Of a DNA stretch of 64,000 bases, positions 1 to 64,000 are shown piece after piece. Positions within the stretch are counted from its first letter, which is position 1; the number at the start of each line of letters is the position of its first letter. The notes under the pieces were generated by a model. That model did not search any database and was not told the origin of the DNA. It saw only the letters and a program-made list of their open reading frames with translations. The stretch is from Patescibacteria group bacterium (lineage in GTDB: Bacteria > Patescibacteriota > Minisyncoccia > Phycocordibacterales > UBA5272), in assembly GCA_030916895.1 (NCBI GenBank), contig JAUPVR010000001.1, forward strand, positions 1,887 through 65,886, written 5' to 3'. The translations under genes and the position numbers were made by a program.

Positions 1-40
1 AAAAGTTGCAAAAGTTAGTCGGTGTGTAAAATAAAAATAT

Positions 41-116
41 GCAGTGGTAGCTCAGCTGGTTAGAGCACCGCCCTGTCACGGCGGGGGTCGTGGGTTCAAG
101 TCCCATTCACTGCGCA
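41..116 (+). tRNA. tRNA-Asp (anticodon GTC)
   Basis: Cloverleaf read by eye: acceptor gcagtgg/tcactgc, anticodon stem ccgcc/ggcgg around loop ctGTCac, T-loop ttcaagt, discriminator G. Confidence 0.85.
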
Positions 117-123
117 TAAAGTA

Positions 124-152
124 AAAACAATGGCTTCTCGCCATTGTTTTTG
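124..152 (+). terminator. intrinsic terminator after tRNA-Asp
   Basis: Stem aaacaatggc/gccattgttt with loop ttctc, followed by a T-run. Confidence 0.7.
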
Positions 153-182
153 GTTGTGTATGGGTATAGTATATAGGTACCT

Positions 183-707
183 ATGCACAACGAAATCGAG
201 CGAAAGTTTCTCGTGCAAAAAATGCCTAAATTAAGGGGTATTACCCCAGTGCTTCAGGAGAGATATTTTATACAGAGCGGAGACTTGGTTGAGGAGGGTT
301 TTAAGAGAAAAGGAAGGGTTTTTGAACATGAATTGAAGATTGCGATTACACCCGATGAGAGAACAAGGGAAGTTGTTGTTATAACCAAAGACGAATTTGA
401 AAAATTTAAGCCAAAAAATGGACATATTATTTATCGTGATAGCTATCCAATTTCAAAAAAACCACTTCTCTCCATAAAAAAATATAAAGGAGATTATGAA
501 GGGTTAGTATTAGCAGAGGTTGAATTTGATTCTCATGAAGAAGCAGAAAAATGGAGGCCACTTAAATGGATGGGGGCTGAGGTAACCGACACACCGCTTG
601 GTAAGGACTCCTCACTTATTTTGCTTTCAAGGAAAAAATTTAAGGGTATTTTAGGGGACATTGAGGAAAGGTTTAATTTTAAGAATATTGAAGGAGAGGC
701 TTCATAA
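183..707 (+). CDS. CYTH-domain protein (triphosphate tunnel metalloenzyme / CyaB-like)
   Basis: N-terminal EIERKFLV, which is the ExExK CYTH signature; 174 aa. Confidence 0.6.
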   Translation: MHNEIERKFLVQKMPKLRGITPVLQERYFIQSGDLVEEGFKRKGRVFEHELKIAITPDERTREVVVITKDEFEKFKPKNGHIIYRDSYPISKKPLLSIKKYKGDYEGLVLAEVEFDSHEEAEKWRPLKWMGAEVTDTPLGKDSSLILLSRKKFKGILGDIEERFNFKNIEGEAS

Positions 708-761
708 GAAAAAGAACTATCAACAGGCATGCTCGCATTAGTCGGGGTATACTAAAGGCCT

Positions 762-1835
762 ATGCAACCACTAAAAATAGCAATTAATGGATTTGGAAGA
801 ATTGGGCGAGCCTTTTTAAAGGTATCATTATCACGTGATGATATGGAGGTTGTCGCAGTAAATGACCTGGGAGATGTGAAAAATCTTGCATATCTTCTTC
901 AGTACGATACGGTATACAAAACATCACCATTTGACGTTCATGCTGAAATTCATGAAGGAGGAAAGCAAGAACTTGTTATCAAAATGGGAGACAAAGAGCG
1001 ACGTGTGGCGGTTGTACAAGTCAAAGACCCAAGTACGCTTCCATGGAAAGACCTCGGTATCGATGTTGTTGTTGAATCAACAGGACTTTTTGTTACCTAC
1101 GACAAAGCAAACGCACACATTATGGCAGGGGCGAAGCATGTGGTAATTTCAGCGCCAGCAAAGAAAGGAGAGGATGAGAGTATTAAAGGAGAAACCGTCC
1201 TTCTTTCAGTGAACGAAGATAAGTTTGGTACATGCCAAGTAACTTCAAACGCATCATGCACAACCAATGCGTCATCTCCTGTGATTGGAATTCTGGACGA
1301 GGCAATTGGTATTGAAAAAGCAATTTTAAATACGGTTCACTCGTACACCGCATCGCAAGGAATTGTGGATGGTCCAAACAAGAAAGATTTTCGTGAAGGG
1401 CGTGCTGGTGGACAAAACATTGTTCCATCATCAACCGGTGCTGCAATTGCTGTTACAAAAGCATATACACAACTCGATGGAAAGTTTGATGGTATTGCTA
1501 TCCGTGTACCAACACCAGCTGGTTCTATCGCTGACATTACCTTCATTTCAAAACGCCCAACCAGTGTTGAAGAAATAAACGATGTCTTAAAGAAGGCATC
1601 AGTAAGCGACAAGTGGAAGCATGTGTTTACAGCAACCGAAGAAGAACTTGTTTCAAGCGACATTATTGGGCTCCCATATGCTTCCATTGCTGACCTTAAA
1701 ATGACACGTGTTGTCGATGGCAACTTAGTGAAAGTGATGGCCTGGTATGACAATGAAATGGGGTATACCAATACGCTTGTTGAACATGTCGCAAGAGCTG
1801 GTCGCGCTTCGCGATCTGTTACTAATCAAGAGTAA
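762..1835 (+). CDS. gap: glyceraldehyde-3-phosphate dehydrogenase
   Basis: INGFGRIGR NAD-binding motif and SNASCTTN catalytic-cysteine motif. Confidence 0.95.
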   Translation: MQPLKIAINGFGRIGRAFLKVSLSRDDMEVVAVNDLGDVKNLAYLLQYDTVYKTSPFDVHAEIHEGGKQELVIKMGDKERRVAVVQVKDPSTLPWKDLGIDVVVESTGLFVTYDKANAHIMAGAKHVVISAPAKKGEDESIKGETVLLSVNEDKFGTCQVTSNASCTTNASSPVIGILDEAIGIEKAILNTVHSYTASQGIVDGPNKKDFREGRAGGQNIVPSSTGAAIAVTKAYTQLDGKFDGIAIRVPTPAGSIADITFISKRPTSVEEINDVLKKASVSDKWKHVFTATEEELVSSDIIGLPYASIADLKMTRVVDGNLVKVMAWYDNEMGYTNTLVEHVARAGRASRSVTNQE

Positions 1836-1844
1836 TCATCAACC

Positions 1845-2321
1845 ATGTCTAAAATCTATCTCGCTACCGATCATGCAGGATTTGAGTTGAAAGAAAAAGT
1901 AAAGAAGTATTTAGAAGAACACAAGGGAGATTTAGGAATTACGGACATTGAAGACTGTGGCGCGCACGAATACAGAGATGGTGATAACTATCCAGAGTAC
2001 ATAGCAGAAGCAGCAAAAAAGATAGAGCATGACGCACTTCATGCGCCGTCAATTGGTATTGTCTTTGGTGGGTCAGGACAAGGAGAAGCTATCGTTGCTA
2101 ATCGCTTCAGACATGTGCGCGCAATTGTGTACGCTGGAGGAAATTTGGAACTCGTGAAACTTGGGCGTGAACATAACGATGCAAACGTGCTTTCAATCGG
2201 CGCACGTTTTGTTTCATATGAGCAGGCACACGAAGCTCTTGAATTATTTTTAAAAACCTCATTTTCGCACGAAGAGCGACACGCGGAGCGTGTTATCTCT
2301 ATAGACACTTTACAACATTAA
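1845..2321 (+). CDS. rpiB: ribose-5-phosphate isomerase B
   Basis: MSKIYLATDHAGFELKE N-terminus typical of RpiB/LacAB; 158 aa. Confidence 0.8.
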   Translation: MSKIYLATDHAGFELKEKVKKYLEEHKGDLGITDIEDCGAHEYRDGDNYPEYIAEAAKKIEHDALHAPSIGIVFGGSGQGEAIVANRFRHVRAIVYAGGNLELVKLGREHNDANVLSIGARFVSYEQAHEALELFLKTSFSHEERHAERVISIDTLQH

Positions 2322-2322
2322 T

Positions 2323-2988
2323 ATGAGTATTATTCCTGCTGTTTTACCACACAGTTTTGAAGAGATGAATGAGAAGCTTTCGCGTATTGAGGGGATTACT
2401 TCTCTTGTGCAAATTGATTTATGTGATGGCGTATTTGGTCTTGAAAAGACATGGCTTCCAAGTGGAACAGAGATTATGTCAATAGGATTTGAGTATGAAT
2501 TTGACCTTATGGTGAACGACTGGAGGTTATATGTAAACAGCGCAATCGCACTTAATGCAAAACGTGTCGTTTTGCATGTTGACCACATGACAGATGTTGA
2601 TATACAAGAAGCGGTAACCCTACTTAAAGAAAAGGGTGTCATTGCCGGTATCGCTGTTTCAAATGATATTGCCATAGAAACTCATGTATCAGCACTTCGC
2701 CTTGCAAAAGAGATTGACTATCAAAGTTATGCGCAGGTGATGGGGATCGCACGCATTGGTGAACAAGGGCAGGAATTCGATGAAACTGCTCCGGAGAGAA
2801 TACGAGCACTTAAAATGCAAATTGGAGATGCTATCGTGCAAGTTGATGGTGCAATGAATCCAGAAAATGGGCCAAAGGTTATTGAAGCAGGGGCAACATC
2901 GCTCGTTGTTGGTTCATACCTTTTTAGTATGGGAGAAGTTGCAACTGCATATGGAAATATGCAAGCTCTACTACAGAGCGAGGACTAA
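2323..2988 (+). CDS. ribulose-phosphate 3-epimerase-like TIM-barrel protein
   Basis: VQIDLCDGVFG resembles the Rpe metal/substrate motif; sits inside the pentose-phosphate cluster. Confidence 0.5.
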   Translation: MSIIPAVLPHSFEEMNEKLSRIEGITSLVQIDLCDGVFGLEKTWLPSGTEIMSIGFEYEFDLMVNDWRLYVNSAIALNAKRVVLHVDHMTDVDIQEAVTLLKEKGVIAGIAVSNDIAIETHVSALRLAKEIDYQSYAQVMGIARIGEQGQEFDETAPERIRALKMQIGDAIVQVDGAMNPENGPKVIEAGATSLVVGSYLFSMGEVATAYGNMQALLQSED

Positions 2989-3033
2989 ACTTATTCACTA
3001 CGTACGCAGTACAATAGGTTATATACTGTCTCT

Positions 3034-3900
3034 ATGCATTCATTGACTGATATTGAAGTACGCGCGCTTGAATTGCGTGCGGAAGACATTCGCGAAAGTA
3101 TCATTAAGATGCTTTTAGAAGCAGGAAGTGGTCATACTGCAGGGCCGCTTGGCATGACGGATGTTTTTACGTGTATCTATTTTCGTCTCCTTAATCACAA
3201 TCCTCGCCACCCAAACTGGATACAGCGTGATAGGGTTATTCTTTCTAATGGTCATATTGCTCCAGTTTTGTATGCGACCATGGCACACGCAGGTTATTTT
3301 CCAGTTTCTGAATTAAAGACGCTACGAAAATTCGGCACACGCCTTCAAGGGCATCCGCACCGCACAGCACTTCCTGGTATTGAAACATCTTCAGGTCCTC
3401 TTGGTTGTGGTTTGTCGCAAGCCGTTGGTATGGCACTTATGGATAGATTGGAAGAACATAAACCAGACAGGTATTTCTATTGTATGATGGGAGACGGAGA
3501 AATAAATGAGGGGCAAGTATGGGAGTCACTGCTACTTCTTGGAAAATTTAAATTAAACAAAGTGATTTCTTTCATTGACAGAAACACAATTCAAATTGAT
3601 GGATACACTGAAGATGTTTTACCACTTGAACCACTTAAAGATAAACTCGAAGCATTTAATCTTCATGTAATTGAAATCGATGGTCATGATATGCAAGATA
3701 TCGCACGAGCGGTTTCTACTGCTAAAGCAATTCTTGATAAACCAACAGTTATCATTGCACATACAATTCCAGGTAAGGGAGTGGAAGAATTTGAGGGTGA
3801 CTATAGATGGCACGGTAAAGCACCTAACGAAGAAGAAGCAAAGCAAGCTCTTAAAGAATTAAGGACATTGCGAGGAAAAGTTCTTCACGGTGAAGCATAA
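3034..3900 (+). CDS. transketolase, N-terminal (TPP-binding) subunit
   Basis: GHTAGPLGMTDV and GDGEINEGQVWE motifs; split tkt as seen in small-genome bacteria and archaea. Confidence 0.85.
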   Translation: MHSLTDIEVRALELRAEDIRESIIKMLLEAGSGHTAGPLGMTDVFTCIYFRLLNHNPRHPNWIQRDRVILSNGHIAPVLYATMAHAGYFPVSELKTLRKFGTRLQGHPHRTALPGIETSSGPLGCGLSQAVGMALMDRLEEHKPDRYFYCMMGDGEINEGQVWESLLLLGKFKLNKVISFIDRNTIQIDGYTEDVLPLEPLKDKLEAFNLHVIEIDGHDMQDIARAVSTAKAILDKPTVIIAHTIPGKGVEEFEGDYRWHGKAPNEEEAKQALKELRTLRGKVLHGEA

Positions 3901-4891
3901 AACTATGTTACGAAAAACACTCTTTACTCCAAATGAAGAAGAAAAAGCTACCCGCGAAGGGTTCGGTGAAGGCTTGGTTGTTGCTGGCAAGAAAAATGCA
4001 ACCATTGTTGCACTGTGTGCAGATTTGACCGACAGCACAAAAATGGATCTGTTTAAAAAAGAGTTTCCACTTCGTTTTTTTGAAGTAGGCATTACGGAAC
4101 AAGCAATGTCTGGTCTTGCTTCTGGTATGGCTGCGATGGGGTACAACCCATTTATTGCGAGTTACGCCATGTTTTCTCCTGGAAGAAATTGGGAGCAAAT
4201 TCGCACGCTTATTGCGTATAATGATCAGCCTGTAAAAGTTGTTGGTGCGCACGCAGGGATTTCTGTTGGACCTGACGGCGCAACGCATCAAGCGCTTGAA
4301 GATATTGCCATTATGCGCGCAATGCCAAACATGAATATTCTTGTTCCGTGTGATGCAGTTGAAGCTAAGGCGATGACAGAATTTTTGGGTTCTTTTGAAA
4401 AGCCCGCGTACTTACGGCTCACCCGCGAGAAGACACCCGTTCTCTTAGAAGAGGGAACTCCATTTTCTTTTGGTAAAGCATCTATTCTCTACATTCCACA
4501 AAATAAGTTTGGTAAGTCATATATTCACAAAACAGCAATTATTGGTTGTGGGCCGATTCTTTACGAAGCTCTCCTTGCTGCGCGCGAACTTGAAAAGGAG
4601 GGGATTGGTGCGACGGTTATCAATATGTCTACCATTAAACCGCTTGATACAGATTTTTTACTTCGCCTCTCACGCGATGTTCATAGTTTTGTTACTGTTG
4701 AAGAAGCTCAAGTACATGGTGGTCTTGGGGGTGCGGTTGCGGAATATATGTCCGCACATAAGCCAATTAAAATTGTTTCCGTTGGCGTACAAGACACATT
4801 TGGTCAAAGTGGAAAACCAAAAGAGCTCTATGAAGAGTACGGACTTACCGCAAATCATATTATGGAAGCAGTAAAATCATCTTTAGCATAA
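3890..4891 (+). CDS. transketolase, C-terminal subunit
   Basis: Pyrimidine-binding and C-terminal transketolase domains follow immediately after the N subunit; the start may instead be the ATG at 3905. Confidence 0.85.
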   Translation: MKHKTMLRKTLFTPNEEEKATREGFGEGLVVAGKKNATIVALCADLTDSTKMDLFKKEFPLRFFEVGITEQAMSGLASGMAAMGYNPFIASYAMFSPGRNWEQIRTLIAYNDQPVKVVGAHAGISVGPDGATHQALEDIAIMRAMPNMNILVPCDAVEAKAMTEFLGSFEKPAYLRLTREKTPVLLEEGTPFSFGKASILYIPQNKFGKSYIHKTAIIGCGPILYEALLAARELEKEGIGATVINMSTIKPLDTDFLLRLSRDVHSFVTVEEAQVHGGLGGAVAEYMSAHKPIKIVSVGVQDTFGQSGKPKELYEEYGLTANHIMEAVKSSLA

Positions 4892-4929
4892 AATGAAAAT
4901 CGCGCATGGGCGCGATTTCATGTAAGCGT

Positions 4930-5922
4930 TTAATCTAATGTTTTGAGAATATAATCTGCTGGTGCTTTGCTTAGGTATTCTTCTAGTTTTTCTTCAGTAA
5001 GTAAGCCCTCCTGTGCTCCGACATGCTGCACAACGTTCATGCTATTGATTGGAGCACGTACGATTGCGTACGGTGCATCAAACCCCCTCGCGAGGAATGA
5101 AACAAATGTTGAAAAGAAAGCATCTCCTGCCCCCGTTCTTTCGTATGGAGGTTTTTCGTCTGGGTAAATAGGCATATTGAAGTAGGTACCTTCATGTTTC
5201 ATGTAAGAACCATTGTGTCCATCAGTAATAATGATAATCTTCGGCCCCCAATCAGAGAGCATGTCCATGAGTTTTTTTAGGTCATGTTCCTCTGTATTAA
5301 GTAACCCCTGTGCTTCTTCTTTGTTCATGCACACAACTTCAGTTTTCTTGTAGAGGTCAGCAATTTCCTGCTTGAACCCAAGTTGGAATGTTCCTGGTTG
5401 GAACGCAAGTTTTACTTCAGGGTGTGATTCCAAATATTTGATGAGTTCATGGTGCATTGGAAGGGTGTGCTTACCTAATGATGAGAGATACACCCACTTC
5501 GGGGTTCCTAAATCAGGAAGTACAGGAGTAAATTCTTCGTGTTTGATGAGAATGGTCCTGTCATCGCCGTACCACAAAACGTAGTGGTAGTTTGTGCGCT
5601 TGCCGTCTTCAAGTTGAATGAATTTTGTCGCAACTTTTTCCACCTCTAGTTTTTCAAGGCATTCTTTTCCATGTTTGTCATTGCCGAGATAGGTGAGAAG
5701 TGCGGCGTTTAAGCCAAGGCGAGATGCAGAAACTGCTGCGTTTGCACTATTTCCAACCGCTGGTAGTACCACCACGCTGTCATAAGGAACTTTTGCGCCA
5801 TAGGGGATGCAAAGCTCCGCACCATGAGCTGTTTCTTGTACATGGCCAACAGAAACTCTAATAAAAGCATCAATGACAGTATCGCCGATTGCGACAAGGT
5901 CGAAATTTTGTTGTGTATCCAT
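4930..5922 (-). CDS. PfkB-family carbohydrate kinase
   Basis: N-terminal VAIGDTVID and C-terminal TGAGDAF motifs of the ribokinase/PfkB family. Confidence 0.75.
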   Translation of the reverse strand: MDTQQNFDLVAIGDTVIDAFIRVSVGHVQETAHGAELCIPYGAKVPYDSVVVLPAVGNSANAAVSASRLGLNAALLTYLGNDKHGKECLEKLEVEKVATKFIQLEDGKRTNYHYVLWYGDDRTILIKHEEFTPVLPDLGTPKWVYLSSLGKHTLPMHHELIKYLESHPEVKLAFQPGTFQLGFKQEIADLYKKTEVVCMNKEEAQGLLNTEEHDLKKLMDMLSDWGPKIIIITDGHNGSYMKHEGTYFNMPIYPDEKPPYERTGAGDAFFSTFVSFLARGFDAPYAIVRAPINSMNVVQHVGAQEGLLTEEKLEEYLSKAPADYILKTLD

Positions 5923-5966
5923 ATGTTCTTTAGTCTAACACCACAAGTACGATATACTGTGTTGAT

Positions 5967-6857
5967 ATGAAGACATTAACCCCCCAATCAAACCATTACT
6001 TAGACACCATTCTTGCATATAAAGCAGAAGGTAAAGCAATTGCGCATTTTAATATTTCCAACCTCGACCAATTGCGTGCAATTTGCGATGTGGCACAAGA
6101 ATTAAAACAACCAGTGATTATTGGGGCTTCTGAAGGTGAGCGAAGTTACATGGGGGTAGCGATGGTTAGGAAAATGGTTGATGAAATGAATCAGGAATAT
6201 GACGTGTCAATATTTTTAAACGCCGATCACACCTACACCTTTGAAAAAGTAAAAGAAGTGGTTGAGTTGGGGTACGATAGTGTCATTATTGATGGTGCGA
6301 AGCTTCCGTATGAAGAAAATGTCGCGCTTGTGAAGCAATGCGTTGACTATGTGCGTGAGTATGAAGCAAAAACTGGCAAGCGGGTACTTACAGAAGCTGA
6401 ACTCGGGTATATCGGACAATCATCGTCATTAAATAGTGCGCTTCCTGAAGGAGTGACGGAAGCGAACCTAACAACCGTAGAGCAAGCGAAAGATTTTGTG
6501 CTTCGTACGGGTATAGATATGTTTGCGCCAGCAATTGGAAATGTACACGGGATGCTTATTGACGCAGAAGAACCAAAACTTCACATCGATAGATTGAAAG
6601 AAATAAGCGCGGTTGTCGATGTTCCGCTTGTTCTTCATGGAGCAAGTGGAAATACTGATGAAGATTTGATGGCATCCATTGATGCGGGGGTATCTATTGT
6701 GCATATCAACACGGAAATCAGAAAAGCGTTTCGTGACGGCGAAATGAATTACTTGGTGGAACACCCAAATGAAGTTGCGCCATATAAGTTTGGTAAAGAA
6801 GGTCAAGAAGAGATGAAAAAAATAGTAAAAGCAAAAATGGAATTGTACATGAAATAA
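5967..6857 (+). CDS. fba: class II fructose-bisphosphate aldolase
   Basis: Class II aldolase architecture with Zn ligands (H-x-H in NADHT, LHGASG). Confidence 0.8.
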   Translation: MKTLTPQSNHYLDTILAYKAEGKAIAHFNISNLDQLRAICDVAQELKQPVIIGASEGERSYMGVAMVRKMVDEMNQEYDVSIFLNADHTYTFEKVKEVVELGYDSVIIDGAKLPYEENVALVKQCVDYVREYEAKTGKRVLTEAELGYIGQSSSLNSALPEGVTEANLTTVEQAKDFVLRTGIDMFAPAIGNVHGMLIDAEEPKLHIDRLKEISAVVDVPLVLHGASGNTDEDLMASIDAGVSIVHINTEIRKAFRDGEMNYLVEHPNEVAPYKFGKEGQEEMKKIVKAKMELYMK

Positions 6858-6864
6858 TTTAGTT

Positions 6865-7248
6865 ATGGCAACGCTTTTTACAAAAATCATACAAGGTGAG
6901 ATTCCTTCATACAAAGTGTATGAAGATGATGTGGTGTATGCATTCTTAGATATCAATCCAATGCAGAAGGGGCATACGCTTGTCGTACCAAAGGTAGAAG
7001 TTGACCAGTTGATTGATTTGGACGAGAAATTGTTTGATAGATACATGCATCGTGTGCGCTACGTTGCGCAAATTTTGCGTGCAAAGACTAACTGCAAGCG
7101 TGTTTGTATGGTGGTTGTCGGTTATGAAATGCCACATGCACATGTTCACCTTATCCCAACAAACTCAATGGAGGATTTTGATATGAAAAAAATCCACCCC
7201 GCAACAAAAGAAGAGCTTGAAGAAATGCACAAACTTCTTACGACATAA
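6865..7248 (+). CDS. HIT-family (histidine triad) protein
   Basis: HAHVHLIP histidine-triad motif. Confidence 0.8.
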   Translation: MATLFTKIIQGEIPSYKVYEDDVVYAFLDINPMQKGHTLVVPKVEVDQLIDLDEKLFDRYMHRVRYVAQILRAKTNCKRVCMVVVGYEMPHAHVHLIPTNSMEDFDMKKIHPATKEELEEMHKLLTT

Positions 7249-7502
7249 TGAAAACATTTTCTGATAAAGTATACGCTGTTGTAAAAAATATTAAACGCGG
7301 AAAGACGCTTACGTATAAGCAAGTGGCTAATTTGGTGGGGAGTCCGAAAGCATATCGTGCTGTCGGTAACATTTTGAATAAGAATTATAACCAAAATATT
7401 CCATGTCACAGAGTTACTCGAAGCGATGGAGCACCTGGTGGGTACAATCGGGGAAGAAAATTAAAGGTACAGCGTCTCAAAGAAGAAGGTGCTAGACTAT
7501 AA
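7248..7502 (+). CDS. MGMT-family DNA-binding domain protein (PCHRV motif), 84 aa
   Basis: IPCHRV active-site motif of O6-alkylguanine alkyltransferase C-domain; no N-terminal domain. Confidence 0.65.
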   Translation: MKTFSDKVYAVVKNIKRGKTLTYKQVANLVGSPKAYRAVGNILNKNYNQNIPCHRVTRSDGAPGGYNRGRKLKVQRLKEEGARL

Positions 7503-7507
7503 AGCGT

Positions 7508-7852
7508 ATGTGGCACATCATTTTGCGTATTATTGCAGTTCTCGTCACAAGCTACGTTACTCATGTTGGCGTTCCTCTTACGCTGACGGTAAATACCCTA
7601 TGGATAGCATTTCTCGTAACTATTGTTCTTGCTATTATCAATCATACTATTAAGCCACTCTTAACGATTGTTCTCATTCCGATTCATTTCGCGACACTTG
7701 GCCTCTCATCACTGTTTGTTAACGGAGCAATGATCCTCCTTGCGAGTTATCTTATTCCAGGATTTATTATTCCAAGTATTCTTATGGGGTTCTGGTTTTC
7801 TATCGTGCTTTCTATCGTGAATTGGGTGCTTCATATCTTTGAAAAAGATTAA
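7508..7852 (+). CDS. small integral membrane protein (DUF360/holin-IV-like)
   Basis: 114 aa with 3-4 predicted TM helices. Confidence 0.45.
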   Translation: MWHIILRIIAVLVTSYVTHVGVPLTLTVNTLWIAFLVTIVLAIINHTIKPLLTIVLIPIHFATLGLSSLFVNGAMILLASYLIPGFIIPSILMGFWFSIVLSIVNWVLHIFEKD

Positions 7853-7910
7853 TTGTTAAAGGTTTTTTTACTGTTTTGCACTTATCGTGAGCATGGTAGA
7901 ATAGAGGTGT

Positions 7911-9035
7911 ATGTCACTAGTCTTAGGAATTTTAGGGAGTCTTGTAGGAATTATAATTATTGTGGGTATTATCACTTTGGCCTATGGAGTAATTTCTGGC
8001 GGTCAAACTAATCATCTTATGGAAAATAAAATAAAGGCACTTGATGTGTTTGTGTACTTGGGAATTTTCATAACCCTTGTTGTTTCTGTGACGAATCTTT
8101 TACAAATTGTGTTTGAGGCAATTAATCGTAAATTTATTGACCTACTTGACTACCAGGGGTATGTCGATATGTACAGCAGTGAGATGCGCTTTGCCATTGC
8201 TTCACTTTTTGTTGTCTATCCAATCTATGTTGGTCTTTCATGGTTTGTCGCGAAAGATATTGTAAAGAATCCGTATAAGAATGATTTGAAGATTCGTAAA
8301 ATAATGATTTACGTTGCGCTCTTCGTTACGCTCTGTACGCTTGTCGGAACGCTCGTTTCTATCATTTACACTTATTTGGGTGGTGAACTTTCGGTTCGTT
8401 TTGGTTTGAAGGCTGTCGCTGTATTTGCTGTTTCGCTTACGGTGTTTGGGTACTACCTATTCTCACTTAAGCGTGATTATTCAAAGAAAACGTATGTACC
8501 ACACGTATTTACAATAGGCGTTACGCTCGCAGTTCTCGCTTCACTTATTTGGAGCATCTCAATTATTGGTACACCTGGACAGATGCGTGCAAAGCGCATT
8601 GATAACACCCGCCTCTCTGATGTTTCCCGTATTCAGCAGGAGGTTTATGGTCATTACCAGCAGACCGATAAAATTCCAGACACACTTTCTGAACTTAACA
8701 ATGCTTTTCAGGGGTACGTTGTTCCTGTAGACCCTGTTACGAAAGAGGAGTACGAATATAGGGTTATCCAGCAGCCAATTACACGCATGAATTACTCAAC
8801 AAATGAGAAGGAGATGGTAACGAATGCTATATTTGAAATTTGTGCGACGTTTGATACCAAGCGGGAAGTTGATTCTCGTGGTATGTCAGTTTCAGGTAAG
8901 GGAGGCGCTACGGATGCGATGTACTTCGTAACGAATCAGTTCTATGAGGGAGATCAGTCACCATTTTGGAATCACGATATAGGAAAGGTATGTTTCAAGC
9001 GTATTATTACGCCACAGATGTACTACGGGAGATAG
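7911..9035 (+). CDS. hypothetical multi-pass membrane protein
   Basis: N-terminal TM helices followed by a soluble C-terminal domain; no recognisable motif. Confidence 0.5.
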   Translation: MSLVLGILGSLVGIIIIVGIITLAYGVISGGQTNHLMENKIKALDVFVYLGIFITLVVSVTNLLQIVFEAINRKFIDLLDYQGYVDMYSSEMRFAIASLFVVYPIYVGLSWFVAKDIVKNPYKNDLKIRKIMIYVALFVTLCTLVGTLVSIIYTYLGGELSVRFGLKAVAVFAVSLTVFGYYLFSLKRDYSKKTYVPHVFTIGVTLAVLASLIWSISIIGTPGQMRAKRIDNTRLSDVSRIQQEVYGHYQQTDKIPDTLSELNNAFQGYVVPVDPVTKEEYEYRVIQQPITRMNYSTNEKEMVTNAIFEICATFDTKREVDSRGMSVSGKGGATDAMYFVTNQFYEGDQSPFWNHDIGKVCFKRIITPQMYYGR

Positions 9036-9045
9036 GAAATGATTA

Positions 9046-9082
9046 GAGAGTAAAATCCGCCTTGAGGCGGATTTTACTCTCG
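9046..9082 (+). terminator. perfect 16-bp stem-loop between the membrane protein and leuS
   Basis: gagagtaaaatccgcc ttga ggcggattttactctc; no clear U-tract follows. Confidence 0.5.
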
Positions 9083-9115
9083 ACAATACAATATTTTTCG
9101 CGTACAGTTATATCT

Positions 9116-11539
9116 ATGAAACCATACGATTTTAAGAAAATCGAACAGCATTGGCAAAAACAGTGGGAAGAACAGCAAACCTACAAAACTGGTGAAGACA
9201 CATCTAAAGAAAAAGTATTTGTACTTGGCATGTTTCCGTATCCATCGGGGGAAGGGCTTCACACAGGGCATGTAAAAATTTTTACTGCAAGTGATATCTA
9301 TGCACGCAAGAAGCGTATGGAAGGTTACAATGTTTTGTTTCCAACAGGATGGGATGCCTTTGGACTTCCCGCAGAACAGTTTGCTATCAAAAATAAAATT
9401 CACCCACGAATTTCAACGGATAATAATGTAAATAATTTTAGGCGTCAAATGAAGATACTTTCTCTTTCGTATGATTTCAATCGCGAGGTGGACACCACCG
9501 ATCCAGCATACTACAAATGGACGCAATGGATATTTTTAAAAATGTATGAAAAAGGACTTGCATTTGAATCCTATGATCCAATTAATTGGTGTCCGTCATG
9601 TGAGACGGGTCTTGCTAATGAAGATCTAGAGGCTGGGAAGTGTGAGCGATGTGGTTCTATTGTTGAGAAAAAAAAGATGCGTCAATGGACACTTCGCATC
9701 ACTGATTATGCAGAACGTCTTTTACATGATTTGGATACGCTTCCGAAATGGCCTGAGTGGTTGAAGGAACTTGAGCGTAATTGGATTGGGAAATCTGAAG
9801 GCGCGGAGTTTGATTTCGAACTCGAAGGTGCGCCAGTAAAAAGTGTAAAGATTTTTACGACGCGTCCAGATACACTTTTCGGTGCAACGTTTGTTGCAAT
9901 TTCTGCCGAACTTGCGGATGAGTGGTTGAAGAATGGATGGGAGGCAGAAGAGGATATTCATGAGTACGTCGCAAAAACACTTAATGAACAGAAAGAGATT
10001 TTGGAGCACGGTAAAGAGCGTGAGAAGACTGGGATTTTTGCTGACATGTATGCAATCAATCCAACAACAAAAGAAAAAATTCCTGTCTGGATTGCAAATT
10101 ATGTACTAAGTGGTGTGGGGACGGGAGCAATTATGGCGGTGCCAGCACACGATGAGCGCGATTTTGAATTTGCTTTCAAATATAACATTCCAATCAAGGA
10201 AGTTATTGTGAGTGAGAAAAGTACTTTACCAGAGAAAGCATTTGTTGGTGAAGGAACACTTATTAATTCCGAAACGTTTGACGGAATGAAAAGCGAAGAG
10301 GCGAAACATAGAATCACTGAACACTTTAAAGGAAAGCCAGTGACACGCTACAAGTTGCAAGATTGGGTATTTTCTCGACAGCGATACTGGGGTGAACCGA
10401 TTCCAATCGTGCACGACGAAGAAGGCAAAGCATATCCATTGGACGTTAGCGAACTTCCGCTTACTCTTCCGGAGGTTGAGCACTATGCGCCGTCAGGAAC
10501 AGGGGAGAGCCCACTTGCAACGATTACTGACTGGGTAAATGTAAGAGGTATTATTACGGAGAAGGGAACGTTCAAGCAAGATAACAATGGAACAAACTTT
10601 CGCAGAGAAACAAACACCATGCCTCAATGGGCTGGTTCGTCATGGTACTACTTACGCTTTGCCGACCCGAACAACACCAAAGAACTTATTTCAAAAGAGG
10701 CAGAAAAATATTGGCAACCAGTTGATCGCTACGTTGGTGGTGCAGAGCACGCTACGCGCCATCTTATTTATGCGCGATTCTGGCATAAGTTTTTATATGA
10801 TATTGGCATTGTTTCTCAGATGGAACCGTTTTTGACGATGGAATCAGTAGGACTTGTCTTGGGCCCTGATGGTCAAAAGATGAGTAAGCGTAGAGGAAAC
10901 ATTGTGAATCCAGACGATGTGGTTAAGGAATGGGGTTCAGATGCTGTTCGTTTGTATTCTGCCTTCATGGGCTCATTTTATGATGCAACACCATGGAATA
11001 AAGATGCAATTGTTGGCTGTGCACGTTTTTTGGAAAAGGTGTGGAAGGTGTCTGGCTATGTGAAAGAGGAAAGCATTCCCTCGCTTGAAACAATTTTTCA
11101 TAAAACAGTCAAAAAAGTAACTGAAGACATCGAGGTATTCAAATTCAATACCGCCATTTCTTCGATGATGATTTTTTTAAACAGTGTTGATGAAGAGAAA
11201 GCAATTGGGAAAGCGGAGTGGAAAGCCTTTCTTCAAATCCTTGCACCCTTTACGCCATCTATTGCAGAGGAACTATGGAAGGATGCTGGTTTTTCTGAAA
11301 ATCTTCATACTGAGGGGTGGCCTGTGTACGACTCGGCGAAGACATTTGAGAGTGAAATTACCATGCCGATACAGATTAATGGAAAACTTCGTGGAACGTT
11401 CATTGTACCATTTGATTCAAGTGACGAAGAGGTAAAAACTAGCCTTTTTAAAACCTTAGAATATGAAAAATATGTCGGAAAGAATGAGCCAAAAAAGGTC
11501 ATTATAGTTAAAAATCGCCTTGTAAATATAGTGATTTGA
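9116..11539 (+). CDS. leuS: leucine--tRNA ligase
   Basis: HVKIF(HxGH-like) and KMSKR motifs plus CP1 editing domain; start taken at MKPYDF, so the upstream ORF extension is spurious. Confidence 0.95.
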   Translation: MKPYDFKKIEQHWQKQWEEQQTYKTGEDTSKEKVFVLGMFPYPSGEGLHTGHVKIFTASDIYARKKRMEGYNVLFPTGWDAFGLPAEQFAIKNKIHPRISTDNNVNNFRRQMKILSLSYDFNREVDTTDPAYYKWTQWIFLKMYEKGLAFESYDPINWCPSCETGLANEDLEAGKCERCGSIVEKKKMRQWTLRITDYAERLLHDLDTLPKWPEWLKELERNWIGKSEGAEFDFELEGAPVKSVKIFTTRPDTLFGATFVAISAELADEWLKNGWEAEEDIHEYVAKTLNEQKEILEHGKEREKTGIFADMYAINPTTKEKIPVWIANYVLSGVGTGAIMAVPAHDERDFEFAFKYNIPIKEVIVSEKSTLPEKAFVGEGTLINSETFDGMKSEEAKHRITEHFKGKPVTRYKLQDWVFSRQRYWGEPIPIVHDEEGKAYPLDVSELPLTLPEVEHYAPSGTGESPLATITDWVNVRGIITEKGTFKQDNNGTNFRRETNTMPQWAGSSWYYLRFADPNNTKELISKEAEKYWQPVDRYVGGAEHATRHLIYARFWHKFLYDIGIVSQMEPFLTMESVGLVLGPDGQKMSKRRGNIVNPDDVVKEWGSDAVRLYSAFMGSFYDATPWNKDAIVGCARFLEKVWKVSGYVKEESIPSLETIFHKTVKKVTEDIEVFKFNTAISSMMIFLNSVDEEKAIGKAEWKAFLQILAPFTPSIAEELWKDAGFSENLHTEGWPVYDSAKTFESEITMPIQINGKLRGTFIVPFDSSDEEVKTSLFKTLEYEKYVGKNEPKKVIIVKNRLVNIVI

Positions 11540-11584
11540 CGAATTTTAGTATTTGTAGTAGTATATAGAGTACTTATTTTAAAC

Positions 11585-12613
11585 ATGGCACAAATTACCT
11601 TTAAACCAAAAGCGATTTCCAAGAAACTTTTGACCACACTTAACCCTCGAACAAAGGAAATCGTGGTTAATCGTTATGGCTTGGAAAAGGGAGAGCGTAT
11701 GACCCTCGAAGCAATCGGCAAGACATACGACATTACTCGCGAACGTGTTCGTCAGATTGAGAATTTTGCGCTTGCGACAATCAAAAAATCAAAGGAGTAC
11801 AAGGAACACGCTTTTATATTTGAAGAATTGAGATCTGTTATTGAAGAACTCGGTTCTGTTGTTTCTGAGGAACACCTCATGGAATCAATTTCGAAGGACC
11901 CAGTTATTCAAAATCATATCAATCTCTACTTAGCGCTTGGTGAAGAATTTAAAAAGCACAAAGAAGACGATCATTTTAAGTCACACTTTAGTATTGATGA
12001 CAAAATTTCTGGCCATGTTCGTGATGCACTTCACAAATTGTATCAATCAATTAATGAAGAAGATCTCATTAAGGAAGAAGAAATTTATGAACGTTTCGTT
12101 GGACACCTTTCAGAGGTTGTTGGTGAATACAAGACAAACAAGGCAATTATCAATCGCTACCTATCACTCTCAAAGGTTATTGGTAAGAACCAATTGAATG
12201 AATGGGGACGAATGTCATCACCTCACGTAAAGGCTCGCGGGATCAAAGACTACGCATACCTTATTATGCGAAGAAAGGGAGAACCTATGCACTTTAAAGA
12301 AGTTGCACTTGAGATTAATAAAACGTTTGGCAAAAAAGCACATGTTGCAACATGCCACAATGAGCTTATTAAGGACGGACGATTTGTCCTTGTTGGACGT
12401 GGTATGTACGGACTTAAAGATTGGGGGCACACAGGAGGTGTTGTCCGTGACGTCATTAAACAAGTCTTGAAGGAAGCGGGTAAATCACTTCCGAAAGATG
12501 AGATTATTAAGCGGGTTTTGGCTAAGCGTATTGTTAAGCCAAACACTGTCCTCGTTAATCTACAAAATTCTAAGTTTTTTAAGAAGGTTGCCGGGGAATA
12601 CGCACTCGCATAG
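11585..12613 (+). CDS. sigma-70 region-4-like HTH fused to a C-terminal HARE-HTH-like domain
   Basis: N-terminal LEAIGKTYDITRERVRQIENFAL matches sigma region 4.2; C-terminal FVLVGRGMYGLKDW resembles HARE-HTH. Confidence 0.5.
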   Translation: MAQITFKPKAISKKLLTTLNPRTKEIVVNRYGLEKGERMTLEAIGKTYDITRERVRQIENFALATIKKSKEYKEHAFIFEELRSVIEELGSVVSEEHLMESISKDPVIQNHINLYLALGEEFKKHKEDDHFKSHFSIDDKISGHVRDALHKLYQSINEEDLIKEEEIYERFVGHLSEVVGEYKTNKAIINRYLSLSKVIGKNQLNEWGRMSSPHVKARGIKDYAYLIMRRKGEPMHFKEVALEINKTFGKKAHVATCHNELIKDGRFVLVGRGMYGLKDWGHTGGVVRDVIKQVLKEAGKSLPKDEIIKRVLAKRIVKPNTVLVNLQNSKFFKKVAGEYALA

Positions 12614-12617
12614 CAAA

Positions 12618-12640
12618 AAGAGGGGTTGACCCTCTTTTTT
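12618..12640 (+). terminator. intrinsic terminator
   Basis: aagaggg gttga ccctctt followed by T6. Confidence 0.75.
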
Positions 12641-12709
12641 GTTTAGTAAATCTACCCACAACAATGAAGAGCGCTCTTTTGTTTTGGCTGGTATACTAGG
12701 TACTATAGT

Positions 12710-14227
12710 TTGCCTATGCAATTTCTTATTGATGTCATTCTCATACTCTCTTACGGCGTTGCGCTACTTTTCCTTATTGCGTGGGCGTGGCGTTTTTGGG
12801 TATTTTACTTACACCGTAAGTTCATTGATGATTTTAGTAAGAGTTGTATTTTACTTGAAATTCGTTTACCTCGTGAAATTTTTAAATCACCGATTGCTAC
12901 AGAAACTGCTCTTGATGCACTCTTGCAGGGTGGCGGTGTTGGTACGTGGCATCACAGATTTTGGAAAGGTAATCTCCCGTCGTGGTTTTCTCTTGAAATA
13001 GCTTCTCTTGAAGGTGTTATTCATTTTTATGTGTATACACATAAAAAGTTTAGACAAATTATTGAGGCTAATTTTTATGCACAGTATCCTGGAATAGAAA
13101 TTGTTGAAGCAGACGATTACACTAAGCGCATCCGTTATAATCATCTTGATAAGAATTCAATAGCCAAAGCTTGGGGTGCATCGTATAGTACAACGCAAAA
13201 ATGGCCCGTTAAAGACTTAGAAACAGGAGAGGTTTTACAAAAAGGGGGGAAAGATTATGAAATGCCCGCTCAATTTTATCCAATCAAGACATACGTTGAT
13301 TACGGCCTTGATAAAGACCCTAAGGAAGAATTTAAAATTGATCCAATTACGCCACTCCTTGAGTTTATGGGCGGTATTGGAAAGGACGAGTATGTTTGGT
13401 ACCAGATTCTGCTTCAAGATGAAGGGGCTTTCAATGGTAAGAAATTTCCAAAAATGTTCTTAAATGAAGTAAAGAAAAAAGCAATGGATATTAAAGAGAT
13501 GGCAAAATGGTATAAGAGTCAAATGATGATTACTGGTACCAAAGAAAAAGGTTCGAAAGCTTACGATGAATACGGAAATGTTAAGACGATAAAACAAGGG
13601 GATCAGGTAGTTGAAGTTACCTATCAAGAAACAAAAGCTATAAAAAGAGGCCTTCTTGAATTAACCAAAGAGGAACAGCAGGAGATAGAGGCAATTAATG
13701 AAAAATTATCAAAACCGCTTGCGCGAACAATAATTCGTTTATTCTATATAACAAAAAAGGAAAAATTTAATCCAAACTATATTCAAAATATAGTTAATAT
13801 AATGAAACCATATAAGGGTGTAAATTCTTTTGCCCCATCACCAACAGATCCTTACGATTTTCCTTGGCAAACAATGGGGGGTAAGCGTGTTGATTGGAGG
13901 ACGGAAGAGTTATTTAATGCCATGGTTGAACGGTCTGGTTTCCACCCCTTTATCCCTCCGAAAGATAATGATAAGGCAATGGATAGCCTTGATTGGTGGG
14001 AAGATGGTTTTTTCTATGTTTATCCAACAAGATATCGCATTATGTTCCGTACCGTGTATGAGGTATTGGTACACCCATTTGCTATTGTTAAACCAAAAGA
14101 GGTAACCATCCTTAATCTCGAAGAAATTGCAACGCTTTGGCATTTGCCTGGCGCAGTTGCAACAACACCAACACTTCCACGTATTGATAGCACAAAAGGT
14201 GTTGCGCCAGTTAACCTTCCCGTATAG
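12710..14227 (+). CDS. hypothetical protein, N-terminal TM anchor, 505 aa
   Basis: Long ORF with normal composition; no motif recognised. Confidence 0.5.
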   Translation: MPMQFLIDVILILSYGVALLFLIAWAWRFWVFYLHRKFIDDFSKSCILLEIRLPREIFKSPIATETALDALLQGGGVGTWHHRFWKGNLPSWFSLEIASLEGVIHFYVYTHKKFRQIIEANFYAQYPGIEIVEADDYTKRIRYNHLDKNSIAKAWGASYSTTQKWPVKDLETGEVLQKGGKDYEMPAQFYPIKTYVDYGLDKDPKEEFKIDPITPLLEFMGGIGKDEYVWYQILLQDEGAFNGKKFPKMFLNEVKKKAMDIKEMAKWYKSQMMITGTKEKGSKAYDEYGNVKTIKQGDQVVEVTYQETKAIKRGLLELTKEEQQEIEAINEKLSKPLARTIIRLFYITKKEKFNPNYIQNIVNIMKPYKGVNSFAPSPTDPYDFPWQTMGGKRVDWRTEELFNAMVERSGFHPFIPPKDNDKAMDSLDWWEDGFFYVYPTRYRIMFRTVYEVLVHPFAIVKPKEVTILNLEEIATLWHLPGAVATTPTLPRIDSTKGVAPVNLPV

Positions 14228-14232
14228 TTTTT

Positions 14233-15144
14233 ATGGAGAGATTTCGTGACAATAAAATAAAATTTTATGTAGGATTTAGTCTTGCTGGGCTTTTTTTTAT
14301 CATTGCTTCTCTGTACACATCCTTTTCATGTCCTCCAAATTTTCCTATAGGCTCAACATTTGTCGTTAATGAGAATGAATCTCTTAAAACAATAAGTAAT
14401 CGACTTGAGGAAAGAAATATCGTGAGTTCCGCACTCATGTTCCGCGCGCTTGTTTCTTTTACAGGGAGAGATCGTCATGTTCAACTCGGTGTTTATGAAT
14501 TACCTGAAAAACTTTCTTTACGAGAAGTTGTTAAACGCTTTACTACCATGGGACCAAATCATCCTCTTGTGAAAGTGACCATTCCAGAGGGAAGTACTGT
14601 CAAAGAAACTATTGATGTATTCCTAGAGGCCATACCAGCACTTTCAGAAGAAAAACTTACCACAATTATTGAACAAGAAAACGCAGATGGTAAACTTTTT
14701 CCCTCTACGTATTTTTTACTCCCCTCAGCAACCGAAGAAAAAGTAGTCAAACTTTTACTTGATACATTTCAGAGTATGTATCAGAATTCTTTTGCTTTTT
14801 TGATTAAACCAAAGAATGTCACAACCGACAATGACATCATCTCTCTTGCGGCAATTCTTGAAGGGGAAGCAAAGACGGTTGAAGACATGCAGATTATTTC
14901 TGGTATTTTACAGAAACGTCTTGCCATTAAGATGCCTCTTCAGGTTGATGTCGCAAAAGAAACATATAAGTCACGTGGTCTGCCAGGTGTTCCTATCAAT
15001 AATCCAGGTAAAAACGCAATACACGCAGTTTTTAATCCAATAGAGACACCATATTTGTATTACATAACAGGGAAGGATGGTACAATGTACTACGCCAAAA
15101 CATACGACGAGCATAAGCGAAACATTAACAAGTATTTACGATAA
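14233..15144 (+). CDS. mltG: endolytic murein transglycosylase
   Basis: N-terminal TM anchor, YceG-like fold, GLPGVPINNPG motif. Confidence 0.7.
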   Translation: MERFRDNKIKFYVGFSLAGLFFIIASLYTSFSCPPNFPIGSTFVVNENESLKTISNRLEERNIVSSALMFRALVSFTGRDRHVQLGVYELPEKLSLREVVKRFTTMGPNHPLVKVTIPEGSTVKETIDVFLEAIPALSEEKLTTIIEQENADGKLFPSTYFLLPSATEEKVVKLLLDTFQSMYQNSFAFLIKPKNVTTDNDIISLAAILEGEAKTVEDMQIISGILQKRLAIKMPLQVDVAKETYKSRGLPGVPINNPGKNAIHAVFNPIETPYLYYITGKDGTMYYAKTYDEHKRNINKYLR

Positions 15145-15168
15145 TTATTTTTTTGATAGCACAACTGC

Positions 15169-15723
15169 ATGAAAGTACACAACCTAGCTTTTATTGATAC
15201 TGAAACTACCGGAACAGACCCCAATAAGCATGAAATTATTGAGCTTGCTGTGATTATTGCTCGTCAGGTTCCTCGTGAAGGTAAAGGACCAAAGATAGAA
15301 ATTATTGAAGAAGTAGAGTGGAAAATAAAACCAGAGCATATTGAAACAGCCGAAGATGAAGCACTTCGTATTAATGGATACAATGAGGTGGATTGGATGT
15401 TTGCTGTTGATCGTAAAAAAGCCATGGAAGAGTTTGTTAAAAAAACTGAGAGTTGTACATTTGTGTCACACAACCTCACATTTGACTACGCCTTCATCCA
15501 AAAGGCTTTTGAAGAAACAGGTGTTGAAAGTAGGATGCATTATGCGAAACTCGACACCATTTCAATGGCATTTGCTCGTCTTTATGATGCACCTCAGGCG
15601 GATAAATTTTCACTGCGAGCCCTTTGTGCGCTATTAAAAGTAGAGAACCCAAAAGCACACACTGCACTTGCCGATACCCGCGCACTTGTTGATGTGTATA
15701 GGAAAATGATGGGAGCGTATTAG
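15169..15723 (+). CDS. DEDDh 3'-5' exonuclease (DnaQ/epsilon-like)
   Basis: FIDTETTG Exo I motif, H-x4-D Exo III motif (HTALADT). Confidence 0.8.
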   Translation: MKVHNLAFIDTETTGTDPNKHEIIELAVIIARQVPREGKGPKIEIIEEVEWKIKPEHIETAEDEALRINGYNEVDWMFAVDRKKAMEEFVKKTESCTFVSHNLTFDYAFIQKAFEETGVESRMHYAKLDTISMAFARLYDAPQADKFSLRALCALLKVENPKAHTALADTRALVDVYRKMMGAY

Positions 15724-15804
15724 GAAAAAATAAAAAACCGCGACCAACATAAGAAGCAATGCTTGAAAGATGTTCGCGGTTTTCAATATGTTCCGCAAAC
15801 GTTA

Positions 15805-16173
15805 TCACCAAACGATGCGTTGTTCACAGGGTGGTTGGTACCACCGTGTTTCGTAAGGTGTTTGCCATAGGATTTGCGGTGGCGGGCATACGACGATAAC
15901 CTGTGGTTGGGGTTGGAAGTTATATGCTCCGTAGTACGGAGGAACCAACCCGTAGCCGTAGTTACCATATATTCCGAACCCAACTGGTGGGCCAATGGTG
16001 ATTCCCCAAGAAAACGAAGGCGGGGCGTGGTGTTGTTGGGGGCGATATTCGTGGTGCCGTTGAGGGTTTTCAAAACGGTGGTGGCGGTTTCCTGAAATGA
16101 CGTTTTGTTGCCCAAAGGCAGATGGAACGAATATCCAGGATGCAACAAGGAGCAAAAGAGCAAGGCTTTTCAT
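15805..16173 (-). CDS. secreted Gly/Tyr/Pro/His-rich low-complexity protein (GC-rich island)
   Basis: Signal peptide MKSLALLLLVASWIFVPSAFG, strong SD aaggag, -35/-10-like promoter; coding sequence is visibly GC-rich. Confidence 0.6.
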   Translation of the reverse strand: MKSLALLLLVASWIFVPSAFGQQNVISGNRHHRFENPQRHHEYRPQQHHAPPSFSWGITIGPPVGFGIYGNYGYGLVPPYYGAYNFQPQPQVIVVCPPPQILWQTPYETRWYQPPCEQRIVW

Positions 16174-16257
16174 GAGGTTCTCCTTCAGTGAAAAGATATA
16201 TCTTCATACTATTCTTTTTTTGTGTTTATGCAAACAGCGTGCTAGATTTGAACTATT

Positions 16258-17310
16258 ATGAATAAAGGGAAGAAAGTGTTTGTCGGCATGTCAGGCGGGG
16301 TTGACTCGTCTCTTTCGGCCGCCCTTCTTAAAGAGCAGGGATACGATGTAACTGGGGTGTTTATCAAGGTCTGGCAACCTGATTTTATTGAATGTACTTG
16401 GAAAAATGACAGATTAGATGCGATGCGTGTTGCTTCCGAACTTGAAATTCCATTTGTAACCCTTGATTTAGAAAAAGAGTATAAACAGGGGGTCATCGAT
16501 TATATGCTTTCGGAATATAAGGAAGGGCGGACACCAAACCCTGATGTAATGTGCAACCGCGAAGTGAAGTTCGGTGCATTTTGGAAGTGGGCAAAAGAAC
16601 AGGGTGCAGATTTTATTGCGACGGGGCACTATGCAAAGACAGATCATGAGGAACTTTTGGTAAGTGACGATAAAAATAAGGATCAGACATATTTTCTTTG
16701 GATGCTCACCAAAAATGATTTAGAGCACATTCTTTTTCCAATTGGTCACTTAAAGAAAGATGATGTGCGCAATGAGGCAAAAAATCGTGGCCTCTACACA
16801 AGCGGAAAGAAAGACAGTCAAGGATTGTGCTTTGTTGGTACTATCGACATAAAAACACTCCTTAAGGAGTACATTGAAGAAAAGATTGGTGACGTAAAGA
16901 ATGAGGATGGTGAAGTTATTGGAGTACATGATGGAGTTACTTTCTACACCATTGGCGAACGCCACGGGTTTACGATACGCAAGAAGACCACCGATGATGC
17001 GCCCTACTATGTTATACGTAAAAATATCAAGAATAACGAGCTCATTGTGTCGCATCAGAAACCAGAGAAAAAACTTCACGAAGAAATTTTACTTGATAGG
17101 GTAAATTGGGTAAACGGCGGTCCGCGTGATGGTTTTACCTATGAGGCTCGTGCTCGTTACCGCGCGTTGCTTGCAAATGTAACGATTGCCAAAAAAAATG
17201 ACACATGGCACGCAAGTGTTATCTCCGGGGATCTTGTAGCTACTCCAGGACAGTCCCTCGTATTCTACGATAAGGAGAAGTGCTTGGGGGGCGGAATTAT
17301 TGTATACTAG
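16258..17310 (+). CDS. mnmA: tRNA 2-thiouridine(34) synthase
   Basis: VFVGMSGGVDSS PP-loop motif and MnmA architecture. Confidence 0.9.
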   Translation: MNKGKKVFVGMSGGVDSSLSAALLKEQGYDVTGVFIKVWQPDFIECTWKNDRLDAMRVASELEIPFVTLDLEKEYKQGVIDYMLSEYKEGRTPNPDVMCNREVKFGAFWKWAKEQGADFIATGHYAKTDHEELLVSDDKNKDQTYFLWMLTKNDLEHILFPIGHLKKDDVRNEAKNRGLYTSGKKDSQGLCFVGTIDIKTLLKEYIEEKIGDVKNEDGEVIGVHDGVTFYTIGERHGFTIRKKTTDDAPYYVIRKNIKNNELIVSHQKPEKKLHEEILLDRVNWVNGGPRDGFTYEARARYRALLANVTIAKKNDTWHASVISGDLVATPGQSLVFYDKEKCLGGGIIVY

Positions 17311-17330
17311 GAAAACTTTTTGATTTGCAT

Positions 17331-18227
17331 ATGGAAACAACAAACACCTTTGAAATACTTCTGTTTTATAAATATGTTGGTATACAAGACCCTCAAGTAC
17401 TTATGGAGCGTGAGCGTGCTGTGTGCTCTGTTTTAGGGCTTAAGGGGCGTATTATTATCGCCAAAGAGGGTATTAACGGTACCCTTGAAGGAACTCCAGA
17501 TATGACTGCAAAGTATAGAGAACACATTCTCTCTGATAAGCGTTTTAAGAATATGGATATAAAGACAAGTGAGGGTAATGGACAAGCATTCCCTCGTCTT
17601 TCGGTAAAAGTAAAACCAGAAATTGTTTCAACCAAACTTCCCGAACATATTGATCCAACTAAAGAAACAGCCGTACATTTGCCAGCTCACGAACTTAAGA
17701 AGTGGTATGACGAAGGGAAAGATTTCGTTGTGATTGACATGCGTAACGATTACGAAATAAAGAGTGGGTATTTTGATAAGACAGTAAATCCAGGGCTCTA
17801 CGCATCGCGTGATTTACCTAAGGCGCTCGATAAACTTCGTGTTCATAAAGACACAACAGTAGTTACTGTTTGTACGGGGGGTGTTAGATGTGAAAAAATG
17901 TCCGCATACTTACTTGACCAAGGATTTAAAGATGTGTACCAACTTCACAACGGTATGCACACGTTTATGGAAAAATATCCAGGACAGCATTTTAATGGCA
18001 CACTATTTACCTTCGATAACCGCATCACGATGCACTGGGGAGGGGACGAGAGAAAGATTGTTGGGAAATGTGCGGTGTGTGATGCAACAACCGAAAACTA
18101 CAGAAATTGTCAGAATCCAGTATGTAATGGAAAAATGCTCGTATGTGACAAATGTGCAGAGAGTCGTAAAGAAGAAATGTTTTGTAAAGACAAAACAACC
18201 TGCGGGAAATCGGTTCAGGTTGTGTAA
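17331..18227 (+). CDS. trhO: rhodanese-domain tRNA U34 hydroxylase-like (UPF0176)
   Basis: N-terminal UPF0176 motif IAKEGINGT, rhodanese core, Cys-rich C-terminus. Confidence 0.7.
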   Translation: METTNTFEILLFYKYVGIQDPQVLMERERAVCSVLGLKGRIIIAKEGINGTLEGTPDMTAKYREHILSDKRFKNMDIKTSEGNGQAFPRLSVKVKPEIVSTKLPEHIDPTKETAVHLPAHELKKWYDEGKDFVVIDMRNDYEIKSGYFDKTVNPGLYASRDLPKALDKLRVHKDTTVVTVCTGGVRCEKMSAYLLDQGFKDVYQLHNGMHTFMEKYPGQHFNGTLFTFDNRITMHWGGDERKIVGKCAVCDATTENYRNCQNPVCNGKMLVCDKCAESRKEEMFCKDKTTCGKSVQVV

Positions 18228-18240
18228 TTAGTGTGTCACG

Positions 18241-18909
18241 CTAGTGATCATGGTTGTGTCTGTGTTGTAGGTGGTGGCGAATTTCAAGGGTAATAATCCA
18301 AAGTACAATTACAGCAAGCGAAGAAATACTTGCAATTTCAAGTGCATGGAACTCTTCGTGGGTTATTTGTTTTCCCAAGAGATAGACAAGTATTGCCGCA
18401 ACAGGGGATCCGCCTTGTGCAAGGATGCCATAGAAAATAGTTTTCTTTATTGAAAGACCAAGGCCTCGAAATATTGCTAGTGTGCCTAGAATTTTTGGAA
18501 GTTCATGAATAATAATACCGATGGTTGCCGCGTACCCTAAAAGAGGACTCAATAAGTATGTTGCTCCAATCACAGCACCATCAATGAGTGAATGAAACGC
18601 CTCACTTATAACAATACCTTTAGCACCAGCCTCTTCTTGTCCGTGGGTGTGGTTATGTCTAAATTTTGCCAAAATAAAAAGAGTGATAATTGCAGTGATT
18701 ACACCAAGGATAATTTCTGAGAAGCCAAGCTCATTTCCTGCCTCATGGATTGTGTCGGTAACGGTATACCCAAGAAGAATAAGACCAAGCCCAAGAAAAA
18801 TAATCTTATAAACCCCAGTAAATAGATTTCGTCTAAGCAGGAGAGCTAGAACAGCAAGTGCTGGAAGTGCTATCGAACTTGCAACCATAAGAAAAAAAGA
18901 TGTCGTCAT
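18241..18909 (-). CDS. zupT: ZIP-family zinc transporter
   Basis: ZIP signature HELP(K)ILGTLA plus His-rich loop HNHTHGQEE. Confidence 0.8.
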   Translation of the reverse strand: MTTSFFLMVASSIALPALAVLALLLRRNLFTGVYKIIFLGLGLILLGYTVTDTIHEAGNELGFSEIILGVITAIITLFILAKFRHNHTHGQEEAGAKGIVISEAFHSLIDGAVIGATYLLSPLLGYAATIGIIIHELPKILGTLAIFRGLGLSIKKTIFYGILAQGGSPVAAILVYLLGKQITHEEFHALEIASISSLAVIVLWIITLEIRHHLQHRHNHDH

Positions 18910-18940
18910 AATGGTATTGATTGTACATTATCTTATTTAA

Positions 18941-18961
18941 ATATGCAAATTATTTGCATAT
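18941..18961. promoter_or_regulatory. Fur-family (Zur-type) operator: perfect 10-1-10 palindrome
   Basis: atatgcaaat t atttgcatat in the divergent zupT/fur-family intergenic region. Confidence 0.65.
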
Positions 18962-18991
18962 ACGTTTGTAGGTGGTATACTCTACATTACT

Positions 18992-19420
18992 ATGGCACTT
19001 CACACGAAAGAGCAATTAACAGCCGTTATTAAAAGTGCGGGGCTTCGGTTGACTGATCATCGACTCGCTATCCTTGCAACACTTGCTCGTGTGAAGCAAC
19101 CAGTCACCGTGTATGAACTTGTTGACACGCTTCGTAAGAAAGAAAATATTGATCAAGCAACCGTGTATCGTAATTTGACGTCACTTCATGAAGCAGGACT
19201 ACTCCGCAGGCTCGATTTTAATCACGGTCATGCACACTATGAATTAGAAACTGGGGAAGCATCTCATCAGCTTGTTTGTAATTCATGCGAAACGGTTGAG
19301 AAAATAGAAGGGATTTCAATTGATAGCGCTGTTCAAAAAATGTTAAAGAGAAGTAAAAAGTTTAAGAATGCAACAACACATTCAATTGAAATCTACGGAG
19401 TATGCAAACATTGCGCATAG
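18992..19420 (+). CDS. zur: Fur-family transcriptional regulator (probable Zur)
   Basis: Fur winged-helix N-terminus, HGHAHYEL and C-x2-C ... C-x2-C metal sites. Confidence 0.8.
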   Translation: MALHTKEQLTAVIKSAGLRLTDHRLAILATLARVKQPVTVYELVDTLRKKENIDQATVYRNLTSLHEAGLLRRLDFNHGHAHYELETGEASHQLVCNSCETVEKIEGISIDSAVQKMLKRSKKFKNATTHSIEIYGVCKHCA

Positions 19421-20523
19421 TTATTTTTAGTATCCTGTTTTTTATTCCTGCATTTTCTGGTAATGCTCTAGAAGCATCAATTATTCAAGAGGTTGATACA
19501 ACGCATCGCGTTGAGGTTACAAAGATTTACAGCGAAGAAGAAAGGGATGTTCCAAACACAAACACTAAGGCAAAGTATCAATCGTTTCAGGTGACCTTTC
19601 TTGATGGCACAATGAAAGGGAAAACTGTTACTCTTGATGAGGGTGGTTTTAATGTTGCTGTTGGTGATATTTTTTATTTACGCTACCTAAAAACAAATGA
19701 TGGGCAGGAATACTTTTCTCTCCAAGAGCCGTACAGGTTTCCAGCGTTAATCACCCTTATTGTTTTTTTCATTATCTTAGTTCTTCTTCTTGGAGGAAAG
19801 CATGGATTTCTATCTCTTGTTTCACTCTTTATTTCTTTTGGGGTAATTTTTAAATTCCTTTTCCCTGAACTTCTTTCAGGTGCGAATGTTATTTTTGTCG
19901 CAACAAGCATCGCTCTTTTATCATTGTTTGTTGTTATGTACGTAACGCATGGCTTTACTCGATTAACAACATCTGCTTTTTTGGGTTCGTCTGGTGCGGT
20001 TCTTGTTACGGTCGTTCTTGCAAAGTATGCGGTTGCGATGACTTCCCTTACTGGATACGCAGAAGAGGAGAGTGTTTACCTTAATTTAGCAACTGGCGGA
20101 AGCCTGGATTTTGTCGCGCTTTTAATTGGTGGAATCATTATCGGTGTCATTGGTGTTGTCGATGATGTAGCAATTACCCAAGCCTCTATTGTTAATGAAC
20201 TTCGCCAAGCAAACAAAAACCTTTCTCGTTTTGAGGTGTACACAAAAGCACTTAAGGTTGGTAAGGATCACATCGGCGCTGTAGTAAATACACTCATCTT
20301 GGCGTACACCGGCGCATCGCTTCCGCTCGTCCTTTTACTGTATACATCAACAAGTCCATTTATTGAACTTTTTAATCGTGAAGCAATTGCTGTTGAAGTC
20401 GTGCGAAGTGTTGTCGGGTCAATTGGATTACTTTTGGTTATGCCACTTACCACAGCGATTGCTGTATGGCTTATGTATCGAAATGGAAGTAATGATGCAC
20501 ATACGCATCACCACCATCATTAA
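19402..20523 (+). CDS. YibE/F-family membrane protein with C-terminal poly-His tail
   Basis: Multi-TM YibE/F-like topology; ends HTHHHHH; overlaps the fur-family gene 3' end, so likely the same operon. Confidence 0.55.
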   Translation: MQTLRIVIFSILFFIPAFSGNALEASIIQEVDTTHRVEVTKIYSEEERDVPNTNTKAKYQSFQVTFLDGTMKGKTVTLDEGGFNVAVGDIFYLRYLKTNDGQEYFSLQEPYRFPALITLIVFFIILVLLLGGKHGFLSLVSLFISFGVIFKFLFPELLSGANVIFVATSIALLSLFVVMYVTHGFTRLTTSAFLGSSGAVLVTVVLAKYAVAMTSLTGYAEEESVYLNLATGGSLDFVALLIGGIIIGVIGVVDDVAITQASIVNELRQANKNLSRFEVYTKALKVGKDHIGAVVNTLILAYTGASLPLVLLLYTSTSPFIELFNREAIAVEVVRSVVGSIGLLLVMPLTTAIAVWLMYRNGSNDAHTHHHHH

Positions 20524-20542
20524 GTGATACACTGTTTGTACT

Positions 20543-20998
20543 ATGATTTCTGTTAAACAAAAAGCGCCAGCATTTTCACTTTTTGACCAAGATGGAAAGT
20601 TGCACAAGCTTTCAGATTATAAAGGTAAAAAAGTTTTACTATATTTTTATCCAAAAGATGACACCCCAGGATGCACTGAAGAGGCATGTAATTTTCGTGA
20701 TGGGTATAAAGAGTTTCAAAAACTCGGACTGGTTATTTTAGGAGTAAGTGCGGATTCTGTAAAGAGTCACAAAAAATTTGCTGAGAAATTTAAACTCCCA
20801 TTTCCAATTCTTTCCGATGAAAGTAAAGAAGTCTGTGAGGCCTACGGTGTGTGGGGAAAGAAAAAGTTTATGGGTCGTGAGTACATGGGGATTACGCGCT
20901 CAAGCTTTTTAATTGACGAACAAGGGAAGATCGCAAAAGTGTACGAACAAGTAAAAACAAAAGTGCACGCAGGGGAGGTGAGGTCAGATATGAAATAG
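20543..20998 (+). CDS. bcp: thioredoxin-dependent peroxiredoxin
   Basis: PGCT peroxidatic-Cys motif, 151 aa. Confidence 0.85.
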   Translation: MISVKQKAPAFSLFDQDGKLHKLSDYKGKKVLLYFYPKDDTPGCTEEACNFRDGYKEFQKLGLVILGVSADSVKSHKKFAEKFKLPFPILSDESKEVCEAYGVWGKKKFMGREYMGITRSSFLIDEQGKIAKVYEQVKTKVHAGEVRSDMK

Positions 20999-21000
20999 AG

Positions 21001-21030
21001 AAAGGGCGAACGCGGTTGCGTTCGCCCTTT
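21001..21030. terminator. bidirectional terminator hairpin
   Basis: aaagggcgaacgc ggtt gcgttcgcccttt. Confidence 0.7.
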
Positions 21031-21050
21031 GAAGCTTTGCGGTCCGCGCG

Positions 21051-21611
21051 TTACGCGGTCGCAGGCGGGGTGGTCTTTCGGCCGAAGTTCAGCCAGAGAC
21101 CGATCACACCTGTCGTCAGCCACTGCCAGACCATGATGGTCGCGAAGTTGTTGAAGGCAGACATCGTGGAGACCATGCCCTTCTTGACCTCCGTGCAGAG
21201 GTAGATCTCCGAGACGACACTGCACATCACGAGGATGAGGGACATCGTCCCGAAGAGCATCGCCATCTTGCCAAGCGTGATCGTCCGCTTGTTGGCCTCT
21301 TCGCCACCGGAGGTGAAGGCCGTGTGGGCCACGATGCCGATGAAGGCGGTGATCGAGAGCATGATGACGCCGAAGGTGTACACCATCATGACGATGGACC
21401 AGAAAATCCAGTTGCTTGCGTCAATGGGTGACGCGCTCTGGTTGAGGAACCAGAGGATGCACGTGGTCGTGATGACCATGAGTGCCAGGTTCTTCGCTAC
21501 CGAGCGCCCCTCGGCATGTGTCTTTTGGTCCTTGCGGAACGAGCGGACGATGTTGATGGAGAGGGCCACGAAAACGAGGCCTGCGAGAAGCATCAAGAGA
21601 CGGGTCAGCAC
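21051..21611 (-). CDS. hypothetical 4-5 TM membrane protein in a GC-rich island
   Basis: GTG start with SD aaaggaa; consensus sigma70 promoter (ttgaca-17-tataat) upstream on the minus strand near 21665-21695; the CDS is about 60% GC. Confidence 0.55.
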   Translation of the reverse strand: MLTRLLMLLAGLVFVALSINIVRSFRKDQKTHAEGRSVAKNLALMVITTTCILWFLNQSASPIDASNWIFWSIVMMVYTFGVIMLSITAFIGIVAHTAFTSGGEEANKRTITLGKMAMLFGTMSLILVMCSVVSEIYLCTEVKKGMVSTMSAFNNFATIMVWQWLTTGVIGLWLNFGRKTTPPATA

Positions 21612-21750
21612 GGGAGTTCCTTTCGTAAAGAAGTGAGAAATTTTGCAATGAGCGGTACAATGTCAATTATATCATATTTAAACACTTTTGTCAAGTTAAA
21701 AAGCCAATAAAAACAAGCCTTTTCAGGCCTATTTTTTGTTTTCTGGTGGG

Positions 21751-22479
21751 TTACCGGTTGAGCGCTTCCTCAATTGCGGCCATGAATATCGGCTGTGGTT
21801 GAGCACCATCAATTGCTGCAACAATCTCATAACCTTTTCTTGTTTTGGAGAGAATAAACGTTGCTGGTGTTCCTTGTACTCCTGCAACTGCTCCATCTTG
21901 TTGGTGCATGTTTACAATCGGTGCAGTTTCCTGTGATGTCATACAGTCAGAAAATGCTTTTGCGTCAAGTCCAGTTTTTGTGGCCACGGCGTTTACATTG
22001 TTGTTTGCTGGGAGTTGTGTTGTCTTGTTATTAAATTTGTAATCAAAGAGGTTGTTTGCAAAACTATAATAACCAACATCGCCCCCGACTTTTCCAGCGC
22101 AAGAAATCGCCCGCGCTTCATCAAATGCATTAGGGTGAATTTGGGTAAGTGGGAAATGGCGATAAACGTACGCAATTTTATCTTTGTAAGTTTCTTGAAC
22201 CTGCTTAATGGTTGGGTGAAGTGAAATACAGTATGGGCATTCTGTATCAGAGTACTCAATAACGATAACATCGCTATTTTTCTTACCAAAGACGTAGTCG
22301 TTCTCAGTGATCATGCTCCCTGCAAACATTTGAAGAGGAGCCTTTGTACCACCTCCGGTAATTGCGCCGTATCCCATGAGTCCTAACGATATGATGATGG
22401 ACGCAAGGACAATTGCTTGTGGAGTTGTAAGCGACATTTGCTTACATGAATGGATAATTTTTGTTATTTTTTGTTTCAT
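21751..22479 (-). CDS. DsbA-family thiol:disulfide oxidoreductase
   Basis: CPYC thioredoxin-fold active site with N-terminal TM anchor; start taken at MKQKI. Confidence 0.8.
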   Translation of the reverse strand: MKQKITKIIHSCKQMSLTTPQAIVLASIIISLGLMGYGAITGGGTKAPLQMFAGSMITENDYVFGKKNSDVIVIEYSDTECPYCISLHPTIKQVQETYKDKIAYVYRHFPLTQIHPNAFDEARAISCAGKVGGDVGYYSFANNLFDYKFNNKTTQLPANNNVNAVATKTGLDAKAFSDCMTSQETAPIVNMHQQDGAVAGVQGTPATFILSKTRKGYEIVAAIDGAQPQPIFMAAIEEALNR

Positions 22480-22523
22480 AGTGTACGTAGTGTTGTATAC
22501 TGAAAGTATTAAGAAAGTATAGC

Positions 22524-23099
22524 ATGCCATCTTTTAAGCAAATACCGAGGCACATTATCCGTAATCTCATTGTGAGCGGATTTTTAGAGTTTGGCCCGGT
22601 TATTGTTTTTCTTGCGGCGTATGACCTCTTTCACATCTACAAAGCAACGCTTCTTTTGGTTATTGCAACGATTATAGCAACAGTTATTAGCCACCATCTC
22701 CAACACCGTTTGCCGTACGTTGGTCTTTACATTGCTTTTCTTACAACCGTGTTTGGTTACCTAACACTTTGGCATCACAGCCCGCACTTTATTCAATTAC
22801 GCGACACTGTTTATGATGCAATTAATGCATCCATACTCCTTCTTGGTCTTTTCTTTAACTCACTTCTTTTTAAGCATGCTTTTCATGACGTCATTCCAAT
22901 GACCGATCGCGCATGGCGACGCCTCACGTATGCATGGATTTTTTTCTTTTTTGTGGCAGCGAGCTTAAATGAGTATGTTCGTCACACGTACTCGCTTGAT
23001 GTATGGGTAGTTTTTAAAACATCAATGGCACTTGTTACAACAGTAGTAGGTATTATCTTCTTTTTTGCACTTTATGAAAAACAGGAAGAAAAAATATAA
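22524..23099 (+). CDS. YciB/IspZ-like inner-membrane protein
   Basis: 191 aa, 5 TM helices; weak family resemblance only. Confidence 0.4.
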   Translation: MPSFKQIPRHIIRNLIVSGFLEFGPVIVFLAAYDLFHIYKATLLLVIATIIATVISHHLQHRLPYVGLYIAFLTTVFGYLTLWHHSPHFIQLRDTVYDAINASILLLGLFFNSLLFKHAFHDVIPMTDRAWRRLTYAWIFFFFVAASLNEYVRHTYSLDVWVVFKTSMALVTTVVGIIFFFALYEKQEEKI

Positions 23100-23102
23100 G
23101 GT

Positions 23103-23675
23103 ATGACAAAAAAGAAAATTCCCGACAATGCAAGGTTGGTTTTCAAAGGTGCTCTCCATGATATTTATCAATGGGATCAAGAAATGTTTGATGGTTCGAC
23201 TGCTGTTTTTGAGGCAATCAGAAAAAGGGATGGAATTACCGTGGTCGCCGTCGTTGGAGAGAATATTATCGTAAATCGCGAAGAACAGCCGTATCGAGGC
23301 GAGTTCCTCTCATTACCTGGAGGGTTAAGCGAGGGAGAGGAAGATCCTCTTTCGAACGCGAAGCGCGAACTACTCGAAGAAACAGGATATATTTCTTCAG
23401 ACTGGGAACTTTGGTTTGTGTCTGATATTTTGAATTATGTAAAGATGGACTGGAACAATCATTTTTTCATTGCGCGTGATTGCAAAAAAGTTGGAGAACA
23501 GAAACTAGATGCTGGCGAGAAGATAGATGTAACATTCGTAACATTTGATGACTTCTTGGAATTGAGAAACAACCCGATGGTGAGAAATCACGACCTCTTT
23601 CCAATACTAGAAAAAATAAGTAAGAGTGAAGAAGAAACAGAAAAGGTGAAGAAACTATTTGGTCTCACGAATTAG
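23103..23675 (+). CDS. NUDIX hydrolase
   Basis: Nudix box GGLSEGEEDPLSNAKRELLEETG. Confidence 0.8.
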   Translation: MTKKKIPDNARLVFKGALHDIYQWDQEMFDGSTAVFEAIRKRDGITVVAVVGENIIVNREEQPYRGEFLSLPGGLSEGEEDPLSNAKRELLEETGYISSDWELWFVSDILNYVKMDWNNHFFIARDCKKVGEQKLDAGEKIDVTFVTFDDFLELRNNPMVRNHDLFPILEKISKSEEETEKVKKLFGLTN

Positions 23676-23676
23676 T

Positions 23677-24456
23677 TTAGCTTACAACATTACTTAGGAT
23701 GATAAAAGCAATAATAGAAAGCACAATACGATAGTATCCAAACACCGAAAATGAGCGCGTGCGAATGTAGTTGATGAACACTTTAATCACGATAAGCGCA
23801 ACCATAAATGACGTTGCAAGACCAATTAAAAGTGCCGAGAGGTTTCCTCCTGCAGTTAAAACTTCAGGATGCTTGTAGATGCTATAGAGTGTTGCGGCAC
23901 ACATGGTTGGAACCGCAAGAAGGAATGTAAATTCGGTGAGAGCTTTTCTCTCAAGGCGCATGAACATGCCACCAACAATTATCGCACCAGAACGCGAGAC
24001 ACCAGGAACAATGGCAAGTGTTTGAAGGAGACCAAGGAGAAAAGCTTCTTTGTAGCCAATGTGTGAACTCACACCGACCTCACTTAATTTTTTCTTATAC
24101 CATTTTTCTGCAAGGATAATGATGATTCCACCAACAAAAAGTGTGAAAACAACAATAAACGGATTATTCAAGAGGAGTTTAATGTATTTGAAAACAGTAA
24201 AACCAATAATACCCGTTGGAATAAAACCAAGAATAAGTTTTTTGATAAGGTTAAAATTCCAAAGTTCGTGCCAATAGAAAACAATAACAGCGAGAATTGC
24301 ACCAACTTGAATTGCAATATCGAACGTTACTAAGAATTGAGATTGCTCTATGCGCATCAACGTTTGCACTAAAACGAGGTGCCCGGTTGATGAAATGGGG
24401 AGGAATTCAGTAAGCCCTTCGACGACACCCAAAATGAAGGATTGCAGTAATGTCAT
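23677..24456 (-). CDS. uppP: undecaprenyl-diphosphate phosphatase
   Basis: EFLPISSTGHL BacA motif. Confidence 0.9.
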   Translation of the reverse strand: MTLLQSFILGVVEGLTEFLPISSTGHLVLVQTLMRIEQSQFLVTFDIAIQVGAILAVIVFYWHELWNFNLIKKLILGFIPTGIIGFTVFKYIKLLLNNPFIVVFTLFVGGIIIILAEKWYKKKLSEVGVSSHIGYKEAFLLGLLQTLAIVPGVSRSGAIIVGGMFMRLERKALTEFTFLLAVPTMCAATLYSIYKHPEVLTAGGNLSALLIGLATSFMVALIVIKVFINYIRTRSFSVFGYYRIVLSIIAFIILSNVVS

Positions 24457-24549
24457 TTCAGTATTCTACCACGGCACACGCAAAACGTGTTGATATCTAT
24501 CCCTTTTTTAGAAAAAATAAAGAACTGCCATGATACACTTGATACACGT

Positions 24550-26775
24550 ATGCGCTTGTCTCATATCACTATTTCAGGCTTTAAATCATTTGCTAAGAAG
24601 ACCACAATTGATGTTACTCACCAAGTAACGGGGGTTGTTGGTCCAAATGGTTCTGGCAAATCAAACGTTGCCGAGGCGATTCGTTTCGTGCTTGGTGAAC
24701 AATCAATGAAATCAATGCGCGGAAAGTTAGGATCTGATCTCATCTTTAAAGGCTCTGAGCACTTAAGCCCACTTTCACGCGCCTCGGTGACGATGGTTAT
24801 TGATAATCGCGATAAGGTTGATACAACACATGCAAGTCAGGAACTTGCACCATATCTTGTGTACGATCAACTTACACTTGCACGTGTTATCTACGCTGAT
24901 GGTACGAGTGACTACACGTTAAACGACGCAAAGGTACGCTTAAAAGATGTGCAAGAACTTTTGGCGTTTGCGGGTATCGGTGGAAGTAACCACACAATCA
25001 TTAATCAAGGTGAAGCGGATAAAATATTACTTGCGTCTCCACGTGAACGAAAGGAGGCAATTGAAGATGCGCTTGGTTTGCGCGTTTTTCATATTCGTCT
25101 CCATGAGAGCGAGCGAAAACTTGAAAAAGTAAAAGTACACGTGCACGAAGTTGAACTCTTGCGTAAAGAAGTTGCCCCACACTTGATTCACTTAAAGAGG
25201 CAGGTTGATAAATTGGAATCAAAAGAAAAAGAAAGACAATTATTACATAGATTGCTTACAGCGTACTTTGTTCGTGAAGAAAGAGAGCTTGCAATTTTGA
25301 ATGAAAAGATTCACGAAGCGGGTACATCGCATTCTCTTTCGCTTATTACAAACTCGATACACAAAGAACTCGAGGTTCTTAGAGAAAAGAAATCGGAAGT
25401 GCAAACAAATTCGCATCACGAAAAGCATACACTTCAAGCGGAAATTAGAACACTCCTTGAACGACGTGACCAGGTAACCAAAACACTCGGGCGTCTTGAA
25501 GCAGAAAAAAATTATCTTCAAAAAGAACTTGTCAAAGAGGAAGTTGCTACGGATGTTGTTGTGGGTTATGAGATTTTCAGAAAAACAGGAGAAGATGTAA
25601 AACACATCGCACACACAATTAAGGATGCAATTTCAGAGCAACGAGTAGACACGCTTGTTCCTCTTATGCAAACTGTCGACGGATCGGTTCATTTTTTTGA
25701 GTCACATGCAAAAAGTAGAGAAAGTGATAAAGAGTCAATTAAAAATAAATTAATTGAACTTGATGGTGAAATAAAAGCATATGAAGAAAAAGAGGTGGAT
25801 ATGGCAAAGACTGTTAAATCTCTTGAAGAGAAACTTGAATCTGTTAATACTCAAGCAGAAACCGCAATTCATTCTCGTTTTGAAGAAGAAAAAAAGAAAG
25901 TACTTCTTGAAAGCAAGCTTCGTGAACTTGAGAGTATGATTGCGCTACGCAAGCAAGAAGAAGGGGAAGTTGCTTCTCGTAAGGAACGCTTCGATGCACT
26001 GTTGGCAGAGGGTTCGGTGATCGTTGGTCGTGAGGTACTTTCGTATCGTGAGACGACCCCTGAAGAAACGTATATGACAATGGAAAAACCCGCGCTCATG
26101 AAAGCAATTGAACGCTCCAAACTTCGCATTGAAGAAGCAGGGATTCCAAATGCCTCCGAAGTTATTGCTGAGTACAAGACAACCAAAGAACGAGAAGAAT
26201 ATTTAAGTAAGGAACTTGCTGATATTCGTCAAACTGAGGCAAAACTGCTCGAACTTATCAAAGAACTCCAAACTTCTCTTGAGGAGAGATTTAATACTGG
26301 TATCAAACGAATCTCGGAGATCTTTACTGATTTTTTTGCAGAAGTATTTCCTAATGGTAAAGGTAAACTTGTACTCATTAATATGACACGTACCGACGAA
26401 GATGGTAACACCATCACTGAACAGGGGGTTGATATCGATGTCTCGCTTCCACATAAAAAAGTAAAAGAGATACAAATGTTTTCTGGTGGCGAACGTGCGC
26501 TTACCTCTATTGCACTTTTGTTTGCAATGTCGTCACTCACTCCTCCACCGTTTATGGTGCTTGATGAAACAGATGCACCGCTGGATGAATCAAATGCACG
26601 AAAGTATGGTTCGATGCTTTCTCGTCTTGCTGAGAAGAGCAAACTTTTGGTAATTACACACAACCGCGAAACGATGAATCACTGCGACATGCTCTATGGG
26701 GTGACCATTGGTGTTGATGGTTCAAGTCGTTTGCTTTCAATTAATTTTAAAGAAGCCGAAGGGTTTGCGAGGTAG
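24550..26775 (+). CDS. smc: SMC-family ATPase (short chromosome-segregation-like protein)
   Basis: Walker A GPNGSGKSN, long coiled coils, C-terminal FSGGERALTSIALLFA signature and D-loop; start taken at MRLSHITISGF. Confidence 0.75.
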   Translation: MRLSHITISGFKSFAKKTTIDVTHQVTGVVGPNGSGKSNVAEAIRFVLGEQSMKSMRGKLGSDLIFKGSEHLSPLSRASVTMVIDNRDKVDTTHASQELAPYLVYDQLTLARVIYADGTSDYTLNDAKVRLKDVQELLAFAGIGGSNHTIINQGEADKILLASPRERKEAIEDALGLRVFHIRLHESERKLEKVKVHVHEVELLRKEVAPHLIHLKRQVDKLESKEKERQLLHRLLTAYFVREERELAILNEKIHEAGTSHSLSLITNSIHKELEVLREKKSEVQTNSHHEKHTLQAEIRTLLERRDQVTKTLGRLEAEKNYLQKELVKEEVATDVVVGYEIFRKTGEDVKHIAHTIKDAISEQRVDTLVPLMQTVDGSVHFFESHAKSRESDKESIKNKLIELDGEIKAYEEKEVDMAKTVKSLEEKLESVNTQAETAIHSRFEEEKKKVLLESKLRELESMIALRKQEEGEVASRKERFDALLAEGSVIVGREVLSYRETTPEETYMTMEKPALMKAIERSKLRIEEAGIPNASEVIAEYKTTKEREEYLSKELADIRQTEAKLLELIKELQTSLEERFNTGIKRISEIFTDFFAEVFPNGKGKLVLINMTRTDEDGNTITEQGVDIDVSLPHKKVKEIQMFSGGERALTSIALLFAMSSLTPPPFMVLDETDAPLDESNARKYGSMLSRLAEKSKLLVITHNRETMNHCDMLYGVTIGVDGSSRLLSINFKEAEGFAR

Positions 26776-26837
26776 TTGATTTTTGAATACAAGAGGTATA
26801 GGATTGCAGGAAACAGTGTCCCCAAAGAGAGGTATTC

Positions 26838-27056
26838 ATGGGAAAAGAATTCTCGCTCATTTCCGAGGAATCACTCGGTAAATGCCCGCGGTGCGATTCG
26901 GGCGAAGTGGTACTGAAAACATTTGCGCGAAAAACTCTCAAGAAAAATGGCCGGCCTCACCATAAGAGAGAGTGCAAGTGTACCCTTTGTTCTTGGAACT
27001 ACGACCCCAGATACTTTGGAAAAACCAAGTTCTATACATGGGGTTCGCGCGCTTAG
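26838..27056 (+). CDS. small zinc-ribbon protein (C-x2-C ... C-x-C-x2-C)
   Basis: 72 aa, SD agagagg, own terminator; convergent with the RT gene. Confidence 0.55.
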   Translation: MGKEFSLISEESLGKCPRCDSGEVVLKTFARKTLKKNGRPHHKRECKCTLCSWNYDPRYFGKTKFYTWGSRA

Positions 27057-27066
27057 GCGCGTTTTC
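27040..27066. terminator. shared bidirectional terminator between the Zn-ribbon gene and the RT
   Basis: gcgcgc tta ggcgcg followed by T-run on the plus strand; sits about 45 nt after the RT stop on the minus strand. Confidence 0.7.
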
Positions 27067-27111
27067 TTTTTATACAAAAACGGCGCCAAGATTTTTCCAA
27101 AAAGGATAGTC

Positions 27112-28242
27112 TTAGCGCCGAAGGGGCTTGTGCCGATTTTTGTAACGCTTCCTATATTCGTGCGAGGCGTGCTTGAATTCTTTGCAGAAATTGAGCGTCC
27201 TCTTATCGGTTTCGGTTGGCGTTACGAGCCGTAGGTAGTGAAGGAACTCTGCAATCATCCCGCGTATCACTTCTGGTGAATCGTTCCACGCAGGTGTTGC
27301 AAGGTAGCTTTTCATCACACCTTCGATACGGTCCCGCTTCCACCTAGGGAAACGAAGAACAGCTTTATCACCCGTATTTTCAATTCCCACCTTGGTGACA
27401 AATACCGTACCATGCTTCACATCAAGAACTCGTGACTTCCGGTGATTAACCGAGAAACCAGCGTCATTGATGAGGCTCCGTATTTCTCGCCGAAGATCGC
27501 TCCCGATAATGATGTCGCGGGAAAAAACCAAATCATCAACATAGCGAGTGTAGGTTATTGTTCGTTCGGTGTTTTCCTTAGACCCTTTTCTTTCACACAG
27601 AGCGCGAAGTTTGCTATCAAGAAAGACTTCGCAGTAAAGGTTAAGGAGACGTGGAGACATCGGTCCACCAATGGCGAGTCCGATGTTATTTGGTCCTGAA
27701 AAAGCAATTCGTACAAACTCTCGCAAGGGTAAGTACAGCTTGTCGGTTGTCATCATTTCCTGTGCAAGAGGATTTGAGGCGAACCAGCGAAGGGAATACC
27801 CAGAATCAAGCTGATACTTTCCGTAGTGAAAGATGAGGACGAGAAGCTTTGTCAGGCGGTCAAGGTCGACACTTGGATATGCGTGCACGAAGTCGGTGAT
27901 GTAGAAAAACCGATGACCTTTGTGCTTTTCAGCATTTACGAAGTGGTTAGATGATGGAACCGACCCCGTGGAAGACGGGAGTTTGCGCAGGGTGTAGGTT
28001 TCCCCGGTCCCATACACTTCACCGATTAGGTTGATTGCTTCATGTAGGTGTCGTTCGAAAACCGCATGAACTCTACGCATCGCCTTGTTCGGGGTGCTAA
28101 TGAGTCTTCGCTTGTCACCCACTTTTTTCCACTCTGTGTGGAATAGGGGCAATGTTTGCAAGTTGCTACCCATGAGTACATGCGGGTCGAAATGAAAAAG
28201 CTCCTCTTTTTGCGAAGGAGCCTTTTTTTGCTTTTTTGCCAT
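27112..28242 (-). CDS. reverse transcriptase, retron-type (stand-alone RT domain, about 376 aa)
   Basis: RT motifs read directly: KKVGDKRRLISTPNKAMRRV (motifs 1/2), ITDFVHAYPSVD (3), LAIGGPMSPRLLNLY (4, QG-x-P-x-SP type), YTRYVDDLVFS (5, compare retron YTRYADDLTFS), VFVTKVGI (VTG-like). SD aaggag sits 6 nt before the MAKKQ start; the 61-codon upstream extension in the ORF track is GC-rich leader, not coding. Confidence 0.85.
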   Translation of the reverse strand: MAKKQKKAPSQKEELFHFDPHVLMGSNLQTLPLFHTEWKKVGDKRRLISTPNKAMRRVHAVFERHLHEAINLIGEVYGTGETYTLRKLPSSTGSVPSSNHFVNAEKHKGHRFFYITDFVHAYPSVDLDRLTKLLVLIFHYGKYQLDSGYSLRWFASNPLAQEMMTTDKLYLPLREFVRIAFSGPNNIGLAIGGPMSPRLLNLYCEVFLDSKLRALCERKGSKENTERTITYTRYVDDLVFSRDIIIGSDLRREIRSLINDAGFSVNHRKSRVLDVKHGTVFVTKVGIENTGDKAVLRFPRWKRDRIEGVMKSYLATPAWNDSPEVIRGMIAEFLHYLRLVTPTETDKRTLNFCKEFKHASHEYRKRYKNRHKPLRR

Positions 28243-28306
28243 CGGAAGCTCCTTTGGTTTATGGGGTGATATTACAAATGAACATTTAAGTATTTCCACT
28301 GCTGGC

Positions 28307-28641
28307 GCTGGGGAGCCATGTAGATGCAGGGCAACACCCGAAGGTGCGTAACCAAAGCAGTGAACCGCGGGCCTGCGGCCGATCTCTCCTCCCGACCGAC
28401 TTCCGGCTGTTCGCGTGAATCGCACATGGCATGAACTTGCGATGACGCAGTCTGCTCGGACAGTGCCGAGGCTTCGCGGGCATAGCTTGCGCTATGAGGG
28501 AGGGCAACCCTCCCTTCCTGTCGCCAGACCTTACATCAAGAGAAAATTCCTCAAGAGAAGGCTTACTACGGCAGGATTTTGCTTAGGCACAACTACTTCT
28601 GTAATGCAGGATCTTGCACCCACAAGGTTTCGCTCCCCAGC
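28307..28641 (-). ncRNA. candidate structured ncRNA upstream of the RT (msr/msd-like or DRT-template-like)
   Basis: About 58-60% GC against a ~38% background; bracketed by 10-nt inverted repeats gctggggagc (28307-28316) and gctccccagc (28632-28641); internal hairpins include gggaggg-caa-ccctccc and a UUCG tetraloop stem; ends about 65 nt upstream of the RT start on the same strand. Confidence 0.45.
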
Positions 28642-28739
28642 TTACCCTTGATCCGAGTACCATCCTAGCACGCTTGTACGCAAAGTAAATACGAAGATTT
28701 ATCGAAAACTGTGTCATGTTTATGCTATAGTAGAGCGAT

Positions 28740-30680
28740 ATGCAACGGCTTTATACGGGAACAATTAGTTTAAACTCTAAAAAAGATGGCTATGTGCGTG
28801 TGCACGACCTTGAAAAAGAAGGCTCTATTTTTGTTGACCATAGCCACTTAAACACCGCACTTCACCACGACTCAGTTGAAGTTGAATTACTCGGTAAAAA
28901 GAAAAATGTTAAAGGAGAAGATGAGCTCTACGGAAAAATTGCACGCGTGATTGAGCGAAGTAAAAAGGGATACGCTGGTATCTTGGAAGAAGATCACGGT
29001 ATGTACTTTTTGGTGCCGGATGATAGGCGGATGTATACCGATATCGTTATTGATAAGGAAAAGTTAGATGGTGGAAAAGTGGGCGACAAGATCATTGCTT
29101 CAATTGATGAATGGAACGATCACAAGAAATCACCACGTGGGGCTGTTGTTAAGGTTCTTGGTCACCCAGGAGACAATGATGCTGAAATGCTTGCGTATGC
29201 GTATGAGCGTGGTTTTAGCGATGAGCACAATGAAGCGGTCCTTGAAGAGGCACATGGAATCAAAGCGCGCGGGATACGTGAAGAAGACAAAAAAGATAGA
29301 CGCGATTTTCGTGGTGTGGGAACATTTACTATCGACCCATTTGATGCAAAAGATTTTGATGATGCTTTATCGTTTAAGAAATTAGATAACGGCCACTATG
29401 AAGTTGGTATTCATATTGCTGATGTGTCGCACTATGTTTTACCAGGAATGCATTTGGATGAGGAGGGCATCGCGCGAGAGACATCCGTGTACCTGGTGGA
29501 TAGGTGTATTCCAATGCTTCCTGAGGTGCTTTCAAATGATTTGTGTTCTTTGGTACAAGGAGAAGATCGTCTTGTTATGAGCGCAGTATTTGAATTAGAC
29601 GACGAAGGGACCATTCATGCGGAGTGGTTTGGTAAGTCTGTTATTCATTCAAACAGGCGATATACCTATGAAGATGCACAAAAGGCGATTGACACCGGAA
29701 GTGGAGATTTTGCACAAGAGCTCATTATTTTGAATAATATTGCTAAAAAGCTTACTAAAAAACGATTTGAAAATGGCGCACTTTCGCTTGAAACTGAAGA
29801 GGTTAAATTTAAATTAGATGAAAAAGGTGTTCCGGTTGATGTATATGTAAAAGAACGTATTGATACAAACAAGTTGATTGAGGAGTACATGCTCATGGCA
29901 AACAAGCAGGTGAGTAAGTTTATTACCCTCGAACAAGAAAAAGTAAAAGGCGAAGGGAAGAGTGTCTGTATTTACCGTGTACACGATAAGCCAGATACTG
30001 ATCGTATGCATGAACTCGATTTATATATTCGAGCACTTGGGTACAAGGTGCGATTTATGGACGGACTCATCCCTTCGCAAGATTTGAATGATTTGCTTAA
30101 GAAAATGGGGGATAGACCAGAGAAAGCACTTCTTCAGGTGCACATTACCCGCTCTATGGCAAAAGCAATATATAGTACAAGAAATATTGGTCACTATGGG
30201 TTGGCATTTGATTACTACTCGCACTTTACGTCGCCAATTCGCCGTTACCCAGATGTTTTAACACACCGTTTACTTGAACGAGTACTTAAAAAAGATTTTC
30301 CGAAAGATGAAGAACGAGGGTGGTATGAAAGTCTATGTGCGCAGGCGTCGCGTCGTGAGAAAGAAGCCGCGGACGCAGAACGTGGAAGTATCAAGTACAA
30401 ACAAGTTGAATACATGTCGTACCGCGTTGGACAGGAATTTGACGGTGTTGTTTCCGGTGTTTCTGAATGGGGAATCTATGTTGAAGAAAAGAAAAGTAAA
30501 TGTGAAGGCATGGTGAAGCTTCGCGATTTAGGGGAAGATTTCTTTAACTACGACCCTCGTGGTTCACGCATTATTGGTGAACGAACAGGTGTTGAATATA
30601 AAATTGGTACACCAGTAAAAATTAAGGTCAAGCAAGCTAACCTAGACCTACGAATCATCGACTATACACTCATGGCGTAG
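28740..30680 (+). CDS. rnr: ribonuclease R (RNB family)
   Basis: Cold-shock/OB N-terminal domain, RNB catalytic domain, S1 C-terminal domain. Confidence 0.85.
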   Translation: MQRLYTGTISLNSKKDGYVRVHDLEKEGSIFVDHSHLNTALHHDSVEVELLGKKKNVKGEDELYGKIARVIERSKKGYAGILEEDHGMYFLVPDDRRMYTDIVIDKEKLDGGKVGDKIIASIDEWNDHKKSPRGAVVKVLGHPGDNDAEMLAYAYERGFSDEHNEAVLEEAHGIKARGIREEDKKDRRDFRGVGTFTIDPFDAKDFDDALSFKKLDNGHYEVGIHIADVSHYVLPGMHLDEEGIARETSVYLVDRCIPMLPEVLSNDLCSLVQGEDRLVMSAVFELDDEGTIHAEWFGKSVIHSNRRYTYEDAQKAIDTGSGDFAQELIILNNIAKKLTKKRFENGALSLETEEVKFKLDEKGVPVDVYVKERIDTNKLIEEYMLMANKQVSKFITLEQEKVKGEGKSVCIYRVHDKPDTDRMHELDLYIRALGYKVRFMDGLIPSQDLNDLLKKMGDRPEKALLQVHITRSMAKAIYSTRNIGHYGLAFDYYSHFTSPIRRYPDVLTHRLLERVLKKDFPKDEERGWYESLCAQASRREKEAADAERGSIKYKQVEYMSYRVGQEFDGVVSGVSEWGIYVEEKKSKCEGMVKLRDLGEDFFNYDPRGSRIIGERTGVEYKIGTPVKIKVKQANLDLRIIDYTLMA

Positions 30681-30872
30681 CTCCTTTATTGTGTCTTTTG
30701 ATAGACATGCTACAATAACTCTCGCTTAGGTATCCGTTATATAATTCAAGTCAAGAATAGAGGGTGCCTTGGCACTGGGCCGGAGTCGCAAGACGCCGGC
30801 TCTTTTGTTTGTCTTTCCGCAAGGACGGACCCCCTTCCTTTTTTTGGAAAAGTATGTTAGAATTGGGGACAT

Positions 30873-31170
30873 GTTAAAAATCAGATTACAGCGCGTAGGA
30901 CGCAAAAATGACCCACATTTCAGACTTATTTGTACTGAAAGTACCCTTAAGCCGAAGACTTCACAATTTGCGGAGATTCTTGGTACATACAATGTGAAGG
31001 CTGGTGTTTTTAGTGCAAAAGCAGATCGTGTTAAGCACTGGATTTCTGTTGGTGCTCAAGTTACTCCAACAGTTCACAATCTCCTCGTTTCAAAAGGGGT
31101 TCTCTCTGGTAAGAAAATAAACGTTCTTCCTCGTAAGTCTCCACAGAAAAAAGTAGAAGCGAAGGCATAA
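30873..31170 (+). CDS. rpsP: 30S ribosomal protein S16
   Basis: MLKIRLQRVGRKNDPHFRLI; the ORF-track start at 30769 is a GC-rich leader extension. Confidence 0.85.
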
Positions 31171-31258
31171 TTTTTTACAAAAAGTCTGTTCCTGTGCATA
31201 AGTAGTAGGGTGCTATTCTTGATTTGCTGTTACGATAGAGTTATACAAAAATAAATAT

Positions 31259-31579
31259 ATGAAAGACCAAGAATTTGTTGAGTATGTTGTTAAGGCATTA
31301 GTAGACAATCCGGAACAGGTGAAAGTCGATCGAAGGGTAGATGAGATGGGGGTACTTATTACGCTTGACGTTGCGGGTGAAGACATGGGTAAAATTATTG
31401 GTCGCGATGGCGCAACCGCAAAAGCGCTACGCACACTTCTTCGTGTTGTTGGTATGAAAAACAATGCACGTGTTAATTTGAAAATCAATGAACCAGCAGG
31501 ACGAGAATTTCGTCCAAATCATCAAACGTATGATATGACTGACGTTGATGCGGTGATGAACGATTTGAAAGGGATTTAA
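31259..31579 (+). CDS. KH-domain RNA-binding protein (YlqC/UPF0109-like)
   Basis: GKIIGRDG KH motif; conserved position between rpsP and trmD. Confidence 0.75.
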   Translation: MKDQEFVEYVVKALVDNPEQVKVDRRVDEMGVLITLDVAGEDMGKIIGRDGATAKALRTLLRVVGMKNNARVNLKINEPAGREFRPNHQTYDMTDVDAVMNDLKGI

Positions 31580-31595
31580 ATAATTTTAGACAACA

Positions 31596-31628
31596 GAAAA
31601 GCGCGACCGCTATTACTACGGCCGCGCT
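31596..31628. terminator. bidirectional terminator
   Basis: agcgcgaccg ctattacta cggccgcgct followed by T-run. Confidence 0.6.
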
Positions 31629-31641
31629 TTTTCTTGCACGG

Positions 31642-32130
31642 CTATTTTTTCTTTTCTTCTTCTTTGGTACGTTCGTACATTTCTTTAAGTGTTTCGTGCT
31701 CGAACTCAAGCGTGTGTATTTCTAGGAATGGTCTAGCGGTGTAATAGAACCGCAATCCTTCCTTGAATAGAAATATGCAGACAAGGAGGGTTATAAATGA
31801 CGCAATCCTGAAGTCTTCCCAGAGTGCCCCCACAGCTACAAGGCCTACTACCGGGGAGGAGAGGCAAAACACTCCACCCTCTGCGATTTTTTCAGGAGCA
31901 AGAAGAAGTTGTTCAATAGTTCCCATCCTTCGTGTCAGCATTACCCAGACACGAAGTGTTGCGATGAGAATGATAATTGGTCCTGCGATGAAAACAATCG
32001 CGTATTGGAGTTCGAGCTCTTGTTTTGTTTCGGGGAAAAACGCCATGAACAAGAACAAGGGAAGAAAGACATACACCATGAGCCAAACTACAGCATCTAG
32101 GTTTGTAAGTCGAATCTGCATTTTTTTCAC
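31642..32130 (-). CDS. ICMT/PEMT-like membrane methyltransferase family protein
   Basis: 162 aa, 4 TM; C-terminal E..LE..F..E..Y..R pattern resembles the isoprenylcysteine carboxyl methyltransferase family. Confidence 0.4.
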   Translation of the reverse strand: MKKMQIRLTNLDAVVWLMVYVFLPLFLFMAFFPETKQELELQYAIVFIAGPIIILIATLRVWVMLTRRMGTIEQLLLAPEKIAEGGVFCLSSPVVGLVAVGALWEDFRIASFITLLVCIFLFKEGLRFYYTARPFLEIHTLEFEHETLKEMYERTKEEEKKK

Positions 32131-32197
32131 AAAAATTCTCCATGTCTTTTGGGAGTCCGTTTTACACTCTACGTTTCATTTGCTAGTATGTCAAATA

Positions 32198-32869
32198 ATG
32201 CGCTTTCATGTGGTAACCATCTTTCCAAATATGTTCGATTCGTATTTTGCCGAGTCGATTATTTCGCGCGCCATCAAGAATAAGTTGATTGAAATCAAAA
32301 CATACTCACTCCGCGAGTATACGAAAGACAAACACCGACGCGTTGATGGTAAGCCCTACGGTGGAGGACCAGGGATGGTGATGTGGGTAGAACCGCTTAT
32401 CAGCGTCGTTGATTCAATTGAAAAAAAACTTGCCCGTAAAAAAGGGTCAAAACCAAAAGTAGTTATTTTTTCTCCAGGAGGAAAACAATTTACGAATACA
32501 ATTGCAGAACAAACAGAAGAAAAATATACGGACATTGTTTTCATATGCGGTCGCTATGAAGGAATTGATGCACGCGTGAAAAAAATTTTGAAAGCCGAAG
32601 AGTGGAGCATTGGTCCATATGTATTAACGGGAGGGGAGTTGCCTGCGATGATTGCAATTGATGCGATTGCGCGTCGTGTGAAGGGCGTACTTCACGATGA
32701 AGATTCGCTTGAGGAAAAGCGTGTAGCAAGTCACGAAATGTATGCGCGTCCAGAGGTGTATGAATACAAAGGGAAAAAGTATCGCGTACCGAAAGTGCTA
32801 CTGTCTGGCAATCACAAACTCATTGAAGAATATCGAAAGAAAAAAGAAAATATTGTCGGTAAGAAGTAG
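32198..32869 (+). CDS. trmD: tRNA (guanine37-N1)-methyltransferase
   Basis: MRFHVVTIFPNMF... SPOUT family; the ORF-track start at 31763 is spurious. Confidence 0.9.
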   Translation: MRFHVVTIFPNMFDSYFAESIISRAIKNKLIEIKTYSLREYTKDKHRRVDGKPYGGGPGMVMWVEPLISVVDSIEKKLARKKGSKPKVVIFSPGGKQFTNTIAEQTEEKYTDIVFICGRYEGIDARVKKILKAEEWSIGPYVLTGGELPAMIAIDAIARRVKGVLHDEDSLEEKRVASHEMYARPEVYEYKGKKYRVPKVLLSGNHKLIEEYRKKKENIVGKK

Positions 32870-32871
32870 GT

Positions 32872-33084
32872 ATGTACATCAAAATTAAAGTTATACCTGA
32901 TGCGCGGGAGGAAAAAATAGAACAACTAAAAGACGATGAATTTCGTATTTGGGTAAAACTCCCCGCAGAAAATAATGTTGCGAACAATAGAGTTTTAGAA
33001 ATTGTTCGTAAGATATATCCAAACAAAGGAGTGCGCATTATAAGTGGGCATCATAGTCCTTCGAAAATAATTTCTATTGGCTAG
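32872..33084 (+). CDS. DUF167/YggU-like small protein
   Basis: 70 aa with IKVIP...RIW..L.E.G.AN..L motif pattern. Confidence 0.5.
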   Translation: MYIKIKVIPDAREEKIEQLKDDEFRIWVKLPAENNVANNRVLEIVRKIYPNKGVRIISGHHSPSKIISIG

Positions 33085-33132
33085 CAAGAGGCTTCATTTT
33101 TTGCTATAATTTGCATTATCTTTTTTAGATAA

Positions 33133-33207
33133 GCCAATGTAGCTCAGTTGGTAGAGCGCGTCCATGGTAAGGACGAGGTCATCGGTTCAATCCCGATCAT
33201 TGGCTCA
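33133..33207 (+). tRNA. tRNA-Thr (anticodon GGT)
   Basis: Acceptor gccaatg/cattggc, anticodon loop atGGTaa, T-loop ttcaatc. Confidence 0.85.
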
Positions 33208-33258
33208 GAAAAATAAAACAACCCGCCAAGCGGGGTTTTATTTTTCTGAGCCAATGAT
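33196..33258. repeat. about 23-bp inverted repeat including the tRNA-Thr 3' end, enclosing the terminator hairpin
   Basis: atcattggctcagaaaaataaaa ... ttttatttttctgagccaatgat around aacccgc-caa-gcggggtt. Confidence 0.7.
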
Positions 33259-33358
33259 TTCGAAGAGGGTCGGAGAAATGATAGTTTCTCCGCGGAGGAG
33301 AGCAGGGCTTTGCCCGTTGAGAACCGTGGGTTCTCAAAACCGGAGCGAAGCGGAGGTT

Positions 33359-33371
33359 ATCATTGGCTCAG
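33359..33371 (+). repeat. direct copy of the tRNA-Thr 3' end (atcattggctcag)
   Basis: Exact 13-nt repeat of 33196-33208; about 100 nt of hairpin-rich sequence lies between the copies. Confidence 0.65.
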
Positions 33372-33397
33372 TTGACATCCAAAGAAAAAAGTCCCCA

Positions 33398-34087
33398 CTA
33401 CGCAAGCGAGGACTGTTCATTTTTTTCTGATTCGTACAGGGGTCGTGTTTTGAAAATCGTTGAGTCCCAGAAAGAGATTAGATTCCTCAAGTACTCTGGA
33501 AGTTCTTCTTGGCGTACATCGTCGCCGTTGTAGAGACAAAAGTCCGAACGGGCACGTTTCTCATCTACCGACAATTGTGCATCTAGAAGGCCCTGGATTT
33601 CATATCGCGAAAGCGGGTCGTTTCCGTTACGGGAATTATTGAGGAGTCGTTCGACTGTTGTTTCCCGCTTGCACCAGATGCATACCACATGTTTAAACCT
33701 ACCATCGTTCCAACCTGCTTCGTGGAGGATGGCGCTCTCGACGTAAATAAAGCCGTCGTAGTTATTGGTACGCTTCATTATTTCCGACCAAACGATATCA
33801 GCCGTGAATTTCCAGAAGCGCTTCCTCACACTTTCGTCATGGATGATGATGTGGCGAATCATCTTGGTGTTATAGTTGACTTTTCCGCTTGCGGGGTCAT
33901 GTGTGAAGATGTCCGTACCAAGCAGTTCTGCTAGTTTATCGTCATATTTCCCACCGCTCTGATAGAGAAGTTCCTTGGCGATGTCGTCTGCGCGGAACAC
34001 TTTCCTGCCCCATGATTCGACGATTTGGATAAATGTGCTTTTACCGCAACCTAAGGGTCCAGTGAATCCGATAAAGGTTGTGCTCAT
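33398..34087 (-). CDS. coaE: dephospho-CoA kinase
   Basis: IGFTGPLGCGKST P-loop at the N-terminus. Confidence 0.8.
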   Translation of the reverse strand: MSTTFIGFTGPLGCGKSTFIQIVESWGRKVFRADDIAKELLYQSGGKYDDKLAELLGTDIFTHDPASGKVNYNTKMIRHIIIHDESVRKRFWKFTADIVWSEIMKRTNNYDGFIYVESAILHEAGWNDGRFKHVVCIWCKRETTVERLLNNSRNGNDPLSRYEIQGLLDAQLSVDEKRARSDFCLYNGDDVRQEELPEYLRNLISFWDSTIFKTRPLYESEKNEQSSLA

Positions 34088-34189
34088 TGCCGTGACCTTT
34101 CTGTAGTTAAATGTTCAATTAATCCCATACTATAGAAAAATAAATCATTGTCAAACAAGCATTTTTTTTGTAAAATAAGGCTTCAATAA

Positions 34190-34265
34190 GCCACCTTAGC
34201 TCAGTTGGTAGAGCATTTCACTCGTAACGAAAAGGTCTGCAGTTCGATTCTGCAAGGTGGCTCCA
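34190..34265 (+). tRNA. tRNA-Thr (anticodon CGT), CCA encoded
   Basis: Acceptor gccacct/aggtggc, anticodon loop ctCGTaa, T-loop ttcgatt, 3' tcca. Confidence 0.8.
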
Positions 34266-34285
34266 AGAATGGTATAATCGTGTTC

Positions 34286-34933
34286 ATGATAAAAGCAGTC
34301 ATTTTTGACATGGATGGCCTTATGTTTGATACCGAAAGTGTATTTACTGATGTTCAAACAAAAATGTTTGCCGATAGAGGTTTTGTGTTTTCTTTAGACA
34401 TAAAATCAAAGTTGATGGGCAAGAAGTCGACAGAAATAGTTCCGACTATAAATGAAATTTTGGGTACATCTTTTGACCCGGAGGGGTGGATGAAGGAACA
34501 AGATGAACAAATCATTAAGGCTTGCAAGACACAGGTTGTTCCTTTTCCGGGGTTATTTGAATTACTTGATGTACTTGATGAAAAGGGTGTTAAAAAAGCA
34601 ATTGGCACTTCTGCGCGAGAAGGAAGGGTAAATCTTTTGCTTGAAAAGTTTAATGTTAGACATAGGTTTGATGTTATAGTAACAGGCGACATGATAGCAA
34701 AAGGTAAACCAGACCCAGAGATTTATCTAAAAGTGTTAGAAAACCTCGGTGTAAATGGAAATGAAACGATTGTTCTTGAAGATGCCCAAAATGGTATAAC
34801 ATCAGCATATCGTGCTGGATGTCTTCCAATAGCTATTCCGAATGAATATACAAGACATAATCCGTTTTTAGAAGCTGTCTTAGTGGCGGACTCATTTATG
34901 GATGAGCGGTTATTAAAAATGATTACTGCTTAA
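34286..34933 (+). CDS. HAD-family hydrolase (beta-phosphoglucomutase-like)
   Basis: VIFDMDG motif I; start taken at MIKAVIFDMDG, since the ORF-track start overlaps the tRNA. Confidence 0.75.
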   Translation: MIKAVIFDMDGLMFDTESVFTDVQTKMFADRGFVFSLDIKSKLMGKKSTEIVPTINEILGTSFDPEGWMKEQDEQIIKACKTQVVPFPGLFELLDVLDEKGVKKAIGTSAREGRVNLLLEKFNVRHRFDVIVTGDMIAKGKPDPEIYLKVLENLGVNGNETIVLEDAQNGITSAYRAGCLPIAIPNEYTRHNPFLEAVLVADSFMDERLLKMITA

Positions 34934-34936
34934 AAT

Positions 34937-35821
34937 ATGGACGAATCATTTACATCAATCGATGAAGAAATTGCACACCTTGAAAACGAGATGACTGCGG
35001 TTGAATTTTGGAATGATAAAGTACGCGCACAAAACATTATTAAGAGAATTCAGGAATTAAAGGATAAGAAGGAGGGAGTAAATGCGCTCGATAAGGGGGG
35101 GTGTGTTTTAAGTATCTTAGCAGGGGCAGGGGGAGATGATTCTGAAGATTGGGCAAAGATGCTTTTTGAAATGTACGATGCATACTGCAAAAGAAAAGGA
35201 TACATGTACAGCGTGCTTCATGAAAATAAAAATGACCATGGTGGGTACAGAAACCTCACGCTTGAATTACAGGGAAAAAATATTTATGGAAACTTAAAAC
35301 ATGAATCAGGTGTTCATCGCCTTGTACGTATTTCACCATTTAATGCGCAAGCAAAACGCCACACTTCGTTTGCGCTCGTTGAAGTGCTTCCTGTTTTGCC
35401 TGTTGTTGAAAGAAAGCCACTTCCTCAAGATGAACTTCGTATTGAAACATCTCGTGCTGGAGGACCGGGTGGACAAAATGTAAACAAGCGCGAAACGGCG
35501 GTGCGTATCATACACATTCCAACAAATATTTCTGTCCATGTTGTAACTGAGCGAAGCCAAGAACAGAATAGACAAAAAGCACTCGAGATTTTGGTAGCGA
35601 AACTATACAAGAAAGAAGAAGCAGAACGAAAAGCGGAAGCTGAAGGAATGAAAATTTCAAAGACAACAGATATTGAGTGGGGGAATCAAATCCGTTCATA
35701 CGTACTTCATCCATATAAAATGGTGAAGGATCATAGAACTGATATGGAAACGAGCAACGTTGAGGCAGTGCTTGAACGGGGAGAAATTGATAGTTTTCTT
35801 GATGCAGAAAAAAACCTTTAA
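34937..35821 (+). CDS. prfB: peptide chain release factor 2 (short form, no frameshift site)
   Basis: SPF and GGQ motifs; 294 aa contiguous ORF. Confidence 0.8.
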   Translation: MDESFTSIDEEIAHLENEMTAVEFWNDKVRAQNIIKRIQELKDKKEGVNALDKGGCVLSILAGAGGDDSEDWAKMLFEMYDAYCKRKGYMYSVLHENKNDHGGYRNLTLELQGKNIYGNLKHESGVHRLVRISPFNAQAKRHTSFALVEVLPVLPVVERKPLPQDELRIETSRAGGPGGQNVNKRETAVRIIHIPTNISVHVVTERSQEQNRQKALEILVAKLYKKEEAERKAEAEGMKISKTTDIEWGNQIRSYVLHPYKMVKDHRTDMETSNVEAVLERGEIDSFLDAEKNL

Positions 35822-35921
35822 AGTTGCCAATTTTCTTTTCTAGGAGTAGGATTGGAATTGGATATAGGTGAATTGTCCTCCCCCCTTTACGAAGTAGCCA
35901 TGCTATATAGAAAGAAGCCAG

Positions 35922-36338
35922 ATGACAAAGACCGTAATAGAAATGCTGGAAGGAAGACGCCTCGTCCCAGTTGGAAGCATTAACTTTGACTGTGCGGACA
36001 GTGCCTTCAGCAGGTTCTTTGCACGACGGGTGGATGCGGATTTCGGGGGTGATATCGACCTCCGCGTGGGTCGCATCATCAAGCACGTCGATTACCCGCT
36101 CGGGCTCTCTTATCGGAATGCCGTCTACGAGGTGCGCGCGGATCGTATTAAGGACGGTGTTCCGACGGTAGCGCTCGTGATCATCCACAAGTGCCCGCAG
36201 TACTGCTACGAAGGATGGAAGGTTTGTCGCTATACCGGATTTAAGCCGTACAAGCTGTCAGACGTTGAATCCGGCCTCGCGCCAACGCACATCTTTGCCG
36301 ACAACGAATACGAAATCGAGTGCGTGTGTAAGAGATAG
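35922..36338 (+). CDS. hypothetical Cys-rich protein in a GC-rich island
   Basis: 138 aa, GC3-biased codons, followed by terminator gccccg...cggggc + T6. Confidence 0.5.
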   Translation: MTKTVIEMLEGRRLVPVGSINFDCADSAFSRFFARRVDADFGGDIDLRVGRIIKHVDYPLGLSYRNAVYEVRADRIKDGVPTVALVIIHKCPQYCYEGWKVCRYTGFKPYKLSDVESGLAPTHIFADNEYEIECVCKR

Positions 36339-36365
36339 CCACTTCGATTTCCAGGAACAATTGAG

Positions 36366-36400
36366 CCCCGTACGCTACAAGCGCGCGGGGCGAGTTTTTT
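36366..36400 (+). terminator. intrinsic terminator
   Basis: gccccg tacgctacaagcgcg cggggc gagtttttt. Confidence 0.7.
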
Positions 36401-36439
36401 ATTCACAAATTCATTTTTATGCTGTGCTATACTACTTTT

Positions 36440-37120
36440 ATGCTTTACTTTGATAGAGTTTCCAAAGAATACGGTCAAGGCAATCGAGTACTCGATAACA
36501 TTTCCCTTACAATTCACCCAGGTGAATTGGTGTCTATTGTTGGTCACTCCGGTGCCGGTAAAACCACCCTCATCAAGCTTCTCCTTGCTGAGGAAAGACC
36601 AACAGAAGGAATTGTTTCTTTCCATTCAGATAACATTCATCGCTTGAAAGGAAAAGATATGGTGAACTACCGCAGAAAAGTTGGTGTTGTCTTTCAAGAT
36701 TTTCGTTTAATTCCAAACAAGACCGCATATGAGAATGTTGCCTTTGCAATGGAAGCTGCTGGCAAACCCGATCACGATATTCATGAAGATGTGCCTCATG
36801 TACTTGATTTAGTTGATTTGAAGGATAAGATGCACCATTTCCCACACCAGCTTTCTGGTGGAGAACAACAACGCGTTGCAATTGCACGTGCAATTGTAAA
36901 CCGCCCAGAAATTATTATTGCTGATGAGCCAACCGGGAATTTGGATCCACTTAACACTTACGACATTGTGCAAATTTTAAAAAAAATAAATGATTTAGGG
37001 ACGACGGTCATTTTGACAACGCACAACAAAGGGATTGTTGATAACTTAGGTCGTCGTGTTATTAGTATGGAAGATGGGCGCGTTATTCGCGATCAGAAAT
37101 CTGGTAAATTTACGATGTAA
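36440..37120 (+). CDS. ftsE: cell-division ABC ATPase
   Basis: Walker [10 protein letters not shown], signature LSGGEQQR; start taken at [11 protein letters not shown]. Confidence 0.85.
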
Positions 37121-37124
37121 TTGT

Positions 37125-38057
37125 ATGGCAAAAAAAACAACACTTGTACGACGTATCGTTTCTGCTGGGTTTACTGGTTTTTACCGTAACCGTACCGTTT
37201 CCCTTTCTTCTATTTTTATATTAACGGTAACGCTCTCCATTATTGCCTCGTTTTATTTTTTCCAAGCAATTTTTAACTATACCCTTGATCAGGTACGTGA
37301 GAAAGTTGATGTACGTGTTTACTTTACTGTTGATGCAACAGAAGAACAAATTTCAACAGTACGAGCAAAACTTCTCGCACTTCCACAAGTAAAGGCGGTT
37401 GCCTATATGTCACGCGACCAAGCACTTGTTGAGTTTAAGCAAAAGCATGAAGGCGATCAACTGACACTTCAAGCACTAGATGAGCTTGGAACGAATCCTT
37501 TTGGTGCATCTCTTTCAGTTCTTGCACAAGACACTTCCCAATATGAAGTTATTGCTGATGCTCTTAAACAAGGCACCGGACTTTTGGGAGATAACGCAGA
37601 AGCTATTGATAAAATTAATTACTATCAACTGAAGGACAGTATTGATAAGTTAAACAATATTATAGGTTGGACAAATACGGTAGGTTTTTGGCTCTCCATC
37701 ATTTTCGTAACGATGAGTTGTATGATTGTGTATAACACGATTCGCCTTGCAATTTTTGTGTATCGTGATGAAATTGCCGTGATGAAATTAGTTGGCGCAT
37801 CAAACATGTTTATCCGGGGTCCGTTCATTGTTGAGGCGATGCTCTATGGTATTGTCGCAACACTCCTTACCATGGCGATGTTCTGGCCAGCAACAGTGTG
37901 GGTAACAAAGAAAACAGTTTTCTTTTTTGAAGGAATGAATTTGCATGCATATTATCTTGCTCACTTTTTTGAGCTCGCAGGATTTCTCCTTGTTGCGGGT
38001 TCAGGACTTGCAATTATTTCATCGCTTTTGGCGGTAAGAAAATATTTGAAGGTATAA
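37125..38057 (+). CDS. ftsX: cell-division permease
   Basis: FtsX topology (TM1, large periplasmic loop, 3 C-terminal TMs) immediately after ftsE. Confidence 0.8.
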   Translation: MAKKTTLVRRIVSAGFTGFYRNRTVSLSSIFILTVTLSIIASFYFFQAIFNYTLDQVREKVDVRVYFTVDATEEQISTVRAKLLALPQVKAVAYMSRDQALVEFKQKHEGDQLTLQALDELGTNPFGASLSVLAQDTSQYEVIADALKQGTGLLGDNAEAIDKINYYQLKDSIDKLNNIIGWTNTVGFWLSIIFVTMSCMIVYNTIRLAIFVYRDEIAVMKLVGASNMFIRGPFIVEAMLYGIVATLLTMAMFWPATVWVTKKTVFFFEGMNLHAYYLAHFFELAGFLLVAGSGLAIISSLLAVRKYLKV

Positions 38058-38109
38058 CAAAAAAACACACGCCTACAGCGTGCGTTTTTTTGTTATACTA
38101 CCCTTCACC

Positions 38110-39753
38110 ATGACGCAACAAGATGCGCTCTCCATTTTAAAATTAGGTCACACAACATTTCTCACCGGTGCCGCTGGTTCTGGTAAAAGTTATGTACTTC
38201 GCGAGTACATACAGTATTTGAAGGAGCACGGTATCGCTCACGCAGTAACTGCGTCAACAGGAATTGCCGCAACACATATTCACGGCATGACGATTCACTC
38301 ATGGAGTGGAATTGGTGTAAAAGAAACGCTTTCAGAACAAGACATCGAATCAATTGAGGAGAAACAAAATCTCTACAAACGATACACAAACACACACGTG
38401 CTTATCATTGATGAAGTGTCGATGCTTCATGCAAATTTTTTAAATATGCTCAATCGAAGTTTGAAAACTGTTCGCCGAGATGACCGACCATTTGGAGGAC
38501 TTCAGGTGGTTTTTTGTGGAGATTTTTTTCAACTTCCACCGGTAGTGAAAAACACAGAATTCGATGAACAAATATTTGCATACACCGCCGAAGCCTGGAA
38601 GGAGGCCAAGCCGGTCATTTGTTACTTAACCGAACAACACAGACAAGATGATGATGTTTTGACACGTATCCTAAAAGCAATCCGAGAAGGCGATATTGAT
38701 GACGGCATTTGGGAAGAGCTCCAGCTCACATCATCAAAGAAGCACGCAAAAGATCACACTAAACTTTACACGCACAATGTTGATGTTGATGAAATTAATA
38801 GAAAAGAGTTTGAAAAAGTGAAAGGAGAGGAGCGTATGTACGCAATGACATCAACTGGACGCGCACCGCTTGTGGAGTCGCTTAAGAAAAACTGTCTTGC
38901 AGAAGAATCGCTTCGCTTGAAAGTTGGTGCGAAAGTCATGTGTATCAAGAATGATCCCGAAAGAAAATTTTCGAATGGTTCACTCGGTGTTGTGGTTGGG
39001 TTTGATGACGAAAATGCTCCGATGGTAGAACTTGTATCTGGGAAAACCATACGTATTTTGGCAGATTCGTGGCGTATTGAAGAAGACGGAAAGGTGCGCG
39101 CTGAAATAAGTCAGATTCCACTTAAGCTCGCATGGGCAATTACGATACACAAATCTCAAGGGATGACACTTGATCAAGCATCTATTGATTTATCAAAAGC
39201 GTTTGCGTACGGCATGGGGTATGTTGCGCTCTCGCGATTAAAATCAATCGAAGGGCTGAACCTTGTTGGGATGAACCCACAAGCACTCTTGGTTGATGAA
39301 ACTGTGCGTGAATATGACAAGACATGTATGTATGCCTCTGATAAAGCAAGTGAGGCATTGAAAAAATATAATGCTGATAAGTTACGATCACTTCACGAGG
39401 AATTTATCAATAGGTGTGGTGGACACACTGAAGCGTACGTTGATGAAGAGGAGGAAAAGTCCGATACGTTAACAAAAACACAAGAGCTCTTGAAAGAAAA
39501 AAAGACAATCAGAGAAATTGCATCAATTCGCGCTCTCACTGAGGACACAATTCTTGGTCATATTGAAAAATTGCTTGAACGAGGGGACAAGGTTGAGATA
39601 AAACATTGCCTACCATCAAAAAAAGTCACGAAAGAAATCGAAGACGCATTTGTAAAAGCAAAAACAACAAAACTCATGCCGGTACACGGGTTGCTTAAAG
39701 GGAAATATAATTTTCACACAATTCGTCTGGTGCGTGCGGGGATGAAAAAGTAA
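38110..39753 (+). CDS. Pif1/RecD-family ATP-dependent DNA helicase with C-terminal HTH
   Basis: Walker A GAAGSGKS, LIIDEVSM, Pif1-like motifs. Confidence 0.7.
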   Translation: MTQQDALSILKLGHTTFLTGAAGSGKSYVLREYIQYLKEHGIAHAVTASTGIAATHIHGMTIHSWSGIGVKETLSEQDIESIEEKQNLYKRYTNTHVLIIDEVSMLHANFLNMLNRSLKTVRRDDRPFGGLQVVFCGDFFQLPPVVKNTEFDEQIFAYTAEAWKEAKPVICYLTEQHRQDDDVLTRILKAIREGDIDDGIWEELQLTSSKKHAKDHTKLYTHNVDVDEINRKEFEKVKGEERMYAMTSTGRAPLVESLKKNCLAEESLRLKVGAKVMCIKNDPERKFSNGSLGVVVGFDDENAPMVELVSGKTIRILADSWRIEEDGKVRAEISQIPLKLAWAITIHKSQGMTLDQASIDLSKAFAYGMGYVALSRLKSIEGLNLVGMNPQALLVDETVREYDKTCMYASDKASEALKKYNADKLRSLHEEFINRCGGHTEAYVDEEEEKSDTLTKTQELLKEKKTIREIASIRALTEDTILGHIEKLLERGDKVEIKHCLPSKKVTKEIEDAFVKAKTTKLMPVHGLLKGKYNFHTIRLVRAGMKK

Positions 39754-39925
39754 CAAGTTTTCTAACTCTTGACATTTTTCATATTTTCAGTTATTATAAT
39801 GACAGGAGCTCTTGGGAGCGTGTTATTAGTTACATTTTTTGGTAACATGACTCGGCCTCACTTCTATAAGTTTTTAAGATCCACTTTCCCACAAACCGCA
39901 ATGTCTTCATAGGAGATTTGCAGGT

Positions 39926-40111
39926 ATGCCAACCACCAACACCCCCTCCCTGTGGCACGACCGCGTCGCGGACGATCACAACGGTCACCAGGGCTGTGGC
40001 ATTACGCCCGAACACACGCAGGAGGCGCTCGAGCAGACACGGCACGGCGATGTGTCGTCCGCCGAATGCGAGTTCGTGACCTGCATCATCAACAACAACG
40101 GCCCGATCTAG
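39926..40111 (+). CDS. small (61 aa) hypothetical protein in a GC-rich island
   Basis: SD aggaga 9 nt upstream, terminator downstream; I counted about 63% GC across the ORF; strongly GC3-biased codons. Confidence 0.45.
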   Translation: MPTTNTPSLWHDRVADDHNGHQGCGITPEHTQEALEQTRHGDVSSAECEFVTCIINNNGPI

Positions 40112-40136
40112 GTGTCGTTCGACCACCAGGTCTCAA

Positions 40137-40170
40137 AAAAACCGCCCGTCCTAGGATTGGCGGTTTTCTA
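40137..40170 (+). terminator. intrinsic terminator
   Basis: aaaaccgcc cgtcctaggatt ggcggtttt. Confidence 0.7.
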
Positions 40171-40722
40171 ATTTGTTTTAATGATAAGTTTTGGCCACTT
40201 CTTTTCCCATTCTTTACTTTTTATTCTTTCCCAAAATAATTCCAAGTTATTTGTTTGAGAGAGGGTTGGTCTTACAACAAGATTAACGAGGTCGTCAATT
40301 CCATGCGGAGCAAAAAGTTTTAATGTGCCATTTTCTTCTAAACGCACCGCGACACATGTTGGTATTTCTACCCATTCCGCTAATGCCTCCTCTGTATTTT
40401 TATAGGGCTTTGTTTTGTTGTGTTTGAGATGCATTCGCGCTTGGTTTTTTACCGACCAGTTGATATTTAATTTTTCTTGAAGCAAGCGATTGAGTAGTTC
40501 TTCTTTTTCTTCTGAAACATCGGTAGGGTCGTAAAAAATTAAGTCAATATCAGCGGTCGGAACTTCCTTGTTGTTGTATCCGTGTAAAAAATCCCACACT
40601 TTATTTCTAACAAAACCAGCACCAATCATCCAATCGGGGAGGGCTACGCTTTTTGCAACAGAAAGGACATTCATCATCCACGGGTCATTTTCAATAAGCT
40701 TCAAAATATCTTTTTCATTCAT
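40168..40722 (-). CDS. nucleotidyltransferase-family protein (NTP_transf_6-like)
   Basis: GAGFVRNKVWD ... DIDLIFYD pattern. Confidence 0.5.
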   Translation of the reverse strand: MNEKDILKLIENDPWMMNVLSVAKSVALPDWMIGAGFVRNKVWDFLHGYNNKEVPTADIDLIFYDPTDVSEEKEELLNRLLQEKLNINWSVKNQARMHLKHNKTKPYKNTEEALAEWVEIPTCVAVRLEENGTLKLFAPHGIDDLVNLVVRPTLSQTNNLELFWERIKSKEWEKKWPKLIIKTN

Positions 40723-41414
40723 ATCATCAAATCTTCAGGCGCGGTAACTTGTTTCCAATATGTTGCACGCACCGCTTTCCATGTCACACCGTTTTGTATG
40801 AGCAGAGAAATGGTTGGAGGAATTTGTATTTCCCCATCAGCACCAACAAGTGGTTGTACGCTAAAATATTTTTTCGGAGAAATAACATACGCTCCGGCGT
40901 TGATGATACCGGTACACAATTCTTCCCTTGGAACTTTTTCATAAAACTCTGCAAGGTTTCCGTTCTCGATGCGCACTTGCCAAAAAGCGCCAAATTTCTT
41001 TTCACCTTCATGTGAGAGGAGGATTGCATTTTCGTACGTGCATAACTCTTCCAAATCTTCTTTCGCATAGATGTCATCACCCATGAGTACAAGAAAAGAT
41101 GTCTCTTTGTCGATGTACTCTTGTGCAAGCGTAAGTGCTGCACCTGTTCCGTATGCTTTTTCAATGTCTTGCACAACGTACGTGATTTCTTTTCCTTCAT
41201 ACATGTTTCCAATGTGTTCGCGAATCATGTCGCCCAAGTATCCTACAATGAGTATCACTTTTGTGATACTTTTTGGGAGCGCATGCAACTTGATTTCAAG
41301 AAGAGTCTGTCCGTTTGAAAGGGGAAGAAGGGGTTTTGGGCAGTTTTCGGTGAGCGCTCCCATTCTTGTGCCACGTCCAGCACACAAGATGACCGCAGTT
41401 TTGGGTTGGTTCAT
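40719..41414 (-). CDS. sugar-phosphate nucleotidyltransferase
   Basis: AVILCAGRGTRMG ... KPLLP N-terminal signature. Confidence 0.75.
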   Translation of the reverse strand: MNQPKTAVILCAGRGTRMGALTENCPKPLLPLSNGQTLLEIKLHALPKSITKVILIVGYLGDMIREHIGNMYEGKEITYVVQDIEKAYGTGAALTLAQEYIDKETSFLVLMGDDIYAKEDLEELCTYENAILLSHEGEKKFGAFWQVRIENGNLAEFYEKVPREELCTGIINAGAYVISPKKYFSVQPLVGADGEIQIPPTISLLIQNGVTWKAVRATYWKQVTAPEDLMI

Positions 41415-41566
41415 ATAAAGTCCATTTTATCATGGTATTTTACCAGAGTCTGTTTTTTTGTGACACACATTATCAAATCCTGCTTTATATTGACTTTATG
41501 CTTAATTTATGGTATAATAGAGGATGCATTAGTACCCCAAAAAGGTACAGTTTGTGCAACAAACGT

Positions 41567-42406
41567 ATGTCAAACGAAAAAAAATCTATACTCTTTCTCG
41601 CCATAATTTGTGGCACCATCTTTTTTCTTTCGTACAAGAATGCGTCTTCTATTGTTGTTGCAAAAATACTCCCACAAACAGAAACCGTTTTGAATGTGTC
41701 TTCAAATCAAAATATTTCTTCACAAAAACAAGAAACGTATGAATATCTAGAAATCACAGAAAGCTGTGGCCCAGATTTTGAAGGACACTGCATCCCTGTA
41801 TATGCGGGCCCAGGAGCAGAATATAAAAAAGTAGCTGAACTTCGTGCGGGCCAAGTTTTTAAAATTAAAAGTACCGAAAACAGAAATGGTCAGGTGTGGC
41901 ACCAAGTGTATTTTGATGAATGGCTCAGATATCCAGATCGCGTAGAAGGGGATTGGTACATACCCGCAGTTGCTGGACGTGTTGTTGTTTCTTCTGATGA
42001 AGAGATGCTTTCATCCTCAACACCCCAAACGAACAAAAGAATCATTGTTGATCTTTCTGATCACATGATTTACGCATACGATGGGGACAAACAATTTTTA
42101 GCAACAAAAGTAGCAACAGGAATTGGTAGCACACCTACGCCTACGGGTACATTTACGGTATACAAAAAAATGCCAAGTAGATACATGCAAGGTCCACTTC
42201 CTGGGGTGTCGGATGTTCCATTTGATTTACCCGGTGTTCCATGGAATTTATATTTTACAGAAGACGGTGCAGTTATTCACGGAGCATACTGGCATGACCG
42301 TTACGGCACCAACCAATCAAATGGATGTATCAACCTTCCGCCAGAACTTGCAAAGATTGTGTATGATTGGGCTTCGGTTGGAACGAAAGTAATTATACAG
42401 AGGTAA
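41567..42406 (+). CDS. L,D-transpeptidase (YkuD domain) with N-terminal anchor
   Basis: C-terminal HG...SNGCINL catalytic motif; start taken at MSNEKK. Confidence 0.75.
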   Translation: MSNEKKSILFLAIICGTIFFLSYKNASSIVVAKILPQTETVLNVSSNQNISSQKQETYEYLEITESCGPDFEGHCIPVYAGPGAEYKKVAELRAGQVFKIKSTENRNGQVWHQVYFDEWLRYPDRVEGDWYIPAVAGRVVVSSDEEMLSSSTPQTNKRIIVDLSDHMIYAYDGDKQFLATKVATGIGSTPTPTGTFTVYKKMPSRYMQGPLPGVSDVPFDLPGVPWNLYFTEDGAVIHGAYWHDRYGTNQSNGCINLPPELAKIVYDWASVGTKVIIQR

Positions 42407-42509
42407 ATTTGGCACGGGTGCTTAGGGGTTATAAATTTAATAACTTTTCAAAAACTAGTTAGCATGATAGGATGGTAAACGAAGTGTTTTAAGTAGAAAG
42501 GAGCTTGAA

Positions 42510-42734
42510 ATGGGACTCTTTGATCTTTTGTTCGGTACATGTACGTGTGAGTCGTCTTCCGAAAGTGACGGGGAATGGATAACATGTCCTAACTGTTCCG
42601 GTAGTGGCGACAGTGTTGCGACTTTGGGTGGCGAAGAAGGGAATGTTCCTGATTCATGGACTGTCTGTACTATGTGTGATGGTCATGGTCAAGTTAGTCG
42701 AGGTCGTCTGCGAAATTGGCGTAGAAAGCGTTAA
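42510..42734 (+). CDS. mini-protein with two DnaJ-type CxxCxGxG zinc-finger motifs
   Basis: CPNCSGSG and CTMCDGHG motifs, strong SD aaaggag, terminator follows. Confidence 0.55.
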   Translation: MGLFDLLFGTCTCESSSESDGEWITCPNCSGSGDSVATLGGEEGNVPDSWTVCTMCDGHGQVSRGRLRNWRRKR

Positions 42735-42767
42735 CTCTGTAATCTTTTCACAAATGAACCTCTATCC

Positions 42768-42802
42768 TCTGCATCCGTATGCGGGGGGTATTTATTTTTT
42801 GG
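42768..42802 (+). terminator. intrinsic terminator
   Basis: ctgcat ccgt atgcgg plus T-run. Confidence 0.6.
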
Positions 42803-42820
42803 CTGGGGTACAAGGGCTCG
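42803..42820. repeat. 18-nt copy of the tRNA-Gln 3' end (ctggggtacaagggctcg)
   Basis: Identical to 43010-43027 within the tRNA-Gln gene. Confidence 0.7.
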
Positions 42821-42844
42821 CCTCTCCCGTTGGTCGAGACTTGT

Positions 42845-42877
42845 ATTTTCTACAACCTGAGTACAAGCTAAGAAAAT
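42845..42877. repeat. hairpin repeat copy A (7-bp stem attttct/agaaaat, 19-nt loop containing tgagtaca)
   Basis: Paired by eye; homologous to copy B at 43179-43211. Confidence 0.55.
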
Positions 42878-43009
42878 ATGTCGCCTACGGTTCTCGCCCA
42901 TGCCTTGAAGCAATACAAAAAGGATGACACGAGGCCATCCTTTTTGTTGCAAATATATATGTACTTAATCTTGCTAGATTAAGTATCTTCGTCGCCTGCG
43001 CTCCTCGAG

Positions 43010-43080
43010 CTGGGGTACAAGGGCTCGAACCTCGATTAACAGTTCCAGAAACTGCTGTCCTACCATTAGACGATACCCCA
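43010..43080 (-). tRNA. tRNA-Gln (anticodon CTG)
   Basis: Minus strand: acceptor tggggta/tacccca, anticodon loop ttCTGga, T-loop ttcgagc, discriminator G. Confidence 0.8.
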
Positions 43081-43178
43081 ATATTATGTTTTTTATTTTC
43101 CCTTTATTTAACGTCTTGGGTTTGAGACGAATATCACCGGATGTCCTACTACATGCAACGAGTACGTTGCAGTACTGC

Positions 43179-43211
43179 GATTTCTACAGATTGAGTACAA
43201 TCTAAGAAATC
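43179..43211. repeat. hairpin repeat copy B (stem gatttct/agaaatc plus inner stem agatt/aatct, apex gagtac)
   Basis: Terminal base pair a-t in copy A becomes g-c in copy B, so the pairing is preserved. Confidence 0.55.
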
Positions 43212-43331
43212 GGGAGCATTAGACGAGCCAGCAGGCGAGTGGCTTGGCCCGATACCCCAGTATGGGTCATATTTTACAACAAAATTGACACTTTTTCAAT
43301 CCCTACCCCACAACGTGATACACTTTCTTTT

Positions 43332-43826
43332 ATGAAAAAATTCGATGGCACTATTCGCAAACTACAAGAACACGATGTAAGACAGGTTGAGGAAATATTC
43401 TCTCTCTATTGGGCAGACGGAGCACTTCGAAAAAAGTTTTCCGATAAGTTAGCCAGCTTCGTAAATAATGAACTAAAAGCAATTGAACAGAATCTTTTGT
43501 ACTTTGTCGCTGAACAAAATGGAGAAATTCTTGGTTCTCTTGGGTTTAGAAAAGCACCGGAACCGATGCTTTTATTTTCGACGATAAACAATGTCGCTGA
43601 ACTTTATATTCTTGCAGTAAAAAATCGTGGCATGGGAGTGGGTAGAGCATTAATCGAAAAAATGTTAGATGAATCTAGAAAACTTGGGTATACGGAAATT
43701 GTTTTGTTTAATAGTGATTTACATAACGAGGCGCGTGGGTTCTATGAGCGTCTTCATTTTAAAAGACTTGGCCCTATAATTGCATCAAACGGTGATCCTG
43801 GTGAAATTTGGGGTATCATCCTTTAA
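43332..43826 (+). CDS. GNAT-family N-acetyltransferase
   Basis: RGMGVGRALIE acetyl-CoA-binding motif; start taken at MKKFDG. Confidence 0.75.
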   Translation: MKKFDGTIRKLQEHDVRQVEEIFSLYWADGALRKKFSDKLASFVNNELKAIEQNLLYFVAEQNGEILGSLGFRKAPEPMLLFSTINNVAELYILAVKNRGMGVGRALIEKMLDESRKLGYTEIVLFNSDLHNEARGFYERLHFKRLGPIIASNGDPGEIWGIIL

Positions 43827-43918
43827 AAACAATTTAAGAATTCTTCATGGTACACTAATTTTATAAACACCACCAAACAAAGAGCAGTCTGCTTATTTGT
43901 GAAAAAAGACAAAAAAGT

Positions 43919-44866
43919 ATGAATCATTTTTCTTTGCAAACATCAGAACCTAAGCCATCTCAGTCATACAAGAAAGAATCTCAACCCTCGCTTGAAAAAC
44001 TAAAGAAAGTGATGTCGCGTATTTCCCAGGAAGTAAACGCAGAGGTTGCGAAAAAATACGGCGTGGAACAATTGGTTGATGACTCACTTCATATTGACCT
44101 TACACACTTTTCACGCAAGAAAGGGGGCATTTACAAAAAAGAAGATATTGATGCGGACAAGAAAAAAGTGGACGAACTAGATTTAAAGTACAGCGACGCG
44201 GAAGATGAAAAGGTGCAGAAGTTTTATAAAGAGAAGTACAAGTTAAACGTAAACGTTGGCTCTCCAGAAATCAAAAAAGAAATTCTTCCAATATTTCGCG
44301 AAAATAAGGAAGCAAATACGGCAAGTCAGGCGGAAATGGTTATCACCGCGCTTCTGCATAAAATTCTCAAAGAAAGATTTTTGGTTGTGCGCTCATCCGT
44401 GTTTGATGATTATACGAATGGGATAGATAATTTCATTCTCGACAAAGAAACAGGTGCGGTTATTTGTGCATTTGATGAAGTGATTGAAAATGATGGCGAC
44501 AAAGCTCGTGGCGAAAGTGGTAAAGCAGAAAAGGTGAAAAAAATTGCCATGAAAGGTGGAACAGAAGCAAAGTACGGTGTTTCGCTTGCGGATGGAAAAC
44601 TTGTACGAAACGCAGTGCAAAATATTCCTGTTTTTTATTTAACACTTGAAAGCAAAGATTTGAGCGAACTCACCAACGATCTTTTTTATAGCAAAGGTGA
44701 CACAAGAACAGAGGGAGAACAGAAACTCTTTTCTCATTTGGTGCACTCAATTAAAGAACAGAAGGGGGAACTCGAAGCACTCAACCTCCCACCTGTCATG
44801 AAAGAAAAACTTCAGAGTTTTGAAACTTCACTTACTGCTCTTGTTGGGTTTGCGGAAAGGAGGTAA
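43919..44866 (+). CDS. hypothetical Lys/Glu-rich protein, 315 aa
   Basis: No motif recognised. Confidence 0.45.
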   Translation: MNHFSLQTSEPKPSQSYKKESQPSLEKLKKVMSRISQEVNAEVAKKYGVEQLVDDSLHIDLTHFSRKKGGIYKKEDIDADKKKVDELDLKYSDAEDEKVQKFYKEKYKLNVNVGSPEIKKEILPIFRENKEANTASQAEMVITALLHKILKERFLVVRSSVFDDYTNGIDNFILDKETGAVICAFDEVIENDGDKARGESGKAEKVKKIAMKGGTEAKYGVSLADGKLVRNAVQNIPVFYLTLESKDLSELTNDLFYSKGDTRTEGEQKLFSHLVHSIKEQKGELEALNLPPVMKEKLQSFETSLTALVGFAERR

Positions 44867-44940
44867 GAGTTCCTTGTGCGCTAAGCTAACTAGTTGAAAT
44901 AAGACTAAACTACTCCCAGATATTTTGCTATAGTTAGTAC

Positions 44941-45237
44941 ATGATTAAAGCATACGTTGAATATATAAAAAATAATCCCAAAAAGCTCTGGTTTAAAAGA
45001 AAAATCTACGGATGGGGTTGGACACCTGCAACATGGCAGGGTTGGCTAACTATTTTCGTCTATGTGGTTCTCGTTTTAGTGTTCAGTCTAACTATTGATG
45101 AACAATCTCCACCAAGAGAGGTGGTCTTTACTTTTATTTTACCAATCACACTCCTAACCGCCACACTACTACGTATTTGTTATAAAAAAGGTGAGAAACC
45201 AAAGTGGCAATGGGGTTTTCCTAAAGAAGATAATTAA
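44941..45237 (+). CDS. small membrane protein, 98 aa
   Basis: One or two TM helices, W-rich. Confidence 0.4.
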   Translation: MIKAYVEYIKNNPKKLWFKRKIYGWGWTPATWQGWLTIFVYVVLVLVFSLTIDEQSPPREVVFTFILPITLLTATLLRICYKKGEKPKWQWGFPKEDN

Positions 45238-45307
45238 AGTCCTAATTTTACCCACCACATTAGTTTGTTTTTTCTTTTGTCCTCTAGAGGTGTACACTAA
45301 ACGTAGT

Positions 45308-45886
45308 ATGAAAATAAATCCACTTTTTAACGCCCTCGGCGCAGTAGTTTATATTTTGGCAGTTGTCGGCATTATTTCTGCGTTACAATCACCCAACACA
45401 CCGGATGCTGAAATACTTGCGCCAGTTTTTCTGCTCTCTCTTTTTACGCTTTCTGTTGCGGTTATGGCGTTCTTGTTTTTCTATCAACCATTCAAGTTGT
45501 ATTTCGACAACCACAAAAAAGAAGCAGTTGTGTACTTCATGAAGACGCTTGGTTATTTCGCCACCGTAGTACTCCTTTCTTTTTTTGCACTTCTTTATTT
45601 TCGTGCTGAAGACTCAATAACCTTTCCAAAAGGCGGAGAGAAGTTAGTACAAGGGCAGAGTTACGAACTTACCTGGACTGGAGGTCGCGAGGAGATAACA
45701 CAAATATTTTTAGTCGATGTGTCGCTTAAGGAAAAGAATACATCGGCAAGTATTGTAGATAGAATTTATGGAATCGAAAATTTTCACACATACACGTACA
45801 TTGTTCCTACGAACATAAAGCCCGGGACGTATCAATTCCAAATAGGAAGCCAATCAAGCCCAACGTTTGATATTGTTTCGAAATAA
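45308..45886 (+). CDS. membrane protein with extracellular beta-rich (Kre9/KNH-like) C-terminal domain
   Basis: 3 TM N-terminal module plus GQSYELTWTGG...YTYIVPTNIKPGTYQFQIGS; paralog of 47733..48032. Confidence 0.55.
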   Translation: MKINPLFNALGAVVYILAVVGIISALQSPNTPDAEILAPVFLLSLFTLSVAVMAFLFFYQPFKLYFDNHKKEAVVYFMKTLGYFATVVLLSFFALLYFRAEDSITFPKGGEKLVQGQSYELTWTGGREEITQIFLVDVSLKEKNTSASIVDRIYGIENFHTYTYIVPTNIKPGTYQFQIGSQSSPTFDIVSK

Positions 45887-45890
45887 TTTT

Positions 45891-46070
45891 ATGAATAAAA
45901 CTAAGATCTTTTTCTCACTTCTTGCGATAGGTTTTGGAGTGTTTATGGTTGTGTTTGGAGAAAGGGATGATAGTCCTGGAGCGCAATTTCTTGGACTTAT
46001 TGCAGTGGTTTCAGGTATTGTCGGTATTGTAAGGAGCAGAAAGAAAAGGTGGACACAACAGTCTGCGTGA
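45891..46070 (+). CDS. small membrane protein
   Basis: 2 TM helices, about 59 aa from MNKTKIFF. Confidence 0.35.
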   Translation: MNKTKIFFSLLAIGFGVFMVVFGERDDSPGAQFLGLIAVVSGIVGIVRSRKKRWTQQSA

Positions 46071-46112
46071 TAAACTAAAGGTGTTCCTCTTATATTATTT
46101 TATTTTCAAACC

Positions 46113-46523
46113 ATGAACATCGTAGCAATACTTGTGTCTGCAGGAGTTGCGTTTATTGTTGGGTTTTTATTACACGGTCCATTAGGTGGAAAAACATGGA
46201 TGCGTCTAGCAAACATTCGCCCAACAGGAAATGAAAAGTTTTCTGATATGGTTCCACAAATGATTTGGAATTATATTGCAAATGTGATTACCGCATTTGT
46301 TATGTCGGGAGTTTTGTGGATGGCATTCTCAACGGAAGCGATGGGTGAACTTGTTTGGTATAAAGGTCCGATTGTTGCATTTTGGATGTGGCTTGGTTTT
46401 CATATCACCGCAACTTCCATGGATGTGATTTGGATGAAGCGTTCGTGGAAACTTTGGGCGTATGATGGATTCTCAGCACTACTATCCCTTATGGCGATGG
46501 GCGCCGTACTTACTGCGTGGTAG
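46113..46523 (+). CDS. DUF1761-like membrane protein
   Basis: MNIVAILVSAGVAFIVGFLLHGPLGGKTWM pattern, 4 TM. Confidence 0.45.
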   Translation: MNIVAILVSAGVAFIVGFLLHGPLGGKTWMRLANIRPTGNEKFSDMVPQMIWNYIANVITAFVMSGVLWMAFSTEAMGELVWYKGPIVAFWMWLGFHITATSMDVIWMKRSWKLWAYDGFSALLSLMAMGAVLTAW

Positions 46524-46544
46524 CCTCAACAGAGGTCACTTCAC

Positions 46545-46988
46545 ATGAAAAAAATTATTAAACTTTTTCGTCCGGTTTTGATTTTTTGCATGAGGTCGTG
46601 GTGGTACATGACTAGACCAAAAACATCTGGCGCGAAGGTTGTCATTGTTTGTGGGGATGAGATCCTTTTAATTAAAACAACATACGGGTACGCTTACACA
46701 TTACCAGGTGGTGGCATTAAGAAAAATGAGACACCAGAAATGGCGGCAAAAAGAGAAACACAAGAGGAGGTTGGTATACAACTAGATTCAGTTTTTCCGC
46801 TTCCTCCTTTTGTAACACATGAAGAGTACAAAGAAGATACTGTTTATGGTTTTTATTCAGAAGTTGGAAATAAAGATTATAAACTAGACGCACTAGAAAT
46901 TGATTCTGCGGAGTGGTTCCCGGCGGACAATCTTCCCAAAACAGGATCCGTTACAGCTAAGATTTTAGAGTTATACAAAAATAAATAA
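46545..46988 (+). CDS. NUDIX hydrolase
   Basis: Nudix box GGGIKKNETPEMAAKRETQEEVG. Confidence 0.8.
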   Translation: MKKIIKLFRPVLIFCMRSWWYMTRPKTSGAKVVIVCGDEILLIKTTYGYAYTLPGGGIKKNETPEMAAKRETQEEVGIQLDSVFPLPPFVTHEEYKEDTVYGFYSEVGNKDYKLDALEIDSAEWFPADNLPKTGSVTAKILELYKNK

Positions 46989-46998
46989 ATTTTATAAA

Positions 46999-47658
46999 TT
47001 AATTTGTTAAAAATTCTATATATTGAGGTGTTGAAGATGTAGCAACTTCAAATAAAATTCTCACAGTACAAGGAACATTCGGGTTAAGATTTCCAGTTAT
47101 AGCATCATTACTCGTTGGGTAGTCTACATCTTGAACACCACAAGTTCCTTCTTGTTTGATTGGAAGAAAGCTCCGACCAAATTGGTCAACAAAGTGTATC
47201 GTGTTTATATTTAAGAATAATGGGGTTTTGGTCCTATTTTCTAGTGTGAAAACAGTATCAGCATATATACCATTACTTACAGGAGAGGTAAAATAATCAG
47301 TATAACCATAGTGAGCCTTTACAACATTACCCAAGTTATGAAATGTGGTAGCAACAGTAAATCCTTCTTCTGTGGTAATCTGCGCGCCACCTACGCGATA
47401 AGTTTTGTTGGTTTTTGCGGTTTCATCTGCTCTTAATTGTCTTTGTTTATAAACATCTTGGTCTTCACTCACCCGTATTGGAATTTTTGTAGAAGTATCT
47501 GATGGTGCCAGAATTAAATTAGCTTCAGGTTGTTGGGAATATCTGGTTTGATTTTTTTTATTATAATTATCGATTGATAAAAAGATTATGAAACTAACAA
47601 TTATCAAAACAATCAAAAGTCCAAAGACGTTAAGTATTTTTTGGCCAGCTTTTCTCAT
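46999..47658 (-). CDS. membrane-anchored extracellular protein (DUF4352-like)
   Basis: N-terminal TM followed by a beta-rich domain. Confidence 0.4.
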   Translation of the reverse strand: MRKAGQKILNVFGLLIVLIIVSFIIFLSIDNYNKKNQTRYSQQPEANLILAPSDTSTKIPIRVSEDQDVYKQRQLRADETAKTNKTYRVGGAQITTEEGFTVATTFHNLGNVVKAHYGYTDYFTSPVSNGIYADTVFTLENRTKTPLFLNINTIHFVDQFGRSFLPIKQEGTCGVQDVDYPTSNDAITGNLNPNVPCTVRILFEVATSSTPQYIEFLTN

Positions 47659-47732
47659 GAGGTTCAGTATAGTTTAATTATTTAGTTCTTCAAATATGAT
47701 CATTTACCCTATAGGTGTACACTAGGCTTAGT

Positions 47733-48032
47733 ATGAAAATAAATCCATTTTTTAACGCACTCGGCGCACTGGCTTACATTTTGCTAGTTGTTGGCATCAT
47801 TTCGGCATTGCAATCACCAAACACCCCAGATAAGGGGATACTCGCCCCAGTGTTTTTACTTAGCCTCTTTGTACTTTCCGCTGCGGTTATGGCATTCTTA
47901 TTTTTCTATCAACCGTTTAAATTGTATTTCGATAACAATAAAAAAGAAGCTTTTGTGTACTTCATGAAAACTGTCGGCTACTTTGCGTGCTACGTGGCAA
48001 TTTTTTTCGCAGTGCTTCTCTACTTGGCTTAG
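47733..48032 (+). CDS. truncated paralog of 45308..45886 (membrane module only)
   Basis: About 85% aa identity to the N-terminal 100 aa of 45308..45886; the upstream 30 nt is also conserved. Confidence 0.5.
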   Translation: MKINPFFNALGALAYILLVVGIISALQSPNTPDKGILAPVFLLSLFVLSAAVMAFLFFYQPFKLYFDNNKKEAFVYFMKTVGYFACYVAIFFAVLLYLA

Positions 48033-48066
48033 CTTTTTGATATACTAAATAAGATATACAACATAT

Positions 48067-48240
48067 ATGTCTAAATTAAATTTCTTTGTTCTCGTTGTTG
48101 CAATTAGTGCTGTGCTCTATTTAATTATTACAAAAGCAAATACTGCAATCTCAAAAGCAGAGAACACCTTTCGAAAAGAAGTCGTTACACCTGAACAACA
48201 GGCGGAAGACATTGTGGGAGAAATAAACATTTCAAGGTAA
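48067..48240 (+). CDS. possible 57-aa membrane-anchored mini-protein (below the ORF-track cutoff)
   Basis: ATG...TAA in frame encoding MSKLNFFVLVVAISAVLYLIITK...; no clear SD. Confidence 0.25.
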   Translation: MSKLNFFVLVVAISAVLYLIITKANTAISKAENTFRKEVVTPEQQAEDIVGEINISR

Positions 48241-48292
48241 CATTTCCAAGACGTAAACCTGTGGAGTTTTTCCACGGGGTTTTCTTGCCCTC

Positions 48293-48321
48293 TTGACTAT
48301 ACCCCCAGGGGGGTATATACT
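48293..48321 (+). promoter_or_regulatory. csoR promoter (ttgact-17-tatact) overlapped by a CsoR-type GC-tract palindrome
   Basis: tataccccc ag gggggtata at 48298-48317, a 9-bp inverted repeat lying between the -35 and -10 elements. Confidence 0.6.
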
Positions 48322-48330
48322 GAATGGCAT

Positions 48331-48606
48331 ATGAAATATTTAGATGATAGAGATAAATCAAAAATTATTCGCCGATTAAAGTTACTTGAGGGTCAGGTTC
48401 GCGGTCTTCAGAAGATGGTTGATGCAGATACGTACTGTATTGATATCATCACACAAACTTCTGCGGTTAAGCAGGGACTTTCAAATGTTGAAGACCTTCT
48501 TCTTGCAAATCACCTTGGCCACTGTGTGGTTCACCAGATTTCTTCTGGTCAAATTGAGAAAGCAAAAAAGGAGGTACTCACCGTTTACAAACTTAAAAGA
48601 AAATAA
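48331..48606 (+). CDS. csoR: CsoR/RcnR-family metal-sensing repressor
   Basis: 91 aa with C (YCID), H and C (HLGHC) ligand pattern of copper-sensing CsoR. Confidence 0.75.
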   Translation: MKYLDDRDKSKIIRRLKLLEGQVRGLQKMVDADTYCIDIITQTSAVKQGLSNVEDLLLANHLGHCVVHQISSGQIEKAKKEVLTVYKLKRK

Positions 48607-48636
48607 ATTAACAAAAATTATAGTCACTATACAACC

Positions 48637-49200
48637 ATGAACAACAAATCACTTTACCTTTCATCCGGTCTTTTCATTATTGGTCTCATTTTCGGTATCG
48701 GTGTTGGCTACTATCTTACTCCACAATACCAGACGTCAATGTACGAAAAAAATGCAATGACACTTGGGCGAGCCGATAGGACGTTTGACCTTCGCTATGT
48801 GAATACGATGATTTCTCATCACAGAGGAGCAATACTTCTTGCAGAACAGTTGCAAAAAAATACAGTACGCCCTGAACTTAAAGTACTTGCAGAGGAGATT
48901 TTGAAAAATGAACCTGTTGCTATTGCTGAACTCTATGCGTGGAAAAAAGAGTGGTATGGCGATACGCGTACTGTGCGTGACCCATTTGTTGCAAACTTGG
49001 GTGGAGCAGACGAGAAATTTGATCTTCGTTTTCTAAACGCAATCATTGCCCACCATGAAGCGGGTATTGAGATGACAAAAGAAACACGATTGAAGGCATC
49101 GAGGGTGGAAGTCCTTAATAATGCTGACGCGGTCGAAGCTTTTCTCAATAATGGCCTCAATATCCTTAAGGTTGCACGACAGTCTTGGTATAACATCTAA
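48637..49200 (+). CDS. DUF305-family protein (copper-associated)
   Basis: Duplicated FDLR(Y/F)...HH motifs with N-terminal TM. Confidence 0.6.
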   Translation: MNNKSLYLSSGLFIIGLIFGIGVGYYLTPQYQTSMYEKNAMTLGRADRTFDLRYVNTMISHHRGAILLAEQLQKNTVRPELKVLAEEILKNEPVAIAELYAWKKEWYGDTRTVRDPFVANLGGADEKFDLRFLNAIIAHHEAGIEMTKETRLKASRVEVLNNADAVEAFLNNGLNILKVARQSWYNI

Positions 49201-49227
49201 AATCTCCATTCCCACCAATACAAAACC

Positions 49228-51492
49228 ATGGCAAATAATATTTTTAAGGTACAGGGTATGCATTGTGCAAGTTGCGCTTCTGTCATTACAAAAAAAATTT
49301 CTAAAATTCCAGGAGTGTTTAACGTTTCCGTTAATTACGGTAACGAGAAAGCTCGTATTGATTTTGATCCAAAACAAGCAACCCCTGCACTATTTAATGA
49401 TGTAGTAAAAGAGCTCGGGTACACACTCACCTCTGAGAACATGTCATCAGAAAAAATGGAGGACGCTCACGACCATATGGGAAAAGAGAATTATTTAGAA
49501 GAGCTTGAATCAAAAGTTGCTTTTATCTTTCCTGTTTCGATTGTTATTTTTATTGCGATGATGTGGGATATTGCAGCGCGTACATTTGCATGGATACCAA
49601 ACTTGCCGATTCCGATGGAACTGTTTAATCTCATTTCGATGATTGTGGCAACGCTCGCTGTATTTTGGGTTGGTCAGCCGTACCTTGCGGGGGTTTTGCG
49701 GTTCGTTAAGTACGGAACTGCGAACATGGACACGCTTATCGGCATCGGCACACTTACGGCATATCTTTACAGTACGGTCATTACGCTTTTGCCTCAGGTT
49801 CGTATTCTCATTCAGGCGCCAGAGTACACGTATTTTGATGTCGCGATAGTCGTGATTGGTTTTGTAACGCTCGGTAAATATTTAGAGGTTCGTTCCAAGA
49901 AAAAGACAGGAGACGCAATAGAAAAACTTCTTCATCTTCAAGCGAAGAATGCGCTTGTTGTTCGTGATGGAAAAGAGGTGGAAATTGCAATTACTGAGGT
50001 CGTACACGATGATGTGATTATTGTTAAACCAGGAGCGAGGATTCCGGTTGATGGAATTATTGTAGAAGGAAGTTCGTTTCTTGATGAATCAATGATAACG
50101 GGTGAGCCGATGCCAATTGAGAAGCATGCGGGAGATGCAGTTGTTGCCGGCACATTAAACACAAGCGGAGCTTTTACGTTTAAGGCCACCAAAGTTGGAA
50201 AGGAAACTCTTCTTTCGCAGATTATTGCTATGGTTGATGAGGCACAAGGAAGTAAGGCTCCAATTGAAGCCCTCGCAGATAAAATCTCTTCGGTGTTTGT
50301 TCCGGTGGTGCTTGTGATTGCGGTTCTCTCCCTCGTTGTTTGGCTTACGATAGGCGCATCGTATCTTGGATTTTCACAAGCACTATCTCTCGGTATTCTG
50401 TCGTTTGTTAGTATTCTTGTGATTGCATGTCCTTGTGCGCTTGGACTTGCCACACCAACCGCAATTATTGTTGGTGTGGGTAAGGGGGCACAAGCAGGCA
50501 TTCTTATCAAAGATGCTTCTACTCTTGAGAAACTTCATAAGGTCAATACTGTTATTGTTGATAAAACAGGAACCATCACCAAAGGTAAACCGACACTTGT
50601 CGATATAAAGAACGATTCAGGTCGTTCCGATGATGAATTTATTTCTCTTCTTGCTTCACTTGAAAAATCGTCTGAGCATCCAATTGCACACGCGGTTGTG
50701 CAATATGCTGAAAGAAAAAATATTAGTATGCAAGAAGTGGCTGAATTCTCAATTGTCGAAGGTAAGGGGTTGAGAGGAAAAATCGGAGGTACGGAATATT
50801 TTGTTGGAAATGTAAAGTTTATAAATGAACTCTCTGTATCATTTGATGAATCAAGTATTGAAAAATATACATCGCAAGGAAAGACACCGCTTATTATTGC
50901 AACAAAAGAAAAAGTGCTCGGTTTCGCGACAGTCTCTGATGAGTTGAAGGAAGCATCTAAAGAGGCAATTGCAAATCTCCACAAGCTTGGCATAAAAGTA
51001 ATTATGCTTACAGGGGATGATGAGCGTACGGCGAAATATATTGCATCACTTGTCGGAATTGATGAAGTTGTTGCACATGTTTTACCACAAGACAAACTTG
51101 CAAAGGTAAAAGAACTCCAGGAACGCGGTCACATTGTTGCGATGGCAGGAGATGGTGTCAACGATGCTCCCGCACTCGCTCAGGCTGATGTGGGAATTGC
51201 AATGGGAACAGGAACAGATGTCGCCATCGAGTCTGCTGGTATCACGCTTTTAGGCGGAGATATTTCTAAGATTGCAAAAGCTATTTCTCTTTCGAAAATG
51301 ACAATGCTTGGAATCAAGCAGAATCTTTTCTGGGCATTCTTTTACAACGCGATTGGTATCCCACTTGCAGCGGGTGTATTTTATCCAGTTTTTGGGTGGT
51401 TGCTTAATCCGATATTTGCTGGACTTGCAATGGCTGGTTCAAGTGTTTCGGTGGTTTCTAACTCGCTTCGCATTAAGGCTAAGAAATTATAA
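49228..51492 (+). CDS. copA: copper-translocating P1B-type ATPase
   Basis: N-terminal HMA GMHCASCA, CPC in TM6, DKTGT, GDGVNDAP. Confidence 0.95.
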   Translation: MANNIFKVQGMHCASCASVITKKISKIPGVFNVSVNYGNEKARIDFDPKQATPALFNDVVKELGYTLTSENMSSEKMEDAHDHMGKENYLEELESKVAFIFPVSIVIFIAMMWDIAARTFAWIPNLPIPMELFNLISMIVATLAVFWVGQPYLAGVLRFVKYGTANMDTLIGIGTLTAYLYSTVITLLPQVRILIQAPEYTYFDVAIVVIGFVTLGKYLEVRSKKKTGDAIEKLLHLQAKNALVVRDGKEVEIAITEVVHDDVIIVKPGARIPVDGIIVEGSSFLDESMITGEPMPIEKHAGDAVVAGTLNTSGAFTFKATKVGKETLLSQIIAMVDEAQGSKAPIEALADKISSVFVPVVLVIAVLSLVVWLTIGASYLGFSQALSLGILSFVSILVIACPCALGLATPTAIIVGVGKGAQAGILIKDASTLEKLHKVNTVIVDKTGTITKGKPTLVDIKNDSGRSDDEFISLLASLEKSSEHPIAHAVVQYAERKNISMQEVAEFSIVEGKGLRGKIGGTEYFVGNVKFINELSVSFDESSIEKYTSQGKTPLIIATKEKVLGFATVSDELKEASKEAIANLHKLGIKVIMLTGDDERTAKYIASLVGIDEVVAHVLPQDKLAKVKELQERGHIVAMAGDGVNDAPALAQADVGIAMGTGTDVAIESAGITLLGGDISKIAKAISLSKMTMLGIKQNLFWAFFYNAIGIPLAAGVFYPVFGWLLNPIFAGLAMAGSSVSVVSNSLRIKAKKL

Positions 51493-51509
51493 AATTAAAA
51501 CTATACACC

Positions 51510-52547
51510 ATGTCTTCAGAACAAACAATACATACTTTTCATGTAAGCGGAATGCACTGCAACTCGTGTGTGCTCATGATTGAGGACACGCTTGGCGAAT
51601 TACCGTACATAACAAATGCTTCGTCATCGCTTAATCATAATTCTGTTACGGTTAAGGGAGATTTTGGCACAAAAACAAAAGAAGAAATTGCCCGTGAATT
51701 TACCTCTTTGCTTAAGGAAAATGGATATACGGTTTCTGTGGAAGAAAACGAGGGAACAAAAATTGTGAAGTGGTCTGAGTTTATAATCGCCATCCCTATT
51801 GCGCTATTTTTTCTTGCACTCTTTGTATTACTTCAGAAACTTGGCATTGTGAATATAATTAATGCGGACAAGGTGACGTATGGAACAGCTTTTCTTGTTG
51901 GTATTGTTGCGTCGCTCTCTACGTGCATGGCAGTTGTTGGTGGATTGTTACTTTCCATGTCGGCGACGTTTGCAAAAGAAGGGGACGCAGTAAAACCCCA
52001 AGCAATGTTTCACCTTGGTCGTATTGTTTCTTTCTTTGTCTTGGGTGGAATAATTGGTGTAATTGGTAGTGCATTTACACTAAACATTACCGCAACATTT
52101 GTTTTGAATTTTTTGGTGGGTTTTGTAATGCTTTTCTTAGGAATTAATCTCATGGATGTATTTCCGTGGGGGAAGCGATTTCAGGTGGGTATGCCTAAAT
52201 TTATTGCAAAGCGCGCACATAAAATTTCATCACTTAACCACACACTTACTCCGCTGTTGGTTGGTATTGCAACCTTTTTCCTTCCATGTGGTTTTACTCA
52301 ATCGATGCAACTTTACACGCTTACTACGGGGGGATTTGTAGAAGGTGGGCTTACTATGCTTTTCTTTGCACTTGGAACATTCCCAGTACTCGCACTTCTT
52401 AGTTTCAGTTCACTTAGTATCAGTAAAAGTAAATACGCAGGAGTATTTTTCAAAAGCGTTGGTCTCATTGTGATACTCTTTGCGCTATTCAATATTATAA
52501 ACAGTTTAGTGGCTGTTGGTATTGTGCCACCACTCTTTTCCATTTAA
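51510..52547 (+). CDS. HMA-domain fused to DsbD/CcdA-like thiol-transfer membrane protein
   Basis: GMHCNSC HMA motif plus TM Cys pair (STCMAV, LPCGF). Confidence 0.5.
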   Translation: MSSEQTIHTFHVSGMHCNSCVLMIEDTLGELPYITNASSSLNHNSVTVKGDFGTKTKEEIAREFTSLLKENGYTVSVEENEGTKIVKWSEFIIAIPIALFFLALFVLLQKLGIVNIINADKVTYGTAFLVGIVASLSTCMAVVGGLLLSMSATFAKEGDAVKPQAMFHLGRIVSFFVLGGIIGVIGSAFTLNITATFVLNFLVGFVMLFLGINLMDVFPWGKRFQVGMPKFIAKRAHKISSLNHTLTPLLVGIATFFLPCGFTQSMQLYTLTTGGFVEGGLTMLFFALGTFPVLALLSFSSLSISKSKYAGVFFKSVGLIVILFALFNIINSLVAVGIVPPLFSI

Positions 52548-52556
52548 TCTATATAT

Positions 52557-52979
52557 ATGCAATCACGGACACTCATAGCTCTCATTATCGGTTCTGTCAC
52601 CATAGGGGTTACCTATTTTATGGTAACGTATAAGAACACGATCGAAACTGAGAGTATAAACGACACACCAAAAACAGAGATAATCGATGGAAGCAATGTC
52701 GTCATGGAAGATGGCAAACAAATTATTAATTTGTTTGCAAAAGGAGGATATCAACCAAGAGTAAGTATTGCTAAGGCTGGGGTGCCAACCATACTTCGCG
52801 TTACAACGAGCAACACATTTGATTGCTCTTCAGCGCTTCGTATTCCAAGTTTGAAGATTGCAAAAAATTTACAGTATTCAGGGAGTGTTGACATTGACCT
52901 TGGTTCTCCAGAGGCGGGGGCAATCGATGGGTTGTGTAGTATGGCAATGTATCGTTTTCAACTACAATTTAAGGACTAA
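52557..52979 (+). CDS. membrane-anchored hypothetical protein in the copper cluster
   Basis: N-terminal TM followed by a beta-rich domain with 2 Cys. Confidence 0.4.
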   Translation: MQSRTLIALIIGSVTIGVTYFMVTYKNTIETESINDTPKTEIIDGSNVVMEDGKQIINLFAKGGYQPRVSIAKAGVPTILRVTTSNTFDCSSALRIPSLKIAKNLQYSGSVDIDLGSPEAGAIDGLCSMAMYRFQLQFKD

Positions 52980-53020
52980 AGAGGATTTTAGTTGATACTT
53001 TGGGTGTATAATAACTCTGT

Positions 53021-53206
53021 ATGAAACTATTTAAGCACTATACATATTCGTGGTGGCAAATTGGTGTTCTTAAGTTAAGTTTGCTTTTGCTTGGTGTTGC
53101 AATTGGTGCACAGTGGCGGGATTATTTTGTAGACTATGTTGTAATTATAGCAACAGTGGGCATCGTGCTTGCGCTTTACATGGTGTACGCTTCATTTACG
53201 CAATAA
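53021..53206 (+). CDS. small membrane protein, 61 aa
   Basis: 2 TM helices; no SD. Confidence 0.3.
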   Translation: MKLFKHYTYSWWQIGVLKLSLLLLGVAIGAQWRDYFVDYVVIIATVGIVLALYMVYASFTQ

Positions 53207-53208
53207 GA

Positions 53209-53230
53209 AATCCCCGCGTTGGCGGGGATT
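53209..53230. terminator. bidirectional terminator hairpin
   Basis: aatccccgc gttg gcggggatt. Confidence 0.65.
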
Positions 53231-53249
53231 GGGGAGGGGGGCATGTTTC

Positions 53250-53591
53250 TTACGGCTTTTGCTGTCGCTCCTGGAGGAGTTCGATGTTTTCAAGTGTAAA
53301 GGACATGGTCTCCACAAAGAGCATCTTGTTGAAAGTACCGGTCGTTCTTAGGATGATGGTACGGTTCTTGAGATGGCTCCAGTCCTTGCGGACGCGCACA
53401 TCTTCAAGCGACGCAATCGTATCCAAATCCATCACGACCTGGCCGTTGTACTCCATGGAAAGCAGTTGACGGATACTCTCCCTGGTTTCTTCACTGGGGA
53501 TATCCGTACCATTTTCCTTGAACATCAAGCGGAGGATAGACGAACCCTTCTCGGCCATGCTTTGCAGAACGGCCACAATGTAGTCTTTCAT
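53250..53591 (-). CDS. hypothetical 113-aa protein in a GC-rich island
   Basis: SD gggag 9 nt upstream, GC3-biased codons, terminator downstream. Confidence 0.5.
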   Translation of the reverse strand: MKDYIVAVLQSMAEKGSSILRLMFKENGTDIPSEETRESIRQLLSMEYNGQVVMDLDTIASLEDVRVRKDWSHLKNRTIILRTTGTFNKMLFVETMSFTLENIELLQERQQKP

Positions 53592-53682
53592 GTGTAATCT
53601 CCCGATTTAGGCACTTGAGCCGTTCTGTTTATTATAAAGTATTTTTTGTATTTTGTCAAGTAAACGGTATACTCTGTACATA

Positions 53683-53850
53683 ATGAAAACATTTAGTAAA
53701 AGAGTAATTGCTTGTGCACTTTCTATTCCGCGCGGATGTGTGAGTACGTACGGCCGGATTGCTCATGCTTCAGGTGGTAGTGATCCAGTAGTATTATTTT
53801 TTTGTTTTGAGATCTTTCACTTTCTCATGAAAGACGGTCGCCATTTTTAG
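53683..53850 (+). pseudogene. truncated ATL/MGMT-like gene fragment
   Basis: MKTFSKRVIACALSIPRGCVSTYGRIAHASGG matches the N-terminus of 59139..59477 (about 80% nt identity over ~100 nt), then diverges and overlaps the marR 3' end. Confidence 0.55.
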
Positions 53851-54249
53851 ATTCCAGTCTGTAATCAATAGTAATTCTGCCACAGTGTATCCAGAGAGGA
53901 TGTCGGGAATTTTTTTTGAAAACATTTCACGTATTGATGTTAGGTTCTTCGGGATTCCCAGAAGTTTTATGATTGTTTTTCTTCGATCATTTTTATCTGC
54001 TTCACGCTTTATGAAACCCCCATTCTCAAGTCTGTCGATCATCGCAGTAACGGCTCCGGTCGTAAGTCCGGTTGCCTTTCCAAGTTCGCCGGCTGTTGCG
54101 GAATGTACCTCACTTAAAAATTCCAGACAGCGGATGTCGGTAGGGTGTATTCCTGTGATTTCGGATACGGCATGCACAAAAAGTGCCCCAGCTCGAGTTT
54201 CTCTGTGTATTGATGATATTAGTTTTTCTGTTGCTCCTTTGCGTTTCAT
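53794..54249 (-). CDS. MarR-family transcriptional regulator
   Basis: Winged-helix core ELGKATGLTTGAVTAMIDRLE. Confidence 0.8.
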   Translation of the reverse strand: MKRKGATEKLISSIHRETRAGALFVHAVSEITGIHPTDIRCLEFLSEVHSATAGELGKATGLTTGAVTAMIDRLENGGFIKREADKNDRRKTIIKLLGIPKNLTSIREMFSKKIPDILSGYTVAELLLITDWNLKMATVFHEKVKDLKTKK

Positions 54250-54365
54250 TTAAGTTACTTTATACTAAAGTAACTTGTTTGTAAAGATATTTTATATTAT
54301 TATGAATAATAGCGGAATTGGGTGTATTGTGTTTTGAATTCTTTTACTCTATTAATTTTTTACAT

Positions 54366-55922
54366 ATGGCAATGAACAAGAAAATTTTATTTATAGTATC
54401 GGGGCTTATCGTTGTTTTTGCCGTTGGTGGTATATTTTTTATGCAACGTTTTAGTGCTACACCATACACACTTGCGGTCACGAAGAGAGGGAAGATTGTC
54501 CAGGAAGTTTCCGCAAGCGGGAAAGTTGAGTCACCCACACAAATCGATTTGCGCTTTAAAGGGAGCGGTAAACTTATTTCTCTAAATGCACGTGTTGGTG
54601 AGAAGGTGTCAGTAGGTAAACTCCTTGCCAAACAAGATACCACTCAACTTGATGCTCAGGTGAAAGAAATGCAGTCAGGAATAGATCTTCAGAGAGCAAA
54701 GTTAAATCAGCTTTTAAGTGGAGCTTCATCTGAGGATGTGACTATTTCAGAAACGGCATTGCTTAATGCTGAACAAGCACTCTTTGGTGCAAAGAAAAAC
54801 ATGATTGATAGGTTGCAAGGAGTATATACAAAATCTGATGATGCAATTCGAGCAAGGGCCGACCAACTATTTGATAACCCAAAAACATCTAACCCACAAC
54901 TAGTGTCTAGTTTTGCATATGATATGCGACTTGAGAACGAAATGGAAGCAGAGAGATTTCGTATTGAGGCTATGCTTAATGAATGGTTTGAAAATGTCGA
55001 TACCATTTTAGTGGAAAGTGATTTTATTCTTGCAACAACGCTCGCAAAAAAGAACGCCGCACAAGTAAAGGCATTTCTTACAAGTGCGGCGTTTGTGGTA
55101 AACACTCTTACACCAAATTCCAATATAAACCAAACAACAATCGACAAGTGGAAGGCTGATATTTCTACAGCACGAACTAATGTTGACACGGCTGTCTCTA
55201 ATCTCCTTGTTGCAGAGGAAAATTTACAAACAAAAGAATCAGCTTTTACGACAGCAAAGAATCAACTTGCTCTCAAGACTGCCCCAGTGCGCTCATCAGA
55301 TGTTGCTGTGTACCAGGCACAAATTGCACAAGCAGAATCCTCTCTTGCAAGAATAGAGGCCCAGAGAAGGGATTTGATAATTTACGCACCGATATCTTCT
55401 TTGGTGACAAGAGTCAGTGGTGAGGTCGGTGAGATGGTCGGAGCAGATATGGTTGTGGTATCACTTGCTACTGGGGGTGCATTACAAATACGACTGAATG
55501 TTGTTGAAGATAAAATTGTTAATGTTCGTATCGGCCAGAAGGCAAGGATTACCTTTGATGCGATTGGAGATGAGGAATTTAGTGGAAAAGTCGTTGCCAT
55601 TGACCCTGTGGAGACCATCATTGGTGGTGCGGTGTATTACCAGACAACGATATTATTTGATACGGTAGACGAACGAATTCGATCAGGAATGACGGCCAAT
55701 GTTTGGATTAATACAGCCGTTTCAGAGGAGGTCCTTTTTGTTCCAGCAAGCGCCGTGCAAAGCAATGACGGAAAAAAAATGGTGCAAACATTTTCTGATG
55801 GACGAGTGGTTAAAAAAGAAGTACACACTGGTATTGAAAATGATGCTGGAATGATTGAAATTATTTCAGGTCTTTCCGAAGGAGAACAAGTTATTCTCGG
55901 TGCTAATAAAAAGCAAAAGTAG
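54366..55922 (+). CDS. efflux membrane-fusion (HlyD/MacA-like) protein
   Basis: N-terminal TM, long coiled-coil hairpin, beta-barrel C-terminus. Confidence 0.7.
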   Translation: MAMNKKILFIVSGLIVVFAVGGIFFMQRFSATPYTLAVTKRGKIVQEVSASGKVESPTQIDLRFKGSGKLISLNARVGEKVSVGKLLAKQDTTQLDAQVKEMQSGIDLQRAKLNQLLSGASSEDVTISETALLNAEQALFGAKKNMIDRLQGVYTKSDDAIRARADQLFDNPKTSNPQLVSSFAYDMRLENEMEAERFRIEAMLNEWFENVDTILVESDFILATTLAKKNAAQVKAFLTSAAFVVNTLTPNSNINQTTIDKWKADISTARTNVDTAVSNLLVAEENLQTKESAFTTAKNQLALKTAPVRSSDVAVYQAQIAQAESSLARIEAQRRDLIIYAPISSLVTRVSGEVGEMVGADMVVVSLATGGALQIRLNVVEDKIVNVRIGQKARITFDAIGDEEFSGKVVAIDPVETIIGGAVYYQTTILFDTVDERIRSGMTANVWINTAVSEEVLFVPASAVQSNDGKKMVQTFSDGRVVKKEVHTGIENDAGMIEIISGLSEGEQVILGANKKQK

Positions 55923-55925
55923 GTC

Positions 55926-57158
55926 ATGAACGGAATTGATTTTAAAACGGCCATCTTTGTTGCTTATAAAACTATCACAAGAGGCAATAAATCTACAGCG
56001 GTTTTCACGGTCTTTATCTTGTCTCTTTCATTTTTTAATTTGATGTTTGTTTCTGGGTTTTTGAATGGGTTTTCTGATGGAATTATGCGATCAATGATAG
56101 ATAATTCAACTGCGCATATTATTGTCATGCCACAAGAGAAGCCGACCGTTAAAGAATTTATCTTGAACCAGGAGAAGGTTCGTGCCCAAATCGAAACAAT
56201 TCCAGGGGTTGTTGGAACAGCTCGGCATTATCAATTGGGGGGTTCATTCGCATATGATAAGGAAAAGATGGGTGAATTTAAGAGAGTTTCTGCGCCAGTG
56301 ATAGGTGTGACCCAGTCAGAAGAAAAGAAGATTCTCACCGTATATCAAAATATTGTTTCTGGTGAGTTTCCTGACGATCTGAAGAATGATGAAATTATAC
56401 TTGGAGCAAATCTTGCTGGCGGATTTGGGACAAAACAAACATCAGATCTCGGCGGTGCGGTTGTGGGAGATGAAGTGCAGGTGACATACTCCAACGGCAT
56501 CATTCGAACATATACGATAAAAGGAATTTTTAAGATTAGTATGGGTGGGTCGGTTGGGGGTACTGCGTTCATTTCGGCGCAGGAGGCGGAATCTGTATTG
56601 TCTGTGTATGATAACGCTTCAGAGATTATGGTACGTGTCGATCTTATTCATGGAACATTGGATGAGTATGTTGAGCAAATTGAGACAATAGTCCCAAACC
56701 TAAAAATTGAAAAATACACGAACCGTCTCAGTACTGTTGGTATCCTTGTTGATGCTTTCAATATCATTGCTGTCATTGTAACTGTTATTAGTATTATTGT
56801 TGCTGCGATAACAATCTTTGTGATGATATATGTGAACGCAGTGAATAAGCGCAGACAAATTGGCATTCTAAAAGCCATAGGTATCAAGGAAAGTATTATT
56901 GAGTTATCATATGTTTTTCAATCTCTTTTCTATGTAATTCTTGGAACCGCACTCGGGCTTGTGATTGTTTTTTCCCTTGTGGTTCCTCTGTTGCAAATAC
57001 GACCAATTCTGATGCCATTTGGAAACGCAAGTTTGGTGTATACCTTTGTCGAGATTTTTATAAACATTATTAGTCTTACCATCTCGGGAATCTTCGCAGG
57101 GTTTATTCCTGCAAAGATGGTAGCAAGACAGAATATTTTAAGATCAATCTGGGGTTAA
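55926..57158 (+). CDS. ABC transporter permease, FtsX/MacB-like
   Basis: TM1, large periplasmic loop and 3 C-terminal TMs. Confidence 0.75.
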   Translation: MNGIDFKTAIFVAYKTITRGNKSTAVFTVFILSLSFFNLMFVSGFLNGFSDGIMRSMIDNSTAHIIVMPQEKPTVKEFILNQEKVRAQIETIPGVVGTARHYQLGGSFAYDKEKMGEFKRVSAPVIGVTQSEEKKILTVYQNIVSGEFPDDLKNDEIILGANLAGGFGTKQTSDLGGAVVGDEVQVTYSNGIIRTYTIKGIFKISMGGSVGGTAFISAQEAESVLSVYDNASEIMVRVDLIHGTLDEYVEQIETIVPNLKIEKYTNRLSTVGILVDAFNIIAVIVTVISIIVAAITIFVMIYVNAVNKRRQIGILKAIGIKESIIELSYVFQSLFYVILGTALGLVIVFSLVVPLLQIRPILMPFGNASLVYTFVEIFINIISLTISGIFAGFIPAKMVARQNILRSIWG

Positions 57159-57170
57159 TAAATTAAAATT

Positions 57171-57833
57171 ATGATCAAAGTAGATAATCTTACAAAAACA
57201 TACCCTGGAGAAGTTCCCACTCAAGCGTTAAAAGGTGTTTCGTTTGAGATAAAGAAAGGTGAATTTGTTGCACTCATGGGTAGAAGTGGATCTGGTAAAT
57301 CAACACTCTTACATCAACTAGGACTTCTTGATATTCCAACATCGGGAACCGTCCTTATTGATGGTGTCGATATTCTTGCTCTTTCTGATGCTGAAAGAAC
57401 TTCATTTCGTCTCAATCACCTGGGGTATGTATTTCAAGAGTATGCACTTATTGCTGAATTTACTGCGCTTGAAAATGTTTATTTTCCAGCGATGGTTCTT
57501 GGTGGAGAGCGCAACAAAGAGCGTGCGTCAGAACTTCTGAAACTTGTTGGATTAGAAGAAAGGTTGCATCATTACCCCGGAGAAATGTCGGGGGGGGAAC
57601 AACAACGCGTCGCGATTGCTCGAGCGCTTATTAATAATCCTAAAATACTCTTTGCAGACGAAGCAACAGCAAACCTCGATACTGTTTCGTCAGAGGTGGT
57701 ATATCGACTTTTTCAGAAATTGAATAAAGAACTTAATCAGACCATTATCATGATTACCCATGAGCCAGAAGATAGAAAGTATATGGATCGAGTGATTTGG
57801 TTGAAAGACGGTTTGATAGAAAAAGAAGACTAA
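57171..57833 (+). CDS. ABC transporter ATP-binding protein (MacB/LolD-like)
   Basis: Walker A GRSGSGKST, signature MSGGEQQR, Walker B ILFADE. Confidence 0.9.
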   Translation: MIKVDNLTKTYPGEVPTQALKGVSFEIKKGEFVALMGRSGSGKSTLLHQLGLLDIPTSGTVLIDGVDILALSDAERTSFRLNHLGYVFQEYALIAEFTALENVYFPAMVLGGERNKERASELLKLVGLEERLHHYPGEMSGGEQQRVAIARALINNPKILFADEATANLDTVSSEVVYRLFQKLNKELNQTIIMITHEPEDRKYMDRVIWLKDGLIEKED

Positions 57834-57872
57834 TCGATTATTGTTTATAACTGTCAGTTTTTTAAATCGTGC

Positions 57873-59138
57873 GTGGTACCATGTACGTGTATGCTCATAT
57901 ATCTTATTCTTGAAATGGTTTCGGTTATTATTGGAATAATCGCAATCATTTTCATTGCGTTTCAATTTTACAAATTACCAAATACGCTCTCATTTTTTAA
58001 GAGAAGAAATATTCTTTTCTTTGTCGCTGCTTTGTTTTTTGCATTTTTTCTTGGTATTTTTGCCGACAAGACATATCCGCCAAATTTCGCGATGCCAGCG
58101 TTCATGCATTCGCACGCACCAGGGGGGCTTCCAGCGTCGATTCCATTTGGAAAAATTTTTGAATTTTTTAGGTATCAAAATAGATTTGAGAAGGTTGCCG
58201 ACATTGGTGCAGATCCGACAAATGTGCCCGAGCTAGCGGCCGCAGACGCAGATGGTATTATCCGTTTTTCATTCGTAACCCAGGAAGTTATCGCTGAAAT
58301 TTCTCCGGGAATTTATTTTAATTATTGGACATTTAACAACCAAGTGCCAGGCCCGATGCTTCGTGTAAAAGAAGGTGATATGGTTGAAATGTCTGTCACG
58401 AACCATCCTTCGAGTTTGCATATGCACAATATTGATTTGCACGCAGTTACTGGTCCAGGAGGGGGTGCGGTGCTTACCAATGTAAATCCAGGTGAGACGA
58501 AAACTTTTCGCTTTAAAGCGCTTAACCCAGGACTCTTCATTTATCACTGTGCGATGCCAAATGTTTCTACACACAATTCGCATGGACAGTATGGACTTAT
58601 CTTGGTTGAACCAAAAGAAGGGCTTTCAAAAGTTGACCGCGAGTTTTATGTCGTTCAAGGGGAACTGTATACGGATGGAGAGCTTGGTAAAAAAGGTCTT
58701 GTCCCATTTGATTCCGAAGCACTATTAGACGGTATACCAAACTATGTAACGTTTAATGGACGCGTTGAAACTGCACCAAGAATGAAAGCTAAGGTCGGTG
58801 AGACAGTAAGAATGTATGTTGGTAACGGTGGAGTTAATCTTATTTCTTCATTCCATGTTATTGGTGAAATTTTTGATACAGTGTATCCGAATGGTTCTAT
58901 TGGAGGAGCTCTTGAACATAATACACAAGCTGCTCAAGTACTTCCGGGTGGTTCAAGTATCATAGAGTTCAAGCTTGATGTTCCAGGTAAGTATCTTCTT
59001 GTTGATCACGCACTTGCGCGTATGAACAAAGGTGCGTGGGCAGTACTTGAAGTAACCGGAGAAGATAACCCGGAGATATTTACACCAATAAAAAATGGTT
59101 CGTCTGTGGAAAAGGAGAAGCGCGAAATATATCACTAG
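57873..59138 (+). CDS. nirK: copper-containing nitrite reductase-like two-cupredoxin protein with N-terminal TM anchor
   Basis: HMHNIDLHAVTGPGGG and FIYHCAMP...HNSHGQYG copper-ligand motifs closely resemble NirK; start uncertain (57873, 57891 or 57915). Confidence 0.65.
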   Translation: MVPCTCMLIYLILEMVSVIIGIIAIIFIAFQFYKLPNTLSFFKRRNILFFVAALFFAFFLGIFADKTYPPNFAMPAFMHSHAPGGLPASIPFGKIFEFFRYQNRFEKVADIGADPTNVPELAAADADGIIRFSFVTQEVIAEISPGIYFNYWTFNNQVPGPMLRVKEGDMVEMSVTNHPSSLHMHNIDLHAVTGPGGGAVLTNVNPGETKTFRFKALNPGLFIYHCAMPNVSTHNSHGQYGLILVEPKEGLSKVDREFYVVQGELYTDGELGKKGLVPFDSEALLDGIPNYVTFNGRVETAPRMKAKVGETVRMYVGNGGVNLISSFHVIGEIFDTVYPNGSIGGALEHNTQAAQVLPGGSSIIEFKLDVPGKYLLVDHALARMNKGAWAVLEVTGEDNPEIFTPIKNGSSVEKEKREIYH

Positions 59139-59477
59139 TTGTGTTTTGTTGTAAATAAAATGAACACATTTAGTAAAAGGGTGGTTGCTTGTGCACTTGC
59201 AATTCCGTATGGTCGTGTGAGCACCTACGGGAGAATTGCTCGTGCTTCAGGTGGGGGCGTTATGGCATCCCAAAGTGTGACTTCAATTCTTGCGAAAGCG
59301 TATAACGAAGGAGAGAAAAACATTCCATTTCATCGCATTGTCTATGCTAATGGTACGGTATGGCTAAACGAAAAGTATAAAAAAGAGCGCATGAAGCGCT
59401 ATAAAGAAGAAGGAATTGAGGTGGATAAAAACGGAACAATAAAAAATTTTGAAAAAATTTTATTTGAGTTTAGGTAA
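59139..59477 (+). CDS. alkyltransferase-like (ATL) protein, MGMT DNA-binding domain without the catalytic Cys
   Basis: IPFHRIV in place of PCHRV. Confidence 0.6.
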   Translation: MCFVVNKMNTFSKRVVACALAIPYGRVSTYGRIARASGGGVMASQSVTSILAKAYNEGEKNIPFHRIVYANGTVWLNEKYKKERMKRYKEEGIEVDKNGTIKNFEKILFEFR

Positions 59478-59509
59478 AACAACATATTTGTATATATACT
59501 AAGACTCAT

Positions 59510-59788
59510 ATGGCCCTTATTGCACACCATCATTTTATTGATAAACTTGCCTTTCTAAATGGCTTCATCTCGGGTGTTGCTCTCTATCCGCAGGTATGGA
59601 AGTTGTTTACTTTTGGTTCAACAGAAGGGGTTTCTTTTGTTTCTTTTCTTATTATATTCATAAACAGCATTGTATGGCTCATCTATGCAGTACATCGTGA
59701 ATTAATTTCTTTAGCGGTTGCATCTATTTTAAACATAGTGGCAAGTGGAATTTTAACTGTTGCAATTATGCTTGCGACGAATAACTAA
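59510..59788 (+). CDS. SemiSWEET (PQ-loop) sugar transporter
   Basis: 92 aa, 3 TM, LYPQVWKL PQ motif. Confidence 0.6.
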   Translation: MALIAHHHFIDKLAFLNGFISGVALYPQVWKLFTFGSTEGVSFVSFLIIFINSIVWLIYAVHRELISLAVASILNIVASGILTVAIMLATNN

Positions 59789-59798
59789 CACCATCATT

Positions 59799-60383
59799 AT
59801 GCTTCTTACCAATACTTACTGGGTTTTGCGTCATGCGGAAAGTGATAATAATGTTCTCGGTGTTTCAAATACACACGACTACAACATGTACCGTTTAACA
59901 AAGAAAGGGGTTGAGCAAACAAAATCAGCATACGAATTTTTGAAAGACAAAAAAATTGAACTCATTTTTGTATCACCGTTCTTGCGAACGATTGAAACCG
60001 CATACATTTTGTCTACCCTTGTGGGTGATGGCAAGGTGTATGTAGATGAACGCTTGATTGAACTTAAGGAAAGTCATGATGACGGAACTCCAATTACAGG
60101 CATGACATCACGAAGTGAAAGCATTTTGACAGACGCATGGTGGACAACACGAACAGGCGAGGAAACATTTCGCGACCTATATGCACGCATACGAGCCTTT
60201 CTCATGTATGTAGAAACTACGTATTCGGGGAAAACGGTTCTCGTTGTTACCCACGGTTCTCCGCAGAATATGCTTGAAGCAATCGCACACACGGAAACCG
60301 AAGAAGAGGTGCGACAATTTCTCTACAAACGCTACACAAGCGATAGACCGTTTCGTGGGAATGCTGAACCAATACGAGTTTAG
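59799..60383 (+). CDS. histidine phosphatase (PGM-like) family protein
   Basis: YWVLRHAES catalytic RH motif. Confidence 0.6.
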   Translation: MLLTNTYWVLRHAESDNNVLGVSNTHDYNMYRLTKKGVEQTKSAYEFLKDKKIELIFVSPFLRTIETAYILSTLVGDGKVYVDERLIELKESHDDGTPITGMTSRSESILTDAWWTTRTGEETFRDLYARIRAFLMYVETTYSGKTVLVVTHGSPQNMLEAIAHTETEEEVRQFLYKRYTSDRPFRGNAEPIRV

Positions 60384-60395
60384 TTTGGAAATGAA

Positions 60396-60430
60396 AAAAC
60401 CGCCGTGCCGAAGCATGGGCGGTTTTTAAC
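60396..60430. terminator. bidirectional terminator
   Basis: aaaaccgcc gtgccgaagcatg ggcggtttt. Confidence 0.7.
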
Positions 60431-60449
60431 CTCGCGCGGGCGAGGGTGG

Positions 60450-60878
60450 TTATGCGGTGATTACCCGCATGTGTTTGCGGGCTTCGGCTTTCGCGAGGAC
60501 CGCGCACGCATGTGGGTCGTTCTCGGCGTTCTCGAACGTGTGAAGTGACCACATGTGCACGCCGGGCCCTTCGTGTCTTGCGCGGTAGCACCGGCCAGAT
60601 ATGGTTCGCACAATGAAGTGCTTACCATCCGGGTGCTTGGGGTCGCTTGGGGTCACGAAGCGCACATGGGCAGTCGGAAGATCTCCTTCGCGAAAGTCCT
60701 CGATGGGACGCATCAGGTGGACCCGGAACGCGTCCGCACCGCTTTCGAAGAGGTGCTTTATCATGAGCACATCAACGACAGGCGGAGTGACTGGGTCGAC
60801 TTTGACCTGGTCTTCGATTTTTTCTCCGAACAATTCCATTTTGGTTTTTCTCCCGGGGTTGTTTATGGTTATGGCCAA
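60450..60878 (-). CDS. hypothetical 142-aa protein, GC-rich island, distal gene of a 2-gene operon
   Basis: Overlaps the upstream gene by 10 nt; GC3-biased codons. Confidence 0.5.
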   Translation of the reverse strand: MAITINNPGRKTKMELFGEKIEDQVKVDPVTPPVVDVLMIKHLFESGADAFRVHLMRPIEDFREGDLPTAHVRFVTPSDPKHPDGKHFIVRTISGRCYRARHEGPGVHMWSLHTFENAENDPHACAVLAKAEARKHMRVITA

Positions 60879-61240
60879 GAGGGGATGTCATCCCCGCCAA
60901 GCTCAAGTGTCTTTTTCAGAGCTTCTCGTAGTTCTGGCGATAGTGCTTGTGCCTCTTTCGGTTCTTGCATGAGGGCACAAACCGTCATCTTGCATCGATG
61001 AAAATCTTGATGTATCGATGGCAGATTAAAGTTTTTAGCACTTAGCGCAAGAAATGGAGATGCTTCCAGTGTCTTTTCGGGCAAGGAGGATAAAGCAATC
61101 ATGACAAAAAGTGCAGGATCGCCAAACTCTCTTTCCCGTAAAAACCGAAAACCTTGTTCTTTCGAAACGAAGTGATATCCCCGAGGAGATGCGTGCACGT
61201 ATCCGTGCTTTCCGCAGGGACAAATGTACGAGTCCGACAT
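60869..61240 (-). CDS. hypothetical 123-aa protein with N-terminal C-x-C...H motif, GC-rich island
   Basis: SD gaggt 9 nt upstream; host-like -10 tataat upstream. Confidence 0.5.
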   Translation of the reverse strand: MSDSYICPCGKHGYVHASPRGYHFVSKEQGFRFLREREFGDPALFVMIALSSLPEKTLEASPFLALSAKNFNLPSIHQDFHRCKMTVCALMQEPKEAQALSPELREALKKTLELGGDDIPSWP

Positions 61241-61351
61241 GGTTTAGTACCTCAAGGGGTGGGTGGTACAGCTCTTGTTATTATAACATATTTTTAAAAT
61301 ATTGTCTAGTTTCGCATTGATTTTTTAGGTGGTCGTAGTACACTTTGTATT

Positions 61352-61570
61352 ATGGAAACAGCATTTGACCCAATCTTTTTTATGGCAGAGCAACCGCTTA
61401 TGTTTTTGGCGATTATTGTTTGGTCGCTTGTGTGGAAAGGACTTGCTTTATGGCGCTCAGCGCAGAACAATAGTCGTAACTGGTTTATTGCTCTTCTCCT
61501 TATAAATACACTCGGTATTCTTGAGATTATTTATCTCTATTTTATCGCTCCGAAAAAGAAGGGTGTATAA
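61352..61570 (+). CDS. small 2-TM membrane protein
   Basis: 72 aa. Confidence 0.35.
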   Translation: METAFDPIFFMAEQPLMFLAIIVWSLVWKGLALWRSAQNNSRNWFIALLLINTLGILEIIYLYFIAPKKKGV

Positions 61571-61579
61571 TAAGGGCAT

Positions 61580-62689
61580 ATGAAAAAAAATCTAGTAACT
61601 ATAGGTATTCTTTTTGTTTTGGTTGTTGTGGGGGGATATGCCTACATGAATCTCGGTTCAAAGAAAGTTGCTTCCGGTATGGGTACGTTTGTTTGTGAAG
61701 GTGGAGATGTAATGCAAGCGACGTTTTACAATGGGAAGAATTCAAGTGTTGATTTGATTATTAATGACGCAGAACAGATTACGCTTCTACAAGCAACCTC
61801 TGCCTCCGGTGCGCGTTATGTAAACAATGATGAATCGTTTGTATTTTGGAATAAGGGGGATAGTGCTTTTGTTTCAATTGTAGCAAATGGTACGACCACA
61901 AACGATATGTGCGTCACCAAAGAATCACTTCAAAATTATAAAACCATTTCGTATGGTATTAATGGTAGAAAAGTAATGCTTGGTACCGAAGGCACAACAT
62001 ACTTTGGTAATGAAGTGCGCGGAGATTTTGATAGTGATGGAAAAGAAGATGTTGCGTTTCTCTTCACACACCAACCAGGTGGGAGTGGAACATTTTACTA
62101 TGTGACAGTTGCGCGTAAAACAGAGAATGGGCACGTCGGGACTGAATCAGTATTGCTTGGAGATAGAATTGCTCCGCAGACAACAGAATTTCGTGATGGA
62201 AAAATTATTGTTAATTACGCTGACAGAAAACCAACTGAAAGTTTTGTGGTACAACCATCAATGGGTAAAAGTATTTGGCTTTTACTTGACGCAAAAACTC
62301 ACCAGTTAGGTGAAGTGGTTCAAAATTTTGAAGGAGAAGCTGATCCAAAGCGTATGACACTTGATATGAAGACATGGAATTGGGTGAGGACACAGTACAA
62401 TAATGATACAGAAGTAACCCCAAAGAAAGCAGATGCTTTTACGGCTACGTTTACTAAAGATGGTAAAGTTTCCATGACAACTGACTGTAATCGTATGAGT
62501 GGGGCATACACAGTAACGGGAAATAAAATTACGTTTGGTCCAATGGCGATGACAAAAATGTATTGCGAAGGGTCACAGGAAAATGATTTTGCAAAAATGA
62601 TTGGTGATGTTTCAGGATTCCTTTTCACCTCAAAAGGAGAACTTATTTTAGAAATAAAGTTTGATAGCGGAACGATGACGTTTCGGTAA
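61580..62689 (+). CDS. secreted MliC-like plus META/HslJ-like two-domain protein
   Basis: Signal/TM N-terminus, VCEGG...ATFYNG MliC-like N-domain, C-terminal META-like Cys-containing domain. Confidence 0.5.
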   Translation: MKKNLVTIGILFVLVVVGGYAYMNLGSKKVASGMGTFVCEGGDVMQATFYNGKNSSVDLIINDAEQITLLQATSASGARYVNNDESFVFWNKGDSAFVSIVANGTTTNDMCVTKESLQNYKTISYGINGRKVMLGTEGTTYFGNEVRGDFDSDGKEDVAFLFTHQPGGSGTFYYVTVARKTENGHVGTESVLLGDRIAPQTTEFRDGKIIVNYADRKPTESFVVQPSMGKSIWLLLDAKTHQLGEVVQNFEGEADPKRMTLDMKTWNWVRTQYNNDTEVTPKKADAFTATFTKDGKVSMTTDCNRMSGAYTVTGNKITFGPMAMTKMYCEGSQENDFAKMIGDVSGFLFTSKGELILEIKFDSGTMTFR

Positions 62690-62695
62690 AAGTAA

Positions 62696-62728
62696 ATAGG
62701 CGCACCCCTTAGCGGGGCGCGCCTTTTT
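62696..62728. terminator. bidirectional terminator
   Basis: gcgcacccc ttagc ggggcgcgc plus T6. Confidence 0.7.
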
Positions 62729-62737
62729 TGCAAACAG

Positions 62738-63325
62738 CTATTTTTTTAGAGAGAGTTTCTTTTGCAGGAGTTTGCATCCTTCATCGCTTAACCCGGCAAC
62801 ACACATCGTGAAAATAGCCGATTCAAGCAAGAACATGTCCCGTGCATCTTTTTCGCTCACGCTATCCTTGATTTGAACGGTTCCCGATTGGTGCCCCATC
62901 GCAACAGCCGCGATTGCACTTGCAACCGTTGGAAGGTTGAGCGTTACGATACTTGGTCTATGCGAATTTCCTTTCTCAGGAACAACCTTTAGGAAGCAAA
63001 TGTCCTTGTCTTTCGGATGCATTTCTTTCAGGGTCTCGACGATACGACGCGAAAAGAGAAGTACCGCATCGTCAAGACCACGGAACTTGTATGCGTAGAC
63101 GTAGTGTGGTTGTCCCACACGGTGTCCACGCACGAGGTAGAGATTGCCCGGCTCGACGCCGTCTTGTTGCATGATGCGCTTCACTTGTTCGACCATTTCG
63201 TCGAATGGAACTTCACCAGTTTTTTCTTTATTTGACGCTTTCCAGGGGATTGCGTAGGTTGATTTGTGGCCGTGGAAAATGTGGGCGTGTCCGGTGATGG
63301 AAACAACCTTTGATTTCTGGGGCAT
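62738..63325 (-). CDS. hypothetical protein (GHAHIFHGH His-cluster)
   Basis: Start taken at MPQKSKVV with SD ggag; no family assigned. Confidence 0.45.
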   Translation of the reverse strand: MPQKSKVVSITGHAHIFHGHKSTYAIPWKASNKEKTGEVPFDEMVEQVKRIMQQDGVEPGNLYLVRGHRVGQPHYVYAYKFRGLDDAVLLFSRRIVETLKEMHPKDKDICFLKVVPEKGNSHRPSIVTLNLPTVASAIAAVAMGHQSGTVQIKDSVSEKDARDMFLLESAIFTMCVAGLSDEGCKLLQKKLSLKK

Positions 63326-63430
63326 GTGTTTTCTCCGTAGGTATGCGGTTTTTTTGGAACTGGTTACCATGTACCCTAGCATGCAAGAGAAACATGTCAA
63401 ACGAAACACTTTTTCGCTATACTCTCACGT

Positions 63431-63982
63431 ATGAAACCAAAAGCCATTATTTTTGATTTTTTCGGTGTTATCTGCACAAATGTTGCTGGAAATTGGTTTA
63501 AGAAACACCTTCCACGTGGGGATGCTTTATTTATTCACGACACGATGCGTCACGCTGATTTAGGAAAAGAAAGCGAGCAAGAAATATTTTCTAAGCTTGC
63601 TACTGTTGCTTCCGTTAATCACGATGTACGTGAGCATTGGCTTTCGGATGCGACAATTAATCAAGAACTCATCGCCGTTATTCGAGAGTTAAAGAAGTCG
63701 TATAAGCTTGCTGTATGTACGAATGCGCCAGCAGATTTTTTTCGCACGGTACTTAAGGGGAATGATATTGAAAAACTTTTTGATGTTATTGTTGTTTCAA
63801 GTGAGGTTGGATTGGTAAAACCAGAAAAGGAAATTTTTGAGCTCGTGTGTAAGAAACTTGAAGTTTCGTTTGATGAGGCTGTGTTTGTGGATGATTCTGA
63901 AATGAATGTAAAAAAGGCAAAAGATCTCGGTATGCAAGGAATCTTTTTTAGTTCGCACGAACAATTATTCCCATATCTGTAA
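63431..63982 (+). CDS. HAD-IA family hydrolase
   Basis: IIFDFFGV motif I, DDS motif IV. Confidence 0.7.
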   Translation: MKPKAIIFDFFGVICTNVAGNWFKKHLPRGDALFIHDTMRHADLGKESEQEIFSKLATVASVNHDVREHWLSDATINQELIAVIRELKKSYKLAVCTNAPADFFRTVLKGNDIEKLFDVIVVSSEVGLVKPEKEIFELVCKKLEVSFDEAVFVDDSEMNVKKAKDLGMQGIFFSSHEQLFPYL

Positions 63983-64000
63983 TCCAAAAAACACTTTTCC

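Follow-up and report, generated by a model that had tools for sequence, protein, structure and literature searches.

Tyrosine-integrase islands and prophages, and their non-autonomous att-flanked derivatives such as CIMEs, insert in the 3’ part of tRNA genes and restore the tRNA. They are flanked by a direct repeat that runs from the T-loop region past the end of the tRNA, they accumulate in tandem next to the gene, and occupied and empty sites are found side by side among relatives; some of the integrases cross over in the T-loop region, one of the sublocations of att sites in tRNA genes. A different topology, which can be written X-body-X’-fold-X, is that of integron cassettes and CTX-type hairpin attP sites: a copy of the target, a body, an inverted copy, a structured segment of ~60–140 nt and a direct copy, with structure kept more than sequence, a stem that imitates the duplex target and arrays that grow at one end. 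REPINs, BIMEs and the PATEs derived from IS200/IS605 are short, non-coding, intergenic hairpin repeats that show compensatory changes; they are presumably mobilized in trans and often located at gene 3’ ends or terminators. Finally, the top half of tRNA is imitated by the tRNA-like domain of tmRNA, by viral tRNA-like 3’ ends and by minihelices, which share an acceptor and T stem ending in a discriminator.

Here we describe a locus that has something of each. It lies in a window of 64 kb (the whole stretch of DNA analysed) from a Patescibacteria/Paceibacterota MAG, whose CoaE and reverse transcriptase (RT) proteins near the locus carry the name ‘Patescibacteria group bacterium’ in NCBI. Behind an intact tRNA-Thr(GGT) gene, the 3’ part of the tRNA (X) is followed by a spacer with a terminator, an inverted copy of X (X’), a folded core and a direct copy of X. 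We consider it likely that positions 33209–33371 are one copy of a family of non-autonomous insertion elements that target tRNA genes and take their arms from the local tRNA.

Insertion in the 3’ part of the gene with restoration of the tRNA, the extent of the direct repeat, tandem accumulation and the coexistence of occupied and empty sites are all shared with the islands and CIMEs. In contrast to these, no copy of the element holds an integrase, its size is 95–210 bp rather than kilobases, and it has an inverted target copy, a conserved folded core, one core for many tRNAs and arms that are swapped wholesale. With attC and CTX-type attP it has in common the topology, an imperfect hairpin conserved in structure rather than in sequence, a stem that imitates the duplex target and arrays growing at one end. 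Its arms (CTGAGCCAATGAT and ATCATTGGCTCAG in the window), however, are 8–25 nt of tRNA sequence that differ for each tRNA, not RYYYAAC/GTTRRRY or dif-like; the target is a tRNA gene, the loci show no integron platform or IntI, and the single-stranded intermediate is one that we only infer. REPINs, BIMEs and PATEs resemble the element in all the traits listed above and differ in their fixed ends, the lack of a long target duplication and of any tie to tRNAs, and no RAYT or TnpA was found here. IS200/IS605 elements insert 3’ of a fixed 4–5-nt target without duplication, whereas the direct copy here includes the local trailer; MITEs have family-wide terminal inverted repeats and a duplication of fixed length, whereas the arms here vary with the local tRNA. 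Retron ncRNAs have closing inverted repeats and an RT gene immediately downstream; here no RT adjoins any copy, and the closest one, at a distance of 5 kb, is preceded by a conserved RNA of its own. Relative to the top-half mimics, a 70–115-nt core replaces the T loop, the D-loop partner is absent, and both Rfam and ARAGORN are negative. Since these defining features are lacking, the element is not an integron attC, a MITE, an IS200/605 element, a retron or a member of the tRNA family. It is probably a miniature, non-autonomous element targeting tRNA genes, distinguished by its inverted copy of the target and by a core that swaps arms. The family was previously unlisted: it has no Rfam entry, and a full-text literature search found no description of such elements.

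The tRNA-Thr(GGT) gene (33133–33205/6, plus strand; ARAGORN; Rfam RF00005, 68 bits) is the target and anchor of the element. Its 3’ end supplies X (DR1, ATCATTGGCTCAG, 33196–33208, plus strand), which comprises the final two T-stem nucleotides, the 3’ strand of the acceptor, the discriminator and three trailer bases. The spacer (33209–33245) consists of an A-tract, a bidirectional intrinsic terminator hairpin and a T-tract: a GC-rich hairpin at 33220–33237 (arms 33220–33226 and 33231–33237) and the T run TTTTATTTTT make up an intrinsic terminator on both strands. Next come X’ (CTGAGCCAATGAT, 33246–33258, plus strand), the sequence TTCGAA (33259–33264), a remnant of the complemented T loop directly after it, the 97-nt core (33262–33358, plus strand), which belongs to subfamily A1 of class A, and the second X (DR2, 33359–33371, plus strand), which repeats the tRNA 3’ end in direct orientation and forms the right boundary of the element. 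The terminator of the convergent coaE gene (33390–33414, minus strand) lies outside and represents the original flank, and coaE itself (33398–34087, minus strand; CoaE, Pfam PF01121) completes the order trmD-DUF167-tRNA-element-coaE. The tRNA-Thr(CGT) gene of the window (34190–34265) has no element. The 13-mer ATCATTGGCTCAG occurs exactly three times in the 64 kb, always at the tRNA-Thr(GGT) locus; at up to two mismatches there are six matches against 1.5 expected by chance, a number reached by none of 100 shuffles.

Both copies of the tRNA 3’ end that the earlier note had reported, inverted at 33246–33258 and direct at 33359–33371, are thus exact, and the palindrome it placed around the terminator is perfect, with arms of 24 nt (33196–33219 and 33235–33258) on either side of the terminator stem and its centre in the spacer. 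The three internal hairpins and the closing stem that it described are likewise present, the latter as a 13-bp duplex of X’ (33246–33258) and the second X (33359–33371) across the core. For the fold with the closing stem the z-score is −7.2 (minus strand); a slightly shorter piece scores −3.2 on the plus strand. X’ has two possible partners, DR1 via the terminator or DR2 across the core, and when the tRNA end is included in the fold it pairs preferentially with the tRNA’s own 3’ end. The X’/X duplex reproduces an acceptor stem with discriminator (GCCAATGAT/ATCATTGGC followed by T), a match that is automatic because X’ is the complement of X.

The core folds into hairpins P2 (about 33271–33292, with ggagaaa/tttctcc at about 33272–33291), P3 (gggc/gccc, 33305–33315) and P4 (ttgagaacc/ggttctcaa, 33317–33337), followed by P5, in which AACC (33338–33341) pairs with GGTT (33355–33358). 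Class A cores also share invariant single-stranded motifs, GA(A/G)RRGGTC, CGNGGAGGA, AAACCG and AGGTT, given in an alternative listing as GAAAGGGGTC, CGTGGNGGA, AAACCG and AGGTT. A covariance model (R1; 111 positions; helices P2, P4 and P5) was built from 12 class A cores. Run over 652 kb, it recovered all 12 training copies (the window core with 68.4 bits, E = 3.5e-15) and gave two weak chance matches, at L026 and in coding DNA of L041 (such handles denote the loci compared); it also matched a copy absent from training, in L118, with 99.6 bits and a truncated copy in L117 with 30 bits. In total, 13 full class A copies were found in related Paceibacterota contigs, behind genes for tRNA-Thr(GGT), Thr(CGT), Tyr, Ser, Glu and Leu(CAA). 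In an alignment that was itself fitted to the model, and with a small sample that includes many related sequences (13 class A cores, and fewer of classes B and C), 96% of the helix cells are paired and both sides have changed in 11 of 21 pairs; one pair, for example, is CG in seven sequences and UA in seven. The covariation values were reached by none of 500 shuffles, and sliding the partners by 1–3 columns reduced pairing to 26–62%. The class A core is therefore a conserved structured module, two helices of which covary. Counts of G-U versus A-C, as an indicator of the strand that carries the structure, were 3 versus 2, too close to favour either strand.

No core has an Rfam family, the only matches being to tRNAs and spurious ones of miRNA hairpins to the palindromes. 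Neither the model nor other comparison revealed a second class A core elsewhere in the 64-kb window; a 9–12-mer shared at 60234–60261, GAGAACCGT, lies in a coding region and is a chance match. These comparisons also bear on two readings in the earlier note. The direct copy had been thought to extend into the tRNA-Thr variable arm; the bases concerned, AGGTT, are the invariant end of class A cores, and are present as well behind tRNA-Tyr, Ser, Glu and Leu genes, so they belong to the core whatever the tRNA. A degenerate tRNA-like element had also been proposed, and finds no backing in ARAGORN, which reports only the four real tRNAs of the window, or in Rfam, which at E ≤ 10 gives no match of the tRNA clan on 33246–33371; both are negative for a tmRNA as well.

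Relatives were collected through homologues of CoaE and TrmD (L001, L004, L092/93, L095 and L117–L119), whose TrmD and CoaE proteins are 77–81% and 73–76% identical to those of the window, respectively. About 14 of 25 tRNA genes in this close lineage have a copy of their 3’ part 115–185 nt downstream. At more distant TrmD loci, drawn from the matches listed in a profile search of contigs (≤65% identity) and used only as negative controls, none of 22 tRNAs is occupied, barring matches to the T loop of the next tRNA. A scan of metagenomes with a class A pattern gave 19 loci, of which eight are true and lie behind tRNA-Tyr, Ser(GCT), Glu, Leu(CAA) and Thr genes; the other 11 are chance matches (L101, L103–L108, L110, L115 and L116 on inspection). 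The sequences between the copies fall into three core classes: A, the type at the window tRNA-Thr(GGT); B, at the window tRNA-Gln and in L001 at Lys and Leu(TAA); and C, in L004 at Leu(TAG), in L095 at Thr(GGT) and Gln, and in L117. All cores of the three classes with enough flank lie 0–226 nt behind a co-oriented tRNA. The segment is hence neither unique nor absent from all relatives, the outcome that the earlier note would have taken as a refutation, and its suggestion to look in related genomes for an occupied or empty site brought both states to light.

The second case of this wider phenomenon in the window is a class B member on the minus strand (42802–43080). Here the tRNA-Gln(CTG) gene (43080–43009) is followed by a spacer with a terminator and a partial inverted copy of the T arm, a core at about 42895–42821 and, ~190 nt downstream, a direct 19-nt copy of the tRNA-Gln 3’ part (CGAGCCCTTGTACCCCAGC, 42820–42802). 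The segments downstream of the Thr and Gln genes, tried as a single family, are not alignable and so represent different core classes.

The layout is common to all copies: the tRNA 3’ part X, a short spacer (usually the terminator), inverted X’, core and direct X. X starts in the T loop or T stem and runs to the end of the tRNA and some way into the trailer, giving direct repeats of ~8 to ~52 nt (27 nt in L095, ~52 nt in L117), while the start-to-start spacing of the two direct copies sets the element size at ~95–210 bp; the arms of the X-spacer-X’ palindrome reach ~42 nt in L100. In class A copies X’ ends in ...TCGAAC, the complement of the start of the T loop, and the core ends in AGGTT(G) just before the direct X. 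Most copies, that of the window included, have a strong terminator between the tRNA and X’. The L093 Thr(CGT) and L095 copies have no terminator between tRNA and element and one after X, so that co-transcription with the tRNA is possible in these cases. Taken as a whole, the copies most likely form a family of non-coding insertion elements that, in the data searched, is confined to one lineage of Paceibacterota (Patescibacteria).

What the arms copy is informative about their origin. They carry the trailer of the gene (CAG in the window, CAAAA at L093 Thr(CGT)) instead of CCA, which indicates that they derive from DNA or from a precursor transcript rather than from mature tRNA. In addition, X’ is the Watson-Crick complement of X and not the 5’ strand of the tRNA: a U-G pair of the tRNA corresponds in L100 to a C of X’ opposite G. 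Near-identical cores carry fully different arms, which implies that the arms are replaced in one step, most simply by templating from the target. As the acceptor and T stems stack as one helix in tRNA, the X’/X duplex would correspond both to the duplex end of the gene and to an acceptor/T minihelix in which the core replaces the T loop.

Several observations speak for present or past mobility of the elements. Core relationships ignore the identity of the tRNA, and the arms always match the local one. The L093 Thr(GGT) core is 96% identical to that behind tRNA-Tyr in L100, and the L093 Thr(CGT) core 89% identical to that behind tRNA-Leu(CAA) in L114; the window and L093 cores, both behind tRNA-Thr(GGT), share only 54%, and the core nearest to that of the window is the L109 Glu copy, at 63%. 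The same site, moreover, is occupied by different cores. At tRNA-Thr(GGT) the window has a class A1 core; L093 has A2, and there tRNA and element together are inverted with respect to trmD; L118 has an A3-like core in the same trmD-DUF167-tRNA-element-coaE order as the window; L095 has class C; and the site is empty in L012 and in L119, where the acceptor GCCAATG, as in the window, leads to a plain terminator. At tRNA-Thr(CGT) the window is empty, and L001 (with an identical tRNA), L004 and L093 are occupied. Within the window strain no polymorphism was seen, the site being occupied in seven of seven assemblies.

Arrays grow next to the tRNA, with the best-matching copy adjacent to it. Two class C elements follow tRNA-Gln in L117, the tRNA-adjacent one with an exact 18-nt X and the outer one with four mismatches; at tRNA-Thr(CGT) of the same locus a class C element is nested before a truncated class A element, and the X-spacer-X’ unit (~52 nt) is duplicated. 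The elements also recombine with each other and sit where gene order differs between relatives. The L098 copy is a recombinant, in which an A2 core has a Tyr-type X’ on one side and a Thr-type X on the other, and in L001 and L004 coaE faces a tRNA-Leu(TAA) gene with a class B core rather than tRNA-Thr(GGT).

An enzyme that could move the elements was sought in several ways. The gene tables of eight loci contain no transposase and, within 10 kb, no integrase; a Pfam scan of the 20 unassigned ORFs of the window found no recombinase, and none of ~25 copies has a gene between the repeats. Neither viral contigs nor phage records yielded a free, circular, viral or plasmid-borne copy. Pattern matches in viral contigs (one for class A, none for B, ten for C) all proved to be chance matches in coding DNA, and in a BLAST search of phage records the one part of the query to give matches was tRNA-Tyr. 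These negative results, like the uniform occupancy within the window strain, count against the reading as an insertion element.

We propose that the element is selfish and non-autonomous, and that its arms may be written from the target at insertion. X’ would be made by fold-back copying through the terminator hairpin, which would explain the perfect palindromes, and the joints in the near-palindromic T-loop sequence TTCGAA could reflect either template switching at that point or a T-loop-specific recombinase. The active form may be single-stranded, with X’ and X closing the core into a hairpin that would mimic both the duplex end of the tRNA gene and the acceptor/T-stem minihelix, and with the conserved unpaired motifs read by a putative trans-acting factor. 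An empty site would be expected to read as the tRNA end joined to TTGACATCC, and a circle or excision junction as core-AGGTT-X joined to AAAAATAAAAC without the tRNA body. Pressed to its full extent, this scheme would make the family a new kind of mobile element, whose ~100-nt core moves between tRNA genes with inverted and direct arms re-templated for each target, and whose single-stranded hairpin, mimicking duplex target and tRNA minihelix, is acted upon by a putative enzyme or by tRNA-processing enzymes; to this larger claim we attach only tentative belief.

The conserved unpaired motifs and covarying helices would be equally expected of a functional RNA. X’-core-X might be transcribed with the tRNA or by read-through, as a tRNA top-half minihelix whose T loop is replaced by the core, having a role in tRNA processing, charging or regulation, and with selection keeping the arms matched. 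The 7-bp acceptor stem that X’/X reproduce, continued by the T stem and ending in the discriminator, speaks for this, as do the invariable co-orientation of the element with the tRNA, the L093 Thr(CGT) and L095 copies that place their terminator after rather than before the element, and the L095 Gln copy, where X’ and X have apparently changed together, away from the tRNA (CGGCAG/CTGCCG). However, close relatives that share the tRNA may or may not have the element (it is missing in L119 and at the empty Thr(CGT) site of the window), three unrelated core classes take the same position, and the older copy of the L117 Gln array has an uncompensated X’/X mismatch. A strong terminator precedes X’ in most copies, no promoter-like site was found at the window element, X’, if transcribed, would pair preferentially with the tRNA’s own 3’ end, and no Rfam family exists. 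On balance we regard such an RNA function as unlikely.

The retron-type RT encoded at 27112–28242 raises the question of a SINE-type retro-element, in which a host RT such as this one would copy an X’-core-X RNA that ends like a tRNA, and the cDNA would then be installed at the tRNA gene. This RT family, with its conserved upstream RNA, lies 5 kb away in the window and is also present in L093, and since reverse transcriptases readily snap back and switch templates during synthesis, such an enzyme would both create X’ and retarget the arms. The arm copies, however, carry trailer bases and not CCA, L117 and L118 have elements but no RT at the syntenic position, the RT has a dedicated RNA of its own, and the R1 model finds nothing near it. 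A tRNA-like NCCA at the end of the RT-linked RNA, considered as a stem-N-CCA tag, failed in two of four homologues, CCA being present in the window and L093 and absent in L130 and L131. We therefore find a retro-element very doubtful.

No better can be said of the att-site scar of a tRNA-targeting integrative element that the earlier note had favoured, according to which attL and attR of a conventional island or prophage closed up after the loss of integrase and cargo, leaving the 100-nt segment as a remnant of an attP arm. Part of this reading stands, namely the att-like duplication and the relatives with empty sites: the direct repeats extend from the T loop or T stem to beyond the end of the tRNA, in line with integrases that cross over in the T-loop region, and accretion next to the tRNA fits as well. 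What is not supported is the island itself, given that neither integrase nor cargo is seen in the loci and window ORFs scanned and that the segment is a conserved, covarying module. None of ~25 copies has a gene between the repeats, and their lengths keep narrowly to 95–210 bp; the same core is found behind at least six tRNAs, each time with arms that differ completely, att sites of this type do not include an inverted copy of the target, and neither viral contigs nor phage records contain the cores. The chance that a conventional island left this scar is accordingly slim. A purely local by-product, in which quasi-palindrome correction extended the terminator palindrome and a chance duplication followed, with neither family nor mobility, would account for the perfect 24-nt palindrome on the terminator loop as the product of template-switch correction, but is hardly credible, the existence of a core family excluding a purely local palindrome: the 97-nt core is common, with covariation, to 13 loci behind different tRNAs.

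If the insertion-element family is as it appears, the ultra-small Patescibacteria, whose genomes are usually regarded as poor in mobile DNA, would gain a class of tRNA-anchored selfish DNA. Elements are present at about half of the lineage’s sampled tRNA genes, behind which they supply or double the terminators, and their sites coincide with differences in gene order, among them the inverted tRNA unit, the coaE/tRNA junction and the chimeric element. For the mechanisms of mobile DNA, the wholesale exchange of arms on an unchanged core would imply that the principle of targeting is itself copied from the target. There are also practical consequences, as partial tRNA copies of this kind could be mis-scored as att sites of islands, and the palindromes break short-read assemblies at tRNAs. 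The sequence of the window locus is identical in seven independent Logan assemblies of the same strain, an agreement which indicates that it is not an assembly artefact.

On the minus strand of the window, the tRNA-Gln(CTG) gene and the class B element behind it together occupy positions 42802-43080. Downstream of the tRNA come, in order, a spacer containing two hairpins, an incomplete inverted copy of the T-arm, the class B core and a direct copy comprising 19 nt of the tRNA 3' part. The core itself has the composition GGCGACATATTTTCTTA-hairpin-...GGGAGAGG and is 92% identical, as judged by eye, to the core found behind tRNA-Lys at L001, a locus of a relative. Its hairpin is 6 bp long and covaries across four loci (AGCTTG/CAAGCT, AGCTTG/CAGGTT, AAACTG/CAGTTT and AGGCCG/CGGCCT).

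Elements of the wider family have also been recombined and rearranged. In a locus retrieved by the metagenome pattern scan (L098, 1011-1300, minus strand), a class C element is followed by a class A core with mixed arms; because the inverted arm is of the Tyr type and the direct arm of the Thr(GGT) type, this class A copy is a recombinant between elements. A second relative carries two tRNA-Thr(CGT) genes on the minus strand (L004, 5700-5930): an intact gene, with acceptor GCCAGAG, lies immediately upstream of an older, disrupted one with an acceptor of the GCCACCT type, in which the 3' half is intact, the anticodon region has been replaced and the 5' end is chimeric. The older gene is disrupted yet still has the class A element attached, and therefore a tRNA gene has been replaced here. 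At L093 (10874-11140), the entire unit of tRNA-Thr(GGT) plus element is inverted relative to trmD when compared with the window and with L118. The spacing of the tRNA-Thr genes also differs: tRNA-Thr(GGT) and tRNA-Thr(CGT) are separated by only 2 nt in the relative L117 (10916-11067) and by ~1 kb in the window, with coaE on the opposite strand in between.

The short-read Logan contigs of the window strain that bear coaE (L005-L011) all stop 150-260 nt beyond this gene. Since their ends fall within the inverted repeat of the element or within the tRNA, the palindrome and the shared tRNA k-mers break short-read assemblies. On the plus strand of the window, an 88-codon ORF (33164-33430) covers the 3' half of the tRNA as well as the terminator and the element in full; this is a mechanical ORF, unsupported as a gene.

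The window additionally encodes a retron-type reverse transcriptase (27112-28242, minus strand; Pfam RVT_1; PADLOC retron 'RT_outgroup', 1e-16), which scores far under the NCBIfam cut-offs. At E<=1e-20 its family comprises 144 members or more, and the small number with a named source belong to Patescibacteria lineages. Upstream of the gene lies a GC-rich, RNA-like stretch of ~340 nt (28303-28641, minus strand) without a match in Rfam. Its closing stem of 10 bp shows covariation across four homologues, and it contains a conserved internal motif, GGGAGGGTTGCCCTCCCTCATAGCGCAAGCTATG. A stem-N-CCA end occurs in two of the four homologues and is not conserved. In L131, a Minisyncoccota contig with a homologue of this enzyme, ARAGORN called no tRNA at 3495-3548, where a palindrome, composed of a sequence resembling a T-arm and the complement of that sequence (GTTCGAATCCCTTCG ... 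CGAAGGGATTCGAAC), is located shortly upstream of the RT-linked RNA.

Follow-up and report, generated by a model that had tools for sequence, protein, structure and literature searches.

The new finding is a covarying two-hairpin insert, defined by its sequence and without a published description found in a literature search, that is common to a tRNA-Gln locus and an intron of a 16S rRNA gene. Its first hairpin is a genuine conserved structured module, in which pairing is kept by covariation above the level of controls. The favoured reading, held at a probability of about one half, is that the hairpins belong to a small insertion-polymorphic element at a tRNA-Gln recombination hotspot, a dispensable passenger and not a required regulator. 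All coordinates refer to the whole 64-kb stretch of DNA that was analysed, here called the window, unless a locus is named. The window belongs to a Patescibacteria (CPR) genome, to judge by the proteins that flank the locus and by a scan of a genome collection.

Organization of the tRNA-Gln Locus

Two copies of the hairpin, at 42847-42875 and 43181-43209, are direct repeats 334 nt apart with 86% identity over 29 nt, and no further match to the pair is present in the 64-kb window or in 100 shuffles. They lie on either side of an intact tRNA-Gln gene and among several pieces related to it. The features of the locus are as follows.

42802-42820, minus strand: copy of the tRNA-Gln 3′-end, an exact repeat of 19 nt, equal to 43009-43027 at an offset of 207
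42821-42828, minus strand: GGGAGAGG, non-tRNA sequence directly 5′ of the 3′ fragment, with counterparts GGAGAGG in L009 and GGGAGAG in L023
42844-42878, minus strand: hairpin copy A, 62.1 bits with the covariance model, followed by CAAGUCUCGA (42843-42834)
42869-42896, minus strand: stretch of 28 nt that contains GGGCGAGAAC and has 71% identity with the tRNA trailer at 42980-43007, immediately 3′ of the gene; GGGCGAGAAC is also kept in L023
42915-42947, both strands: perfect inverted repeat of 12 bp with a 9-nt loop, terminator-like on either strand
42962-42985, minus strand: second type of hairpin, with a 10-bp stem and a conserved apex, CUAGCAAG
43009-43080, minus strand: intact tRNA-Gln(CUG), found by ARAGORN and scored at 57.7 bits by Rfam, 100% identical to tRNA-Gln of L010
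43139-43149, minus strand: GTAGGACATCC, putative relic of a dead tRNA-Gln copy upstream, directly following insert B and kept in L023
43150-43216, minus strand: insert B, a two-hairpin element of 67 nt, 79.4 bits with the covariance model
43154-43171, minus strand: hairpin 2 of insert B, with a G-UACU-C apex
43178-43212, minus strand: hairpin 1 of insert B, which is the conserved module and is followed by hairpin 2
43217-43259, minus strand: 5′ fragment of tRNA-Gln in two pieces, the acceptor piece TGGGGTATCG (43259-43250) and the D-arm piece GTCTAATG (within 43226-43217)
43271-43299, minus strand: promoter-like site TTGAAA-17-TAAAAT, 11 nt upstream of the 5′ fragment

Both hairpin copies fold on the minus strand, which is that of the tRNA, into 15 bp with one bulged U and a UACU loop. 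The first-pass annotation, which had rightly recognized two homologous hairpins, described them on the plus strand; the relevant strand is the minus strand, by its better fold. The minus-strand energies of copies A and B are -12.1 and -16.0 kcal/mol, against -6.7 (in a different fold) and -14.5 kcal/mol on the plus strand, and the three G-U pairs of copy A are A-C mismatches on the latter. Pairing is kept at 10/10 of the stem differences between the two copies, so that the pair-preserving change that had been noticed at one closing pair extends to four pairs changed on both sides and two changed by G-U wobble, with none broken. Hairpins with a TACT loop and a stem of at least 7 bp number just three in the window when both strands are searched, and all three are on the minus strand. 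The hairpin at 43154-43171, with its G-UACU-C apex, had been listed as a third, nearby one; it exists, but as the second arm of insert B and not as a separate structure.

Covariation and Recurrence of the Module

The consensus of the module is CCCGAU-UUCUUAG-NNNG-UACU-CNNN-CUGUAGAA-AUCGCAGU. JGI metagenome contigs were scanned with a strict pattern in which the outer stem and the loop were fixed and four positions on each side of the inner stem were left free. Nine loci were obtained, and five of them (L016, L018, L020, L022, and L023) are true, with complementary inner stems and with common flanks that the pattern did not specify, namely CCCGAU ahead of the module and AUCGCA(G/A)U behind it; the other 4 of the 9 are chance matches with non-complementary inner stems and unrelated flanks. 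The pattern placed no constraint (N) on the inner-stem positions, so that their complementarity tests the hairpin without bias. The motif is therefore found well beyond the tRNA-Gln locus, in five further metagenome copies, and a simple tandem duplication confined to this place does not describe it.

Covariation, which had been proposed as a check on the hairpin, is evident in the alignment of seven sequences (window copies A and B with L016, L018, L020, L022, and L023): two-sided changes occur at 8 of the 15 pairs, and pairing holds in 99% of the cells. Shuffled and slid controls fall far below the observed covariation. The loop, the bulge region, a UA/UGU region, and the tail on the 3′ side, CGCA(G/A)U, show no variation, and it is the inner stem that covaries. 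The conserved part comprises about 46-48 nt, beyond which the loci are unrelated.

The core of copy B is identical to the cores of L020 and L023, and copy A matches the core of L018 at 25/27 positions, as opposed to 23/27 for copy B. Because the L018 variant stands closer to copy A than copy B does, the two copies in the window are separate members of a family. The earlier proposal of a small structured element that was duplicated here thus holds for the element, which is conserved, recurs, and covaries, and fails for the local duplication. Copy A is the most divergent copy, with an L018-like inner stem and three G-U pairs; it is without the conserved flanks and the second hairpin, and its CAAGUC tail is kept, as in L018 and L023. 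These features suggest that copy A is an older, partly deleted copy.

The module is sparsely distributed. With a covariance model built from the seven-sequence alignment, no further copies were found in the window, L009, L010, or L012. Rfam 15 matched only the tRNA, both in 42300-43700 (E ≤ 10) and in the whole window (gathering thresholds), and gave no family for the module when applied to the module-bearing loci. The sole Rfam alignment that spans the module is in L018, to group-II-D1D4-3, and is sub-threshold (22.4 bits vs a cutoff of 32). Viral contigs gave no match to the strict pattern and 29 matches to a relaxed one, all of which scored at most 20 bits with the model and are attributable to chance. 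Hairpins with a GUACUC apex occur at 43154-43171 in the window, at 1788-1809 in L016, and at 7238-7265 in L025.

The module is in sense orientation with the host RNA in 4/4 identifiable contexts, namely window copies A and B, L023, and L018. The copy in L022 is on the same strand as the upstream tRNA, beyond a terminator-like hairpin, and that in L020 is antisense to both neighbouring genes.

The Module as a Discrete Insert

Complete inserts measure 67 nt in window copy B, 65 nt in L023, and 68 nt in L018, and all three fold as two hairpins, of which the first is conserved and the second variable; in the window copy only, the second shares its apex with the first. The L018 contig begins within a 16S rRNA gene. 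Near position 1400, this gene is split by a group II-like intron with a LAGLIDADG endonuclease, a class of intron that is known in CPR (PMC11270868), and the hairpin lies in domain I of this intron. Nine other homologous intron loci were collected through homologues of the LAGLIDADG endonuclease, and the covariance model gave no match in any of the nine. When L018 is aligned with four homologous introns, which are otherwise ~74% identical, an extra block of 68 nt (positions 224-291) stands opposite a clean gap in all four. This block is in an A-rich stretch inside otherwise well-conserved intron sequence.

In the window and in L023, the insert separates GTCTAATG from GTAGGACA; in the D-arm of intact tRNA-Gln the two adjoin. 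Judged from the tRNA sequence, insert B probably occupies the D-loop position of a dead upstream copy of tRNA-Gln. The rigorous comparison of an occupied with an empty site is that of L018, and the tRNA case is deduced from the sequence of the tRNA itself. ARAGORN and Rfam call the intact downstream gene only, and after insert B just GTAGGACA is left of the tRNA body. The first 8 nt of GTAGGACATCC are equal to the 3′ side of the tRNA-Gln D-stem, and the intact tRNA-Gln lies ~70 nt downstream of the disrupted copy.

The proteins that flank the L023 locus have no homologue in the window, so that the two loci are non-syntenic. L023 nevertheless has the same architecture as the window, and a block of 60 nt that comprises the D-arm piece and the module is 100% identical between them. 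Outside the conserved blocks the leaders are far more diverged, with ~80% identity over a BLAST segment of 226 nt that includes the tRNA. Taken together with the invariant parts of the module, the identity of the 60-nt block has more the look of functional constraint, or of a transfer that happened very recently, than of a passenger in decay. The CUAGCAAG apex is also found downstream of tRNA-Gln in L023, on different stems.

The copy number of the module is low, with two copies in the 64-kb window and five true matches to the strict pattern in the JGI scan. No consistent terminal inverted repeats or target-site duplications are found at the three defined junctions. The left junctions are ACATAA^, CTAATG^, and GGTATG^, and three are too few to define a motif.

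Fragments of tRNA-Gln and Turnover of the Flanks

The copy of the tRNA-Gln 3′-end extends from the T-loop (position ~56) to one nucleotide past the discriminator (+1) and adjoins the plus-strand terminator of a 74-aa gene. It had been reported as 18 nt at 42803-42820; the offset of 207 was correct, and the exact repeat is one nucleotide longer. The DNA between the 3′-end of the tRNA and this copy is ~190 bp long and non-coding. Orthologous pseudo-fragments lie downstream of tRNA-Gln in L009, L023, and L012; in L009, in which the hairpin is absent, the fragment is decayed (GGAGAGGCGAGCCCTTGTGCC) and lies ~105 nt downstream of the tRNA. Because a GGAGAG motif precedes the 3′ fragment in the window, L009, and L023, the fragment either predates their divergence or is maintained.

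The copy of the 5′-end, CGATACCCCA, also exists, at 43250-43259, which is 4 nt to the right of the position first given (43246-43255), and extends to 14 nt with 93% identity. The D-arm piece, CATTAGACGA at 43217-43226, was overlooked in the first-pass annotation. In the window, 23 extra bases (43227-43249) split the acceptor piece from the D-arm piece, and the 5′ fragment of L023 is 17 nt long without interruption. The promoter-like site upstream of the fragment in the window has its homologue, by alignment, in the promoter that precedes tRNA-Gln in L009 and L010; the same promoter is at the contig edge in L011, which ends before any tRNA. In L023, what precedes the outer 5′ fragment is homologous to the leader that lies directly upstream of the tRNA in L010. 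Because the sequences upstream of the outer 5′ fragment match those upstream of intact tRNA-Gln in relatives, this fragment is probably the original start of the disrupted gene copy.

No standard mechanism accounts for the 17-nt duplication of the 5′-end. Tandem duplication of the gene, followed by insertion and decay, would be the simplest account; in another account, a foreign cassette would have replaced the locus via tRNA-anchored recombination.

Comparison of the tRNA-Gln flanks, which had also been proposed as a check, shows that the window, L009, and L010 each have different ones. L010 has 86% identity in the neighbouring 315-aa protein and 100% identity in tRNA-Gln, which is preceded there by its leader and the same promoter; neither hairpins nor fragments are present at this locus. 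Because the identical tRNA-Gln of L010 is without the module, the insert and the fragments are dispensable for tRNA-Gln. In L009, the neighbouring protein is 88% identical, and the tRNA stands directly behind the homologous promoter and is inverted relative to the flanking genes. The window neighbours are a Zn-finger-like 74-aa protein, GNAT, YkuD, and NTP-transferases. The interval bounded by the conserved YkuD gene and by that of the 315-aa protein contains different genes in each of the three genomes.

Window: Zn-finger-like 74-aa protein, GNAT
L010: glyoxalase, DUF1428
L009: radical-SAM-like ORF (by eye only), small ORFs, DUF1428

Because the genes of this interval differ in all three genomes, tRNA-Gln is the sole constant in a hotspot of gene turnover. 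The more distant relatives of the 315-aa neighbour (L024-L026) contain neither tRNA-Gln nor the module and are uninformative. No integrase, resolvase, or transposase was found among 24 scanned proteins and the annotated genes at 38-47 kb, a scope outside which fall ~35 of the 62 ORFs of at least 120 aa, mostly at 0-27 kb; the scanned ORFs of the window likewise include no TnpA (Y1 transposase). The suggestion of an integration hotspot with att remnants is thus borne out in its exact 19-nt repeat, the turnover of the flanks, and the inversion of the tRNA in L009, but not in the absence of an integrase among the scanned genes, the spacing of ~190 bp, or the presence of a 5′ fragment.

Origin of the Locus and Alternative Explanations

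According to the favoured reading, the hairpins would be copies of a small Patescibacteria element that varies by presence and absence, a complete copy of which (65-68 nt) would consist of the conserved 35-nt hairpin followed by the variable second hairpin. Such an element would ride in transcribed structured-RNA loci in sense orientation, and would be tolerated because it folds autonomously and leaves the host RNA undisturbed. In the precursor of tRNA-Gln, with which it would be co-transcribed, it would be discarded together with the leader and trailer in normal end-processing. Insert B would have interrupted an upstream copy of tRNA-Gln, now dead, whose original promoter is retained, and copy A, in the trailer, would be a separate copy of greater age that has been deleted in part. 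The tRNA end fragments may be scars of partial duplication or recombination at tRNA-Gln, both flanks of which would be a turnover hotspot; the exact repeat from the T-loop to the 3′-end has the form that is left by site-specific integration into tRNA genes. Counted in favour of this reading are the five extra copies of the module with their unrelated flanks, the covariation, the G-U pairs on the minus strand, the absence of the L018 block from homologous introns, the module-free locus of L010, the position of the insert between two D-arm pieces in the window and L023, the match of the sequences upstream of the outer 5′ fragment to those of intact tRNA-Gln genes, the closeness of copy A to the L018 variant, the sense orientation, and the turnover of the flanks. 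Counted against it are the single rigorous comparison of an occupied with an empty site, the invariant parts of the module and the identical 60-nt block, the 5′-end duplication that no standard mechanism accounts for, the low copy number, the lack of clear target-site duplications or terminal inverted repeats, and the lack of a recombinase among the scanned genes.

As a tentative extension of the favoured reading, the 65-68-nt unit may represent an undescribed class of miniature elements that insert, via single-stranded DNA or RNA, specifically at positions that code for loops in strongly transcribed genes of structured RNAs, for instance the D-loop of a tRNA and domain I of a group II intron. 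The nested tRNA-Gln would then be a gene that was disrupted, rescued by its duplicate, and possibly spread as a cassette by tRNA-anchored recombination.

In the main rival, stable-RNA transcripts would carry the hairpin as a functional, cis-acting module that could bind a protein or nuclease for processing, stabilisation, or antitermination and that would be gained or retained where it is of use, with the tRNA-like pieces aiding the processing of the tRNA-Gln precursor. This is possible, though doubtful. It would account well for a loop, bulge region, and 3′ tail that are invariant while the inner stem covaries, for the sense orientation in tRNA and rRNA-intron transcripts, for the complete identity of the 60-nt block between non-syntenic loci, and for the GUACUC apex on other hairpins of the window, L016, and L025. 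A strong promoter-like site directly upstream and the potential of the outer 5′ and 3′ pieces to pair, in a fold with z = -9, are also in keeping with it, although the z-score of this 471-nt fold is driven mainly by the tRNA and local hairpins. The difficulty lies in the distribution, which is sporadic: tRNA-Gln of the nearest relative is identical and has no part of the module beside it, 9 of the 10 homologous 16S intron loci are without it, and no protein partner co-occurs with it. Neither the L020 copy, antisense to both its neighbours, nor the L022 copy, past a terminator-like hairpin, is readily reconciled with a role in stable-RNA transcripts.

Less likely than this rival are a DNA recombination site and a single large RNA. 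In the first case, the hairpins would be att-, res-, or dif-like sites or single-strand hairpins of the HUH/Y1 type that bracket a tRNA-Gln cassette of 334 bp, with the fragments as remnants of attL and attR. The arrangement of the copies as direct repeats around the tRNA, 334 nt apart, is what such sites would give, as are the exact 19-nt repeat from the T-loop to the 3′-end, the gene turnover on both flanks with the inverted tRNA of L009, and the form of the module, which is imperfectly palindromic, has an asymmetric centre of 4 bp, and leaves a T extrahelical; in several samples, moreover, short-read contigs end inside or beside both hairpins. However, covariation that keeps a hairpin and G-U pairs that are possible on one strand are unexpected for a duplex recombinase site, and the copies differ at the centre, where crossover sites must match. 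The copy in L018 is solitary inside its intron, excision between copies A and B would delete the only tRNA-Gln(CUG) of the window, and no integrase, resolvase, or transposase was found among the genes annotated at 38-47 kb or among the other scanned ORFs (~35 ORFs being outside the scan). Recombination sites are therefore rather unlikely.

It is improbable that the minus strand from 43260 to 42800 is one large structured RNA with tRNA-like ends and an embedded tRNA-Gln, comparable to large ornate RNAs beside tRNAs. Its architecture is common to two non-syntenic loci, and the outer tRNA-derived strands pair in both, in folds with z = -9 (471 nt, window) and z = -12.6 (L023 counterpart), but this outer pairing is a trivial consequence of the tRNA origin of both ends. 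Conservation between the window and L023 is limited to short islands, no Rfam match is found, and L010 is without the entire structure. Chance similarity or simple local tandem duplication with drift, for which it can be said that all the repeats lie within 460 nt, is scarcely credible in view of the unequal offsets (207, 111, 334, 153, and 179 nt), the motif in five unrelated contigs, the closer match of copy A to a foreign copy than to copy B, and the ten stem differences that all keep pairing.

Several specific candidates were also rejected. A canonical part of domain I of group II introns, to which the weak D1D4-3 alignment in L018 might point, is contradicted by homologous introns without the hairpin, and a tRNA intron (group I, group II, or BHB) by exons that are not intact, with just GTAGGACA after the insert. 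Simple tandem duplication was set aside for its inconsistent offsets and for the closer match of copy A to a foreign copy. Inspection by eye dismissed a Cas12a repeat (AAUUUCUAC occurs on the non-folding strand only, and the GUAGA partner is absent), an integron attC site (AAC/GTT boxes absent), dif/Xer sites (the centre covaries as a stem), and the K-turn, the 11-nt tetraloop receptor, the sarcin-ricin motif, and an anticodon-arm mimic (defining bases or geometry absent), as well as ribozymes with a loop-tail pseudoknot, as the tail changes to AAU in L016 and L018 with the loop unchanged. The identity of the loop UUGUACUCA with the end of the 16S 5′ exon in L018 was judged coincidental, only GUACUC being kept across copies. 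Elsewhere in the window, a search for a DGR near the reverse transcriptase gave no template or variable repeat, and a GC-rich patch at 39.9-40.1 kb, considered as a hidden RNA gene, has no Rfam match and no excess folding.

Implications

Patescibacteria have tiny genomes and unusually many inserts in rRNA and tRNA genes, most of the short ones uncharacterised. A covarying insert of 66 nt that is found in a tRNA copy, a tRNA trailer, and a 16S intron is a concrete handle on such inserts, and its covariance model can be used to ask by what route they spread, whether RNA-gene loops are their targets, and whether autonomous folding is the reason for which the host tolerates them. For annotation, it follows that tRNA-end fragments beside a tRNA need not signal a prophage or an island, and that a single-copy essential tRNA gene can lie in a mosaic of its own relics. 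Should the hairpin instead be a protein-binding RNA module, it would lead to an unknown factor of stable-RNA processing in this phylum.

Comparison with Known Systems

The nearest known counterparts are the short inserts and IVS of rRNA genes in CPR and other bacteria, att remnants at tRNA genes, and miniature palindromic repeats. In tRNA genes that serve as att sites, the identity block reportedly runs from the T-loop to the 3′-end, as Williams is said to have described in 2002, and integration into the 3′-end of a tRNA gene yields no 5′ fragment. The present locus resembles att remnants in its exact 19-nt repeat downstream of an intact tRNA and in its variable neighbouring genes, and differs from them in having no integrase among the scanned genes, only ~190 bp between the repeats, and an extra 5′ fragment. 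The 178-bp repeats of E. coli tyrT each bear the last 19 nt of the tRNA and thus likewise place copies of the 3′-end downstream of the gene; the present locus, however, has a single copy, together with a 5′ fragment and a foreign hairpin element.

REP and REPIN sequences, miniature palindromic elements, and PATE derivatives of IS200/IS605 are short, imperfect, non-coding palindromes with strand-specific hairpins. The extrahelical base, the strand-specific hairpin, the lack of coding capacity, and the insertion polymorphism of the present element are all reminiscent of this group. Unlike its members, the element has a very low copy number, no RAYT or TnpA among the scanned ORFs, and no paired ends of the same type, and it is tied to structured-RNA genes and not to generic intergenic space.

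Introns are found in tRNA genes of Patescibacteria, and one bacterial group II intron in a D-loop has been described (Nakagawa et al., 2026; PMC13011429). As in these introns, extra sequence lies within the body of a tRNA gene in the same phylum, but here it is 65-68 nt long without a group I or group II core, and the interrupted copy, which lacks the anticodon and T arms, is a pseudogene that is not spliced. Short uncharacterised insertions and intervening sequences (IVS) in rRNA genes are common in CPR (Tsurumaki et al., 2024; PMC11270868). The hosts of the present insert, a tRNA copy or leader and a group II intron, differ from helices 25 and 45 of rRNA, and its sequence is conserved across hosts, which has not been reported for IVS. 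With these rRNA inserts it shares the form of an ORF-less extended hairpin in the loop of a structured RNA, a sporadic occurrence among relatives, and the phylum in which it is found.

Hairpins and tRNA-like sequences around tRNA-Gln

The leader and trailer of tRNA-Gln, in the window and in the metagenome contig L023 alike, harbor a second family of hairpins, in which the CUAGCAAG apex is conserved and the stems are unrelated. In L023 and in L012, a tRNA-Gln-bearing locus without the UACU-loop hairpin module, the tRNA gene is directly followed by a copy of its own 3′-end in inverted orientation. This copy pairs with the acceptor 3′ strand to form a long hairpin; several hairpins and then a direct 3′ pseudo-fragment lie downstream. 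This arrangement constitutes a conserved unit of 115-150 nt, the ends of which are tRNA-like and the inner hairpins of which covary.

Window 42962-42985; L023 807-826 and ~1081-1092: hairpins with CUAGCAAG apex
L012 1-190; L023 730-945: unit with inverted tRNA 3′-end copy (GCTGGGGTACA...)
Window 43227-43249: extra block of 23 nt (26 nt including the repeated CGA) splitting the 5′ tRNA fragment

The extra block, which has the repeated CGA on its flanks and is absent from L023, includes UCGCCUGC, the complement of which, GCAGGCGA, lies in the trailer immediately 3′ of the tRNA. In several samples belonging to one study, Logan short-read contigs terminate within or beside hairpins A and B, the module copies flanking tRNA-Gln (window 42841/42859 and 43121/43197), and no Logan contig spans the window tRNA-Gln locus. 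These contig ends could be caused by an assembly artefact or by population heterogeneity.

Related hairpins and introns in other loci

L016 1788-1809 and L025 7238-7265, minus strand: long hairpins with the GUACUC apex of the module, stems of 8 and 11 bp
L016 ~675-890 and L020 ~10868-11015: units of 150-215 nt enclosing the module, with a perfect long-range closing stem of 13-19 bp
L022 2441-2706, minus strand: group I intron (69 bits) interrupting a tRNA gene
L018 ~82-1012: group II-like intron, carrying a LAGLIDADG ORF, that interrupts the 16S rRNA gene near position 1400

Apart from the apex, the hairpins in L016, a module-bearing contig, and L025, the locus of a distant relative of the 315-aa protein, have no similarity to the module; across the 221 kb covered, chance alone would be expected to yield about 0.3 such additional hairpins. 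The closing stems of the module-enclosing units of L016 and L020 (z = -6.5 and -7.5, respectively) are mutually unrelated. For the intron-interrupted tRNA gene of L022, ARAGORN makes no call; downstream of the module, this contig carries an AbiEi/AbiEii-like pair. For the LAGLIDADG ORF of L018, the protein collection contains about 1500 homologues at E<=1e-10.

Other features of the window

39900-40100: G+C-rich patch of ~200 nt (59-60% G+C versus ~40% in the genome)
45191-45886 and 47715-48032: ORFs with a near-identical membrane N-terminal region (common MKINP(L/F)FNALGA...FYQPFKLYFDN)
27112-28422, minus strand: stand-alone reverse transcriptase of 436 aa (Pfam RVT_1)

The patch, which is flanked by PIF1 helicase and NTP-transferase genes, lacks an Rfam match and, on both strands, excess folding, and may be a foreign gene fragment; the close relative L009 lacks a ~970-bp stretch that includes it. 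The two ORFs represent a local paralogous duplication. The reverse transcriptase bears only a weak likeness to retron and defence reverse transcriptases (67 bits versus a cutoff of 235), and no DGR-type repeat was detected between 22 and 30 kb of the window.

Follow-up and report, generated by a model that had tools for sequence, protein, structure and literature searches.

The question raised by this locus is whether the nirK gene lying next to a MarR-controlled efflux pump in a Patescibacteria genome codes for a genuine copper-containing nitrite reductase, and whether it belongs functionally with that pump. The initial annotation had described the region as a MarR-controlled MacAB-like efflux operon, immediately followed by a membrane-anchored NirK-like gene. 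In the whole stretch of DNA analysed (64,000 nucleotides, hereafter the window), five ORFs were confirmed at the positions originally given, namely a divergent MarR, a MacA-like adaptor, an FtsX/MacB-type permease, a LolD/MacB-type ATPase and nirK; the NirK motifs quoted at that time are also present, with a resemblance to solved structures far beyond chance (PDB E 6e-98). The features discussed below are the following:

48331..52979, plus strand: copper-homeostasis cluster, 5 kb upstream of nirK (Pfam and NCBIfam matches)
53794..54249, minus strand: MarR-family winged-helix regulator, 151 aa, divergent from the exporter genes (Pfam MarR_2 E 8.9e-13, MarR E 1.2e-12)
54252..54276, no strand: inverted repeat, candidate MarR operator (perfect 11-nt, 100% complementary, 3-nt spacer)
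54366..55922, plus strand: membrane-fusion (adaptor) protein, MacA/YknX-like, with N-terminal TM anchor (TIGR01730 RND_mfp, PDB MacA)
55926..57158, plus strand: FtsX-domain permease of the MacB/LolCE/LolF (type VII ABC) kind (Pfam FtsX, PDB)
57171..57833, plus strand: ABC ATPase, LolD/MacB-NBD-like (ABC_tran, LolD and MacB models)
57891..59138, plus strand: nirK, 415-aa copper-containing nitrite reductase, AniA-like (SSFHV-type), Gln-axial clade (TIGR02376, PDB, Foldseek)
57894..58067, plus strand: predicted two-helix transmembrane hairpin, residues ~2-28 and 39-59, with a K/R-rich cytoplasmic loop (AF2, charge counts)
58071..58151, plus strand: clade-specific juxtamembrane segment TYPPNFAMPAFMHSHAPGGLPASIPF with M68, M72, H73 and H75 (invariant residues)
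58425..58442, plus strand: H179 (type-1 ligand), D182 (catalytic Asp) and H184 (type-2 ligand) (AniA alignment, 120/120 homologues)
58545..58589, plus strand: type-1 ligand loop with H219 (type 2), C220 (type 1), H228 (type 1) and Q233 (axial, codon CAG) (alignment)
58854..59009, plus strand: H322 (catalytic His, SSFHV motif) and H373 (third type-2 ligand), conserved in 120/120 homologues

The adaptor ORF spans nt 54318-55922 (+), the ATG at 54366 being the likely true start, and the NirK ORF spans nt 57873-59138, its start being set at ATG 57891 according to the public protein and to the alignment of homologues. The NirK sequence is 100% identical to the NCBI entry 'QG653_73, Patescibacteria group bacterium'.

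An AniA-like copper nitrite reductase

The nirK product scored 322.8 bits on the copper-containing nitrite reductase model TIGR02376 (equivalog cutoff 296.3), and its best solved relatives were AniA of Neisseria gonorrhoeae (PDB 1kbv, 5tb7, 5ue6) and other NirKs, with an E value of 6.4e-98 for 1kbv and ~50% identity over ~300 residues of the same two-cupredoxin core. All of the 60 PDB sequence matches listed were NirK-family entries, with AniA first. One of these entries, 4kns, was deposited as 'Multicopper oxidase type 1'. The AF2 monomer model (mean pLDDT 86.6) displayed the two-cupredoxin-domain fold, and the best 50 Foldseek structure matches were all NirK, with a TM-score of 0.96 to the 6the core.

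Of the nine functional positions compared, eight proved conserved in 120/120 homologues: the type-2 copper histidines H184, H219 and H373, the catalytic pair D182/H322 and the type-1 His-Cys-His ligands H179, C220 and H228, three of them (H179, D182 and H184) carried by the motif SSLHMHNIDLHA and three (H219, C220 and H228) by the motif IYHCAMPNVSTHNSHGQYG, which also includes Q233, the ninth position, occupied by Gln in all 120. The SSFHV-type His motif, the type-2 ligands, the catalytic Asp/His and the type-1 His-Cys-His set are all shared with AniA, where we take H179, D182 and H184 to be His94, Asp97 and His99, and H219, H373 and H322 to be His134, His289 and His240 (crystal-structure numbering). 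In known NirK trimers the third type-2 His comes from the neighbouring subunit. By homology, the enzyme would be extracytoplasmic, loaded with copper and presumably trimeric; its type-2 site would convert nitrite to NO, using electrons received through the type-1 site.

A laccase or multicopper oxidase identity was rejected: the scores on the laccase, CueO and CopA-MCO models were 28-55 bits against cutoffs of 479-559, and laccase-type chemistry is ruled out by the absence of the trinuclear-cluster HCH motif, which here reads Y-H-C-A. The comparison of NirK with multicopper oxidases, proposed in the initial annotation as the decisive check, came out in favour of NirK, with all type-2 ligands in place and both PDB and Foldseek matches pointing the same way. 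Judging from its sequence, the gene does code for a copper nitrite reductase; both the family and its occurrence in this host group were known, but the variant is uncharacterised.

The supposed rarity of NirK in Patescibacteria was not borne out. More than 120 distinct homologues with the same architecture were retrieved at 69-85% identity, and nirK in CPR has been reported in several papers (PMC5581439, PMC7906910, PMC12239599). In particular, Danczak et al. 2017 (Microbiome 5:112, PMC5581439) described a distinct CPR nirK clade with conserved copper sites, from the same host group, which is almost certainly the same CPR/Parcubacteria gene clade as the one examined here. No mention of the axial Gln, of the two-helix anchor or of the Met/His motif described below was found in that paper.

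The efflux genes and their adjacency to nirK

The presence of a MarR regulator and a MacAB-like exporter upstream of nirK was substantiated by Pfam, TIGR01730 and PDB matches. The adaptor scored 136.5 bits on TIGR01730 RND_mfp (cutoff 94.9), had MacA as its best PDB match (E 1.2e-23) and also matched the YknX barrel and C-terminal Pfam domains (precomputed), although it fell short of the MacA equivalog model (106.8 vs 342). The permease matched Pfam FtsX (E 1e-10) and, among PDB entries, LolF (E 8e-12), YtrF (E 2.6e-10) and MacB (E 1.4e-7), while the ATPase matched ABC_tran (E 2.7e-35) and the N-terminal half of MacB (E 2.6e-56), and reached 241.9 bits on the LolD model, under its equivalog cutoff. 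With the equivalog cutoffs not reached, the permease and the ATPase are assigned from these scores at the family level only. At that level, a MacA-type adaptor, an FtsX permease with a cognate ATPase and a MarR domain accompanied by a palindrome were all found; the palindrome, AAGTTACTTTA-N3-TAAAGTAACTT, is a perfect 11-nt repeat located between marR and the exporter genes, and represents a candidate operator in the divergent promoter region. The efflux unit would consist of a MarR-type repressor with its candidate palindromic operator and of a three-gene exporter.

The contiguous genes for a MacA-like adaptor (E 1e-23), an FtsX permease and a LolD/MacB-like ATPase recall both E. coli MacAB-TolC and the YknXYZ/YtrF/LolF systems. 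Unlike in the fused E. coli MacB, however, ATPase and permease are separate polypeptides here, and the adaptor is ~520 aa long, compared with 371 aa in MacA. The exporter operon contains no TolC-like gene. A TolC channel is unexpected where the organism has a single membrane, and the split adaptor/FtsX permease/ATPase layout is the type VII ABC efflux arrangement of single-membrane bacteria.

On the same strand, nirK starts 57 nt downstream of the ATPase gene. Read-through transcription from the pump operon into nirK may occur in this organism, since the 57-nt gap shows no terminator-like site and the only promoter-like match detected upstream of nirK, at nt 57813-57841, is weak (9/12). The same observations, along with the identical arrangement found in four contigs, are those that would speak for a five-gene operon under MarR control that ends with nirK and in which NirK works with the ABC exporter; the latter could then, for instance, expel a toxic product or a cofactor tied to nitrite/NO chemistry. 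We regard such an operon as improbable. Indeed, the four contigs are not independent evidence, because they derive from the same organism in different samples, and neither adaptor nor FtsX permease occurs upstream of nirK elsewhere, the efflux-nirK adjacency being found at 0/21 other Gln-clade loci and at 0/~12 related two-helix loci. In a few other nirK loci, unrelated ABC ATPases (30-39% identity) are located somewhere within less than 10 kb.

The co-transcription or functional link between nirK and the ABC efflux genes, as originally suggested, is therefore not supported, and as the synteny is not conserved outside this organism, efflux unit and stand-alone nirK would be independent of each other and adjacent by chance. 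To this reading, i.e., two independent neighbouring units, with nirK coding for a hairpin-anchored, AniA-like nitrite reductase with an axial Gln, we assign a probability of roughly 0.8.

Axial glutamine and membrane anchor

The axial position of the type-1 copper site is occupied by Gln233 (codon CAG), as in all 120 close homologues, and not by the canonical Met. To our knowledge, every NirK biochemically characterised so far has an axial Met. In a set of 150 sequences representing 50%-identity clusters, Met was found at this position in 135, Gln in 5, Leu in 3 and Ala in 2. With respect to AniA, where the axial residue is Met148, two further changes of the ligand loop co-vary with Gln, G141S and I144N (AniA 1kbv chain-index numbering); overall, four core columns distinguish the Gln clade from Met sequences, three of them in the type-1 loop. 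In a neighbour-joining tree without support values, the Gln sequences formed a single clade nested in a two-helix group. Since copper binding in cupredoxins does not depend on the axial ligand, which instead modulates the site, the axial Gln marks a NirK variant and does not exclude membership of the family. As regards the copper sites implied by the initial annotation, the type-2 ligands are thus all present, but the type-1 site is not canonical.

Experimental guidance on such a site comes only from axial mutants of NirK and from natural Gln cupredoxins, in which geometry and spectra are altered. Gln lowers the type-1 potential, as in stellacyanin and azurin M121Q, and the engineered M150Q NiR of Achromobacter cycloclastes, reportedly, has a lower potential and is much less active than the wild type; both this mutant and stellacyanin carry Gln at the same structural position as here, and the same axial position was engineered in the M148L mutant of Ralstonia pickettii NiR (PDB 8qgf). 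Those are, however, laboratory mutants or single-domain carriers, while here Gln is fixed across a natural enzyme clade, together with compensatory changes in the loop. By analogy, a drop of roughly 100 mV in the type-1 potential would be expected from Gln233, which would suit a lower-potential donor in organisms without a bc1/cytochrome c chain, but the function could also be altered or weakened by the substitution.

The N-terminal anchor is the second distinctive trait. Membrane anchoring, as first annotated, was retained, but the single helix was replaced by a predicted two-helix hairpin, with AF2 helices at residues 2-28 and 39-59 (pLDDT 71-90). The inter-helix loop contains on average 4.66 K+R, while the N-tail has 0.41 and the stretch following TM2 has 1.02 (118 homologues), and on this positive-inside statistic the hairpin would be N-out/C-out, with the enzyme facing outward. 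AniA is likewise membrane-tethered rather than free (PMC10452240), but by a palmitate on a lipoprotein signal in the outer membrane and not by a hairpin.

Just after the second helix lies a clade-specific Met/His motif, FAMPAFMHSHAPGG, within a juxtamembrane segment where T61, P64, F66, A67, P69, F71, A76, P77, G78 and P85 are invariant in 39 clade members, and where His and Met interchange at positions 73 and 75. This segment (FAMPxFMHSHAPGG) is absent from AniA as well as from the Met/Leu two-helix relatives, and is predicted to be disordered in the monomer model (pLDDT <50). It would sit at the membrane surface as a candidate Cu(I)-handling or partner-docking motif, metal binding being conjectural. 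Neither an axial Gln site nor a two-helix anchor was found described for NirK in the searchable literature.

Copper supply, electron donor and role

The copper cluster upstream of nirK includes genes for a CsoR-type repressor, a DUF305 protein, a CopA P1B-ATPase, an HMA-DsbD_2 membrane protein and a cupredoxin-fold protein without His. Homologous clusters were found within less than 10 kb of nirK in five Patescibacteria and Chloroflexota loci. Copper would reach NirK via the nearby CsoR-controlled CopA exporter; the cluster is a probable source of copper and not an electron donor. The cupredoxin-like protein, the only one of this fold in the window, conserves FDCSS and GLCSMGM and offers Cys/Cys/Met/Met as candidate ligands with no His, which makes a blue-copper carrier unlikely.

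No electron-donor gene was found linked to nirK (in the loci examined and, for this genome, within the 64-kb window), and other denitrification genes are absent from these genomes (PMC5581439, PMC12239599). Danczak et al. 2017 (PMC5581439) also left donor and role of the CPR enzyme unsettled, in line with the initial annotation, and proposed a cupredoxin donor, whereas the sole cupredoxin-fold protein of the window lacks His. AniA is fed by a cytochrome-based respiratory chain, of which the 64-kb window has no sign.

The lack of a linked donor gene and of other denitrification genes in these genomes, the recurrent linkage to copper-export clusters and the replacement of Met by Gln with its two co-varying loop changes might also be read as signs of a protein which kept the NirK fold but in vivo is not primarily a nitrite reductase. 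Known NirKs show side activities with O2, and such a protein could perform O2/superoxide-type chemistry, turn over NO or hydroxylamine, or take part with the CopA cluster in copper sequestration or resistance. On the contrary, Asp182 and His322, whose roles in substrate binding and proton delivery are specific to nitrite reduction, show no variation in more than 120 sequences, and neither do any of the type-2 ligands, which argues for selection on the canonical nitrite reaction, and the trinuclear-cluster motif is missing; a protein retaining the fold alone is thus, in our opinion, hardly probable. For the nitrite reductase that we favour, electron sink, nitrite detoxification and NO production are all candidate purposes.

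A bolder proposal, which we consider rather unlikely, is that Gln site, hairpin and Met/His segment form a membrane-coupled electron-entry module, with NirK as sole terminal reductase and redox valve. If so, an episymbiont that is otherwise fermentative and lacks cytochromes could use extracellular nitrite as a direct electron acceptor, drawing on a low-potential donor at the membrane or cell surface, which might belong to the host.

For annotation, a "cupredoxin" beside CopA should not be presumed to be the NirK donor, and the adjoining efflux pump is irrelevant to NirK. For bioinorganic chemistry, the clade would provide a natural counterpart to engineered axial-ligand mutants. The predictions are that its type-1 potential is lowered, that its spectra resemble those of stellacyanin, that its donor is neither pseudoazurin nor cytochrome c and, possibly, that a segment at the membrane surface binds Cu(I). 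Few redox enzymes recur in Patescibacteria (CPR) as NirK does, and the CPR enzyme is not a textbook copy but a predicted hairpin-anchored form whose electron-entry copper site appears re-tuned by the change from Met to Gln and by two loop changes.

Gene layout and identity of the nitrite reductase

The five genes described in the initial annotation were all found in the ORF list between 51 and 62 kb, one on the minus and four on the plus strand, together with a perfect inverted repeat between the divergent genes:

53794-54249, minus strand, MarR-family regulator of 151 aa (Pfam/NCBIfam scan, E 1e-12)
54252-54276, perfect 11-nt inverted repeat AAGTTACTTTA-N3-TAAAGTAACTT, directly upstream of marR
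54318-55922, plus strand, membrane-fusion adaptor (TIGR01730, 136.5 bits versus a cutoff of 94.9)
55926-57158, plus strand, FtsX-domain permease (Pfam/NCBIfam scan)
57171-57833, plus strand, ABC ATPase, nearest to LolD and the MacB nucleotide-binding domain (Pfam/NCBIfam scan)
57873-59138, plus strand, copper-containing nitrite reductase (TIGR02376, 322.8 bits versus an equivalog cutoff of 296.3)

There is nothing unusual about the MacAB-like operon. The adaptor matched the MacA model of the NCBIfam scan with an E value of 1e-30, yet remained under the equivalog cutoff, and MacA was its nearest PDB sequence (E 1.2e-23), while LolF, YtrF and MacB were the nearest to the permease. As a candidate MarR operator, the inverted repeat is typical.

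The protein encoded at 57873-59138 (415 aa, residues numbered from the ATG at 57891) is a NirK; an NCBI entry from a MAG named "Patescibacteria group bacterium" matches it with 100% identity. All 60 matches listed in the PDB sequence search were NirK-family entries, the best being AniA of Neisseria gonorrhoeae (E 6.4e-98) and the Pseudoalteromonas enzyme 2zoo. The AF2 model (mean pLDDT 86.6) retrieved exclusively NirKs among its best 50 Foldseek structures, with a TM-score of 0.96 to the 6the core domain. When NirK was aligned with AniA and its 120 closest database relatives, the type-1 (T1) ligands His179, Cys220 and His228, the type-2 ligands His184, His219 and His373, and the catalytic Asp182 and His322 (SSFHV motif) were kept in 120/120 relatives. 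A multicopper oxidase, against which the initial annotation had proposed to check its NirK call, is ruled out by these ligands, by the Foldseek matches and by the NCBIfam scan, where multicopper-oxidase models scored far under their own cutoffs; no type-2 ligand is missing, and the laccase-type HCH trinuclear motif was not found in the protein, which reads YHCA at that place. The call itself was thus confirmed by model score, PDB and structural matches and the full type-2 ligand set.

The window as a whole resembles a small Patescibacteria genome: its GC content is about 40%, it has genes for glycolysis and the pentose-phosphate pathway, and it encodes many small membrane proteins. A 437-aa ORF (27112-28425, minus strand), in a region where GC is raised to 0.45 (versus about 0.40), matches the Pfam reverse-transcriptase domain RVT_1 (E 5e-10); the best match among NCBIfam models was the retron St85-family RT (E 1.7e-18, far under the cutoff), and neither direct repeats of at least 40 nt nor an Rfam match were found nearby. 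Two overlapping ORFs of 142 and 123 aa without a Pfam match lie at 60450-61240 (minus strand), where GC at the 3' end of the window is highest (0.456).

Type-1 copper site and relatives

A canonical T1 site had been implied by the initial annotation, which missed that a glutamine (Gln233, codon CAG, nt 58587-58589) stands where AniA has its axial Met148 in the alignment. Gln occupied this position in 120/120 close homologues and, since CAG is also two changes away from ATG, a sequencing error is ruled out. When 1.84 billion cluster representatives were searched exhaustively with HMMER, 150 NirK representatives were recovered, with Met at the axial position in 135, Gln in 5, Leu in 3 and Ala in 2; four of the five Gln cases were the nearest relatives of our NirK. 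Only four core columns set this Gln clade apart from Met-type sequences, three of them in the T1 ligand loop (G141S, I144N and M148Q) and the fourth being F123W (AniA 1kbv chain-index numbering). The open-access literature searched yielded no natural Gln-axial NirK, only the engineered AcNiR M150Q, named in an AniA paper.

The Gln sequences grouped as one clade in a neighbour-joining tree (no support values), within a larger group of two-helix-anchored NirKs carrying Met or Leu, from Patescibacteria, Anaerolineales and a Woesearchaeota MAG; two isolated Gln cases, locus L037 and protein P0143, were of separate origin in the same tree, where the sister lineage of the two-helix group was a fusion of TM helix, cytochrome-b5-like domain and NirK. 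The nearest Met-type relative (P0122 and locus L087:7796-8686, MAG labelled 'uncultured Candidatus Saccharibacteria'; 60% identity) has such an architecture, with an N-terminal TM helix and a cytochrome-b5-like haem domain (HPG motif) preceding NirK, a built-in donor arrangement different from the known NirK fusions with a C-terminal cytochrome c or an N-terminal cupredoxin. Leu was found at the axial position in the related NirKs L040 (the Woesearchaeota MAG), L043, P0126 and P0202, where it would be expected to raise the potential. The axial T1 ligand is therefore naturally variable in this part of the NirK tree, where Met, Gln, Leu and Ala all occur.

Membrane anchor and Met/His segment

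The N-terminal membrane anchor proposed initially is indeed hydrophobic; in the AF2 model, however, the first 60 residues form a hairpin of two helices (residues 2-28 and 39-59) rather than a single one. Over 118 homologues, the mean Lys+Arg content was 4.66 in the connecting loop, 0.41 in the N-tail and 1.02 in the 15 residues after helix 2. By the positive-inside rule, this Lys+Arg-rich loop predicts an N-out/C-out hairpin, which would place the catalytic domain on the extracytoplasmic side, as is expected for a copper enzyme of a cell without an outer-membrane-bounded periplasm. Nothing relevant on TM-hairpin NirKs was found in the open-access literature.

The most conserved stretch of the N-terminal extension follows helix 2 (TYPPxFAMPAFMHSHAPGGxPxSIPF), with T61, P64, F66, A67, P69, F71, A76, P77, G78 and P85 invariant. 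Positions 73 and 75 switch between His and Met among members (e.g., MHSH, MMSH, MHTM), an interchange that we read as compatible with a putative role in Cu(I) ligation. The segment, predicted as disordered in the AF2 monomer model (pLDDT <50), was not found in the Met/Leu two-helix relatives.

Genomic neighbours, electron supply and proposed mechanism

The ATPase gene and nirK are separated by 57 nt in which no terminator-like site was found, and upstream of nirK there was only a weak promoter-like match; terminator and promoter scans over 53500-59600 performed no better than on shuffled sequence. Synteny was compared with four other genomes with gene calls and with 80 genome loci by tblastn. 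The pump-nirK arrangement occurred only in L001-L004, contigs of the same organism; it was not found in the four genomes with gene calls, nor by tblastn at 21 other Gln-clade loci or about 12 related two-helix loci. A conserved nirK-ABC pump operon is thereby ruled out, and the co-transcription suggested initially did not find support in the comparison. Nor was a universal neighbour family found when the ORFs lying up to 10 kb on either side of nirK, in the window and at the 21 Gln-clade loci, were all clustered. We conclude that the adjacency is probably incidental, because it is limited to one organism and nirK lacks a universal neighbour; read-through in this organism would be possible.

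Directly downstream of nirK (59139-59477, plus strand) lies a 112-aa (or 105-aa) protein consisting of the O6-methylguanine methyltransferase DNA-binding domain alone (PF01035, E 3.5e-12), with no PCHR active-site motif within its first 60 residues, the part examined; a second small PF01035-like protein, at 7248-7502, reads PCHR.

Ribonucleotide reductases were among the most frequent neighbours, within 10 kb of nirK in 7/21 Gln-clade loci (class II NrdJ at L005, L008, L010, L012 and L019; class I at L007 and L016), with NrdJ accompanied at L005 and L008 by an adenosyltransferase and an ECF-like transporter. This proximity could reflect inherited synteny or a link through NO-RNR chemistry. Other frequent neighbours were the CopA cluster (4 loci), a PNPOx-like FMN protein (4), an FAD-linked oxidase (4) and ArsR-type regulators (3 + 3), and no convincing donor to NirK was recognized among these families.

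A copper cluster lies 5 kb upstream of nirK:

48331-52979, five genes: CsoR-type repressor, DUF305 protein, CopA P1B-ATPase, HMA-DsbD_2 membrane protein and a 140-aa cupredoxin-fold protein
52557-52979, plus strand, the cupredoxin-fold protein of this cluster, membrane-anchored and Cupredoxin_1-like (homologues at L005:3557-3958 and L021:2385-2666)

Homologous clusters recur within 10 kb of nirK at L005 and L021 of the Gln clade and at L031, L068 and L080 in Chloroflexota-labelled MAGs, a recurrence that suggests a link through copper delivery. The Cupredoxin_1-like protein has zero His and conserves Cys/Cys/Met/Met in FDCSS and G(L/V)CSMGM; without His, a role as blue-copper electron carrier is unlikely, and Cu(I) binding is the more probable function. 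Among the other genes called in the window, none showed a CxxCH haem-c motif or a blue-copper loop of the Cys-His-Met type, and a donor within the window was accordingly rejected. Such His-less CopA-cluster cupredoxins may have been taken as 'cupredoxin donors' in CPR metabolic reconstructions.

By analogy with NirK enzymology, the protein would form a trimer in which electrons enter at the T1 site and pass through the Cys220-His219 bridge to the type-2 site, where nitrite, held between Asp182 and His322, would be reduced to NO. In cupredoxins, as in stellacyanin, azurin M121Q and AcNiR M150Q, Gln Oε is a stronger ligand than Met Sδ and brings the potential down by the order of 100 mV. Gln233 would by the same chemistry lower the T1 potential to a similar extent, with less driving force needed on the donor side and more available towards the type-2 site, a change that would suit a low-potential donor in organisms lacking both bc1 and cytochrome c.

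The presence of NirK in Patescibacteria, headlined in the initial annotation, is not new (PMC5581439, PMC7906910, PMC12239599). What is new is that Gln is the axial ligand throughout the clade and that changes in the loop co-vary with it, along with the anchor of two helices and the Met/His segment. These features together mark an uncharacterised variant of an enzyme that is otherwise well studied, and they lead to sharp predictions for experiment.
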